Shown: positions 1-55,645 of the stretch, in pieces | Position numbering within the stretch: position 1 is the stretch's first letter | How the letters are laid out: the number at the start of each line of letters is the position of its first letter | DNA from: a virus | Taxonomy: Duplodnaviria > Caudoviricetes | IMG/VR virus record: IMGVR_UViG_3300037503_000005 | Coordinates: 1-55,645 of that record | Reading direction: 5' to 3' (one strand) | DNA length: 55,645 nucleotides | Translations under genes and position numbers: made by a program | Notes under the pieces: generated by a model | What the model saw: only the letters and a program-made list of their open reading frames with translations | What the model was told of the DNA's origin: nothing | Database searches by the model: none

Positions 1-127
1 GCTAACGCCGATAAGAAAATCACCCGCCTCAAAAACCTTTGGAGTTGCGCCTAACCGCAACGAGCCATCTTCTTGGGTAAACGCAGCATCACCACCCATG
101 AAGATTTGACCGCTCTTTGATATTGCG
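1..127. repeat. Terminal direct repeat (circular assembly overlap), copy 1
   Basis: 1-127 is identical to 55519-55645 and an ORF reads through the junction. Confidence 0.97.
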
Positions 128-144
128 CCCGCGATTACTGTCAT
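1..144 (-). CDS. 5' part of HslV/proteasome-beta-like Ntn protease (continues at 55518 to 55114; 182 aa in total)
   Basis: ATG at 144 overlaps the upstream TGA (ATGA) and reads MTVIAGAISKSGQIFMGGDAA; Thr follows the initiator Met. Confidence 0.8.
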   Translation of the reverse strand, partial: MTVIAGAISKSGQIFMGGDAAFTQEDGSLRLGATPKVFEAGDFLIGVS

Positions 145-344
145 TTATCCCTCGTCATCACCAGCCCAAACCAGCACGCATCACGGCTCTCCGCCTTAAA
201 CCAATTTGTTGACACGCTCTTGAACTCCCATCCCTGATTAACCAGATCATCTATGGTTACGGCATCACCGATTCGCCTTCTAAAGAATGGATTGACTTCG
301 ATACAACCGTCCGAGTAAAGAAAGGCAATCAAAGTCTCGGTCAT
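141..344 (-). CDS. Hypothetical protein
   Basis: Start and stop overlap both neighbours. Confidence 0.7.
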   Translation of the reverse strand: MTETLIAFLYSDGCIEVNPFFRRRIGDAVTIDDLVNQGWEFKSVSTNWFKAESRDACWFGLVMTRDK

Positions 345-1918
345 TACATCACCTGTGAATCCCCGTTAGCAGGCTGCTCAGAATCAGGAGGCGGTGGAGG
401 CGGATTATCTGTAGACGGCTTCTCTGCCTCTATTTTATCTAACTCTGCCCCAGCATCATCAATGCCTATCCAATTGCGCGCCGTTTCATCGCTAATGAGT
501 GGCCGGTTGTTTTGCCCGCCCGGTTTACGCATCTCCATAACCACCCTTCGCGTCTCCGCATCAGGCACGCCCGCGTCAATCAGGCAATTAAAGTCTGCTC
601 GAAAGCCCAGATACTTCTCACTCTGATTTGAGAGTTGCGCGGCCATCCTAAGTGTCGTCTCAAGCTCCCATCTGCCAGCACCATCAAGGGGTATCTTGGA
701 CTTTCTGAGGCTGCTTTCATACTCCGCTCTGGCTTGCTGGCGGCTCACACTGGACGCTGTTGCGTCTCCCGATATTAGCTTGTGCCTCTGCTGGCATTGC
801 CCCAGGATTGCCGCGTAGTATTGGTTTCTGGTCTCGACAAAGGTCTGTACGGGCGCGGGGTCTGTGATCGTCACGTTTGGGTTGGTGTAGCCTGCGACCT
901 GACCCTTCTCGTTAAAGATCGGCCAACCCATCAGGAAGTTGACCGCCCCGCCGCCCGTCACGTACACACCGTCGGCAACGATTTCCTTAATGCCTGTTGA
1001 CGAGTCCGGGTCTGCTACTTTCTTCTTTTCCTTCGGGGGTTGCGCGTTTGAAACCGCCCGCTCTCTCGCCCCGGCCAGATTGACGTTACGCATCATCATC
1101 GTCAACGCAAGGTTCAAAGCCTTCTGGTTAGATTGCACCTGCGTTGTAATCAAAGCCTTGCGCCGTATCTCGTAAACAAAAAGTCTGCCGCCTAATTTAT
1201 AAGTACCAACATCTTCAGGGTCTCCACGCTCTTTAACTACCCTGAGTTTTGTATCGCCCTTCGCATCCAAATAGGAAAGCTCAAACCCCTTTTCTTTTAC
1301 CTCCGTGCCGTCCTTTGAGTATTCAAAAGAGCAAACGCCTATTTGCGCTTGGGTTTCGGGGTCAGTAAAAACTCCCGCGACATCTGCGGTCAACGTCTCA
1401 CAATATATCAGATCAAGCCCCGCTTTAAGGTTAGGCTGAACGGGAACTTTGCCGTCCCTGCCCTTCGCTCTTTCCACCTTCGCACGGGGGAAGAAGAGAT
1501 GCTTGACGGCGATGCTTTCACACAAGACTATCTCGGCGGCTTTCTGTAGATCACTTAGCCTGTCGCGCTCATTCCACCAATCGGTAAGCTCGGCGTATTC
1601 TTTGTTGTCAATCTTCTCCTTCTTCTTCCCGTCGTCGCTTAAAAAGCTCCAGATAGGCTCGCGGCCAAATATCCCCCCAATATGATTCTCAGTTACTTCA
1701 CCGATAACATTCTCGGAAATAAAGCCCGCCTCAATCATGGCTACGATCTTTACATAGCCCTTCATTCCTTGTGGCGGCATCTCACCAACGAAACCCTCTC
1801 CGCCTTGGTAGTGGTCTCCATCTTTGAACTTCGTGGCCGTGACAGCAACCACAGGGCGGCGCTTGCCGTCGAACAGTTTTTGAACATCCTGATAGGTGTA
1901 TTGGTCAAAGGTTTTCAT
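344..1918 (-). CDS. Portal protein
   Basis: 524 aa directly after TerL; ISDETAR-type C-terminal motif and acidic/Pro-rich tail. Confidence 0.8.
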   Translation of the reverse strand: MKTFDQYTYQDVQKLFDGKRRPVVAVTATKFKDGDHYQGGEGFVGEMPPQGMKGYVKIVAMIEAGFISENVIGEVTENHIGGIFGREPIWSFLSDDGKKKEKIDNKEYAELTDWWNERDRLSDLQKAAEIVLCESIAVKHLFFPRAKVERAKGRDGKVPVQPNLKAGLDLIYCETLTADVAGVFTDPETQAQIGVCSFEYSKDGTEVKEKGFELSYLDAKGDTKLRVVKERGDPEDVGTYKLGGRLFVYEIRRKALITTQVQSNQKALNLALTMMMRNVNLAGARERAVSNAQPPKEKKKVADPDSSTGIKEIVADGVYVTGGGAVNFLMGWPIFNEKGQVAGYTNPNVTITDPAPVQTFVETRNQYYAAILGQCQQRHKLISGDATASSVSRQQARAEYESSLRKSKIPLDGAGRWELETTLRMAAQLSNQSEKYLGFRADFNCLIDAGVPDAETRRVVMEMRKPGGQNNRPLISDETARNWIGIDDAGAELDKIEAEKPSTDNPPPPPPDSEQPANGDSQVM

Positions 1919-3093
1919 TAGTATTCCCTGTAGCCGTAGCTGTAGGCGTTTTCATCTTCAGCATATTTTGGCTCATGTAGCTTGTAGGAAGCGTACCGCC
2001 CACCGTCAATCAAGTGATCGTCAAACTTCACTACTTCATCTAAAATGATGCCGTTCTTATCCGTTTTCCAACTGTACCGCTTGAGTTCACGAATCAGGTT
2101 GACGCTTGATTCATGGACTCTGAGCGGCTTGGATTTAATGAAGTCAATCGTATCCTTGACTACTTTGTAAGCTGGCTCTATCTGAAATCCCGCTCTGCGA
2201 ATCTCTTCAATAGTCTTGGGCTCTGCCGAATCCGCAATGATCCTGCCCTTCCTCAACTCAGGAAAAGTTTTCAACTGTTCAATCAAATCAGCCGTCGTCA
2301 ATTTCGTCTGGTACAGCATCTCCCGCCAGAATAGATTGCCGTCATAGAGGATGGTTTCAGTTAAAGCGGATGGGTTGTTATAGCCGAAGTCCAGACCATA
2401 AGCCCGCTCGCCTTTATCGTACGGATATTCAACTTCCGTGGTGGTTTTCCAATGAGTGAAAATCCGGGTAGTGCCGGAAGCTATCTCACCCAAGCCATAG
2501 ATTTTCCAGTAATCATCATCGGCATCTTTCAGGCGTTCGATTTCATTAACAAGGGACGCCTCAAGAAACGGATTATCCTTGTAGGTTGTAACAGCAAGCT
2601 CGCAATCATCCCTGGTTTCTACGTCATCATAAATCCAAGAGAAAGCCTCGGATGGGTTGTAGTCAAGGATGATTTTATCTGTTGTTCTGAGGGCTAATTG
2701 ACGAAACGATTCAAGATTATTTTCGTTGGCTTCGTTTAGAAACAGGACGTTGCGCTTCCGACCTCTGACACGTTCGGATTCATCTACCCCGATGAACTCA
2801 AAAAGGTTTTTCCCTAGCTGATACTCATTGCTGGTCTTATTGTGCTTCGACGGCTGGTATATATTTAGTTCGTTAAGGATCATCAGGAAGTCGCGCATTG
2901 CGGACGCCCTGAGCGCTGGCATTGTATTGCGAGCGATGGTGCATACCTGATTCTCTGCCACCTTCGCCCAGACCAGAATCAGAAACAGCAATGCGTTATA
3001 GGTTTTGCCCGAACGTGTACCACCCCGCAAACTGGTGATGCGCCTCTGAGAGTTTCTGAGAACTCGAAACACTTTATTCGTTCGGACTTTCAT
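1918..3093 (-). CDS. terL: Terminase large subunit (PBSX/SPP1-like)
   Basis: GGTRSGKT Walker A, LFLNEA Walker B, DYNP, GLDFGY, DSAEP, DDHLID nuclease motifs. Confidence 0.96.
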   Translation of the reverse strand: MKVRTNKVFRVLRNSQRRITSLRGGTRSGKTYNALLFLILVWAKVAENQVCTIARNTMPALRASAMRDFLMILNELNIYQPSKHNKTSNEYQLGKNLFEFIGVDESERVRGRKRNVLFLNEANENNLESFRQLALRTTDKIILDYNPSEAFSWIYDDVETRDDCELAVTTYKDNPFLEASLVNEIERLKDADDDYWKIYGLGEIASGTTRIFTHWKTTTEVEYPYDKGERAYGLDFGYNNPSALTETILYDGNLFWREMLYQTKLTTADLIEQLKTFPELRKGRIIADSAEPKTIEEIRRAGFQIEPAYKVVKDTIDFIKSKPLRVHESSVNLIRELKRYSWKTDKNGIILDEVVKFDDHLIDGGRYASYKLHEPKYAEDENAYSYGYREY

Positions 3094-3631
3094 TGCTATC
3101 AACTATCTCGACCGTGATGTGCTGGAATAAATCAGCCCCGTCTTTTCCAGTGTGCTCATGCTTCTCTGACCACTCGCCCAATTCAATAGCCGCCTGCTTT
3201 TCATGCTCTCTCAGCTCACGTAAAAGCCCAGTATCCACTGCATACTCTTCAACAACCTGAAAATCTTCACCTTTGCCGATGCCCTTTACCTGCCTCACCA
3301 ATAGGCCGGTATTGCCGCCTGTAGACACTTGGGCGTAAACCTGAGCCCTTTGCTTGATTACGTTCGTCATGCGCTCACAGCGGTCATTAAGGGCATCAAG
3401 GCGGTTCTGTTTCTCCCGTATGCCTTTGGCTACTAACTTCGCCCGGATTTCCTCAATGATCTTCTCAACGCGGGACTGAAAATCAGGGTGTAGCTTCCAC
3501 CGCGCTAAGGTTCGGCGCTCAACCCCTACGCTCTTGGCTATCTCCTCATCACTAAGTCTGTCCTGAGCAACAAGTAACGCGGCCTCCTCACGTTTGGCAT
3601 TCCATTCAAATTTTGTGACATTTTGTGACAT
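3074..3631 (-). CDS. terS: Terminase small subunit (N-terminal HTH)
   Basis: EIAKSVGVERRTLARW HTH, EHTGKDG C-terminal motif, lies upstream of and overlaps terL. Confidence 0.85.
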   Translation of the reverse strand: MSQNVTKFEWNAKREEAALLVAQDRLSDEEIAKSVGVERRTLARWKLHPDFQSRVEKIIEEIRAKLVAKGIREKQNRLDALNDRCERMTNVIKQRAQVYAQVSTGGNTGLLVRQVKGIGKGEDFQVVEEYAVDTGLLRELREHEKQAAIELGEWSEKHEHTGKDGADLFQHITVEIVDSNESPNE

Positions 3632-3633
3632 TT
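3610..3633. repeat. 10-bp tandem repeat (ATTTTGTGAC)x2 over the terS start
   Basis: Seen directly. Confidence 0.7.
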
Positions 3634-3642
3634 AATCCTTAC

Positions 3643-3756
3643 TCACGCCTCTCTTATCCTCACCATCGACCAGTCCATGTGTCTCAGTATCTGATGAACC
3701 AATATTCTTAGTTCTGAATGAGAATGGAATTTACACAGCGTACAATTTAGGGTCAT
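3643..3756 (-). CDS. Putative 37-aa C2H2-like zinc-finger microprotein
   Basis: MTLNCTLCKFHSHSELRILVHQILRH = C-x2-C-x12-H-x4-H; fills the intergenic gap; weak RBS. Confidence 0.45.
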   Translation of the reverse strand: MTLNCTLCKFHSHSELRILVHQILRHMDWSMVRIREA

Positions 3757-3787
3757 ACGACCAGCGATTGTTCCACGTTGTTGAGTT

Positions 3788-3979
3788 TCAAAAGTCATAC
3801 GTGCTGAATGCTTCACCATCAGGCATCAACCTGTTCTCTATAAGCCGACTATCGTCGCGCTCACTTTTCTTTTCCTTCCTCAAACATTTCAAACAGATAA
3901 ACCTTGGTGGCTCACCCTTATCTCGAATACGTGTCACCTGGATACGTGAGCCGCACTTATGGCAGGGAAATTTACGCAT
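3788..3979 (-). CDS. Zinc-ribbon protein
   Basis: CHKC...CLKC; abuts the upstream gene. Confidence 0.7.
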   Translation of the reverse strand: MRKFPCHKCGSRIQVTRIRDKGEPPRFICLKCLRKEKKSERDDSRLIENRLMPDGEAFSTYDF

Positions 3980-4381
3980 CTAGCCCTCTGCCTCAATGCC
4001 AAGCCACTTAGCCACACTTTTTGGCGTCGGCACGTCCGGCTTGCGGAAATACATCTCAACCCCATCCCTCTGTAGCAGCGTGCTTTTCTCCACGTCCTCA
4101 CTGAAGGCCGTAAAAGCGGCCAGTCGCATCACATGGGGTCTGTCCATCTTCGACTCCCACAGTCTCACGGTTTGCGAGATGGTGAACCCGTCCATCCTCG
4201 GCAGCGCACAGTCAAAAATCAAAGCATCAAAAGGATCATCCTCAAGGTAAGCTTCCAAGATCATCTTCAGCGCCGCGAAAGCATTAGAGGCTAAGCGCGC
4301 ATCAAATCTTGACTTGCCGTACAGTGTACGGAGCAGCAGAGCCAACCCGTCGTCATCGTCAACTATCAAAATCTTCGTCAT
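3980..4381 (-). CDS. Stand-alone response-regulator receiver (CheY-like) domain
   Basis: KILIVDDD, IFDCALPRMDG (phosphoacceptor Asp), FTA, RKP; start at MTKIL. Confidence 0.9.
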   Translation of the reverse strand: MTKILIVDDDDGLALLLRTLYGKSRFDARLASNAFAALKMILEAYLEDDPFDALIFDCALPRMDGFTISQTVRLWESKMDRPHVMRLAAFTAFSEDVEKSTLLQRDGVEMYFRKPDVPTPKSVAKWLGIEAEG

Positions 4382-4781
4382 GGAGTGCGATGTCTTTGGG
4401 CGGATCAAATCTATGCCCGGTTGCCTCACTGTAGGCACGCTCAAGGGCGCTGTTGTACCGGCGTAAGCGGCGGCGGCTGGCGTGCAGTTCAAGGATGCTT
4501 TGGGTTGCGTTGTTGAGCTTGTCCTCATTTATCTTGCTCTGTTCCCGGTACTGGTCACGTTCCTTAATGGCCGTGTCCCTCTCCTTCTCTACTTCTGCAA
4601 TTTTCTCCTTACGTGTCTGCGCCAGATTCTGGGATTCCGTCACCGACTCTCTGAGCGCGACCGTATTCTTTCCCTTGATGACGTACCAGACGAACGCCGA
4701 GAGCGCCGCCAGTAAAGTAAGGGCGCTTGAAATATAACCGATGACTTTTGCGGTCTGCTCAACGTCCACATATGCAAGCAT
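4359..4781 (-). CDS. Membrane-anchored coiled-coil protein (lysis cassette)
   Basis: One N-terminal TM segment followed by an E/K/R-rich coiled coil. Confidence 0.7.
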   Translation of the reverse strand: MLAYVDVEQTAKVIGYISSALTLLAALSAFVWYVIKGKNTVALRESVTESQNLAQTRKEKIAEVEKERDTAIKERDQYREQSKINEDKLNNATQSILELHASRRRLRRYNSALERAYSEATGHRFDPPKDIALHDEDFDS

Positions 4782-4788
4782 GGCGCTG

Positions 4789-5001
4789 CTATTGTTTAGC
4801 CTCTAGTCTATCCATTCTGCGTTCCAGCGACTCAATTCTTCGTCCCCGTTCGTCTAAAAGAGCGTCGTAGCGAGCCCGCGCACGAGAATCCAGAAAGTTG
4901 AGACTAAGGTTGAGCGCGGCCAGTAGCACAAGAAGCCCCAGTACGAAACAGGCCGCGTAAAAGAACCACTTTGGCAACCTTACTTGTTCCCTCTCTTCCA
5001 A
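4789..5001 (-). CDS. Small membrane protein, i-spanin-like
   Basis: TM segment then short coiled coil; GGAGG RBS. Confidence 0.55.
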   Translation of the reverse strand: MEEREQVRLPKWFFYAACFVLGLLVLLAALNLSLNFLDSRARARYDALLDERGRRIESLERRMDRLEAKQ

Positions 5002-5145
5002 AGTCTTTCACCTCCAATCTGTCTAAGGTTTGTAACGATGTGCTATTCTCCGCATCACGTCGTTACGCTCCTTGGGTAGCGTGGCGACCAGGGGCTGGCG
5101 GTTGTTCCTAGGCTTCCGTCAGTCCCGCTCCGATTTCCCCTTGCC

Positions 5146-5574
5146 CTAATGCTTCATCAGCAATTCCAAACGCCTCAAATCCCCATCCCTCATGACCGGC
5201 CTTGCCGACACCCGCCGTATCGACTCTGCGCCCTCTATCCCCATCAGAGATTTAGAAACCTCCACGACTTCATCTATCCACTTCTGAGCGTCCGAGTTAC
5301 TGACTCTGAACACGTGACGGGCTTCTAAATCCAGAAATGTCTCAACTACTAATCCCCACTTTTCCTGAGTAGGGTTTTGCCGGTACTCGCGAAGCTTGGA
5401 AGATGCCAGTCGAAGGGCGTCTGTGATGCGCTCGTTATCTTCACCCGAGAGGTTGAAGCGGGAGAGAACAAGAGGCGCGGCGTCCAAAGCCAAAACCACA
5501 CGGTCTAGTTTTGATTGACCGCAAGCTATCAGAGCGATACAGAGGATGATGGGTAAAAGCTTTTTCAGATTCAT
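5146..5574 (-). CDS. Lipoprotein (possible o-spanin)
   Basis: Signal peptide with LIAC lipobox. Confidence 0.7.
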   Translation of the reverse strand: MNLKKLLPIILCIALIACGQSKLDRVVLALDAAPLVLSRFNLSGEDNERITDALRLASSKLREYRQNPTQEKWGLVVETFLDLEARHVFRVSNSDAQKWIDEVVEVSKSLMGIEGAESIRRVSARPVMRDGDLRRLELLMKH

Positions 5575-5585
5575 TGGATGACTCC

Positions 5586-5981
5586 CTATGCGTAGAATGT
5601 TGGAATCGGTGGTACGCGCGCAGGACGCATACCGCTAACGACTGACGGATCGCCTTCGCCCGTCATACCATTTCTTAGCGCGTGCTCTGTGATTACTTCC
5701 ATCGGAACGAATTCAGCCAAGAACATGAAAAGCTTCTCGACATATCCGGCAATCGCCCGCGCCTCAATCGGCTCTACTTCACCGTTGGCTATTTTGTTGG
5801 CAAGACTCTGCGCGGCGTCCCTCTTACTGACGGCAGCGCCGAAGTCCTTCACGGCGTCACTTTCCGGTTGAGGGTCGTGCAGGACGGGTAAGCCGCACTC
5901 AGAGCATGGGTACTCACCGGTTTGCCCCGTACTGACCTGACCACACTTTGAGCAAGACTCGTTAATGATTCCCTTTGACAT
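5586..5981 (-). CDS. Zinc-finger hypothetical protein
   Basis: CSKC...CSEC; AAGGAG RBS. Confidence 0.7.
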   Translation of the reverse strand: MSKGIINESCSKCGQVSTGQTGEYPCSECGLPVLHDPQPESDAVKDFGAAVSKRDAAQSLANKIANGEVEPIEARAIAGYVEKLFMFLAEFVPMEVITEHALRNGMTGEGDPSVVSGMRPARVPPIPTFYA

Positions 5982-6230
5982 GCTTTCTCCTTATGCCGTC
6001 CACAGACAGACAAGTTTGCGCAACCGAACACGACAAGAGAGAGGGCTGCAAAAAATGATCTGCATGGTTTGATAAAGCTGATGCCTCATTTCTTCGTCCA
6101 TTCGTCCATCTTCAAAGGCTTCATACCCAACTTCTTTCGCACCATTTCCAGCTTTTCATCTAAAGCAATCTGGCGCTCGACTATTTCAAGCTGTCGCGCT
6201 TCGATTTCAAGTTGCTTCTCCCATGCCTCG

Positions 6231-6536
6231 TCAACTTTTGGAGTTCGGGTAAATATCCCCCTTCTCGCTGTTCATGGCGACATCCAGAGCAGTTGGGCTT
6301 GCACCCTTCGGCAATTCCAGGGCGGTGACAACCTTTCGCCTGACGTACCATTGATATGCGGCCGTCCACACGGCACTCGCGCCAATTAGAAGTAGCCCCA
6401 CGGCTTCATCCATATAGGTAGAAGCAAAGCTGTCGGCTGAAGTGGTCAACATGCCGTGGGTAATCAGGAACGTCCCAATGATAGCCAGACCTTTGCGAGC
6501 AAAAGCCTTAAGCATGAATCTCTGTAGGTCACTCAT
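6231..6536 (-). CDS. Putative holin
   Basis: 101 aa, two hydrophobic segments, basic RRK after the second; near PG-binding and lipoprotein genes. Confidence 0.65.
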   Translation of the reverse strand: MSDLQRFMLKAFARKGLAIIGTFLITHGMLTTSADSFASTYMDEAVGLLLIGASAVWTAAYQWYVRRKVVTALELPKGASPTALDVAMNSEKGDIYPNSKS

Positions 6537-6547
6537 TGAATCACCCC

Positions 6548-6772
6548 TTACCTGTTTTTCTTACGGGAATTCTTCGCCATCTGCCTGCGTGCCTTACGTC
6601 GCTGTGCCGCCCAACGTGATAGCTTCCCGCCAGAGGTGAGCGACACGTAAGCCTCGTCCCTACCCTGAAGGACTCGCCGCGCCGCGCCCTGCAATTCATC
6701 GGGTAGCACCTCATACCCAGGCTGTAGGTTCGTAACCGCCAGATTTACCAAGTGTCCTGTATTCGGAGCCAT
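6548..6772 (-). CDS. Hypothetical protein
   Basis: Packs in operon; RRQMAKNSRKKNR basic tail. Confidence 0.7.
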   Translation of the reverse strand: MAPNTGHLVNLAVTNLQPGYEVLPDELQGAARRVLQGRDEAYVSLTSGGKLSRWAAQRRKARRQMAKNSRKKNR

Positions 6773-6779
6773 TTTCTTT

Positions 6780-7061
6780 TCATCCTTTCTCGTTCAAAGT
6801 TTCGCCCAAAGCTTCCCACGTCTCAGCATCACAAATCCCCGAAGGATTTAATTCCTCATCTTCCTGAAAGAGTCTGAGACTCGCCAGCGTGTTGTGATCG
6901 AAGCGCCCCGTTATCTCGTCCATCCTCATCAATCCCCGTTCAGCCAAAAGCCGCTGCATCAGCTTGACCTCTTCGCCGTAGTCGTGAAGTCTGAGCAGAG
7001 GGCGCATTGCTGGCTCTCCTGTGCCCTGTGGCGCTTCCCCTTTGGGTGGTGGTATGGTCAT
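6780..7061 (-). CDS. Stand-alone peptidoglycan-binding (PG_binding_1-like) protein
   Basis: G.EVKLMQ.LL...G.FD..T..SL..FQ....L..SGI.D.ETW.AL pattern. Confidence 0.85.
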   Translation of the reverse strand: MTIPPPKGEAPQGTGEPAMRPLLRLHDYGEEVKLMQRLLAERGLMRMDEITGRFDHNTLASLRLFQEDEELNPSGICDAETWEALGETLNEKG

Positions 7062-7140
7062 GTCTGCCTTAAATGCGAAACGCCCGCCTCACCATTCCCT
7101 GTGGAACAGCAAGACGGGCGGAATTAGTCAAAGCTAATTT

Positions 7141-7347
7141 CTAAAGCTCGTCGGTCTCTATTATCAAGCCTAAAAGTTTATCTATATCGTCTGCCCACTC
7201 TGCCATCGTTTTAGCGTTAAGCTGGATGTTAAGAGCGGCACGTTTGAAGCCACGAACTTTAGCACGTAGGCGCGTGGCATCTTCAAGGCCAATCTTAACA
7301 TAATCGCCCTGCTCACTGTTAGGCTTTTCTAGTGTGTTTGCGCTCAC
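7141..7347 (-). CDS. Hypothetical protein
   Basis: Overlapping start/stop packing. Confidence 0.6.
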   Translation of the reverse strand: MSANTLEKPNSEQGDYVKIGLEDATRLRAKVRGFKRAALNIQLNAKTMAEWADDIDKLLGLIIETDEL

Positions 7348-7571
7348 CGCGTTTTCCTCTGCCTCATCAGGAACATCATCATGCCGAATATCATGTCGCC
7401 CCAGTTGTGGCGTATCCGTAGCTTCAAGGCCATATCAGCAATCAGGGCGTTTTTAACAGCCAGATCGCCTTTGACTACATCGTATTTGCGTTGCAACTTC
7501 GCAAGAGCCTTTGTCTGGTTACGTTCCCTGCGCTGCATCCGCTCTATTTCCTGTATGAGATAATTCGCCAT
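7344..7571 (-). CDS. Hypothetical coiled-coil protein
   Basis: Operon packing. Confidence 0.6.
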   Translation of the reverse strand: MANYLIQEIERMQRRERNQTKALAKLQRKYDVVKGDLAVKNALIADMALKLRIRHNWGDMIFGMMMFLMRQRKTR

Positions 7572-7842
7572 CGCCGTTTAGCCTCTCTCCGTGAAATATG
7601 ACGGGCATACCACGTTTGTTTGATAACATCGCGCGGTACTCTTCCAGCGTCATATCGCCTTTCTCTTGATTACAATTCCAACATGCCGGAACAACATTCT
7701 CAGGCGCGCGAGTACCACCCTGCCTGCGTGGTATTTTATGATCCAACGACATGCGGGCTCTATACTTCGACTTGCCGCAGTAAAAGCAGAAGTCACCGCA
7801 TCTTGAATAGGCTCGCTTTCGATGTCCTTTGCTGCTTCCCAT
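7519..7842 (-). CDS. HNH endonuclease
   Basis: CFYCG...DHKIPRRQGG...NVVPACWNCNQEK. Confidence 0.9.
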   Translation of the reverse strand: MGSSKGHRKRAYSRCGDFCFYCGKSKYRARMSLDHKIPRRQGGTRAPENVVPACWNCNQEKGDMTLEEYRAMLSNKRGMPVIFHGERLNGDGELSHTGNRADAAQGT

Positions 7843-8012
7843 AAATCAGCACTCAATTCACATAGACCGCCAAAGGCGGCGTCCCTCGTCAAGATTAAGA
7901 ATGTGGGTTCTGTGCTTCATTAACTTTCATCACGTGTCCACCTCTTTTCTGTTCGGGGGCGGTCGGTCAGCCCGTTTCAGGTTAAGCGGGAAAACTACAA
8001 GAGCCTTTCTGT

Positions 8013-8210
8013 CTACTGAGCTTTCGCGGTCTCAACCGCCCCACTCTCGGAAGCCTTTTTACATTCGCTGCAACTGTAAAACCAGAAGCCGTGCGGGCAA
8101 ATGTATTGGTCTTTACCGATACCCCGCCTGCCGACCACGTCCGTATCACAATCTTTCGAGTAACGGTGCGCCTGCTTATGCTTGGCACACCAACCACACT
8201 TGAGACACAT
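8013..8210 (-). CDS. Cys-rich zinc-binding protein
   Basis: CLKCGWC, CPHG...CSEC; RBS present. Confidence 0.6.
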   Translation of the reverse strand: MCLKCGWCAKHKQAHRYSKDCDTDVVGRRGIGKDQYICPHGFWFYSCSECKKASESGAVETAKAQ

Positions 8211-8220
8211 AATTCCCCTT

Positions 8221-8421
8221 TCACATGGTCAAGAATCGTTCATCTTCGACTACGAGGTGCGGATATACTTCGCGGAAACAGTCATCACAAATAACATCGC
8301 AATCGTCAAGAGGCACGTCTGGAAAATGTTCTTGCTTTTCAGCCACTGCTTCCGCGTCGCTTCGTCCTTTCTCAATGGTTGAAAAACATCTAGCGCAAAC
8401 ATAAAAAGATGATTCAGCCAT
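8221..8421 (-). CDS. Zinc-finger protein
   Basis: CARC...CDDC. Confidence 0.65.
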   Translation of the reverse strand: MAESSFYVCARCFSTIEKGRSDAEAVAEKQEHFPDVPLDDCDVICDDCFREVYPHLVVEDERFLTM

Positions 8422-8856
8422 CTATTTCTCTCCCTTCAAAGCACGCGAAACAAACCCCAGCGCCTTGCCGTTTTCTACGGTCTTAGCCGTGATGAGCAGG
8501 ACTGTGTAACCCATCAGCGATGCCTCCGTGTGCTTCTCATAATCATTCTCAAGTCCCTTCGTAGTAGCGTGTCCTAGCTTGCCCTTCGTATAAATCCCGC
8601 CCTGATAATCGGCAACAAGGTTAGGCTTCCAGTAGAAGTCATAGCGCCATTTTCTTGTCGGGTGAAACTTGAACTCGGTTTTTGGCTTAGGCAGTCCGCA
8701 AAGTTTTAGCTGTCTCAGAAACTGCGCCTTGTAATCGGTCTTAGGTGTTGGCGGACGGACTCTTGCCTGTGAGCCGTACCGCTCCCGAAAAGCTTTCGAT
8801 GTCATACGCTCTTGTGGCATCCGTCCTGTTGCCGCCTCTGCATCAGCCGCACCCAC
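8422..8856 (-). CDS. PD-(D/E)XK-like endonuclease (Vsr/DUF559-like)
   Basis: EFKFHPTRKWRYDF, D.QGG, DYEK...A...GY motifs. Confidence 0.8.
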   Translation of the reverse strand: MGAADAEAATGRMPQERMTSKAFRERYGSQARVRPPTPKTDYKAQFLRQLKLCGLPKPKTEFKFHPTRKWRYDFYWKPNLVADYQGGIYTKGKLGHATTKGLENDYEKHTEASLMGYTVLLITAKTVENGKALGFVSRALKGEK

Positions 8857-8897
8857 TCTGGCGACCCACAGGAGCAGGGAAGTCGCGACGTGCTGCT

Positions 8898-9101
8898 TTA
8901 CGAACCCTGCTTATGAAGCTTTTCAACTGCCGTCTCAACATCAATCACATTTGAATTGAGATGCCCTAACTCATCTCGTATATCAAGCAAGACCTCCAGT
9001 TGTGCCTCAGCCAGAGAAAGCAATTTATTTGAAACGGTCGGATAACCGTCAGAAATAATATTTGCCACGTCGTTTTCAATTTCAGCTCTGTCTCTCATCA
9101 C
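8898..9101 (-). CDS. Hypothetical protein
   Basis: Operon packing; LEVLLDIRD. Confidence 0.6.
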   Translation of the reverse strand: MMRDRAEIENDVANIISDGYPTVSNKLLSLAEAQLEVLLDIRDELGHLNSNVIDVETAVEKLHKQGS

Positions 9102-9283
9102 GCCGCACGCCTCCCGTCACGTTGAACCACTTCAATCGAATAAATCCTTGAGCCGTCAGACAACTCAATTCCCTCTGCTTCATCACGCCTACGCCGATTT
9201 ATCTCTACCCATATATCGGCACGGCAGAATGAGCAGTACCGTCGATTCCGGTTGAGTATTGGTTTTCCGCATTGACAGGTCAT
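9098..9283 (-). CDS. Zinc-finger protein
   Basis: CQCG...YCSFC; ATGA overlaps. Confidence 0.65.
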   Translation of the reverse strand: MTCQCGKPILNRNRRYCSFCRADIWVEINRRRRDEAEGIELSDGSRIYSIEVVQRDGRRAA

Positions 9284-9495
9284 ACAACTCCTTTTCCATT
9301 ACCCTTGGCATCCTCACGTCTGCCCTTTAGATACCCAGCCGCGTAGCCCTTCTTGTAATCCCTTTCGCGCTCCCGCCGAAACACATCATCTAAGGTTCGA
9401 GTTCTAAGCTGTGAGCCGACCTTCACCATAAAATCAATGACGGCGAATTCTTCATCAGTCAGTGATTCAATCTCCTTAGCTAACTGGTCTTTCAT
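9280..9495 (-). CDS. Hypothetical protein
   Basis: Probable start MKDQLAK; YKKGYAAGY repeat. Confidence 0.55.
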   Translation of the reverse strand: MKDQLAKEIESLTDEEFAVIDFMVKVGSQLRTRTLDDVFRRERERDYKKGYAAGYLKGRREDAKGNGKGVV

Positions 9496-9617
9496 CTTGT
9501 CCGTCCCACACCTTCTGGCTCGTGTGCCAGAACTCACACCCGCTTTGTCTTTGCCCACTTCGTACCGCAGACAACCCACTTAAATTCACCTTCAAGCGTT
9601 ACTCTGTCCGAGTAGTC

Positions 9618-9845
9618 TTAGCTCTCGTCTGTCGCCTCTGTCTTTGAATACTTGGCGGAGCCTTTGACCACAGGCGAGATTCGCCAGAAGCCGTCACCGC
9701 CAGCACCGTATTGAACTTTAAGAATCGTTCCGTCAGAGAAGACGAGCAAAGTAGGTTCGTCATATTCGGGCGGGTTGAATTCTTCGTCAATATCGCCCTC
9801 TATCTCAATCAAATCATCGCTTGCGCCATAGATTGTTAATTTCAT
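9618..9845 (-). CDS. Hypothetical phage protein
   Basis: IYGASDDLIEIEG motif, which I recognise from other phages. Confidence 0.7.
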   Translation of the reverse strand: MKLTIYGASDDLIEIEGDIDEEFNPPEYDEPTLLVFSDGTILKVQYGAGGDGFWRISPVVKGSAKYSKTEATDES

Positions 9846-9965
9846 CTTCTACCCTTTCGTTTCTCCTTTTAGAGTTCCATCTCCCGCCACCATGGGTAGC
9901 CGCCTTGGCCGTCTGATAATGATTTAGAAATACCCGATCAATGAATTGATTATCAGACTCGGCAG

Positions 9966-11702
9966 TTACATCTTCTGTTCAGCTTCGCGCTCGTGACCTT
10001 CGATGTTTCGCGTGTAGCGTTCGTACTGCGGCACCGTCTCCGTAAATCTTCCCGACACCACATCGAAATAGAGTTCGCATTTTCCAATCCTGCCACATTC
10101 CCTGAACCTAACTTTCTGCACATGCACCTCAGTAGGCGAATGTTCATTCATCACGTCGCGCCACACTGAGAGCCCCATGTCAGCCTTGTTCCTGAAATGT
10201 GCGCTGCCACTAATATCGTAGAGAGTAGGTACGGGGTATGTACCTTGCTTGGGGTCTTTAGTAAGTTTGGTCGGATGAGCTACTAACCACAAGTGCTTTT
10301 CTTTCATGCGCACGAATCTTCGCATCCGTGTCAGGCTCTGACTGACATACTCCGTCTCATTCATACCGACAGGCCGCTTGTGCTCCAACTCATTCCACGG
10401 ATCAATGACCACGCCTTGAGTCTGAAACCCGCTCTCATCCGCCCACGACACGCAATCAAGAATCCCACTAACCGAGCAGCCGCCCTCATCCGGCAAGATG
10501 AAAACAAAGTGCTCATCCAGCCACCGCATCGCGTGCTCCATCGCAGATTCCGACATGCGCTCGACATCGCCTTTACCGAACGGCTGGCCTACGTGTATCG
10601 ACATCAGTTGCGCGGCATGTCTCTGAAGTGGTTGGTTCTCGATTGACGTGATAGCGATGCGCCAGTGATGCGTTTCAGCTAAATTGTGCAGGAGGGTATC
10701 AAGTACGGCAGTTTTGCCGTGGGAAGGTATGCCGGTAACGACCGTCCATTGACCAAGCTTGACCGTGTAGAACCAATCCAGGGAGGGGATGCCGGTGGAT
10801 AGGCCACCCCTCATACCGTTGTGATAGAGGTCGCGTATCTCGCCAGCCAGCTCACGTACAAAGTAAACGCCCTCTGGTCGCTCGCCATCCACTGCGGTTC
10901 GCTCTGGAAAGACGTGTACCGGATCATCGGGCGCGTACCTCGAAACGCTGTGTGCGATCTTGCGAACATCTCTATCAGGCAACGGCGGGTTGCATCGCTG
11001 CTCATTTTCAACCGATAGAGCTGCATAAATCGCTTCCTCGGTCATACCCCTGCGCCGCATGCTGCCCGCCAAACTCGTGAGCGCGTTATTGCGTGCGCCT
11101 TCGATGATCGGCTCGCCTTCGCCGCTGAAGGTCTGCGCGGGCTGCGGCTCGTTGAGCAGCATGACCAACCAGCCGGGGAGTTCGGGCAGCGCGTCAAACT
11201 CACCGCCCCACTGGTATCTGTTTCCGCTCACATGGAGGGACGGAGAGACTACGATGTAACCACCATCGCCGCGAACATCAATCCCTGCCCCCAAGCGAGT
11301 AGAGTTCTGAATGTTGCGGACACGAAAGCCGGGATGCTTGAAGAGAAGATGCCAACCGCCTCCCCCGGTCTGTGCATACACCTTCTCACTGAATTGTCCG
11401 TACTGTTCTTGAAGCTGTGTGATGCTTTGTGTACCGCCATGCCGTGGGTCTATGTCCAGAACTACGAAACCAGAAACTTCGCCAGTCGCTACAGCGATAT
11501 TCGCATCCGGCCACATCCCCCACCACTCCTGAATTTTCTTGGGATCATCCGTCGCGTCCAGCAACCCGTTCATGGTACGCGGGTGTTTGCCAACATCCGA
11601 GCAGGCAGGTTTATTACACGAACATCCCTGCGCCGTGGGGGTGTGGAGTGGAAATACTTTCCAGCCGAGTTCGGCATAGGACAGTGCGGCATCAAGCATC
11701 AT
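9966..11702 (-). CDS. Prim-Pol primase-polymerase + PriCT fused to SF4 (T7 gp4/Twinkle-like) helicase
   Basis: GW.VFPL, GKHP, LDID, GGWH, DVRG.GGY; EG.RN; VTGIPSHGKT, VIDPWN, LVAHP, DISGS, VQKVR. Confidence 0.92.
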   Translation of the reverse strand: MMLDAALSYAELGWKVFPLHTPTAQGCSCNKPACSDVGKHPRTMNGLLDATDDPKKIQEWWGMWPDANIAVATGEVSGFVVLDIDPRHGGTQSITQLQEQYGQFSEKVYAQTGGGGWHLLFKHPGFRVRNIQNSTRLGAGIDVRGDGGYIVVSPSLHVSGNRYQWGGEFDALPELPGWLVMLLNEPQPAQTFSGEGEPIIEGARNNALTSLAGSMRRRGMTEEAIYAALSVENEQRCNPPLPDRDVRKIAHSVSRYAPDDPVHVFPERTAVDGERPEGVYFVRELAGEIRDLYHNGMRGGLSTGIPSLDWFYTVKLGQWTVVTGIPSHGKTAVLDTLLHNLAETHHWRIAITSIENQPLQRHAAQLMSIHVGQPFGKGDVERMSESAMEHAMRWLDEHFVFILPDEGGCSVSGILDCVSWADESGFQTQGVVIDPWNELEHKRPVGMNETEYVSQSLTRMRRFVRMKEKHLWLVAHPTKLTKDPKQGTYPVPTLYDISGSAHFRNKADMGLSVWRDVMNEHSPTEVHVQKVRFRECGRIGKCELYFDVVSGRFTETVPQYERYTRNIEGHEREAEQKM

Positions 11703-12163
11703 GCTACTTTCCTCCGTGCCTCTTCATACGCAATCCGCGTCAAGGCATCTGCTACATCATTCTCGTCACGCCTAACCCATCTCAGGCTCGCGTTTGGCAA
11801 ATCCCTGAGCAAGTTCTGACACTCGTTGCGAAATGGGATTAAATGTTTCGCATGACAATCCCATGCACCATTCACCTGTTGAACCACGAGGTTTGAGTCT
11901 GTGAAGATGTCGGCGTGAGCTTCACCGTCGTACTGTTCAAGCCACCTGAGCGCAGCGCGGACGGCGCGATACTCACAAACATTGTTCGTGATGCCTTCGC
12001 CGGGACGGGCGATGCACGCCCAAGCCTGGTGCAGAGGCGTAGGACGTTCTGCCCCTCGTGTGCCGCTGACATCGCCCTCAAACGCAATGAAAGCACAGCA
12101 TCCGAACCCGTCAGGGTTAGTCGGTTCGGTTAAACCGTCGCAGAAAATTGTTATCTGTTTCAT
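11699..12163 (-). CDS. Ribonuclease HI-like protein
   Basis: FCDG, TNNVCEY, TDSNLVVQQVNG.W, WVRR.EN..AD.L. Confidence 0.9.
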   Translation of the reverse strand: MKQITIFCDGLTEPTNPDGFGCCAFIAFEGDVSGTRGAERPTPLHQAWACIARPGEGITNNVCEYRAVRAALRWLEQYDGEAHADIFTDSNLVVQQVNGAWDCHAKHLIPFRNECQNLLRDLPNASLRWVRRDENDVADALTRIAYEEARRKVA

Positions 12164-12601
12164 TTATTCTCCCTGCTCGCCGTGTTCAAACCTTGCCCTG
12201 CGAGCCTTCAAAAGCGACGGAGCGCGCATCGCATCAAAGCGGCCTTCCAGCATAATTACCTCGCCAAATTCTGCGATAAATCGGCAGTAAAGAAATGTAA
12301 TGTTGGGGCTGATTTCGCCGTGTAAAATCATGCCGTCGCGTTGGGACAGCCGACACAGGCGAACAAACTTGGCCTGTTCTTCGTCGGTCGGAAATGTACC
12401 TTTCACTTCAACCCAAAGATTCTTTTCCGTCAGAAGAAAGTCAGGGAGATACCACGTCCCACCAAGATCGTAGCCTTCGCTCTCGTAGCTGTATGCCCAC
12501 CCTTCGGCGTCAAAAAAGACAGCCCACCGTGCCTCAAGGCGCGAGCGAAACCTGTAGCCGTTGTAGTTTGTTTCAATGGCTTTGATGGTCGAATCACTCA
12601 T
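12164..12601 (-). CDS. PD-(D/E)XK nuclease
   Basis: FRSRLEARWAVFFD, YLPDF, WVEVKG; start at MSDSTIK. Confidence 0.85.
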   Translation of the reverse strand: MSDSTIKAIETNYNGYRFRSRLEARWAVFFDAEGWAYSYESEGYDLGGTWYLPDFLLTEKNLWVEVKGTFPTDEEQAKFVRLCRLSQRDGMILHGEISPNITFLYCRFIAEFGEVIMLEGRFDAMRAPSLLKARRARFEHGEQGE

Positions 12602-13383
12602 AGTACCGGCGGCCTCTCTCTCTTGATTGTTCCAACACTCACGAAACTTTCCAGCTTTGAACCGTTGCGGCAAATCAGGGTTAAATCATCGTAGGCTTGC
12701 CCGCGTTCGTTCTGCCCTCTGTGGAAAGGGGAAGCGCGGCAACCGTCGATTGCCTTTTTAATCACTTCGACGGTGTAGCCCTCCCTGAGTCTGGCACGAA
12801 TCACCCTCTCCCTCTCCGGTGTTAGTCTGGCTTGGGGATGCTCCAGTGATTCTTGCCAGTAGGAAAAAACTTCCTGTACAGCCGTCGAGCCGTTAGGGCT
12901 CGACAATGTAGTTTCTTTCTTCTTGGGTTCTTTCCTAGAGGGTTCTTTCTTTATTTCATGTGGTGAACTTGTAACTTCACTGTATGAACTTGCAACTTCA
13001 TCCTGTGAACTTGCTAGTTCATGTGGTGAACTTGCAAACCGCTTGATATTGTCAGGCCAGATGTCCGTGAGAGTGATAACGTGGCGTGCTTTTCCGCCGT
13101 GAGGGTTCTCTTCTTCCTTGACGTGAATCAAGGATTTTCCGGCCAGTTCGATCCTTGCGGTGGTGAGCGCGTCTTTGGCCTTGCTGACCATTCCTGCGCT
13201 CATGCCCGTCTCTTTGGCTAGGGTGGCCGTAGACTTCCAGCACTCGCCCTGCTCGCCAGCCGTGCGCTTCAAGTGAAGGTATAAGGTCAGTTCAAACGGC
13301 GATAAGCCGAGCGTGAAAACCACGTTCGGAATCTCCGTGCGGTAACGTCTGCCGTCGCCCGCGTCTGAAACTGCCTGCCTCAA
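12598..13383 (-). CDS. Replication initiator, lambda O-like (N-terminal wHTH)
   Basis: LYLHL...CWKS..TLAKETGMS HTH, Ser-rich repeat linker, C-terminal LT.ER...I.ARL.EGY domain, internal iterons. Confidence 0.85.
   Translation of the reverse strand: MRQAVSDAGDGRRYRTEIPNVVFTLGLSPFELTLYLHLKRTAGEQGECWKSTATLAKETGMSAGMVSKAKDALTTARIELAGKSLIHVKEEENPHGGKARHVITLTDIWPDNIKRFASSPHELASSQDEVASSYSEVTSSPHEIKKEPSRKEPKKKETTLSSPNGSTAVQEVFSYWQESLEHPQARLTPERERVIRARLREGYTVEVIKKAIDGCRASPFHRGQNERGQAYDDLTLICRNGSKLESFVSVGTIKRERPPVL
12955..13038. repeat. Four 21-bp iterons (TTCA-N5-TGAACTTG), putative lytic origin
   Basis: TGAACTTG at 12964, 12985, 13006, 13027 inside the initiator gene, next to a T-rich tract. Confidence 0.8.
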
Positions 13384-13655
13384 CTCTGATACTCCCTGTG
13401 TAAAAAGCTAATGCCCCCGTACCACCGAGACGCGGCGACGAGTCCACAACAGCGACGAAGGGACGCGTTTAGCGCCTGTTGGTACGGAGGCATCAGCTTC
13501 CGCGCTACTAAGGATAGTATTCGGTTGTGAAAGCCGCCTTCCGTGTCTAAAGACACGAAAAACGCACCCCTTCGTCGCTATCCCCATGTTACCACAAATC
13601 CTCATCTCGTGGTTGAAAAACTTCACGCCACCACTCGTAATCCTCCGTGGTGATT

Positions 13656-14057
13656 TCATCCGGCCCGATCAATTCTTTCATCGCTATCTCCTAGTTTGTA
13701 CCCCGTTAGATTTGGGGTCGGTTCAACGTAAAACAACTTGCCCACGCCCCGCTCAGTTCCGGCCTCACAAAAGAATGCTAAATCCTCATCCGTGAGGTTG
13801 AACCACTCGCCATTGATACGCCTCGATTTGAAATAGTCATGAAAGTGCCACTCACATCTCGAGATATCATTCGTGCGTAATGCGTGTACGAGTTGCACCT
13901 TGAAGGGCAACACCAAGCCGAATTGTGACAGTCTGTTTTTGAGTACCTTTGCTTTGCCAATTTTGTAGCCATAGTCACTCCGCAGCAGGTAAACAAATCC
14001 GGGTGTTGGTGTTGCCCCAAGGTAATTACTGCGCCGTTTGCGCTTGTTTAGAAAGGG
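13656..14057 (-). CDS. GIY-YIG / T5orf172-like nuclease domain with no start codon of its own (probably reached by -1 frameshift)
   Basis: GFVYLL...YKIGK, E..FH..F...R.NGEWF.L; frame is open back to the CCCTTTC heptamer. Confidence 0.75.
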   Translation of the reverse strand, partial: PFLNKRKRRSNYLGATPTPGFVYLLRSDYGYKIGKAKVLKNRLSQFGLVLPFKVQLVHALRTNDISRCEWHFHDYFKSRRINGEWFNLTDEDLAFFCEAGTERGVGKLFYVEPTPNLTGYKLGDSDERIDRAG

Positions 14058-14473
14058 ACCACATCAGGCTCAGGCTGTCGGTTTCCCTGAGCTATGCCTC
14101 CGAATGGAGCTTGCCCCTGCGCCTGCTGGTTAATGGTTTGTGCGTTGTGTTGCTGGGGAAGTTCCGAGTCAACACGGATACAGTGCGTGGGCTTGCCTTG
14201 GTATTGTGTGATGTCCGGTTTGAGAGTGATGCGCGCGCCGACCCATGAAGTGTAGTCTTCAGTTCCGAGCAGCATGGCGATCATGCGGGCGTTGGTGGCG
14301 TTCAGAGCAAGGCGTTTGCCGCTGCCTTCCTGAAAGTCCAGTACGATCTTTTTGTCATCGCCTACCGATTCGACGGCAGAGGCTTTAATGGTGACATGGA
14401 CTTTCTGGCCTCTCAGGTCTTCAACTTTTAGAAAGCTTGACTTGGACTCGTAAATGTCATTGATGTTTGGCAT
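14048..14473 (-). CDS. Putative single-stranded DNA-binding protein
   Basis: FLK.EDL, L.LN.TN, W.G..ITL; Q-rich linker; acidic C-terminus ending DVVPF. Confidence 0.75.
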   Translation of the reverse strand: MPNINDIYESKSSFLKVEDLRGQKVHVTIKASAVESVGDDKKIVLDFQEGSGKRLALNATNARMIAMLLGTEDYTSWVGARITLKPDITQYQGKPTHCIRVDSELPQQHNAQTINQQAQGQAPFGGIAQGNRQPEPDVVPF

Positions 14474-14519
14474 TGTTCTTTCCTCTTTCTTGTTGTGGCT
14501 CGACTCGTCTACTGACCCG

Positions 14520-14918
14520 TCATCGCCATTGTGGTTGCGGTGCAGAAGCTAATTCGGCCTCTGCCTGATTTGTTCTCGCAAGTGTCTGGTAAGCTGATAG
14601 CGTGGCTTTCAGAGCGTGTACATATTCTCTTGCTGCTTCGCGCTCGGCTTCCGCGATGTGAGCCGCCAGACGTTCGGACTCACACACCTTGTCAACCTTC
14701 GCCGTTTTCTCTGGTATCGTTCCTTCGGCGTTCAGGTAAGCTATCGACTTTGCGCGCCTGTAGTTATTCTCGGCTTCAGCCCAATTTCTACCGGCTGTGC
14801 GCAGGTCATTAACAGCATCCAATAACTTGTTGGTCAGGTCTTTTAATTGATCGTTCAACTCGGTAAACGAGTAGATTTCAGATAGTGTCATTTCTCTCTT
14901 CTCCTCTACGCTTCCCAA
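14520..14918 (-). CDS. Coiled-coil protein, possibly UvsY-like recombination mediator
   Basis: All-helical, adjacent to SSB. Confidence 0.5.
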   Translation of the reverse strand: MGSVEEKREMTLSEIYSFTELNDQLKDLTNKLLDAVNDLRTAGRNWAEAENNYRRAKSIAYLNAEGTIPEKTAKVDKVCESERLAAHIAEAEREAAREYVHALKATLSAYQTLARTNQAEAELASAPQPQWR

Positions 14919-14943
14919 TCAGGGTTAAGCCGTGTGGCGCGGC

Positions 14944-15627
14944 TCACCCTGATAAGCGGGTGAGCCTTTCTTCGTTCGATTCAGAATGAAATAGGGGTAA
15001 AACCTTTTCAGGTTTCAGTTGGCGCGGAATATCGCAACCTATTCCTTGTGCACGCTTGATTCGTGCACGCGATACTTCACAGAAATAATCATCCGAATCA
15101 ATCAAGATAGAGTTGCGTTTCTCAATCTCTGCCGCGACTCCGGTCGTTCCAGAGCCGCAAGTAAAGTCAAGTATGGTGTCGCCTTCGTTTGAGTATGTGC
15201 GAATGAGATAGCGCAGGAGTTCAGTCGGCTTTTGATTCGGGTGAAACCTATCTGGAGAATCGTTGTCAACGCATGGAAAGTAAATAATGCTTTTGGGGTT
15301 GCGGGTTGTATCGCCCGCATTGTTCACAGCCTCACGATGAAAGCCGTAGACAGTTGAGCTATTCGCTTTCCGTCTTGCGAAGTTGACGGGCTCGTGTCCA
15401 GTTGTTTTCTGCGGGTTGTAAGTGATAGCGCCTCGACCAAAAACTAAGATTGATTCATGTATCTTCATTGGCTGAACAGGAGCGTTTAGAAAGTTGCTCG
15501 CCCTGTTCTTTTCCCAGATAACTTCATGCTTGAACTGCTGCAGGTTGCTGGCGACAAGTAAGGACGTGAAAGGCTGCGAAGCGAACAAGACTATAGCGCC
15601 GCCCTTTTTAACTAAAGCGTTCAGGCT
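14944..15627 (-). pseudogene. 5'-truncated DNA N4/N6 methyltransferase
   Basis: GAIVLFASQPF, HE.ILVF, HPNQKP, LDFTCGSGTT are present; N-terminal DPPY region and start are missing (in-frame TAA upstream). Confidence 0.75.
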
Positions 15628-15676
15628 CGTCCCGCCAGTGCATGATGCCGTCGATTAATCTCTCTTCGTAGTACAT
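15608..15676 (-). CDS. Short ORF MYYEERLIDGIMHWRDEPERFS (likely truncated small gene)
   Basis: AAAGGA RBS; overlaps the methyltransferase remnant out of frame. Confidence 0.45.
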   Translation of the reverse strand: MYYEERLIDGIMHWRDEPERFS

Positions 15677-15689
15677 CGCTGTCCTTTCA

Positions 15690-16560
15690 TCAGAGCCGCG
15701 TTACTGCGTGGGACTCAGGGATAACTCGCGTATGCATCCACAGGCCGTTCGCTTCCTCTAAATCATCCGTTGAATCCGCCGGCTCGTCCGCTACCCCGGC
15801 CAACCAAGAAGGGGGAAAACGGTTTGAAGGGCTGACACTATCCGCTCGCTTCCCACCGGAGTTAGTTGATATGGTCGTGGTTCAAATGTCCTATGGACTC
15901 CCACGATTACACAGTCAACATATCCGCCCTAGCCTCGTCCGATGTGCCAGCCCTTCAGATTGAGCCAGTAGCACGCCTACGCTTCGCTACCATCCCCCCG
16001 AACCGCACCACCTGTTCTATTGGGTCAGCATCAACCCCGGCGGCTTGTCAGAATGCAGATGCTTTCTTTTTCTGGCGGTCTAACGTGTGCGGCTGGCAAA
16101 GCAACGCGAGTTGTACACGTTGGGCTCTTTGCTTCCCCGCATGGCTCAAACTGTTAAAGAACGTAGGGCGTCCAGAGTGGATGCAATCTATACCCCCATG
16201 CGGATTGATCGGCTCGCATGTGTGGCCGTGGACGCCCCAAGCTTTGTCAAAGATGCGCTCCGATGGTGCGGGCTGTACCTAACTGCTGACTGGTGCAGGT
16301 CTGCATAAGCCCGCGTATGGACGCCCGGAGCAAGCGTGCCCGACCTCGCAGAGCATGGATAAACTCGGTGGTCATCCGTAGAGCCATGATGCTTTGGGCT
16401 GGCATCTCAATAATACGTTGTCAAAGAATCAGAAAGAGGCGGCATCCCCTCGACCCGTTGTGCGTCGAGGGGTTACGGGAGGAATTCCGCAAGAGTCTCG
16501 TCAAACTCTTCTGCCGCCCCTCGCCCTTGTGCCGACTTGCAGTTTGTGGCGACACAAGAT
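15690..16560 (-). ncRNA. Candidate large structured ncRNA or ncRNA array
   Basis: No credible ORF; adjacent closed stems; boxA-like motifs; lies downstream of the tRNA. Confidence 0.55.
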
Positions 16561-16568
16561 TTCAAAGA

Positions 16569-16644
16569 TGGTCGCGGGGGCTGGATTCGCACCAGCGTTC
16601 TTCGGGTTATGAGCCCGACGAGATGACTACTTCTCCACCCCGCT
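16569..16644 (-). tRNA. tRNA-Met(CAT), initiator type
   Basis: 76-nt cloverleaf, TCGGG-CTCATAA-CCCGA anticodon arm with 3 G-C pairs, 1:72 mismatch, encoded CCA. Confidence 0.92.
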
Positions 16645-16757
16645 AAAAGTGTTTGGGTCATAGCGCAGTCCGGCGAAACTATGACCCCAGTCAGGTTCAT
16701 AACTCCTGACCGTTTATGTGATGAATGCAAAGAACTCAAATTCTTAATCCGAGCGGT

Positions 16758-17012
16758 TTATGCACTCTCAAGCGCGGCTGTCTCGGATGCTGCCTCAACT
16801 TCAATTCCTGACCCTGCGCCACAAAGATAACCATTGATATACCACCCGAAACAGAGGGCGCGTTGAGCGTTATAGGCATCGCTCGGCAGCGTGCTTCTTA
16901 GAAAAGAAGATTGCTCGTCAAAGCGTTTATTGAATTCACCGCGTAGTGATTCTCTGAAAGCTATGTAATCATCCCCTGTCGTATCGGCAATAAGTGACTC
17001 CACTGATCCCAT
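16758..17012 (-). CDS. Hypothetical protein
   Basis: GAGGA RBS. Confidence 0.6.
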   Translation of the reverse strand: MGSVESLIADTTGDDYIAFRESLRGEFNKRFDEQSSFLRSTLPSDAYNAQRALCFGWYINGYLCGAGSGIEVEAASETAALESA

Positions 17013-17082
17013 TGGTTAGTCCTCTACTTTCGCGCCCTCAAATGATATTAAGCCAACTCGCCGCACCCCTCTCTAACGTGTG

Positions 17083-17700
17083 CTACAGACGCTCGTTTAC
17101 TTTCTGTCGCGCTAGATTCAAAGTATCCTCGACCTCCGCGAACTGTGATTGAAGATTCAAAGCCTTGAACTGCCGCTTCAGCCTTTCGAGCCTCTGGACA
17201 GCTTCACTAGCCTGACCGATGCTGATTAACAGATACGCGATGTTGTTCTCGGTCTCCATGCGGGCAACGAAGTCCCCCGCCAATTCGTGAAAACGTGATG
17301 CGTTTTTGTATTCGATGAGCGCTTTGTGGTGGAGTCCGAGCCTGAGATATGTAGTGGCAAGCCCGTTCGCGTACTTACCCTTCAAGGTGTTGCTGGATGT
17401 CTGCTCGAATAATGATTGCGATAGCGTATGAATAGAAAGGGCTGTCAGGTAGTTTCCCGCACCTCTCTCAATCATCGCCCAGTTGAAAGCCAAGATAAGA
17501 CGCAGGTCGTTGTCTTCGGTTTCGTTCAGGGCTTCGAGCGTGACGGCGCGCGCCTCATCAAGCTTGCCCGCACAGTAGAGTGCGACGCCCCGCTCCCGTT
17601 TGGCGCTTGCGCTATTGGGGATTCCCCCGTTTAGTTCTACAATGTTAATAGTTCTTTGCATCTTCACTGAAAGGAGAAAATCACATGAGACGATTAGCAC
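17083..17700 (-). CDS. Tetratricopeptide-repeat protein
   Basis: Repeated helical pairs: G.L.EA, GNY..AL, N.LA..Y..LG...AL..Y, NNIA.L....G...EA. Confidence 0.8.
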   Translation of the reverse strand: MLIVSCDFLLSVKMQRTINIVELNGGIPNSASAKRERGVALYCAGKLDEARAVTLEALNETEDNDLRLILAFNWAMIERGAGNYLTALSIHTLSQSLFEQTSSNTLKGKYANGLATTYLRLGLHHKALIEYKNASRFHELAGDFVARMETENNIAYLLISIGQASEAVQRLERLKRQFKALNLQSQFAEVEDTLNLARQKVNERL

Positions 17701-17897
17701 TCTCCGTCATGTTGATGGCGCTCTCTTGTCCGGTTGCCTTCGCTGGTATAATCGAACAGCCTGGACAAACTTTTGTGAGCCCCGTTGACATCGCGTTGAT
17801 CTTTCTGAGCATCCTGCTCGGCTAAGGTCTGGAGGGCTGCTACTCACTCAGCCTCATACGTCCCTCGCATGAGTCCTACCCTAAGCTTTCACAACCC

Positions 17898-18374
17898 CTA
17901 ACCCGTTTGTTCAATAGGCTCAAATTCCCTGACTCTCTGCTCCGCAATCAATTCGGATTTAACCCTTCCGGCCTCCAGTTCCAGCTCTGCCGTGCGAGCC
18001 AAGGAGACTGTCACCTGATCCCTGCTCATCTTCGCCATGTCGTCGCGGTCAATGCTTCTCAGGCGTCTAATCGCCAGTTCAATAATGTCTACGGGCTCTT
18101 CGTCCACTAGACCCCACTGCACGGCCAAGCGGTACAGGACATTAAATACTTTCTTGCCTTTGCTCCTGTCCGTGCGAAGAACGCCGTAAATGAACGAAGC
18201 GGTTTCATAGATGGTGTTTCGGGTCGCATCGTCGGAGCGGATCATGGCGCACAATCGCCCGTACTTGATGTGGCTGAATCTGGATATTTGCTTGCGGTCG
18301 CCGTTCTCGATGATGTTCTCGATTTCGGTCTCAATATCGAGTTCATCCGGCGGCAATAGTTCACACTTTTCCAT
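17898..18374 (-). CDS. Hypothetical regulator (CII-like position)
   Basis: Helical protein downstream of cro; function inferred from position only. Confidence 0.5.
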   Translation of the reverse strand: MEKCELLPPDELDIETEIENIIENGDRKQISRFSHIKYGRLCAMIRSDDATRNTIYETASFIYGVLRTDRSKGKKVFNVLYRLAVQWGLVDEEPVDIIELAIRRLRSIDRDDMAKMSRDQVTVSLARTAELELEAGRVKSELIAEQRVREFEPIEQTG

Positions 18375-18535
18375 ATATCGAAATCTTTCCTGTAGATTTC
18401 CTTGTTCTAAATTCTCAATCCCTTAAAATGACTATGCTCAGCCAATGAGCGCAGCCGCCTGCGGGCTGCATGTGGGGCACGGTTTGACCAGACCAGCCCG
18501 CCTGCGTGTTGTTTGAACGGATGCGACAGCCCCCG

Positions 18536-18607
18536 TTATGACTTAGAGCCGCCGAAGAAGGGCTTTTCATCTAAGCCGTTAGGCCAATCTTTGTGTGACA
18601 TGGGCAT
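18536..18607 (-). CDS. 23-aa micropeptide MPMSHKDWPNGLDEKPFFGGSKS
   Basis: Very strong GAAAGGAGGTG Shine-Dalgarno ahead of the ATG CCC ATG start. Confidence 0.45.
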   Translation of the reverse strand: MPMSHKDWPNGLDEKPFFGGSKS

Positions 18608-18973
18608 CACCTCCTTTCTAATTTCACGGTCAAATGGGAGCGGGCAAACGATTAGGTGGCACTTCTCTTGTCCGCTTCCAGGGTCTTTAAGGGTCAAATA
18701 TCAGTAAAACTCGACATGCACGCCTATTTGCCTTTTAACTCTCGAATGATGCGTACCGCGCATCTAGTTATATCTTCAGAAAACATGGCGACGGCGACTA
18801 GGGTTGCTGCGCCGAGACAACATTGGAAGTCGCTGAATAACATTTAACTAATCACCGTGACGCTTTCGCCCTCTTGGTTGCGTATGTGTGAAAAGGGGGA
18901 ACGGTTAAAAGTTTGCGGCGGCGCTCTCCGATGTTTATATCTTTTATAGAGACAGTTTGGACGTTCATAGCGG

Positions 18974-19141
18974 CTAGACCGCCTGCTGTTGTATTTGCTT
19001 GGCCTGATCTTCTAACGCGATGCGGAGCATGACGGACAATCTTCGGTTTTCAGCCTTTGCGGCCTTTACATAAAACTTTCTGAGGTCTTCAGGGACTCTC
19101 ACGACTAACTGCTCGGTCAGGTTGTTCTTGGAATTTTTCAT
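18974..19141 (-). CDS. Cro-equivalent, Arc/CopG-like ribbon-helix-helix protein
   Basis: QLVVRVPEDL...AAKAENRRLS.MLR.AL RHH pattern; divergent from the repressor. Confidence 0.8.
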   Translation of the reverse strand: MKNSKNNLTEQLVVRVPEDLRKFYVKAAKAENRRLSVMLRIALEDQAKQIQQQAV

Positions 19142-19164
19142 CGGCAATTCCCCCAATGAGCGGG

Positions 19165-19193
19165 ACTATAGCACGCCTCGCATTGCATTGCAA
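19165..19193 (-). promoter_or_regulatory. PR-like promoter overlapped by GCATTGCATTGCA operator
   Basis: TTGCAA-17-TATAGT with extended TG. Confidence 0.75.
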
Positions 19194-19245
19194 TAGGAAA
19201 TCTGCATACGTTGACAAAATTTAAATTCAAAGGTTGGATACGCTC

Positions 19246-19863
19246 ATGGCAGAGTTGACATCACAAGTCACTTTTAGGGTTTCCGACAAGATGTATCAGC
19301 GCATCGGAGAGATCGCTAAAGAAGAACGCAGAAAGCCCAACGAAGTAGCGCGGGCGCTTCTTGAGCGTGGGGAAGCGGCCTATACTTCCGACGGGCGTTT
19401 GTTTGAGCCAGGAGCGGGAGAGTCGCAACCGCGCGCCGTCGCGCTGAAGATTGTCGGGCGGGTTTCTGGCGGCAAGCCTATAGAACCGATAGAGCACCAC
19501 GAAGAAATTATGGTTTTGAGTACCGACATCGCTGGCATCAAAAAAGCCCGCGCCCTACGTGTCGTAGGCGATAGCATGCGCGACGCGAATGTAATGGACG
19601 GAGATATAATCTTAGTTGGAGATTGTGAGTCACCTATCAATAAGATTGTGGTTGCCTACATCGAAGAGAAAGGCACTTTAGGAGCTACGCTGAAATGGTG
19701 GAGACAAAAAGGCCAGAGCGTGACGCTGGAACCGGCCAACCCTGACTATAAGCCTTTCACCTATCCGGCAAAGAAACTTCGCTGGTACGGCGCTCTCGCG
19801 GGAGTTATCAGGACTATACCTCTCTCTGAAGTCGCCGGAAGGTCTGAAGCCGATGCCGCGTAA
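19246..19863 (+). CDS. Prophage repressor: RHH DNA-binding domain + LexA/S24 autopeptidase
   Basis: QVTFRVSD...IAKEERR..NEVARALL RHH; GRVSGG cleavage loop; GDSM (Ser) and TLK (Lys) dyad. Confidence 0.9.
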   Translation: MAELTSQVTFRVSDKMYQRIGEIAKEERRKPNEVARALLERGEAAYTSDGRLFEPGAGESQPRAVALKIVGRVSGGKPIEPIEHHEEIMVLSTDIAGIKKARALRVVGDSMRDANVMDGDIILVGDCESPINKIVVAYIEEKGTLGATLKWWRQKGQSVTLEPANPDYKPFTYPAKKLRWYGALAGVIRTIPLSEVAGRSEADAA

Positions 19864-20263
19864 TTGCTCATGGTGCGGTAAGCAGACGGAGCGAAAGTTG
19901 TGCGAGGGTTGTCTAATATTTGCGGCCAGCGTTCCTTCGCTTTCTCAAGACGTATTAGATGATCTTCCCTTTGGGGTAATTGAGCTAGACGAAGCGGGAA
20001 AGGTTCTCGGCTTTAATCACCATGAAGAGGAGCGGTCGCACCTGCGCGCATCTGAAGTTATAGGGAAGAATTTCTTCCGCGACATTGCGCCGTGCGCGGA
20101 GGTAAAAGAGTATCAAGGTAGATTTGAAGAGTTCCTGTTAAGTGATGAGCCTTCTATTCAATTTGATTTTGTTTATAGGTTGCCCCACGCGACGATCCCC
20201 ATACGGATAATGTTTGTCCGCGCCCACGGACACAACGTATTGGTAGTAAGTAGAGAAGTTTAG
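19853..20263 (+). CDS. Photoactive yellow protein homolog with N-terminal CxxC-CxxC zinc finger
   Basis: LDDLPFGVI.LD..G.V..FN..E......VIGKNFF.D.APC matches the PYP signature including Cys69 and Glu46. Confidence 0.88.
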   Translation: MPRNCSWCGKQTERKLCEGCLIFAASVPSLSQDVLDDLPFGVIELDEAGKVLGFNHHEEERSHLRASEVIGKNFFRDIAPCAEVKEYQGRFEEFLLSDEPSIQFDFVYRLPHATIPIRIMFVRAHGHNVLVVSREV

Positions 20264-20284
20264 CAGTAAAGGAAGTCTCCCACG

Positions 20285-20506
20285 ATGTTTACTCTGCGCT
20301 GCCCACGGTGCGGAAGTTCCCGTATTCATAAAGGATACCAGCGCACGCCTTGGTTCTTAAAAATCCTCTGCTATCGCTGGTTGCATTGTAAAGATATAAA
20401 GTGCAACTATGAATGGCAGGGCTTCGCTACTCCGTGGCAACTCAAGAGGGCGAGCAGGCGAAAGCGAACTGATATACCAGCTTCACACGGTAGAAAATTG
20501 ATCTAG
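20285..20506 (+). CDS. Zinc-ribbon protein, third gene of the repressor operon
   Basis: CPRCGS...HCKDIKC. Confidence 0.7.
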   Translation: MFTLRCPRCGSSRIHKGYQRTPWFLKILCYRWLHCKDIKCNYEWQGFATPWQLKRASRRKRTDIPASHGRKLI

Positions 20507-20539
20507 GCTGTAGGCAATCGGGGGGTTGTTCTACGGTCG

Positions 20540-20578
20540 GGGCGTCCGGTTCTCTAAAGGGATCGGGCGCTTTTTCTT
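20540..20578 (+). terminator. Intrinsic terminator of the repressor operon
   Basis: GGGCGTCCGGTTCTC/GGGATCGGGCGCTT hairpin followed by a T-run. Confidence 0.7.
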
Positions 20579-20603
20579 GCGTGAAATAATTGTAATTTAG
20601 TTC

Positions 20604-20632
20604 TTGCATTGCATTGCATTCTATGGTAACAT
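20604..20632 (+). promoter_or_regulatory. PL-like promoter overlapped by GCATTGCATTGCA operator
   Basis: TTGCAT-17-TAACAT with extended TG; same 13-mer as at 19180. Confidence 0.75.
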
Positions 20633-20711
20633 CCCTCTGCCTAAAGGAAAGGCCAGACACGGATGATTCACTTAGCCAACAACAAACGGCTTACGAAGGG
20701 GGACACAAAGC

Positions 20712-21128
20712 ATGCAAAACGCAGCCACAGCATTCGCCGCCGCTTCTGAAAACACACCACGGGTCAACAGACGTCGCAACCAACGTGCAGGCAACTGCGA
20801 TAAGTGCCGAGCCTTTGTTGAGCCGCAGGCTGGCTATCTGTTCAAGATGAGGGGCTGCAACGCAACCGGTGGGGATTACTACCAGCGCGTGCGCGGTGAG
20901 TGGCATGTGCGCTGTGAAGCCTGCACGCTCAAGACCCCATCCGTCAGGCGTGAGATGGGACTAACAGGCGAGCAGCCCAAGCAGTTCAAACAGGCAAGAG
21001 AGCGTCGTCAGGCGAAGCGGGCAGCTATTGAAGCCCTGATTGCAGAGTACAGCGACGGAACAGGCTGTGTGCCTGCTGAACGCATGGAAGCCTATCGTGA
21101 AGATTTGGCGAAGCTCAGAAATAAATGA
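20712..21128 (+). CDS. Zinc-finger early protein
   Basis: RRNQRAGNCDKC...V....G...CEAC; first gene after PL. Confidence 0.7.
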   Translation: MQNAATAFAAASENTPRVNRRRNQRAGNCDKCRAFVEPQAGYLFKMRGCNATGGDYYQRVRGEWHVRCEACTLKTPSVRREMGLTGEQPKQFKQARERRQAKRAAIEALIAEYSDGTGCVPAERMEAYREDLAKLRNK

Positions 21129-21556
21129 GGGGGGAGCGCCGAAAACATATGCAGCCAACAGGCGAAAGGAACGAGAAGATGAGCACGATAAAGAGAGAGC
21201 AGGAAAAGAACTCACATTCTCAATCTGACGAGACAGCCGCTAACGCGGTCAGTGGTGGTGAGAGCCTGCCACAGATAGATAAATTCGCAGAACCCTTCAG
21301 ATGCCCTACGCATAGAGAGTTACTAAACCAGCGACCCAAAGGACAACAAACGCCAGAGCAACTATGGTGCGGAACGTGGCACGACTGCCCGCGTTGTCGC
21401 TACTCCCTGTTAGAAAAGAGCGATGAGCTTATGGCGTCTTTGGAAGAACAGCGGGCGGCTTACGAGACATCAAGATCGCAGGGGCAGCTACCCTTCAAAG
21501 CATCAATGAGTCGTAAGCGAAAGACCGCACACAAGCGAAGCGCCGCACGAACCTAG
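21125..21556 (+). CDS. Zinc-finger hypothetical protein
   Basis: CPTH...CPRC. Confidence 0.6.
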   Translation: MRGERRKHMQPTGERNEKMSTIKREQEKNSHSQSDETAANAVSGGESLPQIDKFAEPFRCPTHRELLNQRPKGQQTPEQLWCGTWHDCPRCRYSLLEKSDELMASLEEQRAAYETSRSQGQLPFKASMSRKRKTAHKRSAART

Positions 21557-21651
21557 CAGCAATCGTTCGTAGTTAAACTTCTAAATCATGCGGGCTAATC
21601 GCTACCGATCATTTCAAATCCAAAACCGCATAATCTTTCGGAGCACACACC

Positions 21652-21849
21652 ATGACCACTGACAAGCCACAAGTAGAAATCAGAACCTTTACCGAAGCCT
21701 ACGACGGGCGGCGCAGAGGAAGAGTAATCACCTGGCATCAAGTGTTCGTCAACAACGTCCCGGTTACTCGTGGGCTTCCAAAGCGTGAGGCAGAGCGGAA
21801 GAAAGTTGCGATAGAGAAAGACGCTGGCCTGAGCCTTTCCATCCGATGA
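21652..21849 (+). CDS. Hypothetical protein
   Basis: GGAG RBS. Confidence 0.6.
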   Translation: MTTDKPQVEIRTFTEAYDGRRRGRVITWHQVFVNNVPVTRGLPKREAERKKVAIEKDAGLSLSIR

Positions 21850-21887
21850 ATTGATGCGCTTACGCGCGCTCTAAAGTTGACGAGTTA

Positions 21888-22154
21888 ATGAAGGAGGAAA
21901 CGAGGATGTCAGACATGAACACATTGATGAGGGAGCAAACACCTTGCACCGTTACCCAACGAGAGAAAGACGACATCACTTTATTTTACGACCTGCTTAC
22001 GGTCTGCCAGTTGACCGTCAAGCAATATGCCGGAGGCAGCGAGGTGGACATCACCCTTGAAGGCAGAATACCGCTTGAGGCGTCACAACGCATGCAGGAA
22101 GTGATTAAGAATTGCAGCGGTCGCTTTGCCTTTGAGAACATAGAAAGCCAGTGA
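21888..22154 (+). CDS. Hypothetical protein
   Basis: AGGAGG RBS region. Confidence 0.6.
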   Translation: MKEETRMSDMNTLMREQTPCTVTQREKDDITLFYDLLTVCQLTVKQYAGGSEVDITLEGRIPLEASQRMQEVIKNCSGRFAFENIESQ

Positions 22155-22197
22155 CTATGACGTGGATGGTCGTAGATCAGAAAGAGAGGGCGGGAGC

Positions 22198-22425
22198 ATG
22201 ACAGAATATATCTGGGAAACATTCAACAGTATTTTCAAGACGGTCTATAGCCAAGGTCTCCGCGTAGAAGATTTAGAGGCGCGGCTTGTCGCACTAGAGC
22301 AAGACAAGTTTCCCAAACTAGAGGCTCAAGTCGCGCAACTAGAACTGCAAGTATCAGAGCTTCGCCACAAGATGGGGCTTACTGAAGTTGACGAACTACA
22401 AGAAAGAGCGACGGCAGACCGATGA
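22198..22425 (+). CDS. Coiled-coil hypothetical protein
   Basis: GGGAG RBS; ATGA overlap with the next gene. Confidence 0.6.
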   Translation: MTEYIWETFNSIFKTVYSQGLRVEDLEARLVALEQDKFPKLEAQVAQLELQVSELRHKMGLTEVDELQERATADR

Positions 22426-22820
22426 GCATTTCCATATTCGACAAAAGCCTCAAACGCCTTGCCTCTCTAGCAGAGAAGCGCAAGCTGGACTGGCTGCCGA
22501 TAAGTGAATCTGTCTTTATCGTAGATTCATCCCGCGCTGGCATACCTCCGTACAGGCTCACCCTTGAAGGTGAAACGATTCATTGCCCCTGCAAAGCGGG
22601 TCGTCAAGACTTAGCCTGCACGCATGCGAGCGTCATAGTCAAACACAGATTCCCCGTCACTATCGCACTAAATATCTGGCACGTAGAAGATGCGAGAGAG
22701 ACGGCAGAAATAAGGCTGGCTATTGAGAAGGGCGAGGTTTCACCACAAAGGTTAGCTTACTACAGACGGGTTTATCGTCAATCAAAAGTGTGTTCAGAGA
22801 TGGAGAGAAAGGCGGCATAG
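22422..22820 (+). CDS. SWIM zinc-finger protein
   Basis: CPC...CTH (CxC-xn-CxH). Confidence 0.75.
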   Translation: MSISIFDKSLKRLASLAEKRKLDWLPISESVFIVDSSRAGIPPYRLTLEGETIHCPCKAGRQDLACTHASVIVKHRFPVTIALNIWHVEDARETAEIRLAIEKGEVSPQRLAYYRRVYRQSKVCSEMERKAA

Positions 22821-23129
22821 ATGAAATATAAGCCACCAAAACTTAGCGTGTTAGAGATTTCAGAGCGCGGCTGGCCGATGTTGGTATTCAGCAACAACAC
22901 AAACAAGTTATCCCTGTTACATATCGCGCGTCGTCGCGGCACTTTGGGCGTGCAAGATTACCATTATCACATCACGGACTGTAACAGAGCACTTCACTCC
23001 GAGAAGTCAAGAACGCACTCGCAAGATGGAGAGTTGCCTTGGTGGTTTGTTCTCTGCCCGAAATGTGGCGACAGGGAAGCTTTTATTAAAGCTAGAGACG
23101 AACACAGAGCGCGGTTAGTAAGGCTATGA
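22821..23129 (+). CDS. Hypothetical zinc-binding protein
   Basis: H...C...CPKC; operon packing. Confidence 0.55.
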   Translation: MKYKPPKLSVLEISERGWPMLVFSNNTNKLSLLHIARRRGTLGVQDYHYHITDCNRALHSEKSRTHSQDGELPWWFVLCPKCGDREAFIKARDEHRARLVRL

Positions 23130-23491
23130 AACGCTCTTGGATAAACAGAGGGACGAAGGGATTCAAGGCAAAGCCTAAGTCGAAGGAAGCCGCGTGGTCA
23201 AAACAGGTTCGTGAGCGTGACAACCATATCTGTCAACGATGTAAAGGGCAGGGAATACACGCCCATCATATCGCTCCGAGAGGCCGCAGACCTGACCTTA
23301 AATTCGATGTCAACAACGGGATTACCTTGTGTCATCAATGCCATGACTGGACTCATTTACACCCCGCTGAATCTACACGGGCGGGCTTTCTATCAGATGT
23401 GCCATACGAAAACAGGGGCTACTACAAGGAGCGTTTACGCGAGGTCAAGCTTGAGAGCGACTTTGAATTAGATGTGATGGAGATATTCTGA
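23126..23491 (+). CDS. HNH endonuclease
   Basis: RDNHICQRC...HAHHI...NGITLCHQCH...H. Confidence 0.9.
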   Translation: MKRSWINRGTKGFKAKPKSKEAAWSKQVRERDNHICQRCKGQGIHAHHIAPRGRRPDLKFDVNNGITLCHQCHDWTHLHPAESTRAGFLSDVPYENRGYYKERLREVKLESDFELDVMEIF

Positions 23492-24114
23492 TGATAGCAA
23501 TGCTGGATACAAGCCATGATCTTAAAGTCTGCTCTGAGGAACTGGGCTGCGCGGTCGAGCAACTTCTGACGCCTCTAACAAGGTTCAACATGCAAGACCC
23601 CTTGGGCTGGCGTGCCATAGAAAATGGTGGCTTTACCGGACTCAATATCAAATCATTCCTATCGCTTTTAGAGCGCGAGGCGCATGCCAAACAGCTTGTT
23701 AGATTTGTCTCCGTGCCAGACATCCTAGCTTCAGCACGACGCACCCTTGAACTGTTCGATCATTGGTATCCGCAATTATGCCAGTGGCCGTTAGCTCTGG
23801 TCGCTCAAGATGGTCAGGAGGATTTACCCATCCCTTGGGATTTAATCACGGCAATCTTTATCGGCGGCACTACCAGATTCAAGATGAGCAAGGCCGCCAC
23901 GGACATTATCCGAACAGCTCAGGCGATGGGCAAATGGACTCACGTAGGGCGCGTGAATGATCCCGCAAGGTGGCAGCATTTCTTAAACTTAAACGTGGAT
24001 TCTGTGGACGGTACGGGAATCTCTAAATATTCACACATGAGAATTGCTATCCGTGATCGTGAAATTAAACCATCCCTGTTCGATGAGATTGAAGAGGAAG
24101 CTTTATGCGTGTAG
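23491..24114 (+). CDS. TGT/DpdA-like transglycosylase (putative 7-deazaguanine DNA modification)
   Basis: ENGGF, VPD, AQDG, FIGG, HVGRVN, DSVDGT motifs; coupled to a QueF-like gene. Confidence 0.7.
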   Translation: MIAMLDTSHDLKVCSEELGCAVEQLLTPLTRFNMQDPLGWRAIENGGFTGLNIKSFLSLLEREAHAKQLVRFVSVPDILASARRTLELFDHWYPQLCQWPLALVAQDGQEDLPIPWDLITAIFIGGTTRFKMSKAATDIIRTAQAMGKWTHVGRVNDPARWQHFLNLNVDSVDGTGISKYSHMRIAIRDREIKPSLFDEIEEEALCV

Positions 24115-24353
24115 TCCATAGCTTACAAATTACAAGTATCTGTCCGGTTGATGAGAAGCCTGACGTTTATGAGTGCTTCGTCATAGCCAAGCGGGTGATT
24201 CCGGTTGAGGATATTTTGAAGGCCACAGCCGACGTTAAGAACATGAAGGCGTATCAGGAAGATATTTGTCAGGAACTGCACCGGAGGCTCGCCTGCGAGG
24301 TTCGTCTAGTCGGCTACCACCAAGGAGTCCGTACCGAAGTGGTCTGCGGGTGA
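24105..24353 (+). CDS. Minimal QueF-like T-fold protein
   Basis: CPVDEKPD resembles QueF CP.TGQPD; VE and QE motifs; H.GV C-terminus. Confidence 0.7.
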   Translation: MRVVHSLQITSICPVDEKPDVYECFVIAKRVIPVEDILKATADVKNMKAYQEDICQELHRRLACEVRLVGYHQGVRTEVVCG

Positions 24354-24423
24354 ATCTGTAATTGCTATTAACCATTTTCATTCCGTATCGAATCGGACTG
24401 AGAGACTACCGGAGGCAGCATAA

Positions 24424-24624
24424 ATGACAACCATTCAGACAATCATTCAAAAGGTAAGGCAGTACTACCCGCACGCCTATGTGAAGTACGAAGAGTCGAC
24501 CCGGCTCTGCGTCGTCATATCGGAGGCGCAACGCATTGGCACGGGGGATTCATGCAAAGAGGCTTGGAGTAGCGCCTTAGAATGCCTCGAGCGTCAAGAG
24601 AGGGAACGCGCCGCTAATCCGTAA
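24424..24624 (+). CDS. Hypothetical protein
   Basis: GGAGG RBS. Confidence 0.6.
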   Translation: MTTIQTIIQKVRQYYPHAYVKYEESTRLCVVISEAQRIGTGDSCKEAWSSALECLERQERERAANP

Positions 24625-24677
24625 AGCATTTCAACCTGTTTTTCCATATTCGTTACTCCCTACCATCGGGGGCAAAA

Positions 24678-25184
24678 ATGAGTAATCAGGATGACACGAC
24701 ACACGCACCCAAACTTGATGAGAAGGCACAGCCTACGGCTGATGCTTTAGCGGAGGATGAGAGCCGCCCGAGTGACAAGGAGCGTATCCACCATCTTGAG
24801 CAGGCCATTGCGAGGCTGATCTTCAACGCCCGACAAGTGACTTGTACGGTCAAAGGTATGGATGGAATCATCATCCCTCTACAGCGTGCCGTTGATGATG
24901 CCGCGCCCCTGATCGGTTGGCATGACCGCACGGCTAGGGCGGAGGGTAGGATGAACACAGAGAAGGAAATAGAAGCCTTGAAAAAAGTAGGCCAAACTGT
25001 CATCGGCACAATGGAGCGGGATGGTGAGACTTTTGTAGTTATTCAATGTGAGACATGCGGCTGGCCTCGCGTAGCTGATTACGGTTGCGATACCTGCCGG
25101 GCAAGGTCGGTAGACGCCAAAGTGGTCAGGATGAAAGCCGCCCTTGATTCTATTAGTGCTAATGCTGCTCAAGCCATACTGTAG
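24678..25184 (+). CDS. Hypothetical protein with C-terminal zinc finger
   Basis: CETC...CDTC. Confidence 0.6.
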   Translation: MSNQDDTTHAPKLDEKAQPTADALAEDESRPSDKERIHHLEQAIARLIFNARQVTCTVKGMDGIIIPLQRAVDDAAPLIGWHDRTARAEGRMNTEKEIEALKKVGQTVIGTMERDGETFVVIQCETCGWPRVADYGCDTCRARSVDAKVVRMKAALDSISANAAQAIL

Positions 25185-25197
25185 GAGGGCAAATAGG

Positions 25198-25263
25198 ATG
25201 TTTTCAGACATCAAGCGGCACCTTCGCCCTGACGTACTCAACCGCTTGGAGGAATTGAGATGA
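25198..25263 (+). CDS. 21-aa ORF paralogous to the N-terminus of 31420..31632
   Basis: IKRHLRPDVLNRLE vs IKQYLRPEVLERLE; GGAGG RBS; ATGA overlap. Confidence 0.55.
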   Translation: MFSDIKRHLRPDVLNRLEELR

Positions 25264-25514
25264 GCGAACCTTTTGACCAAAGCACGGACACGATGATCTT
25301 CTACGCCTTCCGCTATTGCTTGGGAAGGGCGACGTGTGCAGTTACTGAGTGTGTGGATTACCTGATTAAGCATTGGGGCGATCTCTCAACTGATACGCAA
25401 GTCCGAATCCATAGCGAAATTAAGAGAGCTTTTGAGCGTGGGCGGTACGGGCATGAATGCGACCGGGAAGATTGGCAGCGTGTTCTTAACCTACCAGTGC
25501 CGGAGGGCAAATAG
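25260..25514 (+). CDS. Hypothetical phage protein
   Basis: AFRYCLGR.T...CD...W motif, which I recognise from other phages. Confidence 0.7.
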   Translation: MSEPFDQSTDTMIFYAFRYCLGRATCAVTECVDYLIKHWGDLSTDTQVRIHSEIKRAFERGRYGHECDREDWQRVLNLPVPEGK

Positions 25515-25516
25515 CC

Positions 25517-25792
25517 ATGTACAAATTAGAACGCAAAGTACCGCCCCGTTGGTCAGAGCTGCGTTGGTGCATCGTGAGAGCATCGGACGGTCTGCTTATC
25601 TGCCACCGGGACAAGTTCACGGATGCTCAAGAGATGGTCGCCAGGATGAATGCGCTTGATTCTCTGACGCTGGCGAATCAGCGCAAGGATGATTTGCTCA
25701 ACGGCATATCTGTCGAACAGTCCTTATCTCATTCTGAATTGCTTAACCTATCCAGAGCAACAAGAGGTGAGTCTTGCAGGTGGGATGGGTAG
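25517..25792 (+). CDS. Hypothetical protein
   Basis: GGAGG RBS. Confidence 0.55.
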   Translation: MYKLERKVPPRWSELRWCIVRASDGLLICHRDKFTDAQEMVARMNALDSLTLANQRKDDLLNGISVEQSLSHSELLNLSRATRGESCRWDG

Positions 25793-25824
25793 CGAGTGGG
25801 TTCTATATGGCTGTGAGGTGAAAC

Positions 25825-26031
25825 GTGGGTAAGGGCGAGTTCAATATAGGAGACCGCGTAGAGATGACTGACGCGACCAAGCAATCTAAATCCCGCAAGA
25901 TCAGCCAACACGGGCAGGTGGTTGGGTTTGGTCGCAAGTTTTCCTGGGAGATTATCGTCCATCGTGATGGATGTAAAAACCCCGACAGGTGGCACAAAGA
26001 CGCGTGGCAACCTGAGCAGCCTTCAACATGA
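25825..26031 (+). CDS. Hypothetical protein (SH3-like)
   Basis: FNIGDRV motif; GAGGTG RBS. Confidence 0.6.
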   Translation: MGKGEFNIGDRVEMTDATKQSKSRKISQHGQVVGFGRKFSWEIIVHRDGCKNPDRWHKDAWQPEQPST

Positions 26032-26098
26032 GCGGTGCTTGAGACGGCGATGGTTGCTCGGATGGAAAGCCACAAGCCATCCCGCTTGACCTAAATCA
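26016..26098 (+). repeat. 83-nt structured element, copy 1
   Basis: Homologous to 27010-27092. Confidence 0.6.
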
Positions 26099-26139
26099 AA
26101 GGGTGGGGGTCAGGCCGCAAGCCGAAAGGACGAGGACAC

Positions 26140-26328
26140 GTGATGAAAAACTTATGGCGACGACATTTAAGGAAATACTTTCGCTGTGTGAGCCTGTTCC
26201 TCTCTATCGTGTGGCGTCCCGCATATCCGCCATCGGATGCGACATGGTTTGAGGCTCACTGGGAATACGAGCTCAGCATAAAAACGGCGTGGGAAGTATC
26301 AACGGGTATCTGGCTTGATCGCTTCTAG
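26140..26328 (+). CDS. Trp-rich small protein, paralog 1
   Basis: Near-identical to 31956..32141. Confidence 0.75.
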   Translation: MMKNLWRRHLRKYFRCVSLFLSIVWRPAYPPSDATWFEAHWEYELSIKTAWEVSTGIWLDRF

Positions 26329-26470
26329 CGTGCGGCTGTCCGATTAGTGGAGGGAGAGAAACCGAGGATAGGGGAAGCAAGGCGTAAAACTCAGCCACTC
26401 AATCTTGATGAGAGAGCCGCCTTTGGCGGTCATACGCGGTGAGTAATTCTTAATCTTAGGGCAGTACGGA

Positions 26471-26998
26471 ATGACTAACAGACGCTACCACACATTCAAA
26501 GATTATCCAGTAGGCCGTGATGAGCAGGGCAGGCCGCTTTGCCGCTTCTGCAAGAGTGTGGTGCATCCGCCCCGGCGAACAATCTGTAGCGATGAATGTA
26601 ATACAGAGTTGTCTATTCGTACCAGCCCGAACTACCTGCGCGATAAGGTTCTGGAAAGAGACAAAGGCATCTGCGCCATGTGCGGCTGTGACACCTTGAA
26701 AATCCGGCGAATACTTAGCGGGCTGTTAAAGGGCTGGTATCCCACGCTGGACAACTCTTACAACTCAGCGCCCGACGTATGGCGATGGTATGCACAGCAT
26801 TTAGGAATTGGCTTGCATCGTGCCTTCTCTGATGACCTGTGGGACGCCGACCACATAAAAGAGATAGCTGATGGTGGTAAGCATGAGTTGAGCAACATGC
26901 AGACTCTTTGTATCGCGTGCCACAAACAAAAGACAGCGCGATTTATGAAGTCTCGCGCAAAAAGGCCGATGCCCCAAGCGCAGTTGTTTGAGTGCTGA
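26471..26998 (+). CDS. HNH endonuclease with N-terminal zinc finger
   Basis: CRFC..CSDEC, RDKGICAMC, ADHI....GG...N.QTLC..CH..KT. Confidence 0.9.
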   Translation: MTNRRYHTFKDYPVGRDEQGRPLCRFCKSVVHPPRRTICSDECNTELSIRTSPNYLRDKVLERDKGICAMCGCDTLKIRRILSGLLKGWYPTLDNSYNSAPDVWRWYAQHLGIGLHRAFSDDLWDADHIKEIADGGKHELSNMQTLCIACHKQKTARFMKSRAKRPMPQAQLFEC

Positions 26999-27009
26999 TG
27001 TTAGTTGGG

Positions 27010-27092
27010 GCAGCCTTCAACGTGAGTGCCTTTGAGAAGGCATAGGCCACACGGCGCGGAAAAGCACAGTCTACATGGCTTCACCTGAATCA
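27010..27092 (+). repeat. 83-nt structured element, copy 2
   Basis: Homologous to 26016-26098. Confidence 0.6.
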
Positions 27093-27110
27093 TACACGAT
27101 TGGCTGAGTT

Positions 27111-27536
27111 GTGGAGGGAAAGGATATGTCAGAACAAACTACGAACGATCCAAGCGCAGGAGCGACGCAAGTGGCAGAGGCTATTTTCGATCATACTGTT
27201 TGGGCGATGGTACGACACCACACCAAAGCTGAAATAGTGCCGGAACTCGCCTCCATCATTGACCGCGAGATTGGAGGAAGGGTCAATATGGAAGTCAAAA
27301 CGATGTTTCCGATAGAGACGAAACAGAAGGCTCAAGAATTGCTTGATGCCGATATGCTAATGCAGCATGTCATCCCGGATAACAGCGCTCATTGCGTTCA
27401 CTGTGGCAAGTGGCGCGAGCTGACCCGCCTTGGTGAAGAGTGCCCCGGCCTGCTCCGGTGTGCGCTGGAAATGCTGAGGGAGCGGCTTGGGCGCGAGGGC
27501 GTCCGTGGGTTGGAGGGACGCACAACTAACTTCTGA
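27111..27536 (+). CDS. Hypothetical protein
   Basis: Operon packing; H...CVHC...C. Confidence 0.55.
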   Translation: MEGKDMSEQTTNDPSAGATQVAEAIFDHTVWAMVRHHTKAEIVPELASIIDREIGGRVNMEVKTMFPIETKQKAQELLDADMLMQHVIPDNSAHCVHCGKWRELTRLGEECPGLLRCALEMLRERLGREGVRGLEGRTTNF

Positions 27537-27547
27537 AAGGTGAATGA

Positions 27548-27760
27548 TTGATTATGGCTAAAGAAATCACAGAAGAACAACTTGAGGAAATCGGCCAACT
27601 CTCTGACACAGCCGATAACCTTTTAGGCGCTTCTGAACTTCCCCTGCCGCCACAGATGCACATAGAAGGCATGAGGGGCGGCTTAACTGACATACGCAAT
27701 GATCTGCGGAGAATCTACCGCGCCATAAGTGGTGACGATCCCTGGGAGCATCATCCATGA
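27548..27760 (+). CDS. Hypothetical protein
   Basis: Operon packing; GDDPW C-terminus. Confidence 0.6.
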   Translation: MIMAKEITEEQLEEIGQLSDTADNLLGASELPLPPQMHIEGMRGGLTDIRNDLRRIYRAISGDDPWEHHP

Positions 27761-28124
27761 GTAATGATCCAGCCAATAAAGAAACGTCAGAACCGTCTAG
27801 CCATTTCTTAATCAAGTGTAGCTGTGAATCTGTCATTGAACTGTGTGGCTGCGTATGGCTGCCCGAACTGCTCATTGTTGTTATTCCGTGAGGCTGCGCC
27901 AAGTGCCACGTCGTTGCACCTCTTGAGTCAGCACCCGCCCATCACATGCTTGAGAGGGCGATAGCTGAATAGCTGTAAAGACACAGGCCGCATGGCTGTT
28001 CGTAAAATGTGTATTATCAGAATAGCCATAAGGTGCGGAAAAACAGTCTAGTGAAACGAGCGGTTTAGCGGTGTGAAACATACCCTGTGCGGCCTCTTTT
28101 CAGGTAGACAGCGGGACATCAGAC

Positions 28125-28424
28125 ATGAGCAAAAAGAAGCGTTACAGAGCCATCACCTACACATTTGAACAGCAGCACGCCGAGAACATGGCGCGCATTT
28201 CTTTGATGTCTCCCGGCGAGCGCAGGCAGCGAATCAGGCAATTAGAATCAGAGTTGAAGTCGCACAGGCGCAGCACTAAACAGGTCTTAAACGGCGGGGT
28301 GCGGGCGTGGAAAGGTGGGTTCTATAAAACCTCCCGCCAGCTAAAGCGAAGCACCCAGAGGTTCAACCTTATCTACCTGGCGGCTGTGGAAGAAGAGTTG
28401 CGCGCTCTCAATGCTGCGGGGTGA
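28125..28424 (+). CDS. Basic hypothetical protein
   Basis: ORF on the locally coding strand. Confidence 0.55.
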   Translation: MSKKKRYRAITYTFEQQHAENMARISLMSPGERRQRIRQLESELKSHRRSTKQVLNGGVRAWKGGFYKTSRQLKRSTQRFNLIYLAAVEEELRALNAAG

Positions 28425-28460
28425 AACATCCTCTGGGGTATCTGCCGAGGGGCGGGGGAA

Positions 28461-28961
28461 ATGGAGAGGGAAGGGACAAATATGAGCAGAATTAAGGATG
28501 ATGAAACCCGGCAACACAAGGCAGATTGCGAAGTCCTGTGCCGCCGGGGTGAGTGTGATTGTGGCGCAGAGATGGCAACTGCCGGGGCGGATGATGAAGA
28601 CTTATCAGTGGAACAAATGGAGGCTCGGATAGGCGCGCTCACCATTGAGATTAATAGACTCAGAGAGAAACTTGAGCCGCTACAGACAGAGCGAAGGATG
28701 CTTTATAGAATGACGGCGGAAGCAATGGCGCACCTGCGCGTCGGAGATGTCGTTAAAAAAGAGTCGGGCTATGGCGAGGGAGTATGGGTAGTTCAGCACA
28801 TATCCACCCATGATGGCGACCGTCCCAGACTCCACCTGCGTAATCTCAAGGATGACGGAACAGCAGGCACCCGCACACACAAAACGCGCCGCATTCAGGG
28901 GTTTGTTAAAGTTGAGCTAGAGCCGCGTGCAAGCGATAGCACCACACAAACCATTGGGTGA
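28461..28961 (+). CDS. Hypothetical protein
   Basis: H..DC....CDC, coiled coil, beta-rich C-terminus. Confidence 0.6.
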   Translation: MEREGTNMSRIKDDETRQHKADCEVLCRRGECDCGAEMATAGADDEDLSVEQMEARIGALTIEINRLREKLEPLQTERRMLYRMTAEAMAHLRVGDVVKKESGYGEGVWVVQHISTHDGDRPRLHLRNLKDDGTAGTRTHKTRRIQGFVKVELEPRASDSTTQTIG

Positions 28962-28971
28962 TCGCTCGTGA

Positions 28972-29751
28972 TTAACCTAAATCGCCACTCTTTGACAACG
29001 CAGGGCTTCCCTTCCCTGCATGGGTGCAGCGGACTACTCCGGCGCTCGGATTCTTGGGGTCTGGATAAATGAAGCCTCCACTCTCGGCGCAGAGATCGCA
29101 TCTCGTGGTTTCCGTTTGCGGAGCATCTTCCCCTTTTAAGTTTTCTTTTCTCTTAACACTTTTATGGGTATCACCCGTGGAAGGGCTTGCGCTGGCACTA
29201 GGGCTTGCACCTGTGACAACCCTAAAGACTAAACCCTGCGCACGATCCTTGCCGTAAACGGCGCGCTCGACGAACACAAGGGCAGCGCGGTTCAACTCTT
29301 TATACGCGCGGCGCAGCATGCTCTCCGACTTCCCTATCCGATCTTCTAACCGCCCCCAGGTAATAGGGATAGTGAGATTCGAGCCACCTTCCCGGTAGCG
29401 GTTCAGATGGAAGTACAGGAGCTGTGCCAGAGGTGGTAATCCGCAGAGTCGAGCGTCAAAGAAATCATGGTTTACACGGCTGTCACCCTTACGGTATTCA
29501 GACTCTTGCCGGGGCTTGGGGCTGTCATATACGACAGGGCTTGCGCCCGTGCTAGGGCTTTCAGATGGAAGGGCTTGAGGGGCTAAAATGACAGGGCTTG
29601 CGTGGGTGGTAGGGCTTGCATCTGTGGAAGGGCTATCACCTGTGACAGGGCTTCCTAGGCCGAAACTCCTGAATACGTCTTCATTAGTTCCGCTGGCTGT
29701 TTCCTCGCCCGTCCTGATGCTGCCGTATTTCCTTTTGGGTTTCGTGCTCAC
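28972..29751 (-). CDS. Plasmid-type Rep / ParA-partner protein (wHTH + C-terminal zinc ribbon)
   Basis: Directly downstream of parA; LLYFHLNRYR...W..L...IGKS...LRR.YKEL wHTH; internal AGGGCTT repeats. Confidence 0.65.
   Translation of the reverse strand: MSTKPKRKYGSIRTGEETASGTNEDVFRSFGLGSPVTGDSPSTDASPTTHASPVILAPQALPSESPSTGASPVVYDSPKPRQESEYRKGDSRVNHDFFDARLCGLPPLAQLLYFHLNRYREGGSNLTIPITWGRLEDRIGKSESMLRRAYKELNRAALVFVERAVYGKDRAQGLVFRVVTGASPSASASPSTGDTHKSVKRKENLKGEDAPQTETTRCDLCAESGGFIYPDPKNPSAGVVRCTHAGKGSPALSKSGDLG
29182..29653. repeat. AGGGCT(T) repeats, mostly 18-bp spacing (putative plasmid origin or parS)
   Basis: Copies at 29182, 29200, 29536, 29554, 29570, 29593, 29611, 29629, 29647. Confidence 0.6.
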
Positions 29752-30484
29752 CGATGATCTCCTTGGCGGCTCTCAAATAGTCTACCGTTCCCGATGCCGC
29801 CGGATCGTACTGAGTGATTGGCTTTCGAGCGTTGAAAGCCTCCTTTAGCTTGACGTTCTTATTGATTGGGGAGAGCGTGTACGCCTCGAAATGGTTGCGT
29901 ATCTCTTCGTGAATGTCTCTGGCGATGTTTGTTCTTTCTAAAAACGTTGGGAGAGCGAAGACCTTCAAAGGGTGCTTGAGCTGAGTGATGATCGTGCGAA
30001 GCGTCCGCATCAGGTAGGGAATTGCTTCCCATGATTCGGGCGCGCACTCTATCGGAATCAGCACACTCTGAGAGGCCGCAAAAGCGTTGATATTTGCAAA
30101 GCCTAAGAATGTAGGACAGTCAATCAATGCATAGTCATAGCCTGATAGGTCTTCCAAGGCGCTGGCGAGCCTGTGCTCGCGGTTTAGAGCATTATTGAGG
30201 TCTAAGTCCAAGCTGGCTAATTTGAAGTTGCTAGGGGCTAAAGGAATGCCAGCAGGGGACTTCTGAATGACTTCCGAGAGCGGTTTACCATTCAGGAGGA
30301 CTTCATACATGGTCTCGCCGTCCGTGCCGTACCTGTCCAGAAGGAAGCGGGTAGCTGTGGCCTGGGGGTCTATGTCGAGCACTAAGACTTTACGGCCTTG
30401 GGTTTGGAGCGCAGCGGCCAGATTTACAGCCGTCGTGGTCTTACCTACCCCGCCTTTCTGGTTAGCTATAGCTATGGTCTTCAT
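29684..30484 (-). CDS. parA: ParA/Soj partition ATPase
   Basis: NQKGGVGKTT, DIDPQ, YDYALIDCP. Confidence 0.95.
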   Translation of the reverse strand: MKTIAIANQKGGVGKTTTAVNLAAALQTQGRKVLVLDIDPQATATRFLLDRYGTDGETMYEVLLNGKPLSEVIQKSPAGIPLAPSNFKLASLDLDLNNALNREHRLASALEDLSGYDYALIDCPTFLGFANINAFAASQSVLIPIECAPESWEAIPYLMRTLRTIITQLKHPLKVFALPTFLERTNIARDIHEEIRNHFEAYTLSPINKNVKLKEAFNARKPITQYDPAASGTVDYLRAAKEIIGEHETQKEIRQHQDGRGNSQRN

Positions 30485-30669
30485 GCAGCCTCTTTCTTTG
30501 GTCTGCCGACTTTGCGGTCTTTCAGTTTGTCGAGGTCTGAGCGTTTGATAACCAGGTCGCGCCCGAATCTAGAGGCTGGCAACTGCCCGCGCATAACGAA
30601 CTGGCGGATGCGGGCAGGGGTGACGTTAAGCAAAAGGCCAGCTTCCTTAGTGGTCAGCATCTTGTCCAT
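30481..30669 (-). CDS. Excisionase-family (HTH_17) DNA-binding protein heading the par operon
   Basis: LTTKEA..LL.VT...I......G.LPA.R.GR...I...DL; GRP tail. Confidence 0.85.
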   Translation of the reverse strand: MDKMLTTKEAGLLLNVTPARIRQFVMRGQLPASRFGRDLVIKRSDLDKLKDRKVGRPKKEAA

Positions 30670-30720
30670 AAACTCTATATAGCAGGGAAGGGAACTGTAA
30701 CGCAAGAGAAAATATAAGGA

Positions 30721-30749
30721 TTGAAATAGAGTAACGCATGGGTTATAAT
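30721..30749 (+). promoter_or_regulatory. Sigma70-type promoter with GTAACGCA direct repeats (30697 and 30731)
   Basis: TTGAAA-17-TATAAT. Confidence 0.75.
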
Positions 30750-30769
30750 TAAGAGTGGAGGCTCAATCA

Positions 30770-31183
30770 ATGATCTACACCACAGGCTACACAGGAAAGA
30801 AGCCCGAAGATTTGAAGCGGCTCGTAGAAAGACTTGGTGCTCGCCTGCTTGATATTCGCTACTCTGCTAATTCAAGAGTACCACATTGGAGACAGAAGGC
30901 ATTGGCTGAACTCGTCGGGGATGCTTATTACAACCTGATAGTTTTTGGAAACAGAGCCTATCAAGAAGGCCGGATTGAAATAGTCAACTTCGCCTCCGGC
31001 GAAAACTGGCTATTCTTTCATCTGAAAGACCATCCCGAACAGCCATTGATTCTCATGTGTGCCTGCAAAGATTACGAGACTTGCCACCGGAAAGTGGTAG
31101 CTGATGGCTTGCGTGAGCGTGGGTATGAAGTCGAAGAGTTGGCGACGTGGGATGCCGAGTTGCCACTTTTGGAAAATGTGTGA
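30770..31183 (+). CDS. DUF488-family protein
   Basis: IYTTGY, LLDIR...SR, LMC.C.....CHR..VA. Confidence 0.8.
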   Translation: MIYTTGYTGKKPEDLKRLVERLGARLLDIRYSANSRVPHWRQKALAELVGDAYYNLIVFGNRAYQEGRIEIVNFASGENWLFFHLKDHPEQPLILMCACKDYETCHRKVVADGLRERGYEVEELATWDAELPLLENV

Positions 31184-31201
31184 AGAGGCTCAATAAGGCT
31201 T

Positions 31202-31420
31202 TTGAAGATGAGTAGCAGGAATGGAGGAACAAATAAGATGGACGATAAGAAGCAACCCAAGAAACTCGACCCGAACGGCAGACAGTACAAGGGGGAAGAG
31301 GCTGAGCTTGCCTTTAGCTACTGTCCGACAATATACCCATGCGTAGAGTGCGGGCATCCTGTTATCAAAGGCTATTGCTGTACGACCTGTGGATGCGTTA
31401 ATCCAAGCGGAGCGAAGTAA
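31202..31420 (+). CDS. Cys-rich small protein
   Basis: CVECG..CCTTCG. Confidence 0.6.
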   Translation: MKMSSRNGGTNKMDDKKQPKKLDPNGRQYKGEEAELAFSYCPTIYPCVECGHPVIKGYCCTTCGCVNPSGAK

Positions 31421-31632
31421 TGACCACAGAAATCAAACAATACCTCCGCCCTGAAGTCCTAGAGCGCTTGGAACTGAAGTTTGAGCGCCTACGAGTACGA
31501 ACGGCCATGAAGAAGGCTCTAAGGTCTCTACGGGGCGAGAATCTATCAAATACAGGTAGGCTGTGCAGAGTGTGGGACGCTCCGGTTATTGAGCCTCAGC
31601 CTGGAGAGATCGAAAGGAGATTGTACGGATGA
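31420..31632 (+). CDS. Hypothetical protein
   Basis: Overlapping start/stop. Confidence 0.6.
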   Translation: MTTEIKQYLRPEVLERLELKFERLRVRTAMKKALRSLRGENLSNTGRLCRVWDAPVIEPQPGEIERRLYG

Positions 31633-31889
31633 AACCGGAATGGAAAACGCTTGCATTAGGAACTAAGAAAGATACAACCGGACTCGCCCTGCCTCTCGTC
31701 CATCTTAAAGTATGGCGTGAGAACGGTTGGAACTTCAGCGTTAGCGATAGAGGGGTATATAAGAAGCTCAAGACAGGTGAAGCCTTGACAAGCGAGAGCG
31801 TAACCAGACAAATGGCTCTCCTTGCTGCTATTGATTTACTTGACGAACAGAGGGAATTATTGCGGCCAATGATTAGAGCAGATAAGTAG
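31629..31889 (+). CDS. Hypothetical protein
   Basis: ATGA overlap. Confidence 0.6.
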   Translation: MKPEWKTLALGTKKDTTGLALPLVHLKVWRENGWNFSVSDRGVYKKLKTGEALTSESVTRQMALLAAIDLLDEQRELLRPMIRADK

Positions 31890-31955
31890 CAACGTCTTTG
31901 CCGTCCTGTATTGCAGGTGTGGCGTATGGGTTGTATATGGCTGTGAGGTGAACAG

Positions 31956-32141
31956 ATGAAACGGTTCTGGCGACAACATCTCAGGAAATACTTTCGCTGT
32001 ATAAGCATGTTTCTCTCTATCGTATGGCGTCCAGCATATCCACCACCGGATGCCACATGGTTTGAGTCTCACTGGGAATATGCTCTTGATATTAAAACAG
32101 CATGGGAAGTGTCGGCAGACCTGTGGCTTGATAGGTTCTAA
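31956..32141 (+). CDS. Trp-rich small protein, paralog 2
   Basis: Near-identical to 26140..26328. Confidence 0.75.
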   Translation: MKRFWRQHLRKYFRCISMFLSIVWRPAYPPPDATWFESHWEYALDIKTAWEVSADLWLDRF

Positions 32142-32188
32142 GTCGGGCTGTCGCGCTCATAGGGCGCACGCAGGTTGAAAGGTTAAAG

Positions 32189-32671
32189 ATGCCAATTCTA
32201 AATTACACGACAAGCATTGAAGCGATAAAGACGGCTGGCGAGATTCAGGGAATTCTAGCCATGAAAGGCGCTCGCCAGATTTCCATTGACTACGACACGG
32301 ACGGCTCAGGCTTGCCAATCAGCATTAGCTTTATGATTCTGCTGTTTGAGCAGCCCGTCTACTTCCGCCTTCCTATCAATGTGGATGGGGTCTTTGAATC
32401 AATGACGAAGTACGGCAGTAAAGTCCCGCCGCGACTTCAGACAAGAGAGCAGGCGCAGCGTGTTGCATGGCGCATCCTTAAAGATTGGGTTGAGGCTCAA
32501 ATGGCTTTAGTCGAAGCGAAGCAGGCGCAGATAGCGGAGGTCTTTCTATCTTACGCTGTGGACAATTCGGGGCGAACATTCTTTGAAGTCTTTGCTGAAT
32601 CAAAGCAGAAGTTATTGACGGCTGGCGAGCCACAAGCAGAGGTTATTTCTATTGATAGAAAGCAAGCGTGA
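32189..32671 (+). CDS. Hypothetical phage protein
   Basis: NYTT.I...EIQ.IL...GA and QA.RVAWRI.KDWVEAQMA motifs, which I recognise from other phages. Confidence 0.8.
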   Translation: MPILNYTTSIEAIKTAGEIQGILAMKGARQISIDYDTDGSGLPISISFMILLFEQPVYFRLPINVDGVFESMTKYGSKVPPRLQTREQAQRVAWRILKDWVEAQMALVEAKQAQIAEVFLSYAVDNSGRTFFEVFAESKQKLLTAGEPQAEVISIDRKQA

Positions 32672-32707
32672 GTCTGGCGGGCGTGAGTCCCGGTTTGTAT
32701 GTGAAGG

Positions 32708-32959
32708 GTGTGGATTATAATTCAGTACCGAAAGGGAATAAGGCGAGCTATGGACGAAAAGACAAGGGAACTAATGGAAGCTGGTAGCGATTGTCTTGAA
32801 GCCGCAGTAAAACTATTAGACGCGCTTCGCAAGATTGCACTAGCAGATGTCACTTCACCCGAAGCCAAACGACTACAAGCTATCGCTAAGGATGCCATTG
32901 AAAGCGCGAATGATATTGTAACTTTGGGCGAGAGGTTGCTGATAGCAGAGAATGAATAG
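32708..32959 (+). CDS. Hypothetical protein
   Basis: Helical ORF; probable start MDEKTRE. Confidence 0.55.
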   Translation: MWIIIQYRKGIRRAMDEKTRELMEAGSDCLEAAVKLLDALRKIALADVTSPEAKRLQAIAKDAIESANDIVTLGERLLIAENE

Positions 32960-33097
32960 CCTTCAGCGTGAATCTGTAAAATAAAGTCGAATCTTCCCTC
33001 GCGCTGAATGGGGGTTTGAGGGATTACCGACGGGGCGCGTGGTGGTGGGACGCTATCGCGCTATAATGGTGAGAGAACGGAGAGAATGAATAAATAA

Positions 33098-33331
33098 ATG
33101 AGGTGGCGCACACTACACAGACGTAAGAGGCGAGCAAGCAAGCCGCTTGACTGGTGCACACTGGCAGATCATTTCGACAAGGTTTCAAAGGCCGCATTTG
33201 AGACCGCACCTAGATTGGTAAAGTTGGCGCAGAGTTTCAGGGAAGTCGTACAGGTAATAGCGCAAATGGCTGCTACTGCCACAATCGCTGAAGTAGCGCG
33301 TGAGATAGCAAACAGGCAAGCGGTCAAATAA
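33098..33331 (+). CDS. Hypothetical protein
   Basis: ORF on the locally coding strand. Confidence 0.5.
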   Translation: MRWRTLHRRKRRASKPLDWCTLADHFDKVSKAAFETAPRLVKLAQSFREVVQVIAQMAATATIAEVAREIANRQAVK

Positions 33332-33378
33332 AGAGCGGGAGCGGGTGTGGTTCTTTATATGTATACAGAGAGGGGCAA

Positions 33379-33735
33379 ATGACTAACGAAGAAATAAAAC
33401 AAATTGAAGTTGAGGAAATAATTCAGCGCAAGAAAGCCGAAGAAATAGAAATTGACGCTCGGAAATTAGCCGAATCCGCCCACACATACGGCGTAGACTA
33501 TGCAGCCCCAACGATTGCCTATGTGATACGCTCCTTTCTCAAGCAAGCCTATGATGAGGCGATAAAGGCGCAGTGCTATTTCTGCCGCGAAGGGTATGCG
33601 GTTGTCCCCGACGAAATAGACCGACCCGCCCACAGTGTTGAGCGAATGGAAGGCAGCGGTGAATACATATTTGTCGAATGTGCCTCATCTGAGATACATG
33701 CCCTGAAAGATGCGCTTGAGGCAGTGTCTCAATAA
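33379..33735 (+). CDS. Hypothetical zinc-binding protein
   Basis: CYFC...H...C; GAGG RBS. Confidence 0.6.
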   Translation: MTNEEIKQIEVEEIIQRKKAEEIEIDARKLAESAHTYGVDYAAPTIAYVIRSFLKQAYDEAIKAQCYFCREGYAVVPDEIDRPAHSVERMEGSGEYIFVECASSEIHALKDALEAVSQ

Positions 33736-33763
33736 GTCTCATTAATTATTTCGCGCCTATACG

Positions 33764-33792
33764 TTGAAAGGCCGCTTTAAAGTGATTAGAAT
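33764..33792 (+). promoter_or_regulatory. Sigma70-type promoter, near-leaderless transcript
   Basis: TTGAAA-17-TAGAAT; ATG 8 nt after the -10. Confidence 0.6.
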
Positions 33793-33800
33793 AGCCAGCC

Positions 33801-34046
33801 ATGGAAACGCTGACTGATTTAGTTCCCGCCACTTCAAAAAGTGATGCTGATTTGATAATAAAAGCCGGACTAGGAATTGAAATGCTTCGACTTCTCTGCG
33901 CTGCCTTAGAAGATTACTCACTCAAGCTGGCCGAGGAATACGAGCGCGACGCCCTTGGTGTGGATAGGTTTTGCACCGCCGTCCTGATAACCAAGGCTGC
34001 GCACCTCAGGGAGCGCGCAAAGCAGTTCGGTTCCGTGAAGGTCTGA
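33801..34046 (+). CDS. Hypothetical protein (moron-like)
   Basis: Own promoter. Confidence 0.55.
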   Translation: METLTDLVPATSKSDADLIIKAGLGIEMLRLLCAALEDYSLKLAEEYERDALGVDRFCTAVLITKAAHLRERAKQFGSVKV

Positions 34047-34193
34047 GCCTTTCATCTTCTCCCTCAGTGTGATTAAAATACTGGCTATGAGGCGGCATAC
34101 GCGAAAGAGAACCAGGCAGGCGCTACTGCTTTTGACCGTCCTAGCTATCTTCGCCTTCGCACTCAAACAGTTTATTGATTCGGTCTTTATTAA

Positions 34194-34493
34194 GTGATGA
34201 AAGCCAAACATATTCAAAAAGCAGTTAATGAAGGCCGGGTTAAGTTCGTCAGAGACGACGAAGGCAATCTTAAAATCTTCAACGCTCAATTTCCGCACCT
34301 GACGGAATATGACGGAAACGACCCCACGCACAAACCGAGCATCATTGCGGAAATAATCACGCGATTGGGCGATACGGCTGCCATCATCAGTTGTACGATA
34401 GAAGAGGCGCGTGCGGCGGACGCCGAGAAGCGTTTTGAGGCTAAGGCACGGGATGCAGCGGTTCGCATGTTGAAACGCCAGCACGGGCTTTGA
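34194..34493 (+). CDS. Hypothetical protein
   Basis: Converges exactly on 34494..34697. Confidence 0.55.
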   Translation: MMKAKHIQKAVNEGRVKFVRDDEGNLKIFNAQFPHLTEYDGNDPTHKPSIIAEIITRLGDTAAIISCTIEEARAADAEKRFEAKARDAAVRMLKRQHGL

Positions 34494-34697
34494 TTAGACT
34501 GCGTCATCGGCTTCCTTCGTTGTCTCAATAACTTCTATATCGTGCGTGTTATGCTTTGCGGCAAAACCCTCTGACATCTGATTACTGCCGCCAAGGCACT
34601 CGGCCAGACGGCAGTCGTGACACTCGGCGTCATAGTGAACCGGCAAGTTGTCAGCGTCCTTTACATGATCGTAGTTGAGTTTGAATGGCTCGCTCAT
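34494..34697 (-). CDS. Small zinc-binding protein at the end of the tail operon
   Basis: CHDC...H..H; ATGA overlap. Confidence 0.55.
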   Translation of the reverse strand: MSEPFKLNYDHVKDADNLPVHYDAECHDCRLAECLGGSNQMSEGFAAKHNTHDIEVIETTKEADDAV

Positions 34698-34951
34698 TTT
34701 TTGTCTCCGTTCTGAGGTGGACGCAGGACGAACTCCCAAGCGACGGTATCAAGCGCATAGTCCTTGATAAAGTCGGCAGGGCTCATTTCAACCCGCTCCG
34801 CGACCGCAGCGAATAGAGCCTGCGTGTCCTGCTCAATCACAGCTTGCGCACGCTCAATCTCCCCCTTGCGCGCGACGATAAACCGGAAAGCCAGCGCTTC
34901 CGGCGTGTTGAGCTTAATGTTTGTTGTTGGCTTTGCTTCTGCTTTTTTCAT
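34694..34951 (-). CDS. Putative tail fibre chaperone / hypothetical protein
   Basis: Follows the tail fibre gene. Confidence 0.55.
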   Translation of the reverse strand: MKKAEAKPTTNIKLNTPEALAFRFIVARKGEIERAQAVIEQDTQALFAAVAERVEMSPADFIKDYALDTVAWEFVLRPPQNGDKK

Positions 34952-34961
34952 CAGTACCTTT

Positions 34962-37430
34962 CTACGCTAGTGCTCCGATATTCCTGAGCGCCTTGACCAC
35001 CTGTTTCATCGTATAACCGTCAAACGTCGAAGCGTCATTAACAGCCGTCCCCGTGTTAGCTACGAAGGTAGCAGCCGCCACGCCAGTTGTGGGTTGCACT
35101 ATCGGCGTGGCGTTCCACAGTGACAGCTTTTGGCTGGTCGCTGTTCCGATCTTCGTGCCCGTCGAAGTGCCCACAACGAAGTGAACACCTTCACCGAATT
35201 GCATCACTCCGCTAATGAAGTTGAACCCGACGAACCCGCTTTGCGTCCCGTCGAAATCAAGGTAGCCAGTGCCGCTGTTTCTACCGATCTTGTAGCAATA
35301 GGGCGCGCCGACCCCGATGCGTAAGTAGTCGCCCGATGCCCCGTTGTAGATTTCAAGCGCAGCGCCGGGGTTGTTCGTATTGATGCCCGTATACCCGCTC
35401 GTGAGAATAGTCAGCCTCTCAGTGCTCTCGTTGATGAACGCGAGGCGGCTATTCGGGGCGTCATTCCCGCCACGGTTGTCTATGTACCAGTTTGAGGCGA
35501 CGCTTGCGACCGTCCCCCTGAGCTGAATGCCCGCGACTCCATTGGCATGTGTGGAGGCAAAGAGCAGGCGGGAGGAGGAGGCCGACGAATAGACCTCCAG
35601 GGGCGATACTCCGGCATTGGCAGCGCCCAGACCGAGGGCGGTAAATTGTGGCGTGCTGCCCGTACCTAAGCCCAGAATCGTTTTGACGGTTGACGCACTC
35701 AGGTCTTCAGGGTCTCCGGTTCCGGCTGTATTCCTGCCCTTCAGGGTCTGCGTCGCCATGTTCGCGGCCTTGGCGTTCGACACGGCATCATTATCAATGT
35801 CGGCTGTGGCCGCCGTATTCTTAGTTGCCAACGCCCCAAGACCACTGATAGCAGCAGGACTAAGCAGCCCTCCTCCGGCTGCGCTCTGGTGGTTATGCGT
35901 GGCGAATGAGAAGTCTGACGTGACCAGATAGTGAATGTAAGCTGCGCCATATTCACGACCCGACGCACCGAGGCTGAGGGTGTTATTTACCGCCGGAATG
36001 ATCGGCCCGTCAAAATCGTAATACACAGCCCCTATCTGTGTTCCCCGAAACTTGCAATGGCCGGAGGTGTCATCACGATCAACTGAATACTGGTAATCGG
36101 GGTTGAAGCCCCAGATGATGGTCTGTTCCAGAGTCGTGTTGTTTGGGCTGTAGACGATCAACCCGGCTTCAGGCGTCCCTAAAGGCTTGCTGCCTACCAG
36201 AAGTCGTCTAGGGACGCGGACGGGAGGAGAGTCGGAATCCTCATAGCCGACAATGATTTCGTCGCTGCCGTTTAAGCCGAGCATACGTACGACGGACGAT
36301 CCGCTCTGGCTGAGCGCAGAGTAGAATGTTTCGTTAGGTATGACTACTCTTCGTTCGGGAAAGCTTAAAAAGTCAGGGTTGGTGATGCCGACACCGAAAC
36401 AGCCATTAAGGTATCCGTATCCGTCCACGGCACTGACCAGAAACATTCTTTGCCCTGCGTAGCCTGGTTCTAATGATCCTGTCTCCCCGAACCCCCAGTA
36501 ATCGCCCGCCCAGAGCCACAATCCCTGCTCGGCATTGTCCCGTCTTATTTGAAAATATGACACGCGGCGCACAGTGCCATCTTCCGCGATGATTTCACGG
36601 TTGCTCTCCATGTAGTGGACGCCGCTCAGAGGATAGTCGGATTCGATGGTCTGATGAAATGCAGCGTCCAATGGGTCTATTCTGTTCCCCTGATAATAGT
36701 TATAACCAATCTCTAAGACGCTATCGCCCGAACCCTGATTTGAGACGCCGATTGAAAAGTCGCTGACGAGAGACGCTAAGCGAATGCTGCCGTCCGGCGC
36801 TCCCGCAAGGCCAATCTGCAACAGGTCGGAGAGAAAGAGGCTGGCGAGCGCGGCGCTTGATGCGGAGTCAAGCCTGTCCCCATTCAAAGAATTAACCGGA
36901 ACCCAGTCGGAGAGTATTGCGCGCCTGAATTCCACATCGTCGGCATACCACGTCCCACCTGACGAGCCTGACACCCGAACTGCCACCTGTGCATAGACCG
37001 TGTTAGCGGGGGCTGTTAAGACGCCTTTAGATTGTGTGTATGAACCTGGTGCTACTGAATTACCGTCAGAAGTGGAGATAAGGGTTTTATTGACATCCAA
37101 CCAGCGCAGGCGCACGCCGGCGCGCGGCGTGGTTCCGATCACACTTATGCCCTTGAAGTATGCCGAGGCGTAAAACCTATCACCTGGGCGGCAGTCAACT
37201 AAGTTGAGATTATTGAACGTGTAAATTGCGGCTTCGACTGTGGGCAGGCATTTAGCCGCGTAGGTTCCTGTCTGAGGGTTGGAGGCGACGACAGACCATT
37301 GGGCATCACCCGACCACGAGGGGCTATTCACATCTTCATTCTCAAACCCTGGATTCTGAGCAAGGTTCGAGTAGTCCGTGTGCTGGACATCTGTATCACC
37401 TATGAGCGGAATGTCTATTGGTGTCGGCAT
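34962..37430 (-). CDS. Tail fibre / receptor-binding protein with N-terminal carbohydrate-binding-like domain
   Basis: NLAQNPGFE...WYADDVE CBM-like module; GI.T.NP...LEI fibre repeats; last large tail gene. Confidence 0.75.
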   Translation of the reverse strand: MPTPIDIPLIGDTDVQHTDYSNLAQNPGFENEDVNSPSWSGDAQWSVVASNPQTGTYAAKCLPTVEAAIYTFNNLNLVDCRPGDRFYASAYFKGISVIGTTPRAGVRLRWLDVNKTLISTSDGNSVAPGSYTQSKGVLTAPANTVYAQVAVRVSGSSGGTWYADDVEFRRAILSDWVPVNSLNGDRLDSASSAALASLFLSDLLQIGLAGAPDGSIRLASLVSDFSIGVSNQGSGDSVLEIGYNYYQGNRIDPLDAAFHQTIESDYPLSGVHYMESNREIIAEDGTVRRVSYFQIRRDNAEQGLWLWAGDYWGFGETGSLEPGYAGQRMFLVSAVDGYGYLNGCFGVGITNPDFLSFPERRVVIPNETFYSALSQSGSSVVRMLGLNGSDEIIVGYEDSDSPPVRVPRRLLVGSKPLGTPEAGLIVYSPNNTTLEQTIIWGFNPDYQYSVDRDDTSGHCKFRGTQIGAVYYDFDGPIIPAVNNTLSLGASGREYGAAYIHYLVTSDFSFATHNHQSAAGGGLLSPAAISGLGALATKNTAATADIDNDAVSNAKAANMATQTLKGRNTAGTGDPEDLSASTVKTILGLGTGSTPQFTALGLGAANAGVSPLEVYSSASSSRLLFASTHANGVAGIQLRGTVASVASNWYIDNRGGNDAPNSRLAFINESTERLTILTSGYTGINTNNPGAALEIYNGASGDYLRIGVGAPYCYKIGRNSGTGYLDFDGTQSGFVGFNFISGVMQFGEGVHFVVGTSTGTKIGTATSQKLSLWNATPIVQPTTGVAAATFVANTGTAVNDASTFDGYTMKQVVKALRNIGALA

Positions 37431-40189
37431 TAGTAAACTCCGTAATTCGTTGAATCACCAAAAGCATCTGAAAAGAACGCCCGCACGTACAGCCTTCTTA
37501 TTCCTGTTGGCTTGTTAAATGAGATGGTCACGGCTGCACTCGGATAGGGCTTAGCCCCTTCTTTTGTGATGATGATGTTGCTAAATAAGCTATCAGTTGC
37601 GACCTGCAAAGTGGTTTTGAGAAACGTCATACGCTTAGACGCTGACTCCGTTGACGTGACGCGGACAGAGACGCTGTTTGGGGATAGTGTGACTAGGAGT
37701 GTCGGGGCGGTCGGCATGGTGACGTTGTAAGACGCGCTTGCGCCCGTCCCAAGGTTCCCCCACTTGTCGAGCGTGTGAGCGTAGCGAGTCCCTGAGCGCG
37801 GATCGGTTGAGAGCTGCGAATCACTCCACTTGTTTGAGGCGTGGGTATCTATTACTCCGGTCAGGCCGTTTGATGATGTGCTTATCTGGTAGAGACCGCC
37901 GAAGGTCGCCGCAGTAGATACGCCATGCGAGTGGATGAGAGAAGTTCCGTCAAAGGTGATCGTAAAAGGCGTCACGGCTGCAATGGTCGGAACGTTGTAG
38001 GTCGCCGTCGCGTAGGTCGCAGACCTCACCCGGGAGTTGTTGCGGGTGTAGGCTCGGCGAGCAATCGAAGCCTCACCTTTAACGGGCGTGTACCTGTAGA
38101 TGTTGGAAAGTGCCGCCTGAACTATCACGTTGCCATTATTCGGGTCGGTGAATTCGTAAGATTTCAGGTCTGTGTCTGTGACCGTGGCGCTCTTGAACTC
38201 AAGCGTGCCGTTGGTCTGTAGCGTGACGGTAAGAGAGCTAGGTGTGGCGGGCGTGATGATATTGCCCGTTAAAGTAATCGAATACGTGATCGCCCCGGCT
38301 ATCCCGGCAGAGGCGAAGTCGGATTCGGGAACCACCTTGATGTTATATGTAAGTTTCTGCACGCCCCGAATGTCGGCGGAACCCAGGAGAGTGGTCACGT
38401 CGGGACGGATGATCGCAACGTCCGTGTACGCTGAATCGGCCTCGGCGGATTTCTTGATGAACACGCGCCCGCGCTGCCCCCCCAGGCCACGGTACGCCGC
38501 GAACTGCGCCGCCACATGAATACCTATATCCCACGTTCCGTCATCTAAGAGTTGCCCTATCTCGGTTAAAGTTACCGACACGGCTTGCGGCGGCGCTGTG
38601 TACGGATTAGGTCTATTAGAAGGCAGCGGTCTTAAAGCCGGACTATGTGAGGTATCAGAATAGAGCCCGTTCTGGTAAATCTGCATCTGCACGGTATCGG
38701 CCAAATTGGTATCACCGTGCTCTGTTTTCTGGATGATTTTGAATTTCTGATTAGTCCAGTCAACTTCGGGGTGTGAAACGCTCGCAACATCAGAAGTAAT
38801 AACATGGTATAGGTCTGGCGAGACGTTTACTCTCACCATTTGATCCATGTCGCACAAGACTCTCGCCCAGTAATAAGCCACACGCTCGGCTTGGGTCTTG
38901 CGCATACTTCCGCCGTTAATCGTATACACAGGACCTTGAAGTAAATCCCTCTTGACTCGTATCGGATCGGCAGGTGACAGAAACTCATCATCTAAATCGC
39001 GGTATTCAACTACTATCTCTTTAGGCCTGTCTTTTCTATCCACCTGCCACGTCTGAAAAGTCTTGTACTGAACTTTCGTGGTATCAATCGTAAACACAGA
39101 TGCACGGTCGGCGGGAGATAGAAAGCTCAGTTTCCTGTTGGCGTCCTGAAACTCCATGCATGAGACCTGACCTATGCGAAGTAGCACGTCGGACAGCTTG
39201 AATGGAGGTAAAAAGAATAGGTGCGATTCAAAGCGGGGTATCTGTGTCCTCAGTACTCCGGCTGCTGCATTAGGAGGTGAGCCCGCCGTCCCGCCAGTCA
39301 GATTAAGACGAGCCATAGTGTTTGAGGCCGCGCCCACAACTACCCAGTATTGAGCGCCTATATATACACGATAACCGTCAACATCTTCGACCGCGCGCCA
39401 GTTGACCGCAAGAGCGCCATTTAAGCCAGACCCGTCAGGGCCGCTCAAGGTGATAGTCACAGCATCAGAGGCGGCGGACACGTCCGAACCCTTGTATGCG
39501 GCCACGCGCACGCTGTACGTCCCTGCCGGAATTGCGCCGCCGTCCTCCTCAAACAGTGCCACGTCTTTCGGTATGAATTCCCCGGTCTCCCAATAAATGA
39601 GTTCGTCGCAGTAGTCGCGCCACGCCACCCACGCAGGCCAGTTTATTCTTGCGACACTTCGTTTGAACCACCTGAGTAAATAATCTGCCACCACGTTCGC
39701 CGGGTTGGGCTTGTAAAAGAAGTGGGAGAGGGGATTATCTGAAGCGGACACGAGTGAGCCGTCCTGCTTGATCTGTCTCCCCTGGTTGTCATAGTCGGCG
39801 GTTTTGAGCGTCCGAAATATGCCGACTAATTTAGTGGGAGCGCTGCCGTCCGTCCCCATCCCGACAGGCAAGCGAGCGCGGTTGTATGAGACGTTGGGGT
39901 GTTTGTCTGAAGCAAATTGGTCTGAGGTGTCGGTTTCGTTCCCTGGGTGGAAAGCCCACTCTGCGGTTTCTAACAGGTATCCGTCATAGTACATTCTTTC
40001 GCAGGCGTCCCACGGCCCCATCCCATTAGACTGAGTGAGTGAGGTTTGAAAATCATTTCCCGAAGGGTAAATAACATGCTGGACGAGCTTGTTCTCCGGC
40101 CCTACGGGGTGTTTACCATGGGCTATTGCAAGGCGGTAGTTTCTCGCCTGTGGATCGTTCTGGTCATTTATTGGTCTCGGTTCGGCCAT
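37430..40189 (-). CDS. Tail tip / central fibre protein
   Basis: 919 aa, NPA....D motif, Fn3-like segments; position. Confidence 0.75.
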   Translation of the reverse strand: MAEPRPINDQNDPQARNYRLAIAHGKHPVGPENKLVQHVIYPSGNDFQTSLTQSNGMGPWDACERMYYDGYLLETAEWAFHPGNETDTSDQFASDKHPNVSYNRARLPVGMGTDGSAPTKLVGIFRTLKTADYDNQGRQIKQDGSLVSASDNPLSHFFYKPNPANVVADYLLRWFKRSVARINWPAWVAWRDYCDELIYWETGEFIPKDVALFEEDGGAIPAGTYSVRVAAYKGSDVSAASDAVTITLSGPDGSGLNGALAVNWRAVEDVDGYRVYIGAQYWVVVGAASNTMARLNLTGGTAGSPPNAAAGVLRTQIPRFESHLFFLPPFKLSDVLLRIGQVSCMEFQDANRKLSFLSPADRASVFTIDTTKVQYKTFQTWQVDRKDRPKEIVVEYRDLDDEFLSPADPIRVKRDLLQGPVYTINGGSMRKTQAERVAYYWARVLCDMDQMVRVNVSPDLYHVITSDVASVSHPEVDWTNQKFKIIQKTEHGDTNLADTVQMQIYQNGLYSDTSHSPALRPLPSNRPNPYTAPPQAVSVTLTEIGQLLDDGTWDIGIHVAAQFAAYRGLGGQRGRVFIKKSAEADSAYTDVAIIRPDVTTLLGSADIRGVQKLTYNIKVVPESDFASAGIAGAITYSITLTGNIITPATPSSLTVTLQTNGTLEFKSATVTDTDLKSYEFTDPNNGNVIVQAALSNIYRYTPVKGEASIARRAYTRNNSRVRSATYATATYNVPTIAAVTPFTITFDGTSLIHSHGVSTAATFGGLYQISTSSNGLTGVIDTHASNKWSDSQLSTDPRSGTRYAHTLDKWGNLGTGASASYNVTMPTAPTLLVTLSPNSVSVRVTSTESASKRMTFLKTTLQVATDSLFSNIIITKEGAKPYPSAAVTISFNKPTGIRRLYVRAFFSDAFGDSTNYGVY

Positions 40190-40750
40190 CTACACTTCCT
40201 GAATTCTCATCGACCAGCCGACGCCTGTTTCGCTCGGCTCTCGCGTTAGCCCCGAATTGGCATAACAGGTAATTCTTCTTTCTAAGAGAACGTCATCCAA
40301 GTAAAACAGTCGATCTGCGCTAGGTGGATAATGAGCATTCCAGAATGCTTCTAAAGCAAGGTATACATCCGAGTCCGCATCACTGCGTTTTATGTCCCAG
40401 GCCTCCTTTGCTCCCTGGTCTGTACGGCTCTGCGGCGCTCCGCTTAAAGGAATGAAAACTCTGACCTTCTTATCTTTTGTGACCTGGTTGAGGAAAGCCC
40501 ACCACTCAGGCTGAAACACCCCCACCACCGTGATTGTGATAACGGTGGTTTCGTTCGCGGCGTTCTTTGCGGAGAGCGTATAAGTACCGGATACATTCGG
40601 GGCTTTCCAAGTCGCGGATGTAGCGGTAATGCTGGACAGTGTGCCGCCCGTGGCCGACCAGAGAGTTATAGTCTGATTACTGTTAAAGACGGTCACACTC
40701 AGACCCTCTTTGTTTATGCTTCCACCTGGTGTAATAGTCGGCGCAGGCAT
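40190..40750 (-). CDS. Minor tail (distal tail-like) protein with Ig-like N-terminus
   Basis: WSATGG...WKAP..SGTY Ig-like segment; position. Confidence 0.6.
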   Translation of the reverse strand: MPAPTITPGGSINKEGLSVTVFNSNQTITLWSATGGTLSSITATSATWKAPNVSGTYTLSAKNAANETTVITITVVGVFQPEWWAFLNQVTKDKKVRVFIPLSGAPQSRTDQGAKEAWDIKRSDADSDVYLALEAFWNAHYPPSADRLFYLDDVLLERRITCYANSGLTREPSETGVGWSMRIQEV

Positions 40751-40752
40751 AA

Positions 40753-41574
40753 TTAGTCCTCAAGTAGATTCCCGAACAGCCAACTCTTTCTTGAGCGGAT
40801 AAAATCATTCGGGTCAGAGCGGTCATCAATGACTCCGGTTAGTGGTGGAGGCGGAACGTCTCTGAACGGGAAGCGTTCTGAGATAATCTCTCCGGTGTAT
40901 TCGGCCTCTAAATCCGATTCGACCGTAAAGGCTACTTTCGCCTCTGCCTCATCAACAACAGCACTCCTGATTTCCCCCGGCAACCTCGCGTCGTAGTATT
41001 CAAGTCCGCCGCTCAAGTCCTGATGAATTGTTCCGATGATTCCAAGCGCACCGTCTAAGGCGCTCACTTGTCCTGTAATAGACAGCCCCATCGCTTTATC
41101 GACGTTCTGGACTTCCACATTCATGCGGTCAACTATCTGCCCGTTGGTCATCTTTAGCCCCTCGTCCGAAGGTCTAAGATTTCCCAAATACTGAATCCCG
41201 TTTATCAGCACGTCCTTGGTAGCTAGGTAAAGAATCGTGACCTTGACCAGCTTGTTAGTTCCTGAACCGATCCATGTAATATCTATCGCTGCACCACCCG
41301 CCGTAGGAGCCAGCTTCAATGTGTTAGTCGTCACGTCCCGGACGTGGTAGACAGTCTGGTAATCAAACGGTTTAGGCAAGAACCCGTCATCGTTTCTCAC
41401 GATCACCTTGTCGCCGTTCAATAAGCCATGGTTGGTACACGTCAGAATGTCTGTGAGCGCGGCAGTAAAGGTTTTGGGGAGACTCAGCATTAGAATCAAA
41501 TCCAACGTGGTTACTTCCCCGCAGTAACCAGTGGCTATCAGGTCGGAGTGTGCCGTGATGAGTGTGCGCGTCAT
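40753..41574 (-). CDS. Minor tail / hub protein with inserted beta domain
   Basis: Directly after TMP; HGL.NGD.V...Y.V......L.LA insertion. Confidence 0.6.
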   Translation of the reverse strand: MTRTLITAHSDLIATGYCGEVTTLDLILMLSLPKTFTAALTDILTCTNHGLLNGDKVIVRNDDGFLPKPFDYQTVYHVRDVTTNTLKLAPTAGGAAIDITWIGSGTNKLVKVTILYLATKDVLINGIQYLGNLRPSDEGLKMTNGQIVDRMNVEVQNVDKAMGLSITGQVSALDGALGIIGTIHQDLSGGLEYYDARLPGEIRSAVVDEAEAKVAFTVESDLEAEYTGEIISERFPFRDVPPPPLTGVIDDRSDPNDFIRSRKSWLFGNLLED

Positions 41575-44500
41575 CCTATCTCCTTATATGCCATCCTGAT
41601 ATTGACGAGTTTTGTAATTGAGTTCTTAAACTTGCTTGACTTAATGATGATCTTCGCCAGCCCATCCGCGTCAATAGACACGTCAGCCGAAAGGTCTGGA
41701 ATAACCAGCGACCCGTCCGCCACTGAACCGCCTGACAACGCTCCCACACTTCCACCACCCTGATAACCGGGCACGCCCGCCGCACGCATCGCGCGCGCGC
41801 CCCCCAGACGATCCCTCTGCGTGGTGGTGATAACCGTTTCGTCACCATCAACGCGAATCATGTAAGGGTCTCGTCCGGTACGTGAGTAGGGAACCAGCCC
41901 GTTAAAGGTTCGCATCCGCTCAAATACACTTCCACCAGTAGCGAAGGCAGGAGTTAAATGCTCTCTTACTCTCTCCGCTTCTTTGTCCTGCGCATCCCGT
42001 CTCCCCGCCGCTTCCTTGATCTGATTTATGATTGCGTCAAGGCGTGCAACATCCTGAATGGCATGCGATTTAGTTTTACCGTCCTTCAAACCATTAGCCA
42101 TCGTCATGTACTGCTCACGTACCTGCATCGCTGCGGCAATGGCCTGCTCGCCCGTCATGTGATCTGAGCCGAAGGTTTTGACCCTGCGTAAGATATCCCG
42201 CAGTTGTTCAAGGGCATCGCGTCCAGCCTTATCTCTTATCTTCTCTTCAGCCCTGCGCCTCGCGTTACGCCCAAGGACGAAAGCACCTATCAGAAGAGGT
42301 GTGAAGAACATGCCGCCGATGCCGAGAATGGTTCCCAGGGTGCTTCCACGCCCCAGGTAAGCCCCGATACCAGCGACAGCCAAGGGAAGGGCGGCAGCGC
42401 CCAGAGAGGCCAAGCCAGCACCGCCGAAGAGACCGCCACCGGCTAGTCCGCCAGGGAGTATCGGGCCGTAACTTCCGGCAGAGGCTAACCCTTGGGAGAT
42501 TTGTGCGCCTGTGAGTGCCGCCGGAGGCGCAAGAGAGCCGCCCGCGGCTACTGCCGCACCGCCTCCAAAGAGTCTGGTGATACCGCCGAAGATGCTGCTA
42601 AGTATTCCGCCGCCTCCACCCCCGAAGAGTCCTCCGCTTGATTGACCGCCGCCGCCAAACAGCGCCTGAAACAGTTTGTTAAGAACAAGGCGAGTTAAAC
42701 CGGAAAGGATGTCCTGAATGATCTTGCCGATTGCCCCTAATCGTTTGGTAAGCTTACTAAACAGCCCGTCTACCGAACCCGCAACGCCCTCATAAATGCC
42801 AATGATCGTATCGCCCATAATTTCGGTTGCTGAGCGTTGTTGTGTCAGATGGTCTAAGACAATCGCCCGTACCTGATCGGAATGAACAACCGATTGATCC
42901 GCGATGCGAACCTGAGAAGCTATTTGTGATTCGCGTGCTAACTGATCTGCTACAGCAACATCATTGATAGCCTGCTGCCACGCATTTCGATAGCGCTCTG
43001 CTGCCGTCCCACTGATGATGCCTATTTCCTCTTGGAGACGTTTGAACTCTTCATCTAAACGGTTACGCTCCTTTTGAATTGGCGCAATATCGGACTGCGC
43101 AAGGTAAGTATTCCGAAGCGCTGTGGTGATTCTGTCTACAACCGAATCCAGTTTGGAGGGGTCAATCTCCGCGCTCGCCACAATAGATTTAATCAGCGCT
43201 TCAATCGCAACGGCGTTTTTCCCAACGTCCTCTGCGGTCTTAACGTTTAGCTGTCCGAGCAAGCTAAGCAGGGGATTGAACGCGCCCGGATCAAGCTTGA
43301 AGCCTTGGATGTCCTCAAGGGTCTGGATCAGCTCATCGAGCGCGCCTTTGGTTCTCCCGCCATACATCTCCGCGTCTAGTATCACGCGCAACTGCCCTCG
43401 CGTGATGTTGCCCAAGGCATCCATGACGGTCTTGGTTTTCTGCTCCAGGTTTGCTCTCTGCTGTGCCTCGTCTAAACCGATGAAAGCCTGCTGTAGCCTC
43501 TTCAACTCCGCTTCTGTAAATCTGGCCGCCCCCCCGTTTCTTTGCAGCCACAATGCGTACTGTTTGAGTGGGTCAATACTCCCATCCACCGTGTTCCGCA
43601 GCTCATAGGCGCGGTCATTCAACTGGTCTATTTCCTGTCTGACTGCCGCTGACGCTTTAGCGGCATCCAAGAGTTCCAATGCCTTTCTAACGGGCTTCAA
43701 ATCTTCGGCTGTACGCCCCGCCGCCTGCGCCGTATAAGCCAAGGTGTTGTTGAATTTATCTAGTTCTGTTTGCCCCGCGCGCGAGGTGGTCGTGAGTTCA
43801 AATACTTGGGCGTTTGCGGAACTAGCGGCTTGTTCTAGTTGTTGAGAAATCTGCTGGCTTCGATTAAATATTCTTTGCTGCTCATCACTTGCAAGCTCGG
43901 CCTCCCTGACTCTCGCATCAATCACCGAAGCGATATGAAGCGCCATTTTCGCGTATTCGTTGTTAAGGTCGGTCATGCCCGACTTCAATAACTTCTGCTT
44001 GGTGGCCGCGACAACACTGGAATCACCGTAGGATGCAAGTTTAGCTATCAGATCAGTAAGTATGTCATTGGCCTTCTGCTTGACCTTGTTGCTTTCTACT
44101 TCCTGCTGAACGCGATTAGCACCCCCAGATACATCTTGAGCGTTAGCGGAAGGGAGAAGGTTGGACGCGCCGACCTGTGAGAGATTAAAAGCGCCCTGTT
44201 TATACTGCGGTCGCCCGCCGAAGGCTTGGGTGACAAAATCAGACGCCTGTTTACTCAAATCCATCGCATACTTGATGTCGTTAAGGACGGCCACCGTGCC
44301 CTTCAGGATCGGGCTGACCACCTCCCACATGATAGTTGCGGCGTCCTTGATTGAGGCGAACCAGACAGACCATTGATCCTTGTTATTTTGCAGCGAGTCG
44401 GCAACTTCAATCAGGCGCCTTGTCAGGTCGTTGAATGTGGGCTCAAACGCTTCCCCGGCTAATTGAAGTAAGCCGTCTTTAATGTTAGACAGTGCGCCCA

Positions 44501-45503
44501 AGAAAGTTCTACTTTGCGCCTCCATCAACCCGCCGAAGTTAACCTGCGAGAACTTGCGAAACGATTCAATGAAGAAATCGGCACTAATCGCACCGGCCTC
44601 TACGTCCTTTGTGATTTGTGCGATTGATTTGCCGGTTGCGTTCTCAAGAATTTTCAAGGCGTCGATGCCCGCCTCAGCGAATTGACGAATCTCCTGTGAT
44701 TGTAGTTTCTCTTTCGAGCGCACATCGGACAGGGCTTTTATTATTCGCTCAAGACGCTCAGCGCCCCCGCCTGAAGCCGCGACCGCGTTTCCAACATCGG
44801 TCAGGATCGGAATAACTTCCTTGGCTTTGAATCCCAAGGCTTGCATCCGCTGTGAAGCGTCTATCAACTCAGCGAATTGAAACGGAGTTTTGAGAGCGAA
44901 TTGCTGTAGCTCTTTTAAGTGAACCTCTGCTGCCTGCGCGCTGCCGAGCATGGTGGTAAATGCTATGCGGCTGGTCTGAAGCTTCGCGGCGTAGTCAATC
45001 CATGCTCTAGTCCCGTCAGCGACAAGTGAGGTAATCTCTGAGATTGCCCGCGCGCCCAAGTTGCCCAAGCCGACAGCGCCCGCTATCCCGGCTAAACCTA
45101 TTCCCCCACGCGAGGCTTGCTCTTGTTGGCGACGCTGCTCCTGTAGGTTTCTCAGGAACTCGTTAGCCACCCTCTTGCGTTCTTTTTCAACGCGCCTCTC
45201 TTCGCTTATTGCGGCATCAGCGCCCCTCTTTTCAACCGCCGCCCTGAACCGTGCCTGCTGCTCTGCCTGCCTTCTGGTGTCAGCGTTAATGCGGGCTATC
45301 TCTTTCGCGGCATCCTCTTCCTCCTTGATTCTAGGTGATCGCGTGCGACCGCCTGCTTTACTAGTCCCCTGGCTTAACGTCTCGTTAAGTTTCTTAACTC
45401 TCTCCTCAATTCGGGCGATACTGGCAAGCGTCTCCTTCTCTCCGCCCTTAAAGTCTGGGCGAAGAACCACAGGAATTACAACCTTGTATTCGACAGTCGG
45501 CGT
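41571..45503 (-). CDS. Tape measure protein (probable ACG start at 45503)
   Basis: ~1300 aa helical, F.TMLGS...L..FA.KTPF tape-measure domain, Gly-rich hydrophobic segments. Confidence 0.92.
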   Translation of the reverse strand, partial: TPTVEYKVVIPVVLRPDFKGGEKETLASIARIEERVKKLNETLSQGTSKAGGRTRSPRIKEEEDAAKEIARINADTRRQAEQQARFRAAVEKRGADAAISEERRVEKERKRVANEFLRNLQEQRRQQEQASRGGIGLAGIAGAVGLGNLGARAISEITSLVADGTRAWIDYAAKLQTSRIAFTTMLGSAQAAEVHLKELQQFALKTPFQFAELIDASQRMQALGFKAKEVIPILTDVGNAVAASGGGAERLERIIKALSDVRSKEKLQSQEIRQFAEAGIDALKILENATGKSIAQITKDVEAGAISADFFIESFRKFSQVNFGGLMEAQSRTFLGALSNIKDGLLQLAGEAFEPTFNDLTRRLIEVADSLQNNKDQWSVWFASIKDAATIMWEVVSPILKGTVAVLNDIKYAMDLSKQASDFVTQAFGGRPQYKQGAFNLSQVGASNLLPSANAQDVSGGANRVQQEVESNKVKQKANDILTDLIAKLASYGDSSVVAATKQKLLKSGMTDLNNEYAKMALHIASVIDARVREAELASDEQQRIFNRSQQISQQLEQAASSANAQVFELTTTSRAGQTELDKFNNTLAYTAQAAGRTAEDLKPVRKALELLDAAKASAAVRQEIDQLNDRAYELRNTVDGSIDPLKQYALWLQRNGGAARFTEAELKRLQQAFIGLDEAQQRANLEQKTKTVMDALGNITRGQLRVILDAEMYGGRTKGALDELIQTLEDIQGFKLDPGAFNPLLSLLGQLNVKTAEDVGKNAVAIEALIKSIVASAEIDPSKLDSVVDRITTALRNTYLAQSDIAPIQKERNRLDEEFKRLQEEIGIISGTAAERYRNAWQQAINDVAVADQLARESQIASQVRIADQSVVHSDQVRAIVLDHLTQQRSATEIMGDTIIGIYEGVAGSVDGLFSKLTKRLGAIGKIIQDILSGLTRLVLNKLFQALFGGGGQSSGGLFGGGGGGILSSIFGGITRLFGGGAAVAAGGSLAPPAALTGAQISQGLASAGSYGPILPGGLAGGGLFGGAGLASLGAAALPLAVAGIGAYLGRGSTLGTILGIGGMFFTPLLIGAFVLGRNARRRAEEKIRDKAGRDALEQLRDILRRVKTFGSDHMTGEQAIAAAMQVREQYMTMANGLKDGKTKSHAIQDVARLDAIINQIKEAAGRRDAQDKEAERVREHLTPAFATGGSVFERMRTFNGLVPYSRTGRDPYMIRVDGDETVITTTQRDRLGGARAMRAAGVPGYQGGGSVGALSGGSVADGSLVIPDLSADVSIDADGLAKIIIKSSKFKNSITKLVNIRMAYKEIG

Positions 45504-45506
45504 AGG

Positions 45507-45742
45507 TTACTCCTTATCGTTTTCCTTTTCGCGTGCGGCGTCCCTGCCTCTGCCTAGTCCTAAAAGCGCGCACTCCACTCCGGGCGTGAACACTTCAGGG
45601 GGTACGGGGATACTTCTTTGCAACCTCTCGTCTATCTGTACTGCTATATCAAGCGCCAAAAGCAACTCTTCATTCTCATCATCTATGTCGCCCGACTTCA
45701 GGATGCGGCGCTCGACAACCTGAGCGAGCGTGGCTACAAACT
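45507..45742 (-). CDS. Frameshift extension of tail assembly chaperone (gpT-like)
   Basis: Open -1 frame overlapping the chaperone stop and ending at the TMP RBS; no ATG. Confidence 0.65.
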
Positions 45743-46597
45743 GTCGGCGTCATTGAAAAACGAAAGGATCATCTCTCCGGCAATCTGTGTCTTGAAATGT
45801 GGGTTAAATGCTTTCAGGAACCTGTCTCGCAAAGCGTCTGTGTACGCCTGGTTTTCAACCAGTACATTTTTGGCAGCAAGAAAATGAGCGTCGAAGAAGC
45901 TCACAGCCTTGGCATAGTCAGTAAATGACGAGATGCGCAGCCTATTCTTCTTCCGCTTGCGCTCCTCTTTACTGAATCCTTTGCGGAGGCTGGTGCGTTG
46001 CGACTTGTCCGGCCTCTGCATAGTTAGTTGAACCTTGAATGCGGGCTTTTGACGATCCCCGACGAGAAGGGTCACGTTCATTTCGCCGTCCTGCTCGAAC
46101 ATGAATCCGATGCCAGAATCATCGACGGTTGTTTCAACCACAACCTGACCGTCTCTGTACTTGCGAATGGCCTTGCCTTTTTCTTCCGAGGTGTAAGAAA
46201 GCGCCTGCTCCCTTGAAAGCTCAATAACAGCCCTGTCTTTTAGAGGCTCTCCTAACCTGTCAACTTCCTGCACCCGTGCGCCCGTAGTGATAGCGTCAAA
46301 AAGGTTGTCGTTGGCGTCGTCCTCATTGCTTTCTGGGACTTCCGACCCGTCGCCACGAACCTCTGTAGTATTCACCACGTCGCGTGCAAATTTAACTAAC
46401 AAAGGCAAGGTGAGGGGCTTGAAAAGATGGGTAACGAGAAATCGGCGTGAGCCGTTCTCCGTCATTATGTTGACTTCGTTTACCTCTGAGTCTACGGGAT
46501 ACGGCGGGGTGATGATCCCGTCCAAATCGTCTGTGCCGTCATCGGTGAGCGTTACTACCGCACCACCATTTGATCCTATTGCCTCTTCTGTTTGCAT
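45734..46597 (-). CDS. Tail assembly chaperone (gpG-like)
   Basis: Between tail tube and TMP; AGGAG RBS before MQTEE. Confidence 0.7.
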   Translation of the reverse strand: MQTEEAIGSNGGAVVTLTDDGTDDLDGIITPPYPVDSEVNEVNIMTENGSRRFLVTHLFKPLTLPLLVKFARDVVNTTEVRGDGSEVPESNEDDANDNLFDAITTGARVQEVDRLGEPLKDRAVIELSREQALSYTSEEKGKAIRKYRDGQVVVETTVDDSGIGFMFEQDGEMNVTLLVGDRQKPAFKVQLTMQRPDKSQRTSLRKGFSKEERKRKKNRLRISSFTDYAKAVSFFDAHFLAAKNVLVENQAYTDALRDRFLKAFNPHFKTQIAGEMILSFFNDADSL

Positions 46598-46610
46598 AAA
46601 AGTCTCCTGA

Positions 46611-46705
46611 AAAAGAAAAGGCTCGCCATCTGTTTTCACACAGAAGCGAGCCCTTAAAATAAAAGAGCCCGCGTTACAATCATCCAAAGATGAAATGTAA
46701 GCGGG
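46611..46705 (-). terminator. Two tandem terminator-like hairpins in the chaperone leader
   Basis: CCCGC(T)TACA/TGTAACGCGGG then T-tract; GGCTCGC/GCGAGCC then TTTTCTTTT. Confidence 0.6.
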
Positions 46706-46759
46706 TATCGTTCGACAGTGCGCCTTGTAAAAGAACCGTAGGGGTTGCCTACGAAAAGA

Positions 46760-46787
46760 ATTATAACACAGAAGGGGCGGGATTCAA
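46760..46787 (-). promoter_or_regulatory. Internal promoter upstream of chaperone/TMP
   Basis: TTGAAT-16-TATAAT with extended TG. Confidence 0.65.
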
Positions 46788-46788
46788 G

Positions 46789-46959
46789 TTATTTGATGCC
46801 GAATAGCCCTTTGATCGTGGCGACTATCGCAATCAATAAGATGAGCCAAATAACTGCTCGCAGATAGCGTGCGCGGTGTATGTTTCTGCCGCAACGTGGG
46901 CAGCGCTTCGCAGAGGGTGAGACGTTGTGACCGCAATCAGCGCAGGTGACAAGAGCCAC
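46789..46959 (-). CDS. Zinc-ribbon membrane protein (moron)
   Basis: MALVTCADCG..VS.SA..CP.CG followed by a TM helix; below the ORF track length cutoff. Confidence 0.75.
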   Translation of the reverse strand: MALVTCADCGHNVSPSAKRCPRCGRNIHRARYLRAVIWLILLIAIVATIKGLFGIK

Positions 46960-46961
46960 GC

Positions 46962-47756
46962 CTAGAACCTCCGATAAACCACCTTCACCGTCCTACTCTG
47001 ACCCGCCGCCAGTGAGCCCAAGTTATAAGTCAGTCGCCCGATATAATCACCTAGCGCAGTCGGAACTGAGCGGACAATCGGAGTGCACGTTTTAGCGGTA
47101 GAAGGTAAACCAGTAGAGGGGTTCCAATCAGACCAATTTTCAACGGCCTGCGTGTGCGAGACGGCCAAGGTCAGAGCCGACAGCATGATCCCGTGATGAC
47201 CCGTTCCCGTACCTGAATCCCTGCCCCAAACTGAGTCGGCATCCGAATCATATAGATCATCCTCCCTGTCATTACTCAAGTCACCGTCAAAGTAACGCGC
47301 CCACCTCACCGCAGAAAAACTTACGCTGGAAATATTCTTGATCGTTGTGGTGATCTTGATTTCCCTCTCTTCAAAGTTGGCCTCAAAGGTCTGTGCCACC
47401 TGAAGCTCCCCGCGTATGCCCGTGCCCGTTATTGTCAGAGGAAGGGTATTCGTCCCGTTCGGCTGAAAATAAGTAAACGTCGCCCACGTATTCCCATCAG
47501 CAGCCGTACTCCAAGCGTGCGTGCCCTTACTGCTACACAGCGCATAGCCTTCTAAGATTTCTATTTGCCTGAATGACGCGGGTGATTCTAGGTGAAGTAT
47601 ATTACCCGTGGATGAAATGCAGAATGAGAACTTATTAACCCCCGCCCCGAAAGTGTGAGTGCTGTAGCAATCCGTCGTCTGCGGCGCTTTGCTTTGGGCA
47701 GTAGCTATTGCTGAACAGGAAAGAATTAAGATGATTAAAAGCAAGGCTTTCATCAA
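46962..47756 (-). CDS. Secreted beta-rich protein (moron)
   Basis: Signal peptide MMKALLLIILILSCSAIATA; own promoter-like sequence overlapping the upstream terminator. Confidence 0.75.
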   Translation of the reverse strand: MMKALLLIILILSCSAIATAQSKAPQTTDCYSTHTFGAGVNKFSFCISSTGNILHLESPASFRQIEILEGYALCSSKGTHAWSTAADGNTWATFTYFQPNGTNTLPLTITGTGIRGELQVAQTFEANFEEREIKITTTIKNISSVSFSAVRWARYFDGDLSNDREDDLYDSDADSVWGRDSGTGTGHHGIMLSALTLAVSHTQAVENWSDWNPSTGLPSTAKTCTPIVRSVPTALGDYIGRLTYNLGSLAAGQSRTVKVVYRRF

Positions 47757-47814
47757 CTCGCTCCCAGATAGAGGAAAGAACAGAGGGCTACCAAGAGCAA
47801 GAGGGTATCACACA

Positions 47815-47850
47815 AAAATAGACGGGGCAAAGCCTTATCGCTCGCCCCTC
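47815..47850 (-). terminator. Intrinsic terminator after the tail tube operon
   Basis: GGGGCGAG/TTTGCCCC hairpin followed by TATTTTT. Confidence 0.6.
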
Positions 47851-47876
47851 CATCAAAAAGCAGGTATGTGGCCGGT

Positions 47877-48380
47877 CTATTCGGGCAGAGTGTCGGCGGG
47901 GTGAGAAGTTTTGCGCCTTGACGCCTTTTCACTTTCAGCGATCACAGGTTCTGTCACCGTAAAAGTCTGATTGTTTGTGCTTGAACTGCTCATTTCGACA
48001 ATCGGAGGGGCAGGCGGGCTCACTTCAGCAGTTACCTCCGGCGTCACCTGACCTCCCTTGCTTAAATCCGCCTCAACTATCGCGGGCTGTGGCTCGCTGA
48101 TTATCTGCCCGTCCTCGGTAATAGACACTTTGACGGTGCTATGCGTTACAGGGGCTTGGGCGCGCATGGCTTCGGTTTCTCGCCTACTTGCCTCTTCCGC
48201 TTCAAGTCTGTCCCTCTCCTGATTCGCGGCGTTCACCTCGCCTTGAGTTCGACCATCAGGCAATACAAAGTCCGGGTCTTTTGAGTCGTGTAAGATGTAT
48301 TTGCGCCGCCACATGGAATGTTCTTCTGGCGTCATCTCTACTGACTGGATTGTGGCGTCTGTTTTTGTTTCGTCTGCCAT
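47877..48380 (-). CDS. Hypothetical acidic protein
   Basis: AAGGAG RBS. Confidence 0.65.
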   Translation of the reverse strand: MADETKTDATIQSVEMTPEEHSMWRRKYILHDSKDPDFVLPDGRTQGEVNAANQERDRLEAEEASRRETEAMRAQAPVTHSTVKVSITEDGQIISEPQPAIVEADLSKGGQVTPEVTAEVSPPAPPIVEMSSSSTNNQTFTVTEPVIAESEKASRRKTSHPADTLPE

Positions 48381-48390
48381 TACTTACTCC

Positions 48391-49461
48391 TTACACTATG
48401 GTCGATGTGCCGTTCTTTATTCTCAGGATCGCAATTCCACCGGGCGCGTCGTCTCTATCAATATCAAACGACATTGAGATTCCCGCGTCATCGTTGTCGG
48501 GGTCGCTGTCCACCATGAGAGTCGAGAGTGGGTATTTAATCTCAAACTCGTAGGAATGGGTTGTACTCGCACCAATCAGTTCACCCGCGAACAAGTAGGT
48601 TAAGTCCGTGATGTCCGTGTTGTCGCGCGAATCAATGAACTCATCTAAATCTTCATCCATCGAAACCTTGAGCGTCGGGGTGTAGACACGTTTACGCCTG
48701 TGTATGTCTCTGGCGTAAGCCCCGGACTTGCGATTAACAGCAGGCGACATGATCCTGAACGGGTCTTGTCCGTGAGGAATGACAACCACCTGATTATTCA
48801 TTCCGCACCGACCACTAACCACTCTGCCGTCTGCACCAAAATCTACCAACCCGCCGTTATTAAATGTTGCGTTGACGCCAGCCGGGTGCATGTAGTGATA
48901 AGTGGGAACGGCGGGGGGGTCAATCGCTGGTGTTATATCCCGCAATCTCTTCCACGAATAACCCGTATTTATCAAGTGGGCAGACCATGAAGGCGTGTCA
49001 GAGCCGCTAAAACTGATCTCAAAAGAATCTATTGCACACGAAGCATGAAGAAAATCATAACCTCCGAGAATCCACGCCCATGTGGTGAGTTTGGGCGTCC
49101 TACCTTGTGCTTTCGTTTGAAGTGAGACGGTGTGATTCCAAGCGACGGACGCAGCCGCAACCGCATTAGCTATTGAGCCGCCCCAGCATCTTGTTGCCAG
49201 AATAGCCGGAAACTCCGTGCTGAGCATTCCCCCGATTGTCTCATCGAGCGGAGGCCAGTACATATTTCGGGGCTTGCCGCCGAACTCCGTACCACGACCC
49301 ACCTGCTCATCCTTGACCTTGGTAGGCTGCGGGACTTTCGGCATGTAGCTGTTAATCAGCGCAGACCCAAACTCAGCCGTCAGCAGGTAAGGCACGTTTA
49401 CTCCGGTTTCGGGAGCTAACGAATATATAATTTGTGCATCTTCTAAGAGTTGTCTTGTCAT
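48391..49461 (-). CDS. Major tail (tube) protein
   Basis: 356 aa, beta-rich, position after tail completion genes. Confidence 0.7.
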   Translation of the reverse strand: MTRQLLEDAQIIYSLAPETGVNVPYLLTAEFGSALINSYMPKVPQPTKVKDEQVGRGTEFGGKPRNMYWPPLDETIGGMLSTEFPAILATRCWGGSIANAVAAASVAWNHTVSLQTKAQGRTPKLTTWAWILGGYDFLHASCAIDSFEISFSGSDTPSWSAHLINTGYSWKRLRDITPAIDPPAVPTYHYMHPAGVNATFNNGGLVDFGADGRVVSGRCGMNNQVVVIPHGQDPFRIMSPAVNRKSGAYARDIHRRKRVYTPTLKVSMDEDLDEFIDSRDNTDITDLTYLFAGELIGASTTHSYEFEIKYPLSTLMVDSDPDNDDAGISMSFDIDRDDAPGGIAILRIKNGTSTIV

Positions 49462-49463
49462 AT

Positions 49464-49988
49464 TTACCTCACCACTATAGGCTGTAGCTCAACCACTAAC
49501 TCACCAACGCCTCTGTGCGCCGTTTTCTGTATCTGAAAGAAACCGCTAAGCCCGATCTGGAAAGGCCAGTGCCTGTGCTTCTGCTGGTAGCTCAACGCTG
49601 CCCCTGTGCCAAACTTTGGCGTTTGTGCTAATTTCATCTGCACCTTCAGGACTTCTTCGCGGATTCGCATTTCCGAGTTGTCAGTGTTCTTGCCGAATTC
49701 ATGTTGGTAAAAAACTTGTAGCCTGTACCTGAAAACCGGCTCAATGCTTCTGACCGTCGAGCTTTCAAGGTCATTTGATCCAGCGAAAGTGATGATCCAT
49801 GTGTGGACTCTTTTCTTTCCCTGTTCATCTAAATCATCGCCACTCTGAAGTGCTCCGTACCAGCCTGACTCCTCAAAATTTACCGGGTCACGGTCTAAGA
49901 CCTTGGCTTTGGTGGCAACGCCTTTAATGAGTGTCACAATCGCCGCCTGAATATCTTTCCCAAGGTCTGCATACTGCTGCGGAGTCAT
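49464..49988 (-). CDS. Tail terminator/completion protein
   Basis: Position and size. Confidence 0.55.
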   Translation of the reverse strand: MTPQQYADLGKDIQAAIVTLIKGVATKAKVLDRDPVNFEESGWYGALQSGDDLDEQGKKRVHTWIITFAGSNDLESSTVRSIEPVFRYRLQVFYQHEFGKNTDNSEMRIREEVLKVQMKLAQTPKFGTGAALSYQQKHRHWPFQIGLSGFFQIQKTAHRGVGELVVELQPIVVR

Positions 49989-50350
49989 CCCTTCACCCTA
50001 TCGCCAGCTCGATCCAACGCAGATTTGATTTCAGCATCGGAGACCTTAATGCCTTCTTCTGCCACTCGCCGACCGGCGTAATCGCTTTCACCTTTTCTCT
50101 TGATTGCTGCTGCGTATCCAGAGGCTTCAGGCGCTTCGATCATCACTGTCCGCACCTCACCATGATCCAGCGTGTCCGTGGCTCTCACGGCTTGCAGGTA
50201 AGTACCTGTGTCAATCAAATCTACCCCGACGATTTGACCTTTCCAGTTGCCAGCAATCTTTTGAGCAATGTCATCCTGAGCATCACTGAACGCTTCCTTG
50301 ATTAGACTAGGAAGCTGATTGATTGCGGGTGATACGTAGATTTCACTCAT
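49985..50350 (-). CDS. Neck protein, HK97 gp10-like
   Basis: IDTG.Y...V and YA motifs; position. Confidence 0.6.
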   Translation of the reverse strand: MSEIYVSPAINQLPSLIKEAFSDAQDDIAQKIAGNWKGQIVGVDLIDTGTYLQAVRATDTLDHGEVRTVMIEAPEASGYAAAIKRKGESDYAGRRVAEEGIKVSDAEIKSALDRAGDRVKG

Positions 50351-50561
50351 ATTCTGCTAACTCAACCTTGGGGTTTCCAAAGATCAAACGGTGCAGAAGT
50401 TCAAAAGGCCATGACCACCACGGGACATAGAACTCAGCGCAACCGCCAACGCTTCCGTCTGAGTAAGTGACGGACTCAACTTCTCGCACTCGCATCCACC
50501 ACTTGCGCGCATACCAAGGTGGAAACGTGCCGACTTTGTATTCTGTAGAATCCTCGTTCAT
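50343..50561 (-). CDS. Trp-rich hypothetical protein
   Basis: Overlaps both neighbours. Confidence 0.55.
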   Translation of the reverse strand: MNEDSTEYKVGTFPPWYARKWWMRVREVESVTYSDGSVGGCAEFYVPWWSWPFELLHRLIFGNPKVELAEYE

Positions 50562-50971
50562 GGCTCAGGCTCTGTAGGTACAAACTTTCTGCCAATAGAC
50601 TTCGCTCTGATTTTCCAAAAAGGCTCAACGCCCGCCGGGATAGTCGTCTCACGATTGATTTCATGTGGTTCATTGTTCAAGGCTTCGTTATCTGAATCTA
50701 TGACCATTACATGAGAGACTTCAGAATCACTGACCGTGTTGTTGAAATCATCATCTGCGCGGGCTACCTGAAAAGTGGTCGAGCCATAGTATTCGGAGAA
50801 ATAGGCTGACCATGAGGAAGTAAGAGTTTCAACGGTTGCATACTCTTTGTCGCCGCCGTCCAGTTTCAGAAGCAGTAACTTGGCATCTGCGCCGAATAAC
50901 GCCTCGCGCTCGGCGTCAAACCCATCGGCGTATGCGCCCGCAATGTCCTCAAAAACCGTACTCATTACCAC
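50558..50971 (-). CDS. Head closure / head-tail joining protein
   Basis: Position and size. Confidence 0.5.
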   Translation of the reverse strand: MVMSTVFEDIAGAYADGFDAEREALFGADAKLLLLKLDGGDKEYATVETLTSSWSAYFSEYYGSTTFQVARADDDFNNTVSDSEVSHVMVIDSDNEALNNEPHEINRETTIPAGVEPFWKIRAKSIGRKFVPTEPEP

Positions 50972-51291
50972 CCACGAACCGAAGAGATAACCACCACAGA
51001 ACCGGGGAAAGACATGCGCTCGTTGTCGGTCAAAGGGTTGAGACCAAGAATCACCCTCATATCTTCTCTGATCTGCTTTGCCTTAGCCGAAAACGTAACG
51101 TTGACTTTTCCCGTAACCGCAATGTGGCGCTTGTCCTTTACCGCGTTATAGGCGGTAATCAACTCGCGCGCGTCGCTCCATTCCCCGTCACTGAGCGCGC
51201 TGACCTTGCCTTCAACCAACGAATAGGAAGTCTCGCCCACGATCACTCGCACGGCAGATATTTCGTCTGGTGTAGGCGTAGGACTTGGCAT
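50965..51291 (-). CDS. Head-tail adaptor
   Basis: VR.IVG...LSD.E helical pattern; position. Confidence 0.55.
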   Translation of the reverse strand: MPSPTPTPDEISAVRVIVGETSYSLVEGKVSALSDGEWSDARELITAYNAVKDKRHIAVTGKVNVTFSAKAKQIREDMRVILGLNPLTDNERMSFPGSVVVISSVRGW

Positions 51292-51456
51292 TTACTTTGC
51301 GGCCTTCTGGTTTCCCTCTGTCTTAGTTTTGCCCTCATTCGCAGCCTTCTTTGACGATTGGTGCGACTTGATAAGCCCCGCAATCTCTTCAGGTACGTCC
51401 GCCTCGCCGGGGCCGTACTGCCTTCCGTTGTAGAAATAGACTCTATTGAGTTTCAT
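51292..51456 (-). CDS. Small post-capsid protein
   Basis: MKLNRVYFYNGRQYGPGEADVPEEIA; AAGGAGG RBS. Confidence 0.7.
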   Translation of the reverse strand: MKLNRVYFYNGRQYGPGEADVPEEIAGLIKSHQSSKKAANEGKTKTEGNQKAAK

Positions 51457-51465
51457 CACCCCTCC

Positions 51466-52587
51466 TTACATATCGCTTGAGAGAACGAAGGTCTTGGCGC
51501 GATCTGCCGTGACATCCTCACGAACTGGCAGGATATTGCTTGCGCCTTCGCCTCTGATTGACCACTGGGCATCTTCGGGAACAAAAAGGCGTCCCCACCT
51601 ACCCATCGCGTCGCCCTCTGCGGTAGGCGCGACGTGTGTGTAACCTAACGCCAAGTCACGCACCGGGTCAGGCGTTGAGCCTTCACCAACGCGATAACCA
51701 GAGCGGCGATTGTTCCCGACATAAAGGAATTTACCCGCGGGTGCGAACTGCTTGCGGATGGTCTTTGAGGTATCAGTCGGGTCTAGGACTTCACCCTCAA
51801 GATCGTAGCCGATGATGGTTAGCACGTCGCGGGAATCCGATGCTGGGCGCTCGTTGCTTCCACGGGTGCGCCAACGCTTGAACGTAAACACATTTCCATT
51901 CTGTGAGATGTCCACATTCAACTGCATTGTGTTGGCGAGCTTCAGGATGTCCGCCGTATGAGCGATGATCGTCCGCACGTTGTAGTAGAGGGCGGCAAGG
52001 GCGACGTAGTGGTCTGTCCAGAACTTGTTGTCGGCGTGCTCGGCGGTGTACTTATCGTTGCCCGTCCGGTGCGTCCCGAAGAAAGCCGAAGGGACTTTGT
52101 AATCAATATCCAGGTGGATATTGTTGAACGTCCAGTTTATCTTTCCGTTGAACAGGCATTCAGAGCGAAGCCATTCAGCAGTATCCATGTGGCCTTGCAC
52201 GATGACCTTTTCCATGAAGTTCAAGACTTCGTTAGCCAGAAACTCCTTGCGAGCTACTCCTGTGAATCCGTTCTGCCGAAGGATTTGCTGGATTTGGCGG
52301 ATAGCTTCCTCTTCAAGCGTCACCTTGTTGGCGACTTTCCCGGTCTTGGCAAGGAATGTGGAAGCGTCCATTACAGCACCCGGCGGGTAAGGTGAGGACA
52401 TACCGACGAGCCCGGCCATGATGGAGCGGATAATCATGTACCCGTTGTCCACGTAGTAATCCGGCTTGTTCATCTCCGGCAGGAGCGTTTCAAGTAGATA
52501 ATCAGCAGAAGGCCGCGCGGTATTGATGATGCGAAAGCCCGCGTTACGGCCAAGCGAGTCAAGCGCCTCTCTAAATGAGAAATCCAT
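51466..52587 (-). CDS. Major capsid protein (lambda E-like)
   Basis: 373 aa; EW.R...L..GKI......IDY.VP motif; position. Confidence 0.85.
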   Translation of the reverse strand: MDFSFREALDSLGRNAGFRIINTARPSADYLLETLLPEMNKPDYYVDNGYMIIRSIMAGLVGMSSPYPPGAVMDASTFLAKTGKVANKVTLEEEAIRQIQQILRQNGFTGVARKEFLANEVLNFMEKVIVQGHMDTAEWLRSECLFNGKINWTFNNIHLDIDYKVPSAFFGTHRTGNDKYTAEHADNKFWTDHYVALAALYYNVRTIIAHTADILKLANTMQLNVDISQNGNVFTFKRWRTRGSNERPASDSRDVLTIIGYDLEGEVLDPTDTSKTIRKQFAPAGKFLYVGNNRRSGYRVGEGSTPDPVRDLALGYTHVAPTAEGDAMGRWGRLFVPEDAQWSIRGEGASNILPVREDVTADRAKTFVLSSDM

Positions 52588-52610
52588 CGTTCAATCTCCT
52601 TTGTGGCGGT

Positions 52611-53471
52611 CTAAGCCGCGCGGCTATCGGAATACTTTTCAAGTCGTACCCATCCGCCGTTTGTGCGAATCTCTCCGATCCAGGTGTCGAAATCGGTCTC
52701 GTCGCGATCAGGCATTAATTCTCTGTAGAACGCACCACCAATAAACATTCCGTATCCGGTTGCGGCGTCCTGCCTAGCGTTCTCTTCGACGGTGGAGACG
52801 ATAATCATGCTCGCTGTCTCCGCGCCCGTAACAGACCTTCGGGGTATCACCCTGCCGCTCGCCAGTTCTGCCATGATCGTTCCGGCACGGACTACTTTTG
52901 AGCCGACGCCTCCGAAGGTAGCCTCCGCGTCGTTGGCGACGGCGAATTGCAGCTCGTCAACCGCCAGAGTTGTTCCGCCAGCAGAAGCGGCAGCCGTCAA
53001 GCGAGCCTGCTTAGTCCCACCCTTGAATGAGGCGGTATCACCCGACTCTATCTCGGCATCCAATGCCTCGACCGTCAGACTTGTTGCGCCCGCGTCAGCG
53101 TCGGCAGTCAGTAACGCGAATTCGCCCGAGCCGGTAAAGTTCAGGATCGTACCTGAAGGGATGGAACCGGAGAGGGCGGCAACGGGAATGGAAGTAGCCG
53201 CAGCCGCCGCGACTCCGGTGGTGGTGACAGTGACAGGGGCATACGTGCCGAAGTTCAGGATCGTCCCCAGAGGTATGTCGACGGGGAGAGCGTCAACCGT
53301 AATAGAAGTTGCCCCGGCAGCAGCCGCGCCGTTAGCCTTTACAGTTTGCTTCCCCTGGCGGTAGGAATCGTCCAGCTTATTCCAGTCAATCTGTCGCCCG
53401 CCGTTTCTGGTCGCTCCGTTGTAGTCAACTACGAAGCCGGGTGATGACCCCGTAAAGTTCATTCTTGACAT
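52611..53471 (-). CDS. Head decoration protein with duplicated inserted beta domains
   Basis: G.KVVRAGT motif; A..GATSI.V.AL repeats. Confidence 0.7.
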   Translation of the reverse strand: MSRMNFTGSSPGFVVDYNGATRNGGRQIDWNKLDDSYRQGKQTVKANGAAAAGATSITVDALPVDIPLGTILNFGTYAPVTVTTTGVAAAAATSIPVAALSGSIPSGTILNFTGSGEFALLTADADAGATSLTVEALDAEIESGDTASFKGGTKQARLTAAASAGGTTLAVDELQFAVANDAEATFGGVGSKVVRAGTIMAELASGRVIPRRSVTGAETASMIIVSTVEENARQDAATGYGMFIGGAFYRELMPDRDETDFDTWIGEIRTNGGWVRLEKYSDSRAA

Positions 53472-53480
53472 AGATGCTCC

Positions 53481-54284
53481 TTATTGAGTTGCCGCTACAG
53501 ATTTCGCTTGCGGCACTAGCGGATTCAGTTGAGCCGCGCGAGCGGCATCACGCGCCTTGATTCGCTTTTCTACGAGGTCTTCACCTGTTGAGCCTCCACC
53601 CGCCCCGTGCGCAGGCAGTTGCGTACCCTCTTCTTTCTTGGCTACGACGGAAGGCAAAAGCGCAGGGTGTTTCTCCGCGAAGTAATCGGCAAAGGGCTTT
53701 TCGGTAACAACTCCGTCTGCACCCTTCACCTTGGCGATGTTCTTCTTCTTAGGCACGCCCTTATCGTCCTTTTCATCCGTGTCGCGCTGCTCTACTTCAG
53801 GTAGGTCAGGGATGAGCGCAAGCACGTCTACAGCGTCTTCGCCCCAGCCTTCTGCCCTGCGGATGCGGTCAAGCCCTTCACGTCGCTCTTGAGCTTCCAC
53901 CTTTGTCTTGTTGCTGGCGTGCTCATCCTTCATGGAATTAAAAGCGTCCGTGGTGGTGATGCCAGCAGCCTTGACCGTCCTGACTAAATCAGCATCCGCT
54001 TTCGGTACTGCCTCATGTCCGCGCGGAAGGCCGCTGGCCTTGGCGGATTCAAGTTCACTCTTGGCGGCGTCGCGCTCGGCAATGGCCGCGGTCTTCTCGC
54101 TGAGAAGCGTGGCGTTGTGCTTGACCGCCGGATGATCGTTCGGGATGTCAGCGTGATACTTCCCGTCCTCCCTGCGCGAGTAGTGCTCTCTAAGAGGTTC
54201 GGGAATATCTTCAGCCTTGTCGTATGGTTTCAACATTGTCCGCTGGACTCCTGCTGTTCCCGCGCTGCGGGGTTGGTTGGACAT
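53481..54284 (-). CDS. Capsid scaffolding protein
   Basis: IPEPLREHY....GKY start, coiled coil, GGG tail; upstream of decoration/capsid genes. Confidence 0.75.
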   Translation of the reverse strand: MSNQPRSAGTAGVQRTMLKPYDKAEDIPEPLREHYSRREDGKYHADIPNDHPAVKHNATLLSEKTAAIAERDAAKSELESAKASGLPRGHEAVPKADADLVRTVKAAGITTTDAFNSMKDEHASNKTKVEAQERREGLDRIRRAEGWGEDAVDVLALIPDLPEVEQRDTDEKDDKGVPKKKNIAKVKGADGVVTEKPFADYFAEKHPALLPSVVAKKEEGTQLPAHGAGGGSTGEDLVEKRIKARDAARAAQLNPLVPQAKSVAATQ

Positions 54285-54285
54285 A

Positions 54286-54417
54286 GAAAAAGCCCGCACC
54301 CTCCGATTTCTCGAAAAGTGCGGGCTGCATCAGTGCTCGCTATTTGTACGGCGCTATGGCCGCAACTGCCTAGTTATCAATCCGCCCTTATGATAATACA
54401 AAAGTCTGAGATTGCAA
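54286..54417 (-). promoter_or_regulatory. Promoter plus leader hairpin/T-tract upstream of scaffold
   Basis: TTGCAA-16-TATCAT; AGCCCGCAC/GTGCGGGCT then TTTTC immediately before ATG. Confidence 0.5.
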
Positions 54418-54455
54418 ATACATTTTATGCGGAAATCTCGTCAGGCCAAAAATCT

Positions 54456-54707
54456 TTACATAACCCAAAACTTCGTAGAATCTAGGTAAGCCTCATAGTA
54501 TCGTGTTCGTCCATCTATAAAAACAATACCCCACACATAATTACCGTCATCGCTTTGAGTTGGAAACGATCTCTTTGCTTTCACTTGCTCTGTCGTACCG
54601 TCCTGTTGAATCAACTCAAAATCATAGTCACCCGTTCTGCGCGCCTTAACACGCGGCACAAGCTTGTTACTACTTATTTCATTGTCTAAGTAGGGCAAAT
54701 TATTCAA
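54456..54707 (-). CDS. Hypothetical protein
   Basis: Operon packing. Confidence 0.55.
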   Translation of the reverse strand: MNNLPYLDNEISSNKLVPRVKARRTGDYDFELIQQDGTTEQVKAKRSFPTQSDDGNYVWGIVFIDGRTRYYEAYLDSTKFWVM

Positions 54708-54921
54708 TCCGTTTCCAGTAAATATCTTCTAACTCAAATGTCATGGTCGGCATATCGCAGAATCTTTGCCCTCCCAAGCTATAGAACTTCCCGCCACCTG
54801 AAACTAAATCCTCGTAAGTAGCATAGTCGCCTACTTCAGCTTTGTAATACGGACGCTTTAACCTCTGCTCCGCCTTTGCTCTATCGCTGAACATCTTGGC
54901 AACTGATATTGTCTTACCCAT
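54700..54921 (-). CDS. Hypothetical protein
   Basis: Operon packing. Confidence 0.55.
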   Translation of the reverse strand: MGKTISVAKMFSDRAKAEQRLKRPYYKAEVGDYATYEDLVSGGGKFYSLGGQRFCDMPTMTFELEDIYWKRIE

Positions 54922-54930
54922 AGGTTCTGA

Positions 54931-55113
54931 TTATACACCAGCAGAAGCCATTGAAGCACGATTATCTTGCGGCACTTCCGGCCTCCAGGTTTTTACTCTC
55001 CCACACCTCTCACACTTGAGCTTTGCATACAGCCACGTTGCGCCAATAGAGACGTACAGCACGGCACTACAGCCTTCACAGTGATAGATGAACTCTTTTT
55101 TATCTTCAGGCAT
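54931..55113 (-). CDS. Com-like zinc-ribbon protein
   Basis: CEGC...KCERCG. Confidence 0.65.
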   Translation of the reverse strand: MPEDKKEFIYHCEGCSAVLYVSIGATWLYAKLKCERCGRVKTWRPEVPQDNRASMASAGV

Positions 55114-55518
55114 CTACTTAATTGATTTAATGGTAAACGGCGGCCTGATATTAACGTCGAATTCTGCCGATGCTTCTAATGCTGCCCTGACCATCTTTTC
55201 AGGCGTTGTGGTTCTGAGCGCATGCATAGCCCCCAGAGCTATTTGATCGGCGCAACCTATAGCCGCATACGGCGGGAGCGACATAGCCACGCCATAAGCG
55301 CTGTCAACCTGGAACAATCGCCCCTGATACCCAACAAGACACATGCCGTTTATCGTCTTACCCTCATTTTCGTCGTCAACTTCACAGCCGCCATCCTGCA
55401 TGGCTTTTCTTAGTGCCCTTGCAAACTTAACGACCATGTACTTTTCCACATCAAGGCGCGGGTCATGCTTTGGTAATTTAAGTTCATAGCAAACAATCTG
55501 ACACACGCGCTTTGAGCC
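55114..55518 (-). CDS. 3' part of HslV/proteasome-beta-like Ntn protease
   Basis: Full protein shows GGD, PKVF, GVSGS and AIGCA segments spaced as in HslV/beta subunits. Confidence 0.8.
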   Translation of the reverse strand, partial: GSKRVCQIVCYELKLPKHDPRLDVEKYMVVKFARALRKAMQDGGCEVDDENEGKTINGMCLVGYQGRLFQVDSAYGVAMSLPPYAAIGCADQIALGAMHALRTTTPEKMVRAALEASAEFDVNIRPPFTIKSIK

Positions 55519-55645
55519 GCTAACGCCGATAAGAAAATCACCCGCCTCAAAAACCTTTGGAGTTGCGCCTAACCGCAACGAGCCATCTTCTTGGGTAAAC
55601 GCAGCATCACCACCCATGAAGATTTGACCGCTCTTTGATATTGCG
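55519..55645. repeat. Terminal direct repeat (circular assembly overlap), copy 2
   Basis: Identical to 1-127. Confidence 0.97.

Follow-up and report, generated by a model that had tools for sequence, protein, structure and literature searches.

An ORF-free stretch with a tRNA-Met gene and discrete predicted hairpins beside a truncated methylase gene in a soil phage contig

In phages P4 and P1/P7, a small structured RNA cut from the leader of an early operon (CI and C4, respectively) pairs with repeated short complementary boxes. Both the P4 CI RNA and the P1/P7 C4 RNA are described as substrates that RNase P cleaves (PMC5499578). The tRNA region of phage T4 is reported to yield a pair of small RNAs (RNAC and RNAD) whose roles that account gives as unknown (PMC3014915), and GOLLD and ROOL are described as RNAs that often adjoin tRNAs and are often found in prophages (PMC5737381).

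The stretch of DNA that we compare with these systems contains a tRNA-Met gene and lies in a phage contig. It has in common with GOLLD and ROOL a tRNA neighbour, a viral setting and a large ORF-free span, but it gives no match to a covariance model, folds at background level over its whole length and carries elements on both strands. The likeness to T4 RNAC and RNAD is that structured elements other than tRNA lie beside a phage tRNA on the same strand, although the sequences are unrelated, T4 has a cluster of tRNAs rather than a single one, and the elements described here are predicted from sequence alone. The stretch may resemble the P4 CI and C4 loci in holding short repeated boxes together with their complement, a set that we estimate to be only mildly beyond chance, and it has tRNA-processing sites next door, whereas it has no Rfam match (E ≤ 10) and its boxes lie outside its most stable element.

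The window that we analysed is a complete IMG/VR viral contig of 55,645 bp (IMGVR_UViG_3300037503_000005). It has an exact terminal repeat of 127 bp, from which we read it as a circular assembly. The contig codes for a terminase, a primase-helicase, an RNase H, an HTH initiator-like protein and a ParA ATPase. Genes in the 1-19 kb part are encoded on the minus strand, pointing away from a plus-strand block whose first gene codes for a repressor; no tyrosine or serine recombinase was detectable in the six frames of the contig. Since ParA and an S24 repressor are present and recombinase genes were not detected, we infer that the phage is temperate and probably plasmid-borne.

The ORF-free stretch is part of the minus-strand early operon, where an 84-codon ORF (ORF84, which has no Pfam family) and a DNA methylase gene flank it; the replication genes (primase-helicase, RNase H and HTH initiator) follow downstream. 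Three DNA runs from soil or biocrust, each belonging to a different study, contain the stretch or pieces of it with zero differences, and one of these runs is possibly the source of the contig; there were no RNA runs among the listed holders. Given identical pieces in three runs, the stretch is at least not an assembly accident. The features discussed below are collected in Table 1.

Table 1. Coordinates of the features in and around the ORF-free stretch
Feature	Position	Strand	Remarks
5'-truncated N4/N6 DNA methylase remnant	14944-15654	minus	frame open from 15654; homology starts at ~15624
22-codon ORF	15608-15676	minus	AAAGGA box upstream; overlaps the open methylase frame out of frame
Long imperfect hairpin, ~135 nt	15822-15960	both	closed by the 14-bp stem
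Stem, 14 nt	15825-15838/15944-15957		13 Watson-Crick pairs and one G-U solely on the minus strand
Stem	15956-15967/16142-16153		
19-bp hairpin, 5 G-U pairs	16078-16125 (to 16134 with U-rich tail TCTTTGCTT)	plus only	
Stem	16166-16174/16229-16237		
TGGACGCCC, two copies	16229 and 16318		complement at 16166-16174
Boxes GGGCGUCCA, two copies, and complement	16166-16326 (boxes 16326-16318 and 16237-16229; complement 16174-16166)	minus	alternative pairings possible
Nested stems	16257-16331		
Four-way junction, 93 nt	16432-16524	minus	with the 10-bp hairpin, directly 3' of the tRNA; then U-rich tract UUUCUGAUUCUUU
Junction in the list of checked stems	16435-16521		
10-bp hairpin	16524-16560	minus	joins the tRNA 3' end to the four-way junction
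Hairpins	16526-16558, 16655-16687, 16690-16710		
tRNA-Met (CAU)	16569-16644	minus	ARAGORN; Rfam tRNA, 60 bits
Three hairpins	16645-16757	minus	from the ORF84 stop codon to the tRNA 5' end
ORF84	16758-17012	minus	borders the stretch on the operon-upstream side; codon score weakly positive
S24/LexA-type repressor	19234-19863	plus	first gene of the plus-strand block

Coding signal, known RNA families and folding

The stretch (15655-16757) was non-coding in every test that we ran. No frame reaches a positive codon-usage score over 15560-16700, and the flanking genes score 0.1-0.4; by this score, which is not very discriminating, the stretch is the longest low-coding run on the contig. Its longest ORFs, of 138, 117 and 73 codons, are all on the plus strand. 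For ORF138 and ORF117 there were zero homologues among 5.8 billion proteins, and the matches to ORF73 consisted of its own copy and one spurious repeat protein. An earlier note on this DNA, made from the letters of the sequence, had seen no convincing ORF here, and the codon usage, the extent of the low-coding run and the lack of homologues for ORF138 and ORF117 all bear this out.

Rfam carries models for GOLLD, ROOL, group I and group II introns, C4, RNAI and riboswitches. The Infernal/Rfam scan that the earlier note had put forward as a check was run with the 4227 models of Rfam 15, over the whole window at gathering scores and over 15400-17100 at E ≤ 10, and found nothing beyond the tRNA; three other rows, with E values from 0.69 to 3.7, are attributed to chance. 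The stretch is not a detectable member of GOLLD, ROOL, the introns, C4, RNAI, the riboswitches or other curated families.

The same note had described a large structured region, and had suggested an undescribed large non-coding RNA or an array of small RNAs. Over its length, the region folds much as other parts of the contig do. Folding of the 879 nt that separate the methylase from the tRNA gave z-scores of -2.23 on the minus strand and -1.59 on the plus strand (20 shuffles), and -1.61 when the minus strand was folded again (12 shuffles); equally low or lower values (-1.69, -2.48, -3.67 and -7.00) occurred in 4 of 19 other minus-strand windows of 879 nt. An unbiased scan covered 542 minus-strand windows of 150 nt, from position 1 to about 40.7 kb. 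The ten windows that fall within the region have a mean z of -0.18 (background -0.09, s.d. 1.17), and the region's running-mean z ranks 201st of 533. A scan of both strands in 120-nt windows puts 15600-16380 at background level, apart from a single hairpin peak on the plus strand.

About two thirds of the stretch lies at background structure. Significant structure clusters on the tRNA strand at 16380-16800, and there are two isolated peaks, one at 15826-15975 and the other, on the plus strand, at 16020-16139. Nor are strong hairpins confined to the ORF-free stretch; they characterise the operon in general, since the span 12751-16875 accounts for 14 of the 20 lowest-scoring 150-nt minus-strand windows, many of which fall in genes or in the gaps between them. 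Taken whole, the region is not more structured than the rest of the genome.

With the z-score of the 879 nt inside the spread of the genome and the 150-nt mean at background, the description as a large structured region does not hold up. The idea of an undescribed large RNA is likewise not supported, given the negative Rfam search, the folding within the genome spread and the position of the strongest elements on opposite strands; what survives of that suggestion is the array, to which four stable, strand-assigned elements lend some support. A comparison with shuffled controls, also proposed in the note, divides in the same way: four discrete elements beat their shuffles, whereas the whole region does no better than other windows.

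Discrete elements and repeated boxes

Every stem that had been listed is present at its coordinates. The four discrete elements folded better than all 200 of their shuffles; the z-scores of elements cut at their own stems are inflated, the boundaries having been picked after the stems were seen, and the unbiased windows back the same four structured places. For each element below we therefore give the z-score of the element as cut (inflated in this way) and, where there is one, that of an unbiased window.

The long imperfect hairpin is stable on either strand, at -58.0 kcal/mol (z -4.62) on the minus and -51.5 kcal/mol (z -5.35) on the plus strand, with 0 of 200 shuffles as good in both cases; the unbiased 150-nt window at 15826-15975 has a z of -3.60. 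The 19-bp hairpin has a marked strand preference: -29.9 kcal/mol and z -8.01 on the plus strand, compared with -10.9 kcal/mol and z -0.44 on the minus strand, and the unbiased 120-nt window at 16020-16139 has a plus-strand z of -4.39. With its U-rich tail, it is a candidate terminator or antisense-RNA end.

The most elaborate element is the four-way junction: an 11-bp stem (including 2 G-U pairs) closes it, its three arms measure 8, 4 and 9(+1) bp, and it has four G-U pairs overall. Its minus strand folds at -52.8 kcal/mol (z -5.76, with 0 of 200 shuffles as good) and its plus strand at -41.6 kcal/mol (z -3.51), and the window 16426-16575 has the most negative z of all 542 minus-strand windows. 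The mixed strand polarity that had been noticed earlier is real, the 16078-16125 hairpin favouring the plus strand and the junction the minus strand (-52.8 versus -41.6 kcal/mol). We considered whether the junction could be a canonical tRNA, but ARAGORN does not call it (default or 80% thresholds), and the Rfam tRNA model does not match it either (E ≤ 10). A terminator-like site is flagged at 16451-16434 on the minus strand. The U tract that follows the junction is interrupted, and shuffled sequence has about as many terminator-like sites (4.6 expected versus 4 found).

Between the junction and the tRNA, the 10-bp hairpin folds at -11.8 kcal/mol on the minus strand (z -2.33; plus-strand z -1.22). 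On the other side of the tRNA, the three hairpins that reach to the ORF84 stop codon fold at -35.5 kcal/mol (z -3.54; plus-strand z -1.98), and the unbiased window 16650-16769 has a minus-strand z of -5.38.

The remaining proposed domains are weaker. The closing stem of 15960-16149 is missing from the centroid structures, and the domains at 16148-16255 and 16255-16335, which bear the GGGCGUCCA boxes, are weakly stable on the minus strand (z -2.4 and -1.9, respectively). The earlier observation that TGGACGCCC occurs twice, so that alternative pairing is possible, was reproduced: both copies and the complement were found. The two 9-nt boxes and the complement fall within 160 nt, a triple for which we estimate a chance of ~0.007 per kb or ~0.4 genome-wide, and which is only mildly unlikely to be accidental. 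Another motif, (A/U)UCUUUGA(C/A)AA, is present in three copies on the minus strand, one each 3' of the tRNA, the junction and the 16257-16331 domain; by our estimate, this triple is not beyond chance.

The tRNA gene, the truncated methylase and the relatives

The tRNA that had been placed beside the stretch was confirmed as a tRNA-Met (CAU) by both ARAGORN and Rfam. Bacterial initiator tRNAs are distinguished by a mismatch at 1:72 and by three G-C pairs at the base of the anticodon stem. In the Infernal alignment, the 1:72 pair is non-standard (A opposite G, with no Watson-Crick pair) and the base of the anticodon stem reads GGG/CCC, flanking a CUCAUAA loop. Judged from these alignments, this tRNA-Met has initiator features, with the CAU anticodon, the 1:72 mismatch and the three G-C pairs all present. 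The CCA end is encoded in the gene. It is the only tRNA on the contig and is not part of a cluster: ARAGORN found no further tRNA or tmRNA at default and 80% thresholds, and five calls made with introns allowed at the 80% threshold were disregarded as implausible.

In a blastn search of 50,697 phage records, the matches were confined to the tRNA, at identities of up to 89.5%. The Pseudomonas phages D3 and BUCT566 and Vibrio phages carry a tRNA-Met that is 87-90% identical over the length of the tRNA. In those phages, unlike here, the gene sits in an intergenic gap of ~100-240 nt, and there is no similarity to our stretch beyond the tRNA itself.

On the other side of the stretch, the methylase matches Pfam PF01555 (N6_N4_Mtase) over profile positions 40-219 of 221 only. 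Its closest phage homologues are 46-48% identical to it; three full-length ones align from their residue 46, 80 or 55 onward, and the homologues have 45-79 extra N-terminal residues that include a DPPY motif. The 5' end of the gene is missing, and with it the first ~45 codons and the catalytic motif. The missing part was not found elsewhere in the contig by tblastn with the three full-length homologues at E values up to 100. A six-frame scan of the contig for DPPY-type motifs gave nine matches, none of them in a plausible ORF, and a six-frame search with the methylase profile at E ≤ 10 gave one match only.

Two runs support the sequence at the break: the source run, with a contig at 18.8x, and a second run, with a 339-nt contig (15592-15930) that is identical to it; an assembly error at this point is therefore unlikely. 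We reject a group I or group II intron splitting the methylase, there being no upstream exon and no intron core (Rfam, E ≤ 10). As to decayed genes, tblastn with the three full methylases and five proteins from the corresponding slot of a relative (L006, below) found nothing in the region at E < 0.3.

The primase-helicase has 2523 homologous proteins at E ≤ 1e-20 among the 8000 candidates scored, the best at 94, 75 and 73% identity, and homologues at 67-94% are present in the protein collection. The genomic context was compared in two relatives, L006 and L085, both of them distant. The L006 primase is 65% identical over its N-terminal half, and three neighbouring genes are syntenic (59%, 44% and 70%). 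Directly upstream of the o132 homologue, L006 has an intact methylase of a different subfamily (TDPPYG), and two reverse-strand ORFs lie farther upstream of the methylase; L006 has no tRNA. L085, a contig of 55,635 bp, has a primase that is 60% identical over its full length; its slot holds two intact methylases and several small ORFs, with no tRNA and no Rfam match. In these comparisons, what lies between the early regulators and the replication genes varies within this phage group, and relatives usually hold a methylase in that slot.

Searches for the region itself found nothing convincing. Neither blastn nor tblastx against 257 loci (2.7 Mb) produced anything resembling it, tblastx against 216 loci gave two weak matches, both in one locus (L144) and both with E 0.004, and a covariance model combining the hairpin and the junction gave two weak matches in the 257 loci (2.7 Mb), both without the arms. 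A 16-mer from the region had 29 matches in IMG/VR, about the number expected by chance, and none of them extends; one that lies near a tRNA-Met is inside an HNH ORF. A 21-mer and a 23-mer had 0 matches there. When IMG/VR was scanned with single proteins (the methylase, the TPR protein, the primase and P0004), no close relatives came up, and the alignment-based IMG/VR scans returned mostly distant helicase relatives among the matches listed.

An origin in host DNA was also considered. The region without the tRNA had 0 matches in 401 and 301 genomes from two bacterial phyla; in a third phylum, the region with the tRNA was matched in 274 of 301 genomes, and among the matches listed these covered the tRNA part only, at up to 88% identity. 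All three phyla are thinly sampled in this comparison, and none of our conclusions draws on three genomes of the third phylum that are flagged as unpublished. The sequence of the region therefore looks like a new one, an orphan with no homologue in any collection searched.

Possible origins and roles of the stretch

On balance, we lean towards a lineage-specific tRNA cassette with structured flanks, next to a non-coding spacer left by rearrangement, and not towards one RNA machine. The functional core would be the cassette with the initiator-type tRNA-Met, ~330 nt long (16432-16757) and on the same strand as its neighbours. If it is transcribed with them, its flanks may act in the processing, the stabilising and the (partial) termination of the tRNA transcript, and the junction RNA would perhaps be freed as a by-product when the tRNA ends are cut. 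A rearrangement would have introduced the cassette and cost the methylase its first ~45 codons. The ~750 nt at 15655-16430 would then be leftover spacer with two isolated strong hairpins, of which the plus-strand one probably stops or ends an antisense transcript.

Several observations are consistent with such a cassette. There is no coding signal, and the three longest ORFs are without homologues; significant structure gathers on the tRNA strand at 16380-16800, the rest is at background except for isolated peaks, and strong hairpins are general to the operon. The tRNA has initiator features, the methylase is truncated with its N-terminal part nowhere in the contig, L006 and L085 have intact methylases and no tRNA, and the gaps that hold the tRNA-Met of other phages are just ~100-240 nt long.

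Other observations fit the cassette less well. It is rare for a phage genome to retain 750 nt that serve no purpose. The four-way junction has far more elaboration than termination would require, and the U tract that follows it is interrupted, with terminator-like sites no more frequent than expected. The five wobble pairs of the plus-strand hairpin all favour one strand, which suggests a selected antisense RNA. Moreover, any timing of the rearrangement would be tentative, given two relatives with known context, both of them distant. If this ordinary reading is true, the locus would be one more phage tRNA cassette with a recombination scar, and the parts that can be demonstrated do belong to known kinds: a phage tRNA gene flanked by stem-loops, and the scar of a recombination event.

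The main alternative, which we hold to be rather unlikely, is an array of small regulatory RNAs on both strands that would control how far transcription from the early promoter of a plasmid prophage reads on into its replication genes. Following the logic of P4 CI and C4, the junction RNA would be cut from the operon transcript by tRNA-processing enzymes, termination would be set by alternative pairings between the GGGCGUCCA boxes and their complement, and the plus-strand hairpin RNA would be the antisense partner. The discrete elements are very stable and are assigned to strands by their G-U pairs, the two 9-nt boxes and the complement lie close together, and the position in the early operon, upstream of the replication genes, is suitable, as is the presence of ParA and an S24 repressor with no tyrosine or serine recombinase. 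There are also described precedents for the parts, in the cleavage of the P4 CI and C4 RNAs by RNase P (PMC5499578) and in the two small RNAs made from the T4 tRNA region (PMC3014915). However, no Rfam family matches at E ≤ 10 and no homologue was found in the collections searched. The 9-nt triple is only mildly unlikely and the box domains are weak (z -1.9 to -2.4), and the adjoining truncated methylase suggests a scar rather than a long-kept control region.

A bolder version joins the junction RNA, the 9-nt boxes and the plus-strand hairpin RNA into a new kind of switch, made of RNA only, that would gate the path from the early promoter to the replication genes; we think this distinctly unlikely. 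In that version, host tRNA-processing enzymes would release the regulator from the operon transcript, and the switch would be a functional analogue of P4 CI and P1 C4 RNA with an unrelated fold. Should the junction or the antisense hairpin be real RNAs, they would add to the very few phage regulatory RNAs that mature via tRNA processing, and would do so in a soil phage lineage without a cultured member.

It is very unlikely, in our judgement, that everything around a working tRNA is decayed or non-functional DNA (dead genes or a recombination scar) in which the hairpins have no role. The truncated methylase, the variation of the slot among relatives and the background folding of the whole region would all fit, but no protein remnant was detected with the methylase N-termini or the L006 slot proteins (E < 0.3), and four elements beat 200 of 200 shuffles, one of them being the most stable of 542 windows.

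An RNA-primed plasmid origin like that of ColE1, proposed purely by analogy, with a long structured pre-primer, a small antisense RNA from the opposite strand and cleavage by the phage RNase H, would suit the structured elements on both strands, the RNase H gene and the likely plasmid-prophage setting, but seems highly improbable, given that Rfam matches nothing besides the tRNA, that the phage has its own initiator-like HTH protein and primase-helicase, and that iterons or an AT-rich feature were not found in the region.

We give as little credence to a single large, ornate RNA of the GOLLD/ROOL type, co-transcribed with the tRNA. Such a reading could draw on the phage tRNA neighbour (as described for GOLLD and ROOL in PMC5737381), on ~0.9 kb that is free of ORFs and on long-range stems that abut one another; if the ordinary reading is true, the case serves mainly as a caution that hand-picked long-range stems in ORF-free DNA can mimic a large RNA even where unbiased folding statistics are at background. 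Against it, 0 of 4227 Rfam models match at E ≤ 10, the whole-length z-score is ordinary for this genome with two thirds of the stretch at background, the 15960-16149 closing stem is absent from the centroids, and the strongest internal hairpin folds on the opposite strand only.

Folding and repeated patterns in the early operon

Strong folding extends across the early operon: of the 20 most negative z-scores (folding energy relative to shuffled sequence) among 542 minus-strand windows of 150 nt, 14 fall in a 4.1-kb part of the operon at 12751-16875, and an 879-nt window beginning at 14300 has a z-score of -7.0. Three of the low-scoring 150-nt windows are listed in the table together with the other features.

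Features of the contig outside the main structured elements
Feature	Position	Strand	Details
Receiver-domain protein (response regulator), phage-encoded	3980-4528	-	E 3.5e-10
Low-z 150-nt window	13351-13500	-	z -4.0
Low-z 150-nt window	13876-14025	-	z -4.5
Low-z 150-nt window	14926-15075	-	z -5.0
Terminator-like site	14941-14966	+	9-bp G+C-rich hairpin, then TTTCTTCGTT
22-codon ORF	15608-15676	-	Shine-Dalgarno-like box; overlaps open methylase frame, out of frame
Further two-mismatch stem-arm matches (five)	17830, 20848, 29626, 49982, 53154
Photoactive yellow protein homologue	19853-20263	+	136 residues; PDB and Pfam matches
ParA-type ATPase region	28972-30484	-	AAA_31, E 9e-45

The 14-nt stem-arm pattern (15825/15944) of the ~135-nt hairpin at 15822-15960 recurs on the contig, with 7 matches in a two-mismatch search vs 1.35 expected, a count attained in none of 100 shuffles. 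A second pattern, (A/U)UCUUUGA(C/A)AA in the minus-strand reading, stands at 16562 behind the 3′ end of the tRNA-Met, at 16421 behind the four-way junction, and at 16247 behind the nested-stem domain at 16257-16331; by estimate, this threefold occurrence is not beyond chance.

Borders of the methylase gene

The DNA methylase gene (14944-15654, minus strand) is missing its first ~45 codons, including those for the DPPY motif, and the short ORF listed in the table overlaps its open frame. The terminator-like site sits exactly at the junction of this gene with the adjoining gene, o132, and is the second such plus-strand site within a minus-strand operon, the other being the candidate terminator at 16078-16134, a hairpin followed by a U-rich tail.

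The immunity region and a possible plasmid-prophage lifestyle

All 33 PDB matches of the photoactive yellow protein (PYP) homologue are to PYP or close derivatives (best E 1.8e-15), and Pfam finds a PAS domain (E 8.4e-10). The 5′ end of its gene overlaps the 3′ end of the gene for an S24/LexA-type repressor (19234-19863). For a phage known from soil and biocrust metagenomes, a light sensor within the immunity region would, if true, be unusual.

No tyrosine integrase or serine recombinase was detectable in six frames of the whole contig; taken together with the ParA-type ATPase and the S24 repressor, this gene content suggests that the phage is a plasmid prophage. The two ends of the contig carry an exact 127-bp direct repeat (1-127 = 55519-55645); we take this to be an overlap from circular assembly, which need not mean that the DNA itself is terminally redundant. 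Downstream of the ParA-type ATPase gene lies an unannotated ORF of 259 codons.

Follow-up and report, generated by a model that had tools for sequence, protein, structure and literature searches.

A zinc ribbon-photoactive yellow protein encoded behind phage immunity regulators, a candidate light-responsive subunit of a prophage switch

In cellular light-regulated transcription factors, among them EL222 (LOV-HTH) and the B12-dependent repressors CarH/LitR, a photosensor is joined to a DNA-binding domain, and light thereby alters oligomerisation and the binding of operators. This is also the logic that we propose below for fusions of a DNA-binding domain, a zinc ribbon and a photoactive yellow protein (PYP), although EL222 and CarH/LitR use other photosensor families and chromophores and are cellular regulators rather than phage immunity repressors. 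Among phages, the closest functional parallel is VqmA-Phage of vibriophage VP882, whose PAS domain is described as sensing a ligand and dimerising a DNA-binding domain to control lysis (PMC8284805), which the protein triggers via the antirepressor Qtip (PMC8284805, PMC12802170). As for PYPs, they serve as input domains in the multidomain proteins Ppr, Ppd, PYP-MCP and PYP-V4R (Dohmen et al. 2025, PMC12826048), in which the partners are phytochrome, histidine kinase, GGDEF/EAL, V4R, REC and MCP modules. PYP ranks among the most thoroughly studied photoreceptors, yet the downstream partner of single-domain PYPs is presented as an open gap in the PYP surveys (PMC12826048, PMC9664959).

Here we describe a PYP homologue encoded in the immunity region of a tailed virus of the class Caudoviricetes (IMG/VR record IMGVR_UViG_3300037503_000005; the whole record, 55,645 nucleotides long, is called the window). 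The locus resembles VqmA-Phage, as described in PMC8284805, in that a phage-encoded PAS sensor would let a temperate phage with a CI-type repressor take account of its surroundings when it chooses between lysis and lysogeny, and in that one PAS domain would both sense and dimerise, as we propose for the fused relatives of the window protein. It differs in that VqmA is an activator whose gene lies apart from that of the repressor and whose ligand, DPO, is bound non-covalently, whereas the sensor described here belongs to the PYPs, a covalent-chromophore family, and is either coupled to the repressor gene or replaces the repressor C-terminal domain. That the zinc ribbon-PYP protein is a light-responsive sensory subunit of the prophage immunity switch, made together with a CI/LexA-type repressor, seems to us about evenly balanced between right and wrong. 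The region comprises the following features.

18974..19156, minus strand: small divergent regulator of 60 aa, Arc/ribbon-helix-helix-like (ORF; weak PHROG match).
19165..19193, minus strand: sigma-70-like leftward promoter, TTGCAA-17-TATAGT with a TG extension, identical to the consensus at 9 of 12 positions and called by consensus match only.
19177..19192, no strand assigned: operator-like repeat copy 1, CTCGCATTGCATTGCA (repeat search).
19246..19863, plus strand: CI/LexA-type repressor of 205 aa (ORF list, Pfam, TIGR and PHROG matches, LexA alignment), with a putative, possibly RHH-like DNA-binding domain in its N-terminal ~55 aa, then the S24 autopeptidase domain and a tail ending in ...SEADAA.
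19853..20263, plus strand: zinc ribbon-PYP protein of 136 aa, whose 11-nt overlap with the repressor gene suggests translational coupling.
19865..19912, plus strand: C4 zinc-ribbon motif CSWC-x8-CEGC, residues 5-20 (C5-S-W-C8-x8-C17-E-G-C20 in the sequence).
19937..20260, plus strand: PYP-type PAS core, residues 29-136 (aligned with solved PYPs without gaps; ESM Atlas model).
20285..20506, plus strand: orphan Cys-rich ORF of 73 aa with a basic tail (ORF; AGGAAG Shine-Dalgarno-like run).
20540..20579, plus strand: intrinsic-terminator-like hairpin and U-run that would close the repressor-PYP transcript (folding).
20603..20618, no strand assigned: operator-like repeat copy 2, CTTGCATTGCATTGCA, ahead of the rightward genes that follow from 20712 on.

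An earlier, sequence-only reading of the window had aligned the 136-aa product without gaps to the core of Halorhodospira halophila PYP, with Cys69 and Glu46 kept and Y42F, T50S and R52L changes, and had suggested a search with PYP and PAS profiles. The product matched the Pfam PAS family PF00989 above its cut-off (E 8.4e-10) and the NCBIfam model TIGR02373, 'photoactive yellow protein', at E 1.4e-21, where its 76.9 bits fall short of the equivalog cut-off (143.05); this model is reported to cover only about 20% of PYP homologues (PMC9664959). A PDB search matched 33 distinct sequences, all PYP or PYP-derived. The best match (1otd_A, E 1.8e-15) ran ungapped from query residues 29/30-119 to PYP residues 17/18-107, and the ESM Atlas model matched a 'Photoactive yellow protein' cluster with TM 0.81/0.88. 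Read off the PDB alignment, Tyr42, Glu46, Thr50, Arg52 and Cys69 of PYP correspond to Phe54, Glu58, Ser62, Leu64 and Cys81 of the window protein, in agreement with each residue assignment of that reading. The replacement of Arg52 is nevertheless no departure from the family, Leu52 being its consensus (PMC12826048). Among the nine pocket residues named in that survey, six are identical in the window protein and three are conservatively replaced (Y42F, V66I, F96Y). In the family, Cys69 is the thioester attachment site and the criterion for membership, Glu46 is the proton donor and forms a hydrogen bond with the chromophore, and Tyr42 provides another such bond; where the family definition has Tyr42, the window protein has Phe54. 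Phe42 occurs naturally in about 9% of PYPs (PMC9664959, PMC12826048), and because it is a tolerated variant it is not disqualifying under the published definition. By its profile and structure matches, ORF 19853-20263 thus reads as a genuine PYP-family member with a new architecture and context. Like H. halophila PYP (1NWZ, 2PYP), it is a small soluble protein with the same PAS fold by sequence, ungapped over 90 residues, that keeps Asn43, Phe62/63, Ala67 and Pro68 as well as Cys69 and Glu46. It is unlike that protein and the family in being phage-encoded within an immunity operon.

The cap is the other point of difference, since residues 1-16 of H. halophila PYP are replaced by the CSWC-x8-CEGC motif. 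The sequence-only reading had placed this motif where the N-terminal cap should be; we find it there, and the predicted C4 zinc ribbon, a putative metal site, would take the place of the first helix of the cap. Zinc-ribbon Pfam matches of the window protein are sub-threshold only, and the four Cys residues recur in 22, 21, 22 and 20 of the 22 phage-type proteins compared. The public gene call of this ORF (P0001, 121 aa) uses an internal TTG start and loses the first CxxC; as CxWC is conserved in the homologues, we favour the ATG at 19853.

The upstream gene, whose ORF starts at ATG 19246 with a TTG upstream at 19234, encodes a protein matching Peptidase_S24 (Pfam E 1.3e-16, 60.7 bits against a cut-off of 23.3), TIGR00498 (E 7.3e-21) and, in a PHROG search, the transcriptional repressor family phrog_4. 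Alignment to E. coli LexA shows that the catalytic Ser (GDSM) and Lys (TLKWW) are kept, which we take to be the equivalents of LexA Ser119 and Lys156. Both residues of the dyad are invariant in the repressor-family alignment (A6), and the close relatives of the window repressor form a family of 11. The S24 domain with its Ser-Lys dyad is shared with LexA and lambda CI, as are the divergent arrangement with a small Cro-like gene and the repeated operator-like sites that flank the cassette. Unlike in those repressors, the N-terminus has no recognised family, residues 1-60 matching nothing in Pfam or the PDB, although relatives have weak RHH_5 matches (P0105, E 0.0011; P0164, E 0.02). The scissile site is also distinct: it reads VSGG where LexA has VAAG, hence Gly-Gly and neither Ala-Gly nor Cys-Gly, and the relatives have SAG, SGG or SSG. 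Further differences are the conserved C-terminal ..EADAA tail and the sensor gene that overlaps the end of the repressor gene.

This overlap had been read from the sequence, and the ORF list and the sequence agree on it: the PYP-like ORF starts within the final 11 nt of the repressor gene (GATGCCGCGTAA), downstream of a GGAAGG Shine-Dalgarno-like run. On the other side of the repressor gene, the 60-aa divergent regulator has no Pfam family and weakly matches the Arc-like repressor phrog_582 in PHROG (E 0.0075). It could be the Cro analogue of this phage and head the leftward (lytic) transcription unit; small divergent regulators are found at the equivalent place in the three other viral records that carry a zinc ribbon-PYP gene (L002, L003 and L168). 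The -35 element of the leftward promoter overlaps operator-like repeat copy 1, in which the palindrome TTGCA-T-TGCAA lies at 19183-19193. An exact 13-mer, GCATTGCATTGCA, occurs only twice in the 55.6 kb, in copy 1 and at 20606-20618.

A single terminator had been proposed to close a three-gene operon. Folding of 20500-20590 indeed gives a hairpin at 20540-20572 followed by a U-run, with 14 pairs, a loop of 5 and -39.2 kcal/mol (z -4.95; none of 200 shuffles did as well); a terminator pattern scan returned none. As for the operon, the repressor and PYP genes hold up as a conserved two-gene unit, but the third member, which had been taken for a zinc-ribbon gene, does not: the 73-aa Cys-rich ORF is an orphan, with no homologue, no Pfam family above cut-off and no PHROG family. 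It is absent downstream of the PYP gene in L002, L003, L168 and the metagenomic fragment L084; in relatives, other genes take its place. It is possibly the third gene of the repressor-PYP transcript in the window.

With limited patterns, a search of 2.9 million viral records found four IMG/VR records with a zinc ribbon-PYP gene, namely the window, L002, L003 and L168, and in all four this gene directly follows an immunity-region regulator. Three of the four regulators are S24 repressors, and their N-terminal DNA-binding domains are unrelated. The genes overlap by 11 nt in the window, 4 nt in L168 and 20 nt in L003; in L002 a gap of 9 nt separates the PYP gene from that of a 237-aa protein that belongs to no known family. 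The genes on either side show little relationship from one of the four records to the next, to the point that, within 16 kb, the PYP gene is the only one common to L002 and the window. Two further pairs may be deduced from equal contig sizes (P0159/P0003, 1,569 bp; P0165/P0002, 54,542 bp), and their protein ends (..DAA* and MQxK..) fit an 11-nt overlap. The synteny that the sequence-only reading had advised looking for in other phages is therefore recovered as a regulator-PYP order in 4/4 records, with the Zn-ribbon gene no part of it.

Among the PYP loci compared, this linkage to a repressor is a property of the phage clade alone. An S24 relative lies near the PYP gene in only one (L003) of 162 other PYP loci, and a PYP gene in only one (L168, a close family member) of 80 viral S24 loci; a metagenome scan gave 80 loci, all with cellular-type PYPs except L084, a 1.2-kb fragment whose protein is 66% identical. 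Homologues in repressor-free contexts had been named as an argument against a coupling of the PYP homologue to the prophage repressor. They do exist in the form of cellular zinc-ribbon PYPs, which are unlinked, whereas the phage ones sit beside a regulator in 4/4 cases. For the phage proteins, the proposed coupling is borne out by this position and by natural fusions to DNA-binding domains.

L002 and L003 encode tyrosine integrases, and the L003 record is classed as a provirus. Together with the S24 repressors, these features mark the PYP-bearing phages as temperate. Identical pieces of window DNA are present in soil and biocrust metagenome runs, including identical 151-nt contigs in runs X4 and X5; these runs all date from 2020 and may stem from one campaign. 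The window DNA matched none of the GenBank phages, and its TerL found matches in only 6 of 401 Acidobacteriota genomes, at 25-38% identity.

Phage-type PYPs are 32-63% identical to the window protein. They group together with SH-aLRT 89 in a first tree, which included a random sample of 45 of the 114 'other' rows and whose inspection preceded the naming of the phage-type group. In a second tree, with a sample of 30 'other' and 16 cellular zinc-ribbon rows and with the very long-branch sequences Z_L125, Z_L131 and Z_L005 left out, constraining a phage-type clade gave the better likelihood (p-AU 0.736). Fused forms are nested in two clades among the phage-type proteins; P0009, P0011 and P0018 are labelled 'phage stand-alone' by architecture only, P0009 being on a 159-kb contig. 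Cellular zinc-ribbon PYPs, from Acidobacteriota and others, account for 40 of the 150 best cluster representatives, and since they are this common the zinc ribbon-PYP architecture is not phage-specific. They are not adjacent to repressors, and clustering of their neighbours at 32 loci yielded only spurious high-GC ORFs, common to at most 8 loci. Also present in the ESM Atlas are an RHH_4+PAS_4 cluster (score 0.89) and, from Myxococcota, a MerR+PAS cluster.

At least 13 metagenomic proteins of 212-317 aa consist of an N-terminal domain followed by the zinc ribbon and the PYP domain. None of the ten scanned has an S24 domain. P0074 matches HTH_3/HTH_31 above cut-off; residues 32-79 of P0035 are 50% identical to residues 10-57 of the window repressor (E 4e-11), and residues 1-66 of P0024 are 51% identical to the S24 repressor P0164 (E 7e-18). 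In these proteins the zinc ribbon-PYP thus appears to stand in place of the S24 domain. The homology of the N-terminal domains and the contig sizes (49,223 bp for P0024, 37,340 bp for P0203) point to a putative phage origin. Four scans of viral records found no fused form, nor did the 80 best genome loci or the 80 metagenome loci returned contain one. In ten other N-terminally extended PYP matches, the extension has EAL or phosphatase fragments or no recognised domain; none has a DNA-binding domain. The sequence-only reading had supposed that the sensor might tune cleavage or stability of the repressor; as the fused forms are devoid of an S24 domain, it probably acts on DNA binding or oligomerisation instead, and not specifically on cleavage.

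How might such a switch operate? One transcript expressed in the lysogen, with translational coupling, would yield the repressor and the PYP protein together. Host enzymes would load p-coumarate or a related hydroxycinnamate onto Cys81, which would make the PYP protein responsive to blue or near-UV light. Upon illumination its N-terminus, here the zinc ribbon, would rearrange and might thereby alter the pairing or the operator binding of the repressor DNA-binding domains, with 19177-19192 and 20603-20618 as candidate operators. Conceivably, the PYP protein would do so by touching the repressor, and the outcome could be either induction or stabilisation. The switch would then take in light besides the SOS signal that reaches it through the S24 domain. 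In the fused relatives, the zinc ribbon-PYP would supply both dimerisation and signal, replacing the S24 domain. We give somewhat less than an even chance to the reading that blue or near-UV light gates prophage induction through the zinc-ribbon PYP, be it a separate subunit made with an S24 repressor or the C-terminal domain of a light-gated repressor in a single chain.

Lignin-derived hydroxycinnamates abound in soil, and these are possible ligands if the PYP domain regulates the repressor without light. It might do so as a sensor of such a small molecule, as a Cys-based redox or thiol sensor, or as a dimerisation or partner module, a reading that we consider rather unlikely. PAS domains often bind ligands and dimerise DNA-binding domains, as in VqmA-Phage with DPO (PMC8284805), and redox neofunctionalisation of some PYPs is discussed by Xing et al. 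(PMC9664959). Moreover, Tyr42 is replaced in 14 of 22 phage-type proteins (Phe in 12, Leu in 1, Val in 1, with Tyr in the remaining 8). Nevertheless, Cys69, Glu46, Asn43, Phe62 and Phe63 are each found in 22/22, at a mean column identity of only 28%, and such invariance is what one would expect of a chromophore pocket rather than of a mere dimerisation domain. The combination of Cys69 and Glu46 is the signature used by Xing et al. for functional, pCA-binding PYPs; in the same work, Y42F retains binding, and changes of Y42 and E46 never occur together in Cys69 PYPs (PMC9664959). Chromophore supply bears on the same question. As the sequence-only reading had noted, the genome encodes neither tyrosine ammonia-lyase (TAL) nor p-coumaroyl-CoA ligase (pCL): six-frame HMM searches of the 55,645-bp record, with working positive controls, gave nothing at E <= 1 for either the aromatic ammonia-lyase family (PF00221) or the AMP-binding ligase family (PF00501), and TAL/pCL-type genes are also absent from the L002, L003 and L168 records. 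The lack of chromophore genes in the four phages would suit a light-independent role, and the window protein differs from the PYP family in having no linked TAL or pCL. However, TAL is reported in only 5% of pyp operons (PMC12826048), which makes unlinked chromophore genes the norm for PYPs. Four of five genomes with cellular zinc-ribbon PYPs have a gene of the aromatic-lyase family away from the PYP gene, although these may be histidine ammonia-lyases.

Accessory genes are often co-transcribed with repressors, as in the case of lambda rexAB. The PYP gene could similarly be a lysogenic-conversion ('moron') gene for a host light sensor, present in the repressor transcript only because it is expressed in lysogens. 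The nearest cellular relatives (L004/L086, Holophagaceae-type) are stand-alone genes in ordinary chromosomal contexts, and 83% of Cys69-containing PYPs are single-domain proteins with unknown partners (PMC12826048), as this explanation would have it. Yet a host-directed sensor would hardly be expected to become fused time and again to repressor-type DNA-binding domains, or to keep a conserved, mostly overlapping position behind four different regulators; we therefore regard a moron as quite improbable. Alternatively, the gene might be a decaying or non-functional acquisition whose linkage was inherited by chance among related phages. The few viral carriers, which may all share one ancestor, speak for it, bearing in mind the limited search patterns. 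The reading frame is intact, however, the key residues have stayed invariant despite the divergence of the proteins, the genes around them are largely unrelated between viral records, and an identical sequence was recovered in several metagenome runs, all of which makes decay very improbable.

No phage-encoded PYP appears in the main text of PMC9664959 or PMC12826048, whose supplementary data sets might list some, and the main text of PMC12826048 mentions no DNA-binding domain, zinc ribbon or phage context for PYPs. None was found in 50,697 GenBank phage records either, and the literature, by titles and abstracts, holds no phage-encoded PYP and no photoreceptor controlling lysogeny. These searches concur with the remark in the sequence-only reading that no phage switch with a PYP had been described. 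Irrespective of whether light is the signal, the zinc ribbon-PYP architecture and the phage branch are new relative to the main text of both PYP surveys.

Gene order and fusions name a concrete class of PYP partners, the DNA-binding domains of phage repressors. Should the proposed role in light sensing be true, a direct output, DNA binding, would for the first time be identified for a PYP, and the compact fusions of a DNA-binding domain with the zinc ribbon-PYP would be ready candidates for optogenetic repressors. The phages would likewise provide the first case in which the choice between lysis and lysogeny is gated by light itself, and not by DNA damage or chemical signals. Light would then join SOS, arbitrium peptides and host quorum-sensing molecules among the signals that temperate phages read directly, and a switch that reads it would suit phages of sunlit soil surfaces.

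The homology of the 136-residue protein to photoactive yellow protein (PYP), proposed in the sequence-only reading, is borne out by family profiles, PDB matches and a predicted structure, which all agree. The Pfam PAS profile matches it at 8.4e-10, and the TIGR02373 model 'photoactive yellow protein' does so at 1.4e-21, with 76.9 bits, under the equivalog cut-off of 143.05. All 33 PDB matches (33/33) are PYP or engineered PYP, the best having an E of 1.8e-15 and being ungapped over 90 residues, and the ESM Atlas model of the exact window sequence (pTM 0.70) gives TM 0.81/0.88 on the 'Photoactive yellow protein' cluster. No PHROG family matches the protein. The residue mapping was also correct (Y42F, Glu46 kept, T50S, R52L, Cys69 kept). 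The substitutions listed in that reading are thus present, but R52L and Y42F represent no departure, as Leu is the family's consensus residue at position 52 and 8.9% of 984 PYPs have Phe42 (PMC12826048). According to Xing et al., Cys69 defines family membership and Y42F is tolerated (PMC9664959). By this published definition, although not by the TIGR02373 cut-off, the window protein is a PYP family member. As for the N-terminal cap, its first part is indeed replaced by a zinc-finger motif: residues 1-28, which carry CSWC-x8-CEGC, stand where PYP has residues 1-16. In the public annotation (P0001), translation begins at a TTG within the ORF, so that the first CxxC is missing; the conservation of CxWC in the homologues favours ATG 19853 as the start.

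Searched exhaustively with phmmer, 1.84 billion cluster representatives yielded 981 matches at E <= 1e-3 and 320 at <= 1e-10. Just ahead of the PAS core, 40 of the best 150 cluster representatives have a C4 motif, of which there are two types: a short-spacer CxxC-x8/9-CxxC, as in the window protein, and a long-spacer 'CAWC...SHGIC..C'. The latter is found on chromosomes of Acidobacteriota, of a Planctomycetia MAG and of others (L004, L011, L014, L020, L023, L057, L064, L067 and many metagenome loci among L085-L161), and the neighbourhood of the Holophagaceae-type cellular locus L004 is ordinary and non-phage. This cellular family is widespread, and the main text of both PYP surveys, as far as it was covered, does not mention it (PMC9664959, PMC12826048). 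In one homologue (L139, 3914-4411), an in-frame stop lies inside the N-terminal zinc-ribbon region (..WGYWRG*QKNITHAICSEC..), which could reflect gene inactivation, recoding or an error in sequencing. Neighbouring ESM Atlas clusters combine a MerR-type HTH with PAS (Myxococcota; TM of 0.78 against the window protein) or RHH_4 with PAS_4 (score 0.89); cellular DNA-binding PYP-like proteins may exist.

The PYP gene is part of a classical divergent switch that occupies 18974-20618.

Elements of the divergent switch
18974-19156, minus strand: Arc-like gene, 60 aa, weak phrog_582 match
Divergent region, minus strand: leftward promoter-like site, from a pattern scan
19246-19863, plus strand: repressor, 205 aa, Peptidase_S24 (S24) above the Pfam cut-off
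19853-20263, plus strand: PYP-like ORF, 136 aa, overlapping the repressor gene by 11 nt
20285-20506, plus strand: Cys-rich ORF, 73 aa
20540-20579, plus strand: strong hairpin and U-run, fold z -4.95, missed by the pattern scan

The 16-nt repeat CTYGCATTGCATTGCA lies once between the divergent genes (19177-19192) and once just past the hairpin (20603-20618), and its exact 13-mer is absent elsewhere in the window record. We take the two copies as candidate operators bracketing the immunity cassette. An additional, imperfect copy of the operator-like core (TTGCATTGTAA), the third, is found inside the 73-aa ORF at 20381-20391. On the minus strand to the left of the switch, the first 19 residues of a 38-aa ORF (18852-18968) match the start of ParB-like genes at the same position in two other phage records, L003 (294 aa) and L002 (276 aa); the ParB-like gene of the window appears truncated. 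Further left on that strand are genes for a TPR protein (17083-17700), which has a relative in L002 at 30% identity, and for a 158-aa protein without a known family (17898-18374), which has one in L003 at 45% identity; both may form part of an early operon read leftward in this phage group.

Aligned with Escherichia coli LexA, the repressor keeps the Ser and Lys residues and has VSGG in place of VAAG. The predicted self-cleavage site V-S-G-G (19462-19473) corresponds to residues 73-76, with SAG, SGG or SSG in relatives. Residues 1-60 match no Pfam or PDB family, and weak hits in relatives hint at an RHH-like N-terminal domain. Metagenomes contain 11 close relatives of the repressor (47-76% identity when aligned), nearly all with the C-terminus ..(D/A)AA. 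A tail of some 15 residues past the S24 domain (19816-19863) ends in ..NEQxEADAA or similar in 11 of 12 family members. The DNA encoding it shares nucleotides with the PYP gene's ribosome-binding site and start; the tail could mark the protein for degradation or serve in docking.

At 55,645 bp, with a direct terminal repeat of 127 nt, the window makes up a complete IMG/VR virus record, and its gene content identifies it as a tailed phage.

PHROG matches in the phage record
1918-3102: large terminase
9966-11702: primase/helicase
12598-13383: replication initiator
29684-30484, minus strand: ParA-like partition protein
41571-45470: tape measure

Further PHROG matches are to a DNA methyltransferase, an RNase H and an HNH nuclease. 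As ParA is present and no tyrosine or serine recombinase was found in the record, its prophage may be of the plasmid type. Alternatively, the record may lack a part, the CheckV completeness estimate being 71% despite the terminal repeat. The phages bearing this PYP type are temperate: tyrosine integrases are present in L002 and L003, the latter being classed as a provirus. Soil and biocrust metagenome runs contain identical fragments of the window, including a 906-nt contig covering 19403-20308. A tRNA-Met (CAT) gene (16569-16644, minus strand) lies within the span of a 117-aa ORF (16293-16646, plus strand), which is probably spurious for that reason.

Short-spacer PYPs were found in four IMG/VR records, the window, L002, L003 and L168, and in 4/4 the rightward regulator of a divergent switch lies immediately upstream of the PYP gene. 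That regulator is an S24 repressor 52% identical to that of the window in L168 (4-nt overlap), an HTH-S24 repressor in L003 (20-nt overlap) and a 237-aa protein of no known family in L002, followed by a 9-nt gap. Over 16 kb, the window shares the PYP gene alone with L002; with L003, it has in common the PYP gene, the S24 domain and one additional ORF. The four phages are thus not close kin around the switch. Among metagenomic proteins, P0159 and P0003 both come from a contig 1,569 bp long, as P0165 and P0002 do from one of 54,542 bp; from these equal lengths we infer two further repressor-PYP pairs; by our own reading, their protein ends (DAA-stop; MQPK/MQHK) are the expected products of the same 11-nt overlap. 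The gene 3' of PYP is the zinc-ribbon ORF in the window and encodes a membrane protein in L002 and a 256-aa protein in L003; it is convergent in L168 and a 99-aa ORF in L084, a 1.2-kb metagenome fragment. Because this gene differs everywhere and a search with the 73-aa ORF found no homologue, the conserved unit is repressor plus PYP. Of the proposed three-gene operon and its synteny in other phages, the repressor-PYP order is therefore retained, but not the zinc-ribbon gene. With 12 repressor-family queries, tblastn against 163 PYP loci gave, besides the window's own locus, a match in L003 only (1/162 others), and a PYP within 3 kb was present at a single one, L168, of 80 viral S24 loci. The linkage is thus specific to the phage clade.

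Among the longer phmmer matches, at least 13 proteins of 212-317 aa have an N-terminal domain followed by a short-spacer zinc ribbon and PYP as the C-terminal 130 residues. None of the ten scanned (0/10) has an S24 domain. P0074 matches HTH_3 and HTH_31 above cut-off, and P0105 gives a weak RHH match. Residues 32-79 of P0035 are 50% identical to residues 10-57 of the window repressor (E 4e-11), residues 1-66 of P0024 are 51% identical to the S24 repressor P0164 (E 7e-18), and P0019, P0027 and P0028 match the N-termini of the S24 repressors P0168 and P0166 (E 8e-5 to 6e-4). Given these matches, three kinds of N-terminal domain occur in two forms, as DBD-S24 (DBD, DNA-binding domain) with a separate zinc ribbon-PYP, or with DBD, zinc ribbon and PYP joined in one chain. 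The latter form would most simply have arisen by in-frame deletion of the S24 segment. In trees, stand-alone and fused phage-type proteins cluster together, adjoining Holophagaceae-type cellular genes (SH-aLRT 89 and 85), and the fused forms make up two well-supported clades inside this group. In a second tree, constraining the phage-type clade gave a higher likelihood (p-AU 0.736). Together with the position behind regulators, the fusions strengthen the proposed coupling to the repressor.

The S24 domain of CI/LexA repressors provides dimerisation and the response to the inducing signal. The fusions suggest that zinc ribbon-PYP can stand where this domain stands. Cys69, Glu46, Asn43, Phe62 and Phe63 are invariant across 22 phage-type proteins whose mean column identity is 28%, and the invariance of the chromophore residues points to selection acting on the PYP pocket. 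In Halorhodospira halophila PYP, the signalling state involves release of the N-terminal cap; the zinc ribbon occupies precisely the cap position and, in the fusions, lies between the DBD and the PAS core. We give roughly even chances to zinc ribbon-PYP being a light-responsive module that alters pairing or operator binding of the repressor DBD. That the PAS domain is a non-photic sensor, or a dimeriser, is possible, if rather doubtful. Light and a chemical ligand are both compatible with these observations. An accessory gene aimed at the host and merely parked in the lysogenic transcript is unlikely, as both the fusions and the invariant Cys and Glu oppose it, and the same observations speak against a passenger gene in decay, which we consider highly improbable.

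If zinc ribbon-PYP is a light-responsive module, it would act in the window phage as a subunit of its own, produced in concert with the repressor, and in the fusions as part of a single chain; SOS input would stay with the S24 domain. The light switch envisaged in the sequence-only reading is thereby upheld in part: PYP membership and the repressor link stand, and light sensing and partner contact stay predicted. Chromophore loading would depend on the host, since no ligase or ammonia-lyase gene was found in the four phage records, in agreement with the earlier statement that the window has no tyrosine ammonia-lyase (TAL) or p-coumaroyl-CoA ligase (pCL) gene. Lacking linked chromophore genes is usual for PYPs, as, among 113 predicted pyp operons, only 5% contain TAL and 32% contain pCL (PMC12826048).

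No link of PYP to a phage, zinc ribbon, repressor, LexA, HTH or MerR appears in the searched text of the two PYP surveys (PMC9664959, PMC12826048), and section 6 of the 2025 survey names only PHY, kinase, GGDEF/EAL, V4R, REC and MCP partners (PMC12826048). Using tblastn, we found no PYP in 50,697 GenBank phage records, and only five in 72,556 plasmids, which are cellular, megaplasmid-borne and devoid of the zinc ribbon. Titles and abstracts yielded nothing relevant on PYP in prophages or bacteriophages, or on photoreceptors in lysogeny or prophage induction. The nearest working analogue in the literature consulted is the PAS-HTH receptor VqmA-Phage of VP882 (PMC8284805; PMC12802170), in which the PAS domain detects DPO and mediates dimerisation of the DNA-binding domain, leading to lysis (PMC8284805). 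The arrangements seen here, zinc ribbon-PYP and DBD-zinc ribbon-PYP, are new in architecture, and phage immunity is a new setting for PYP.
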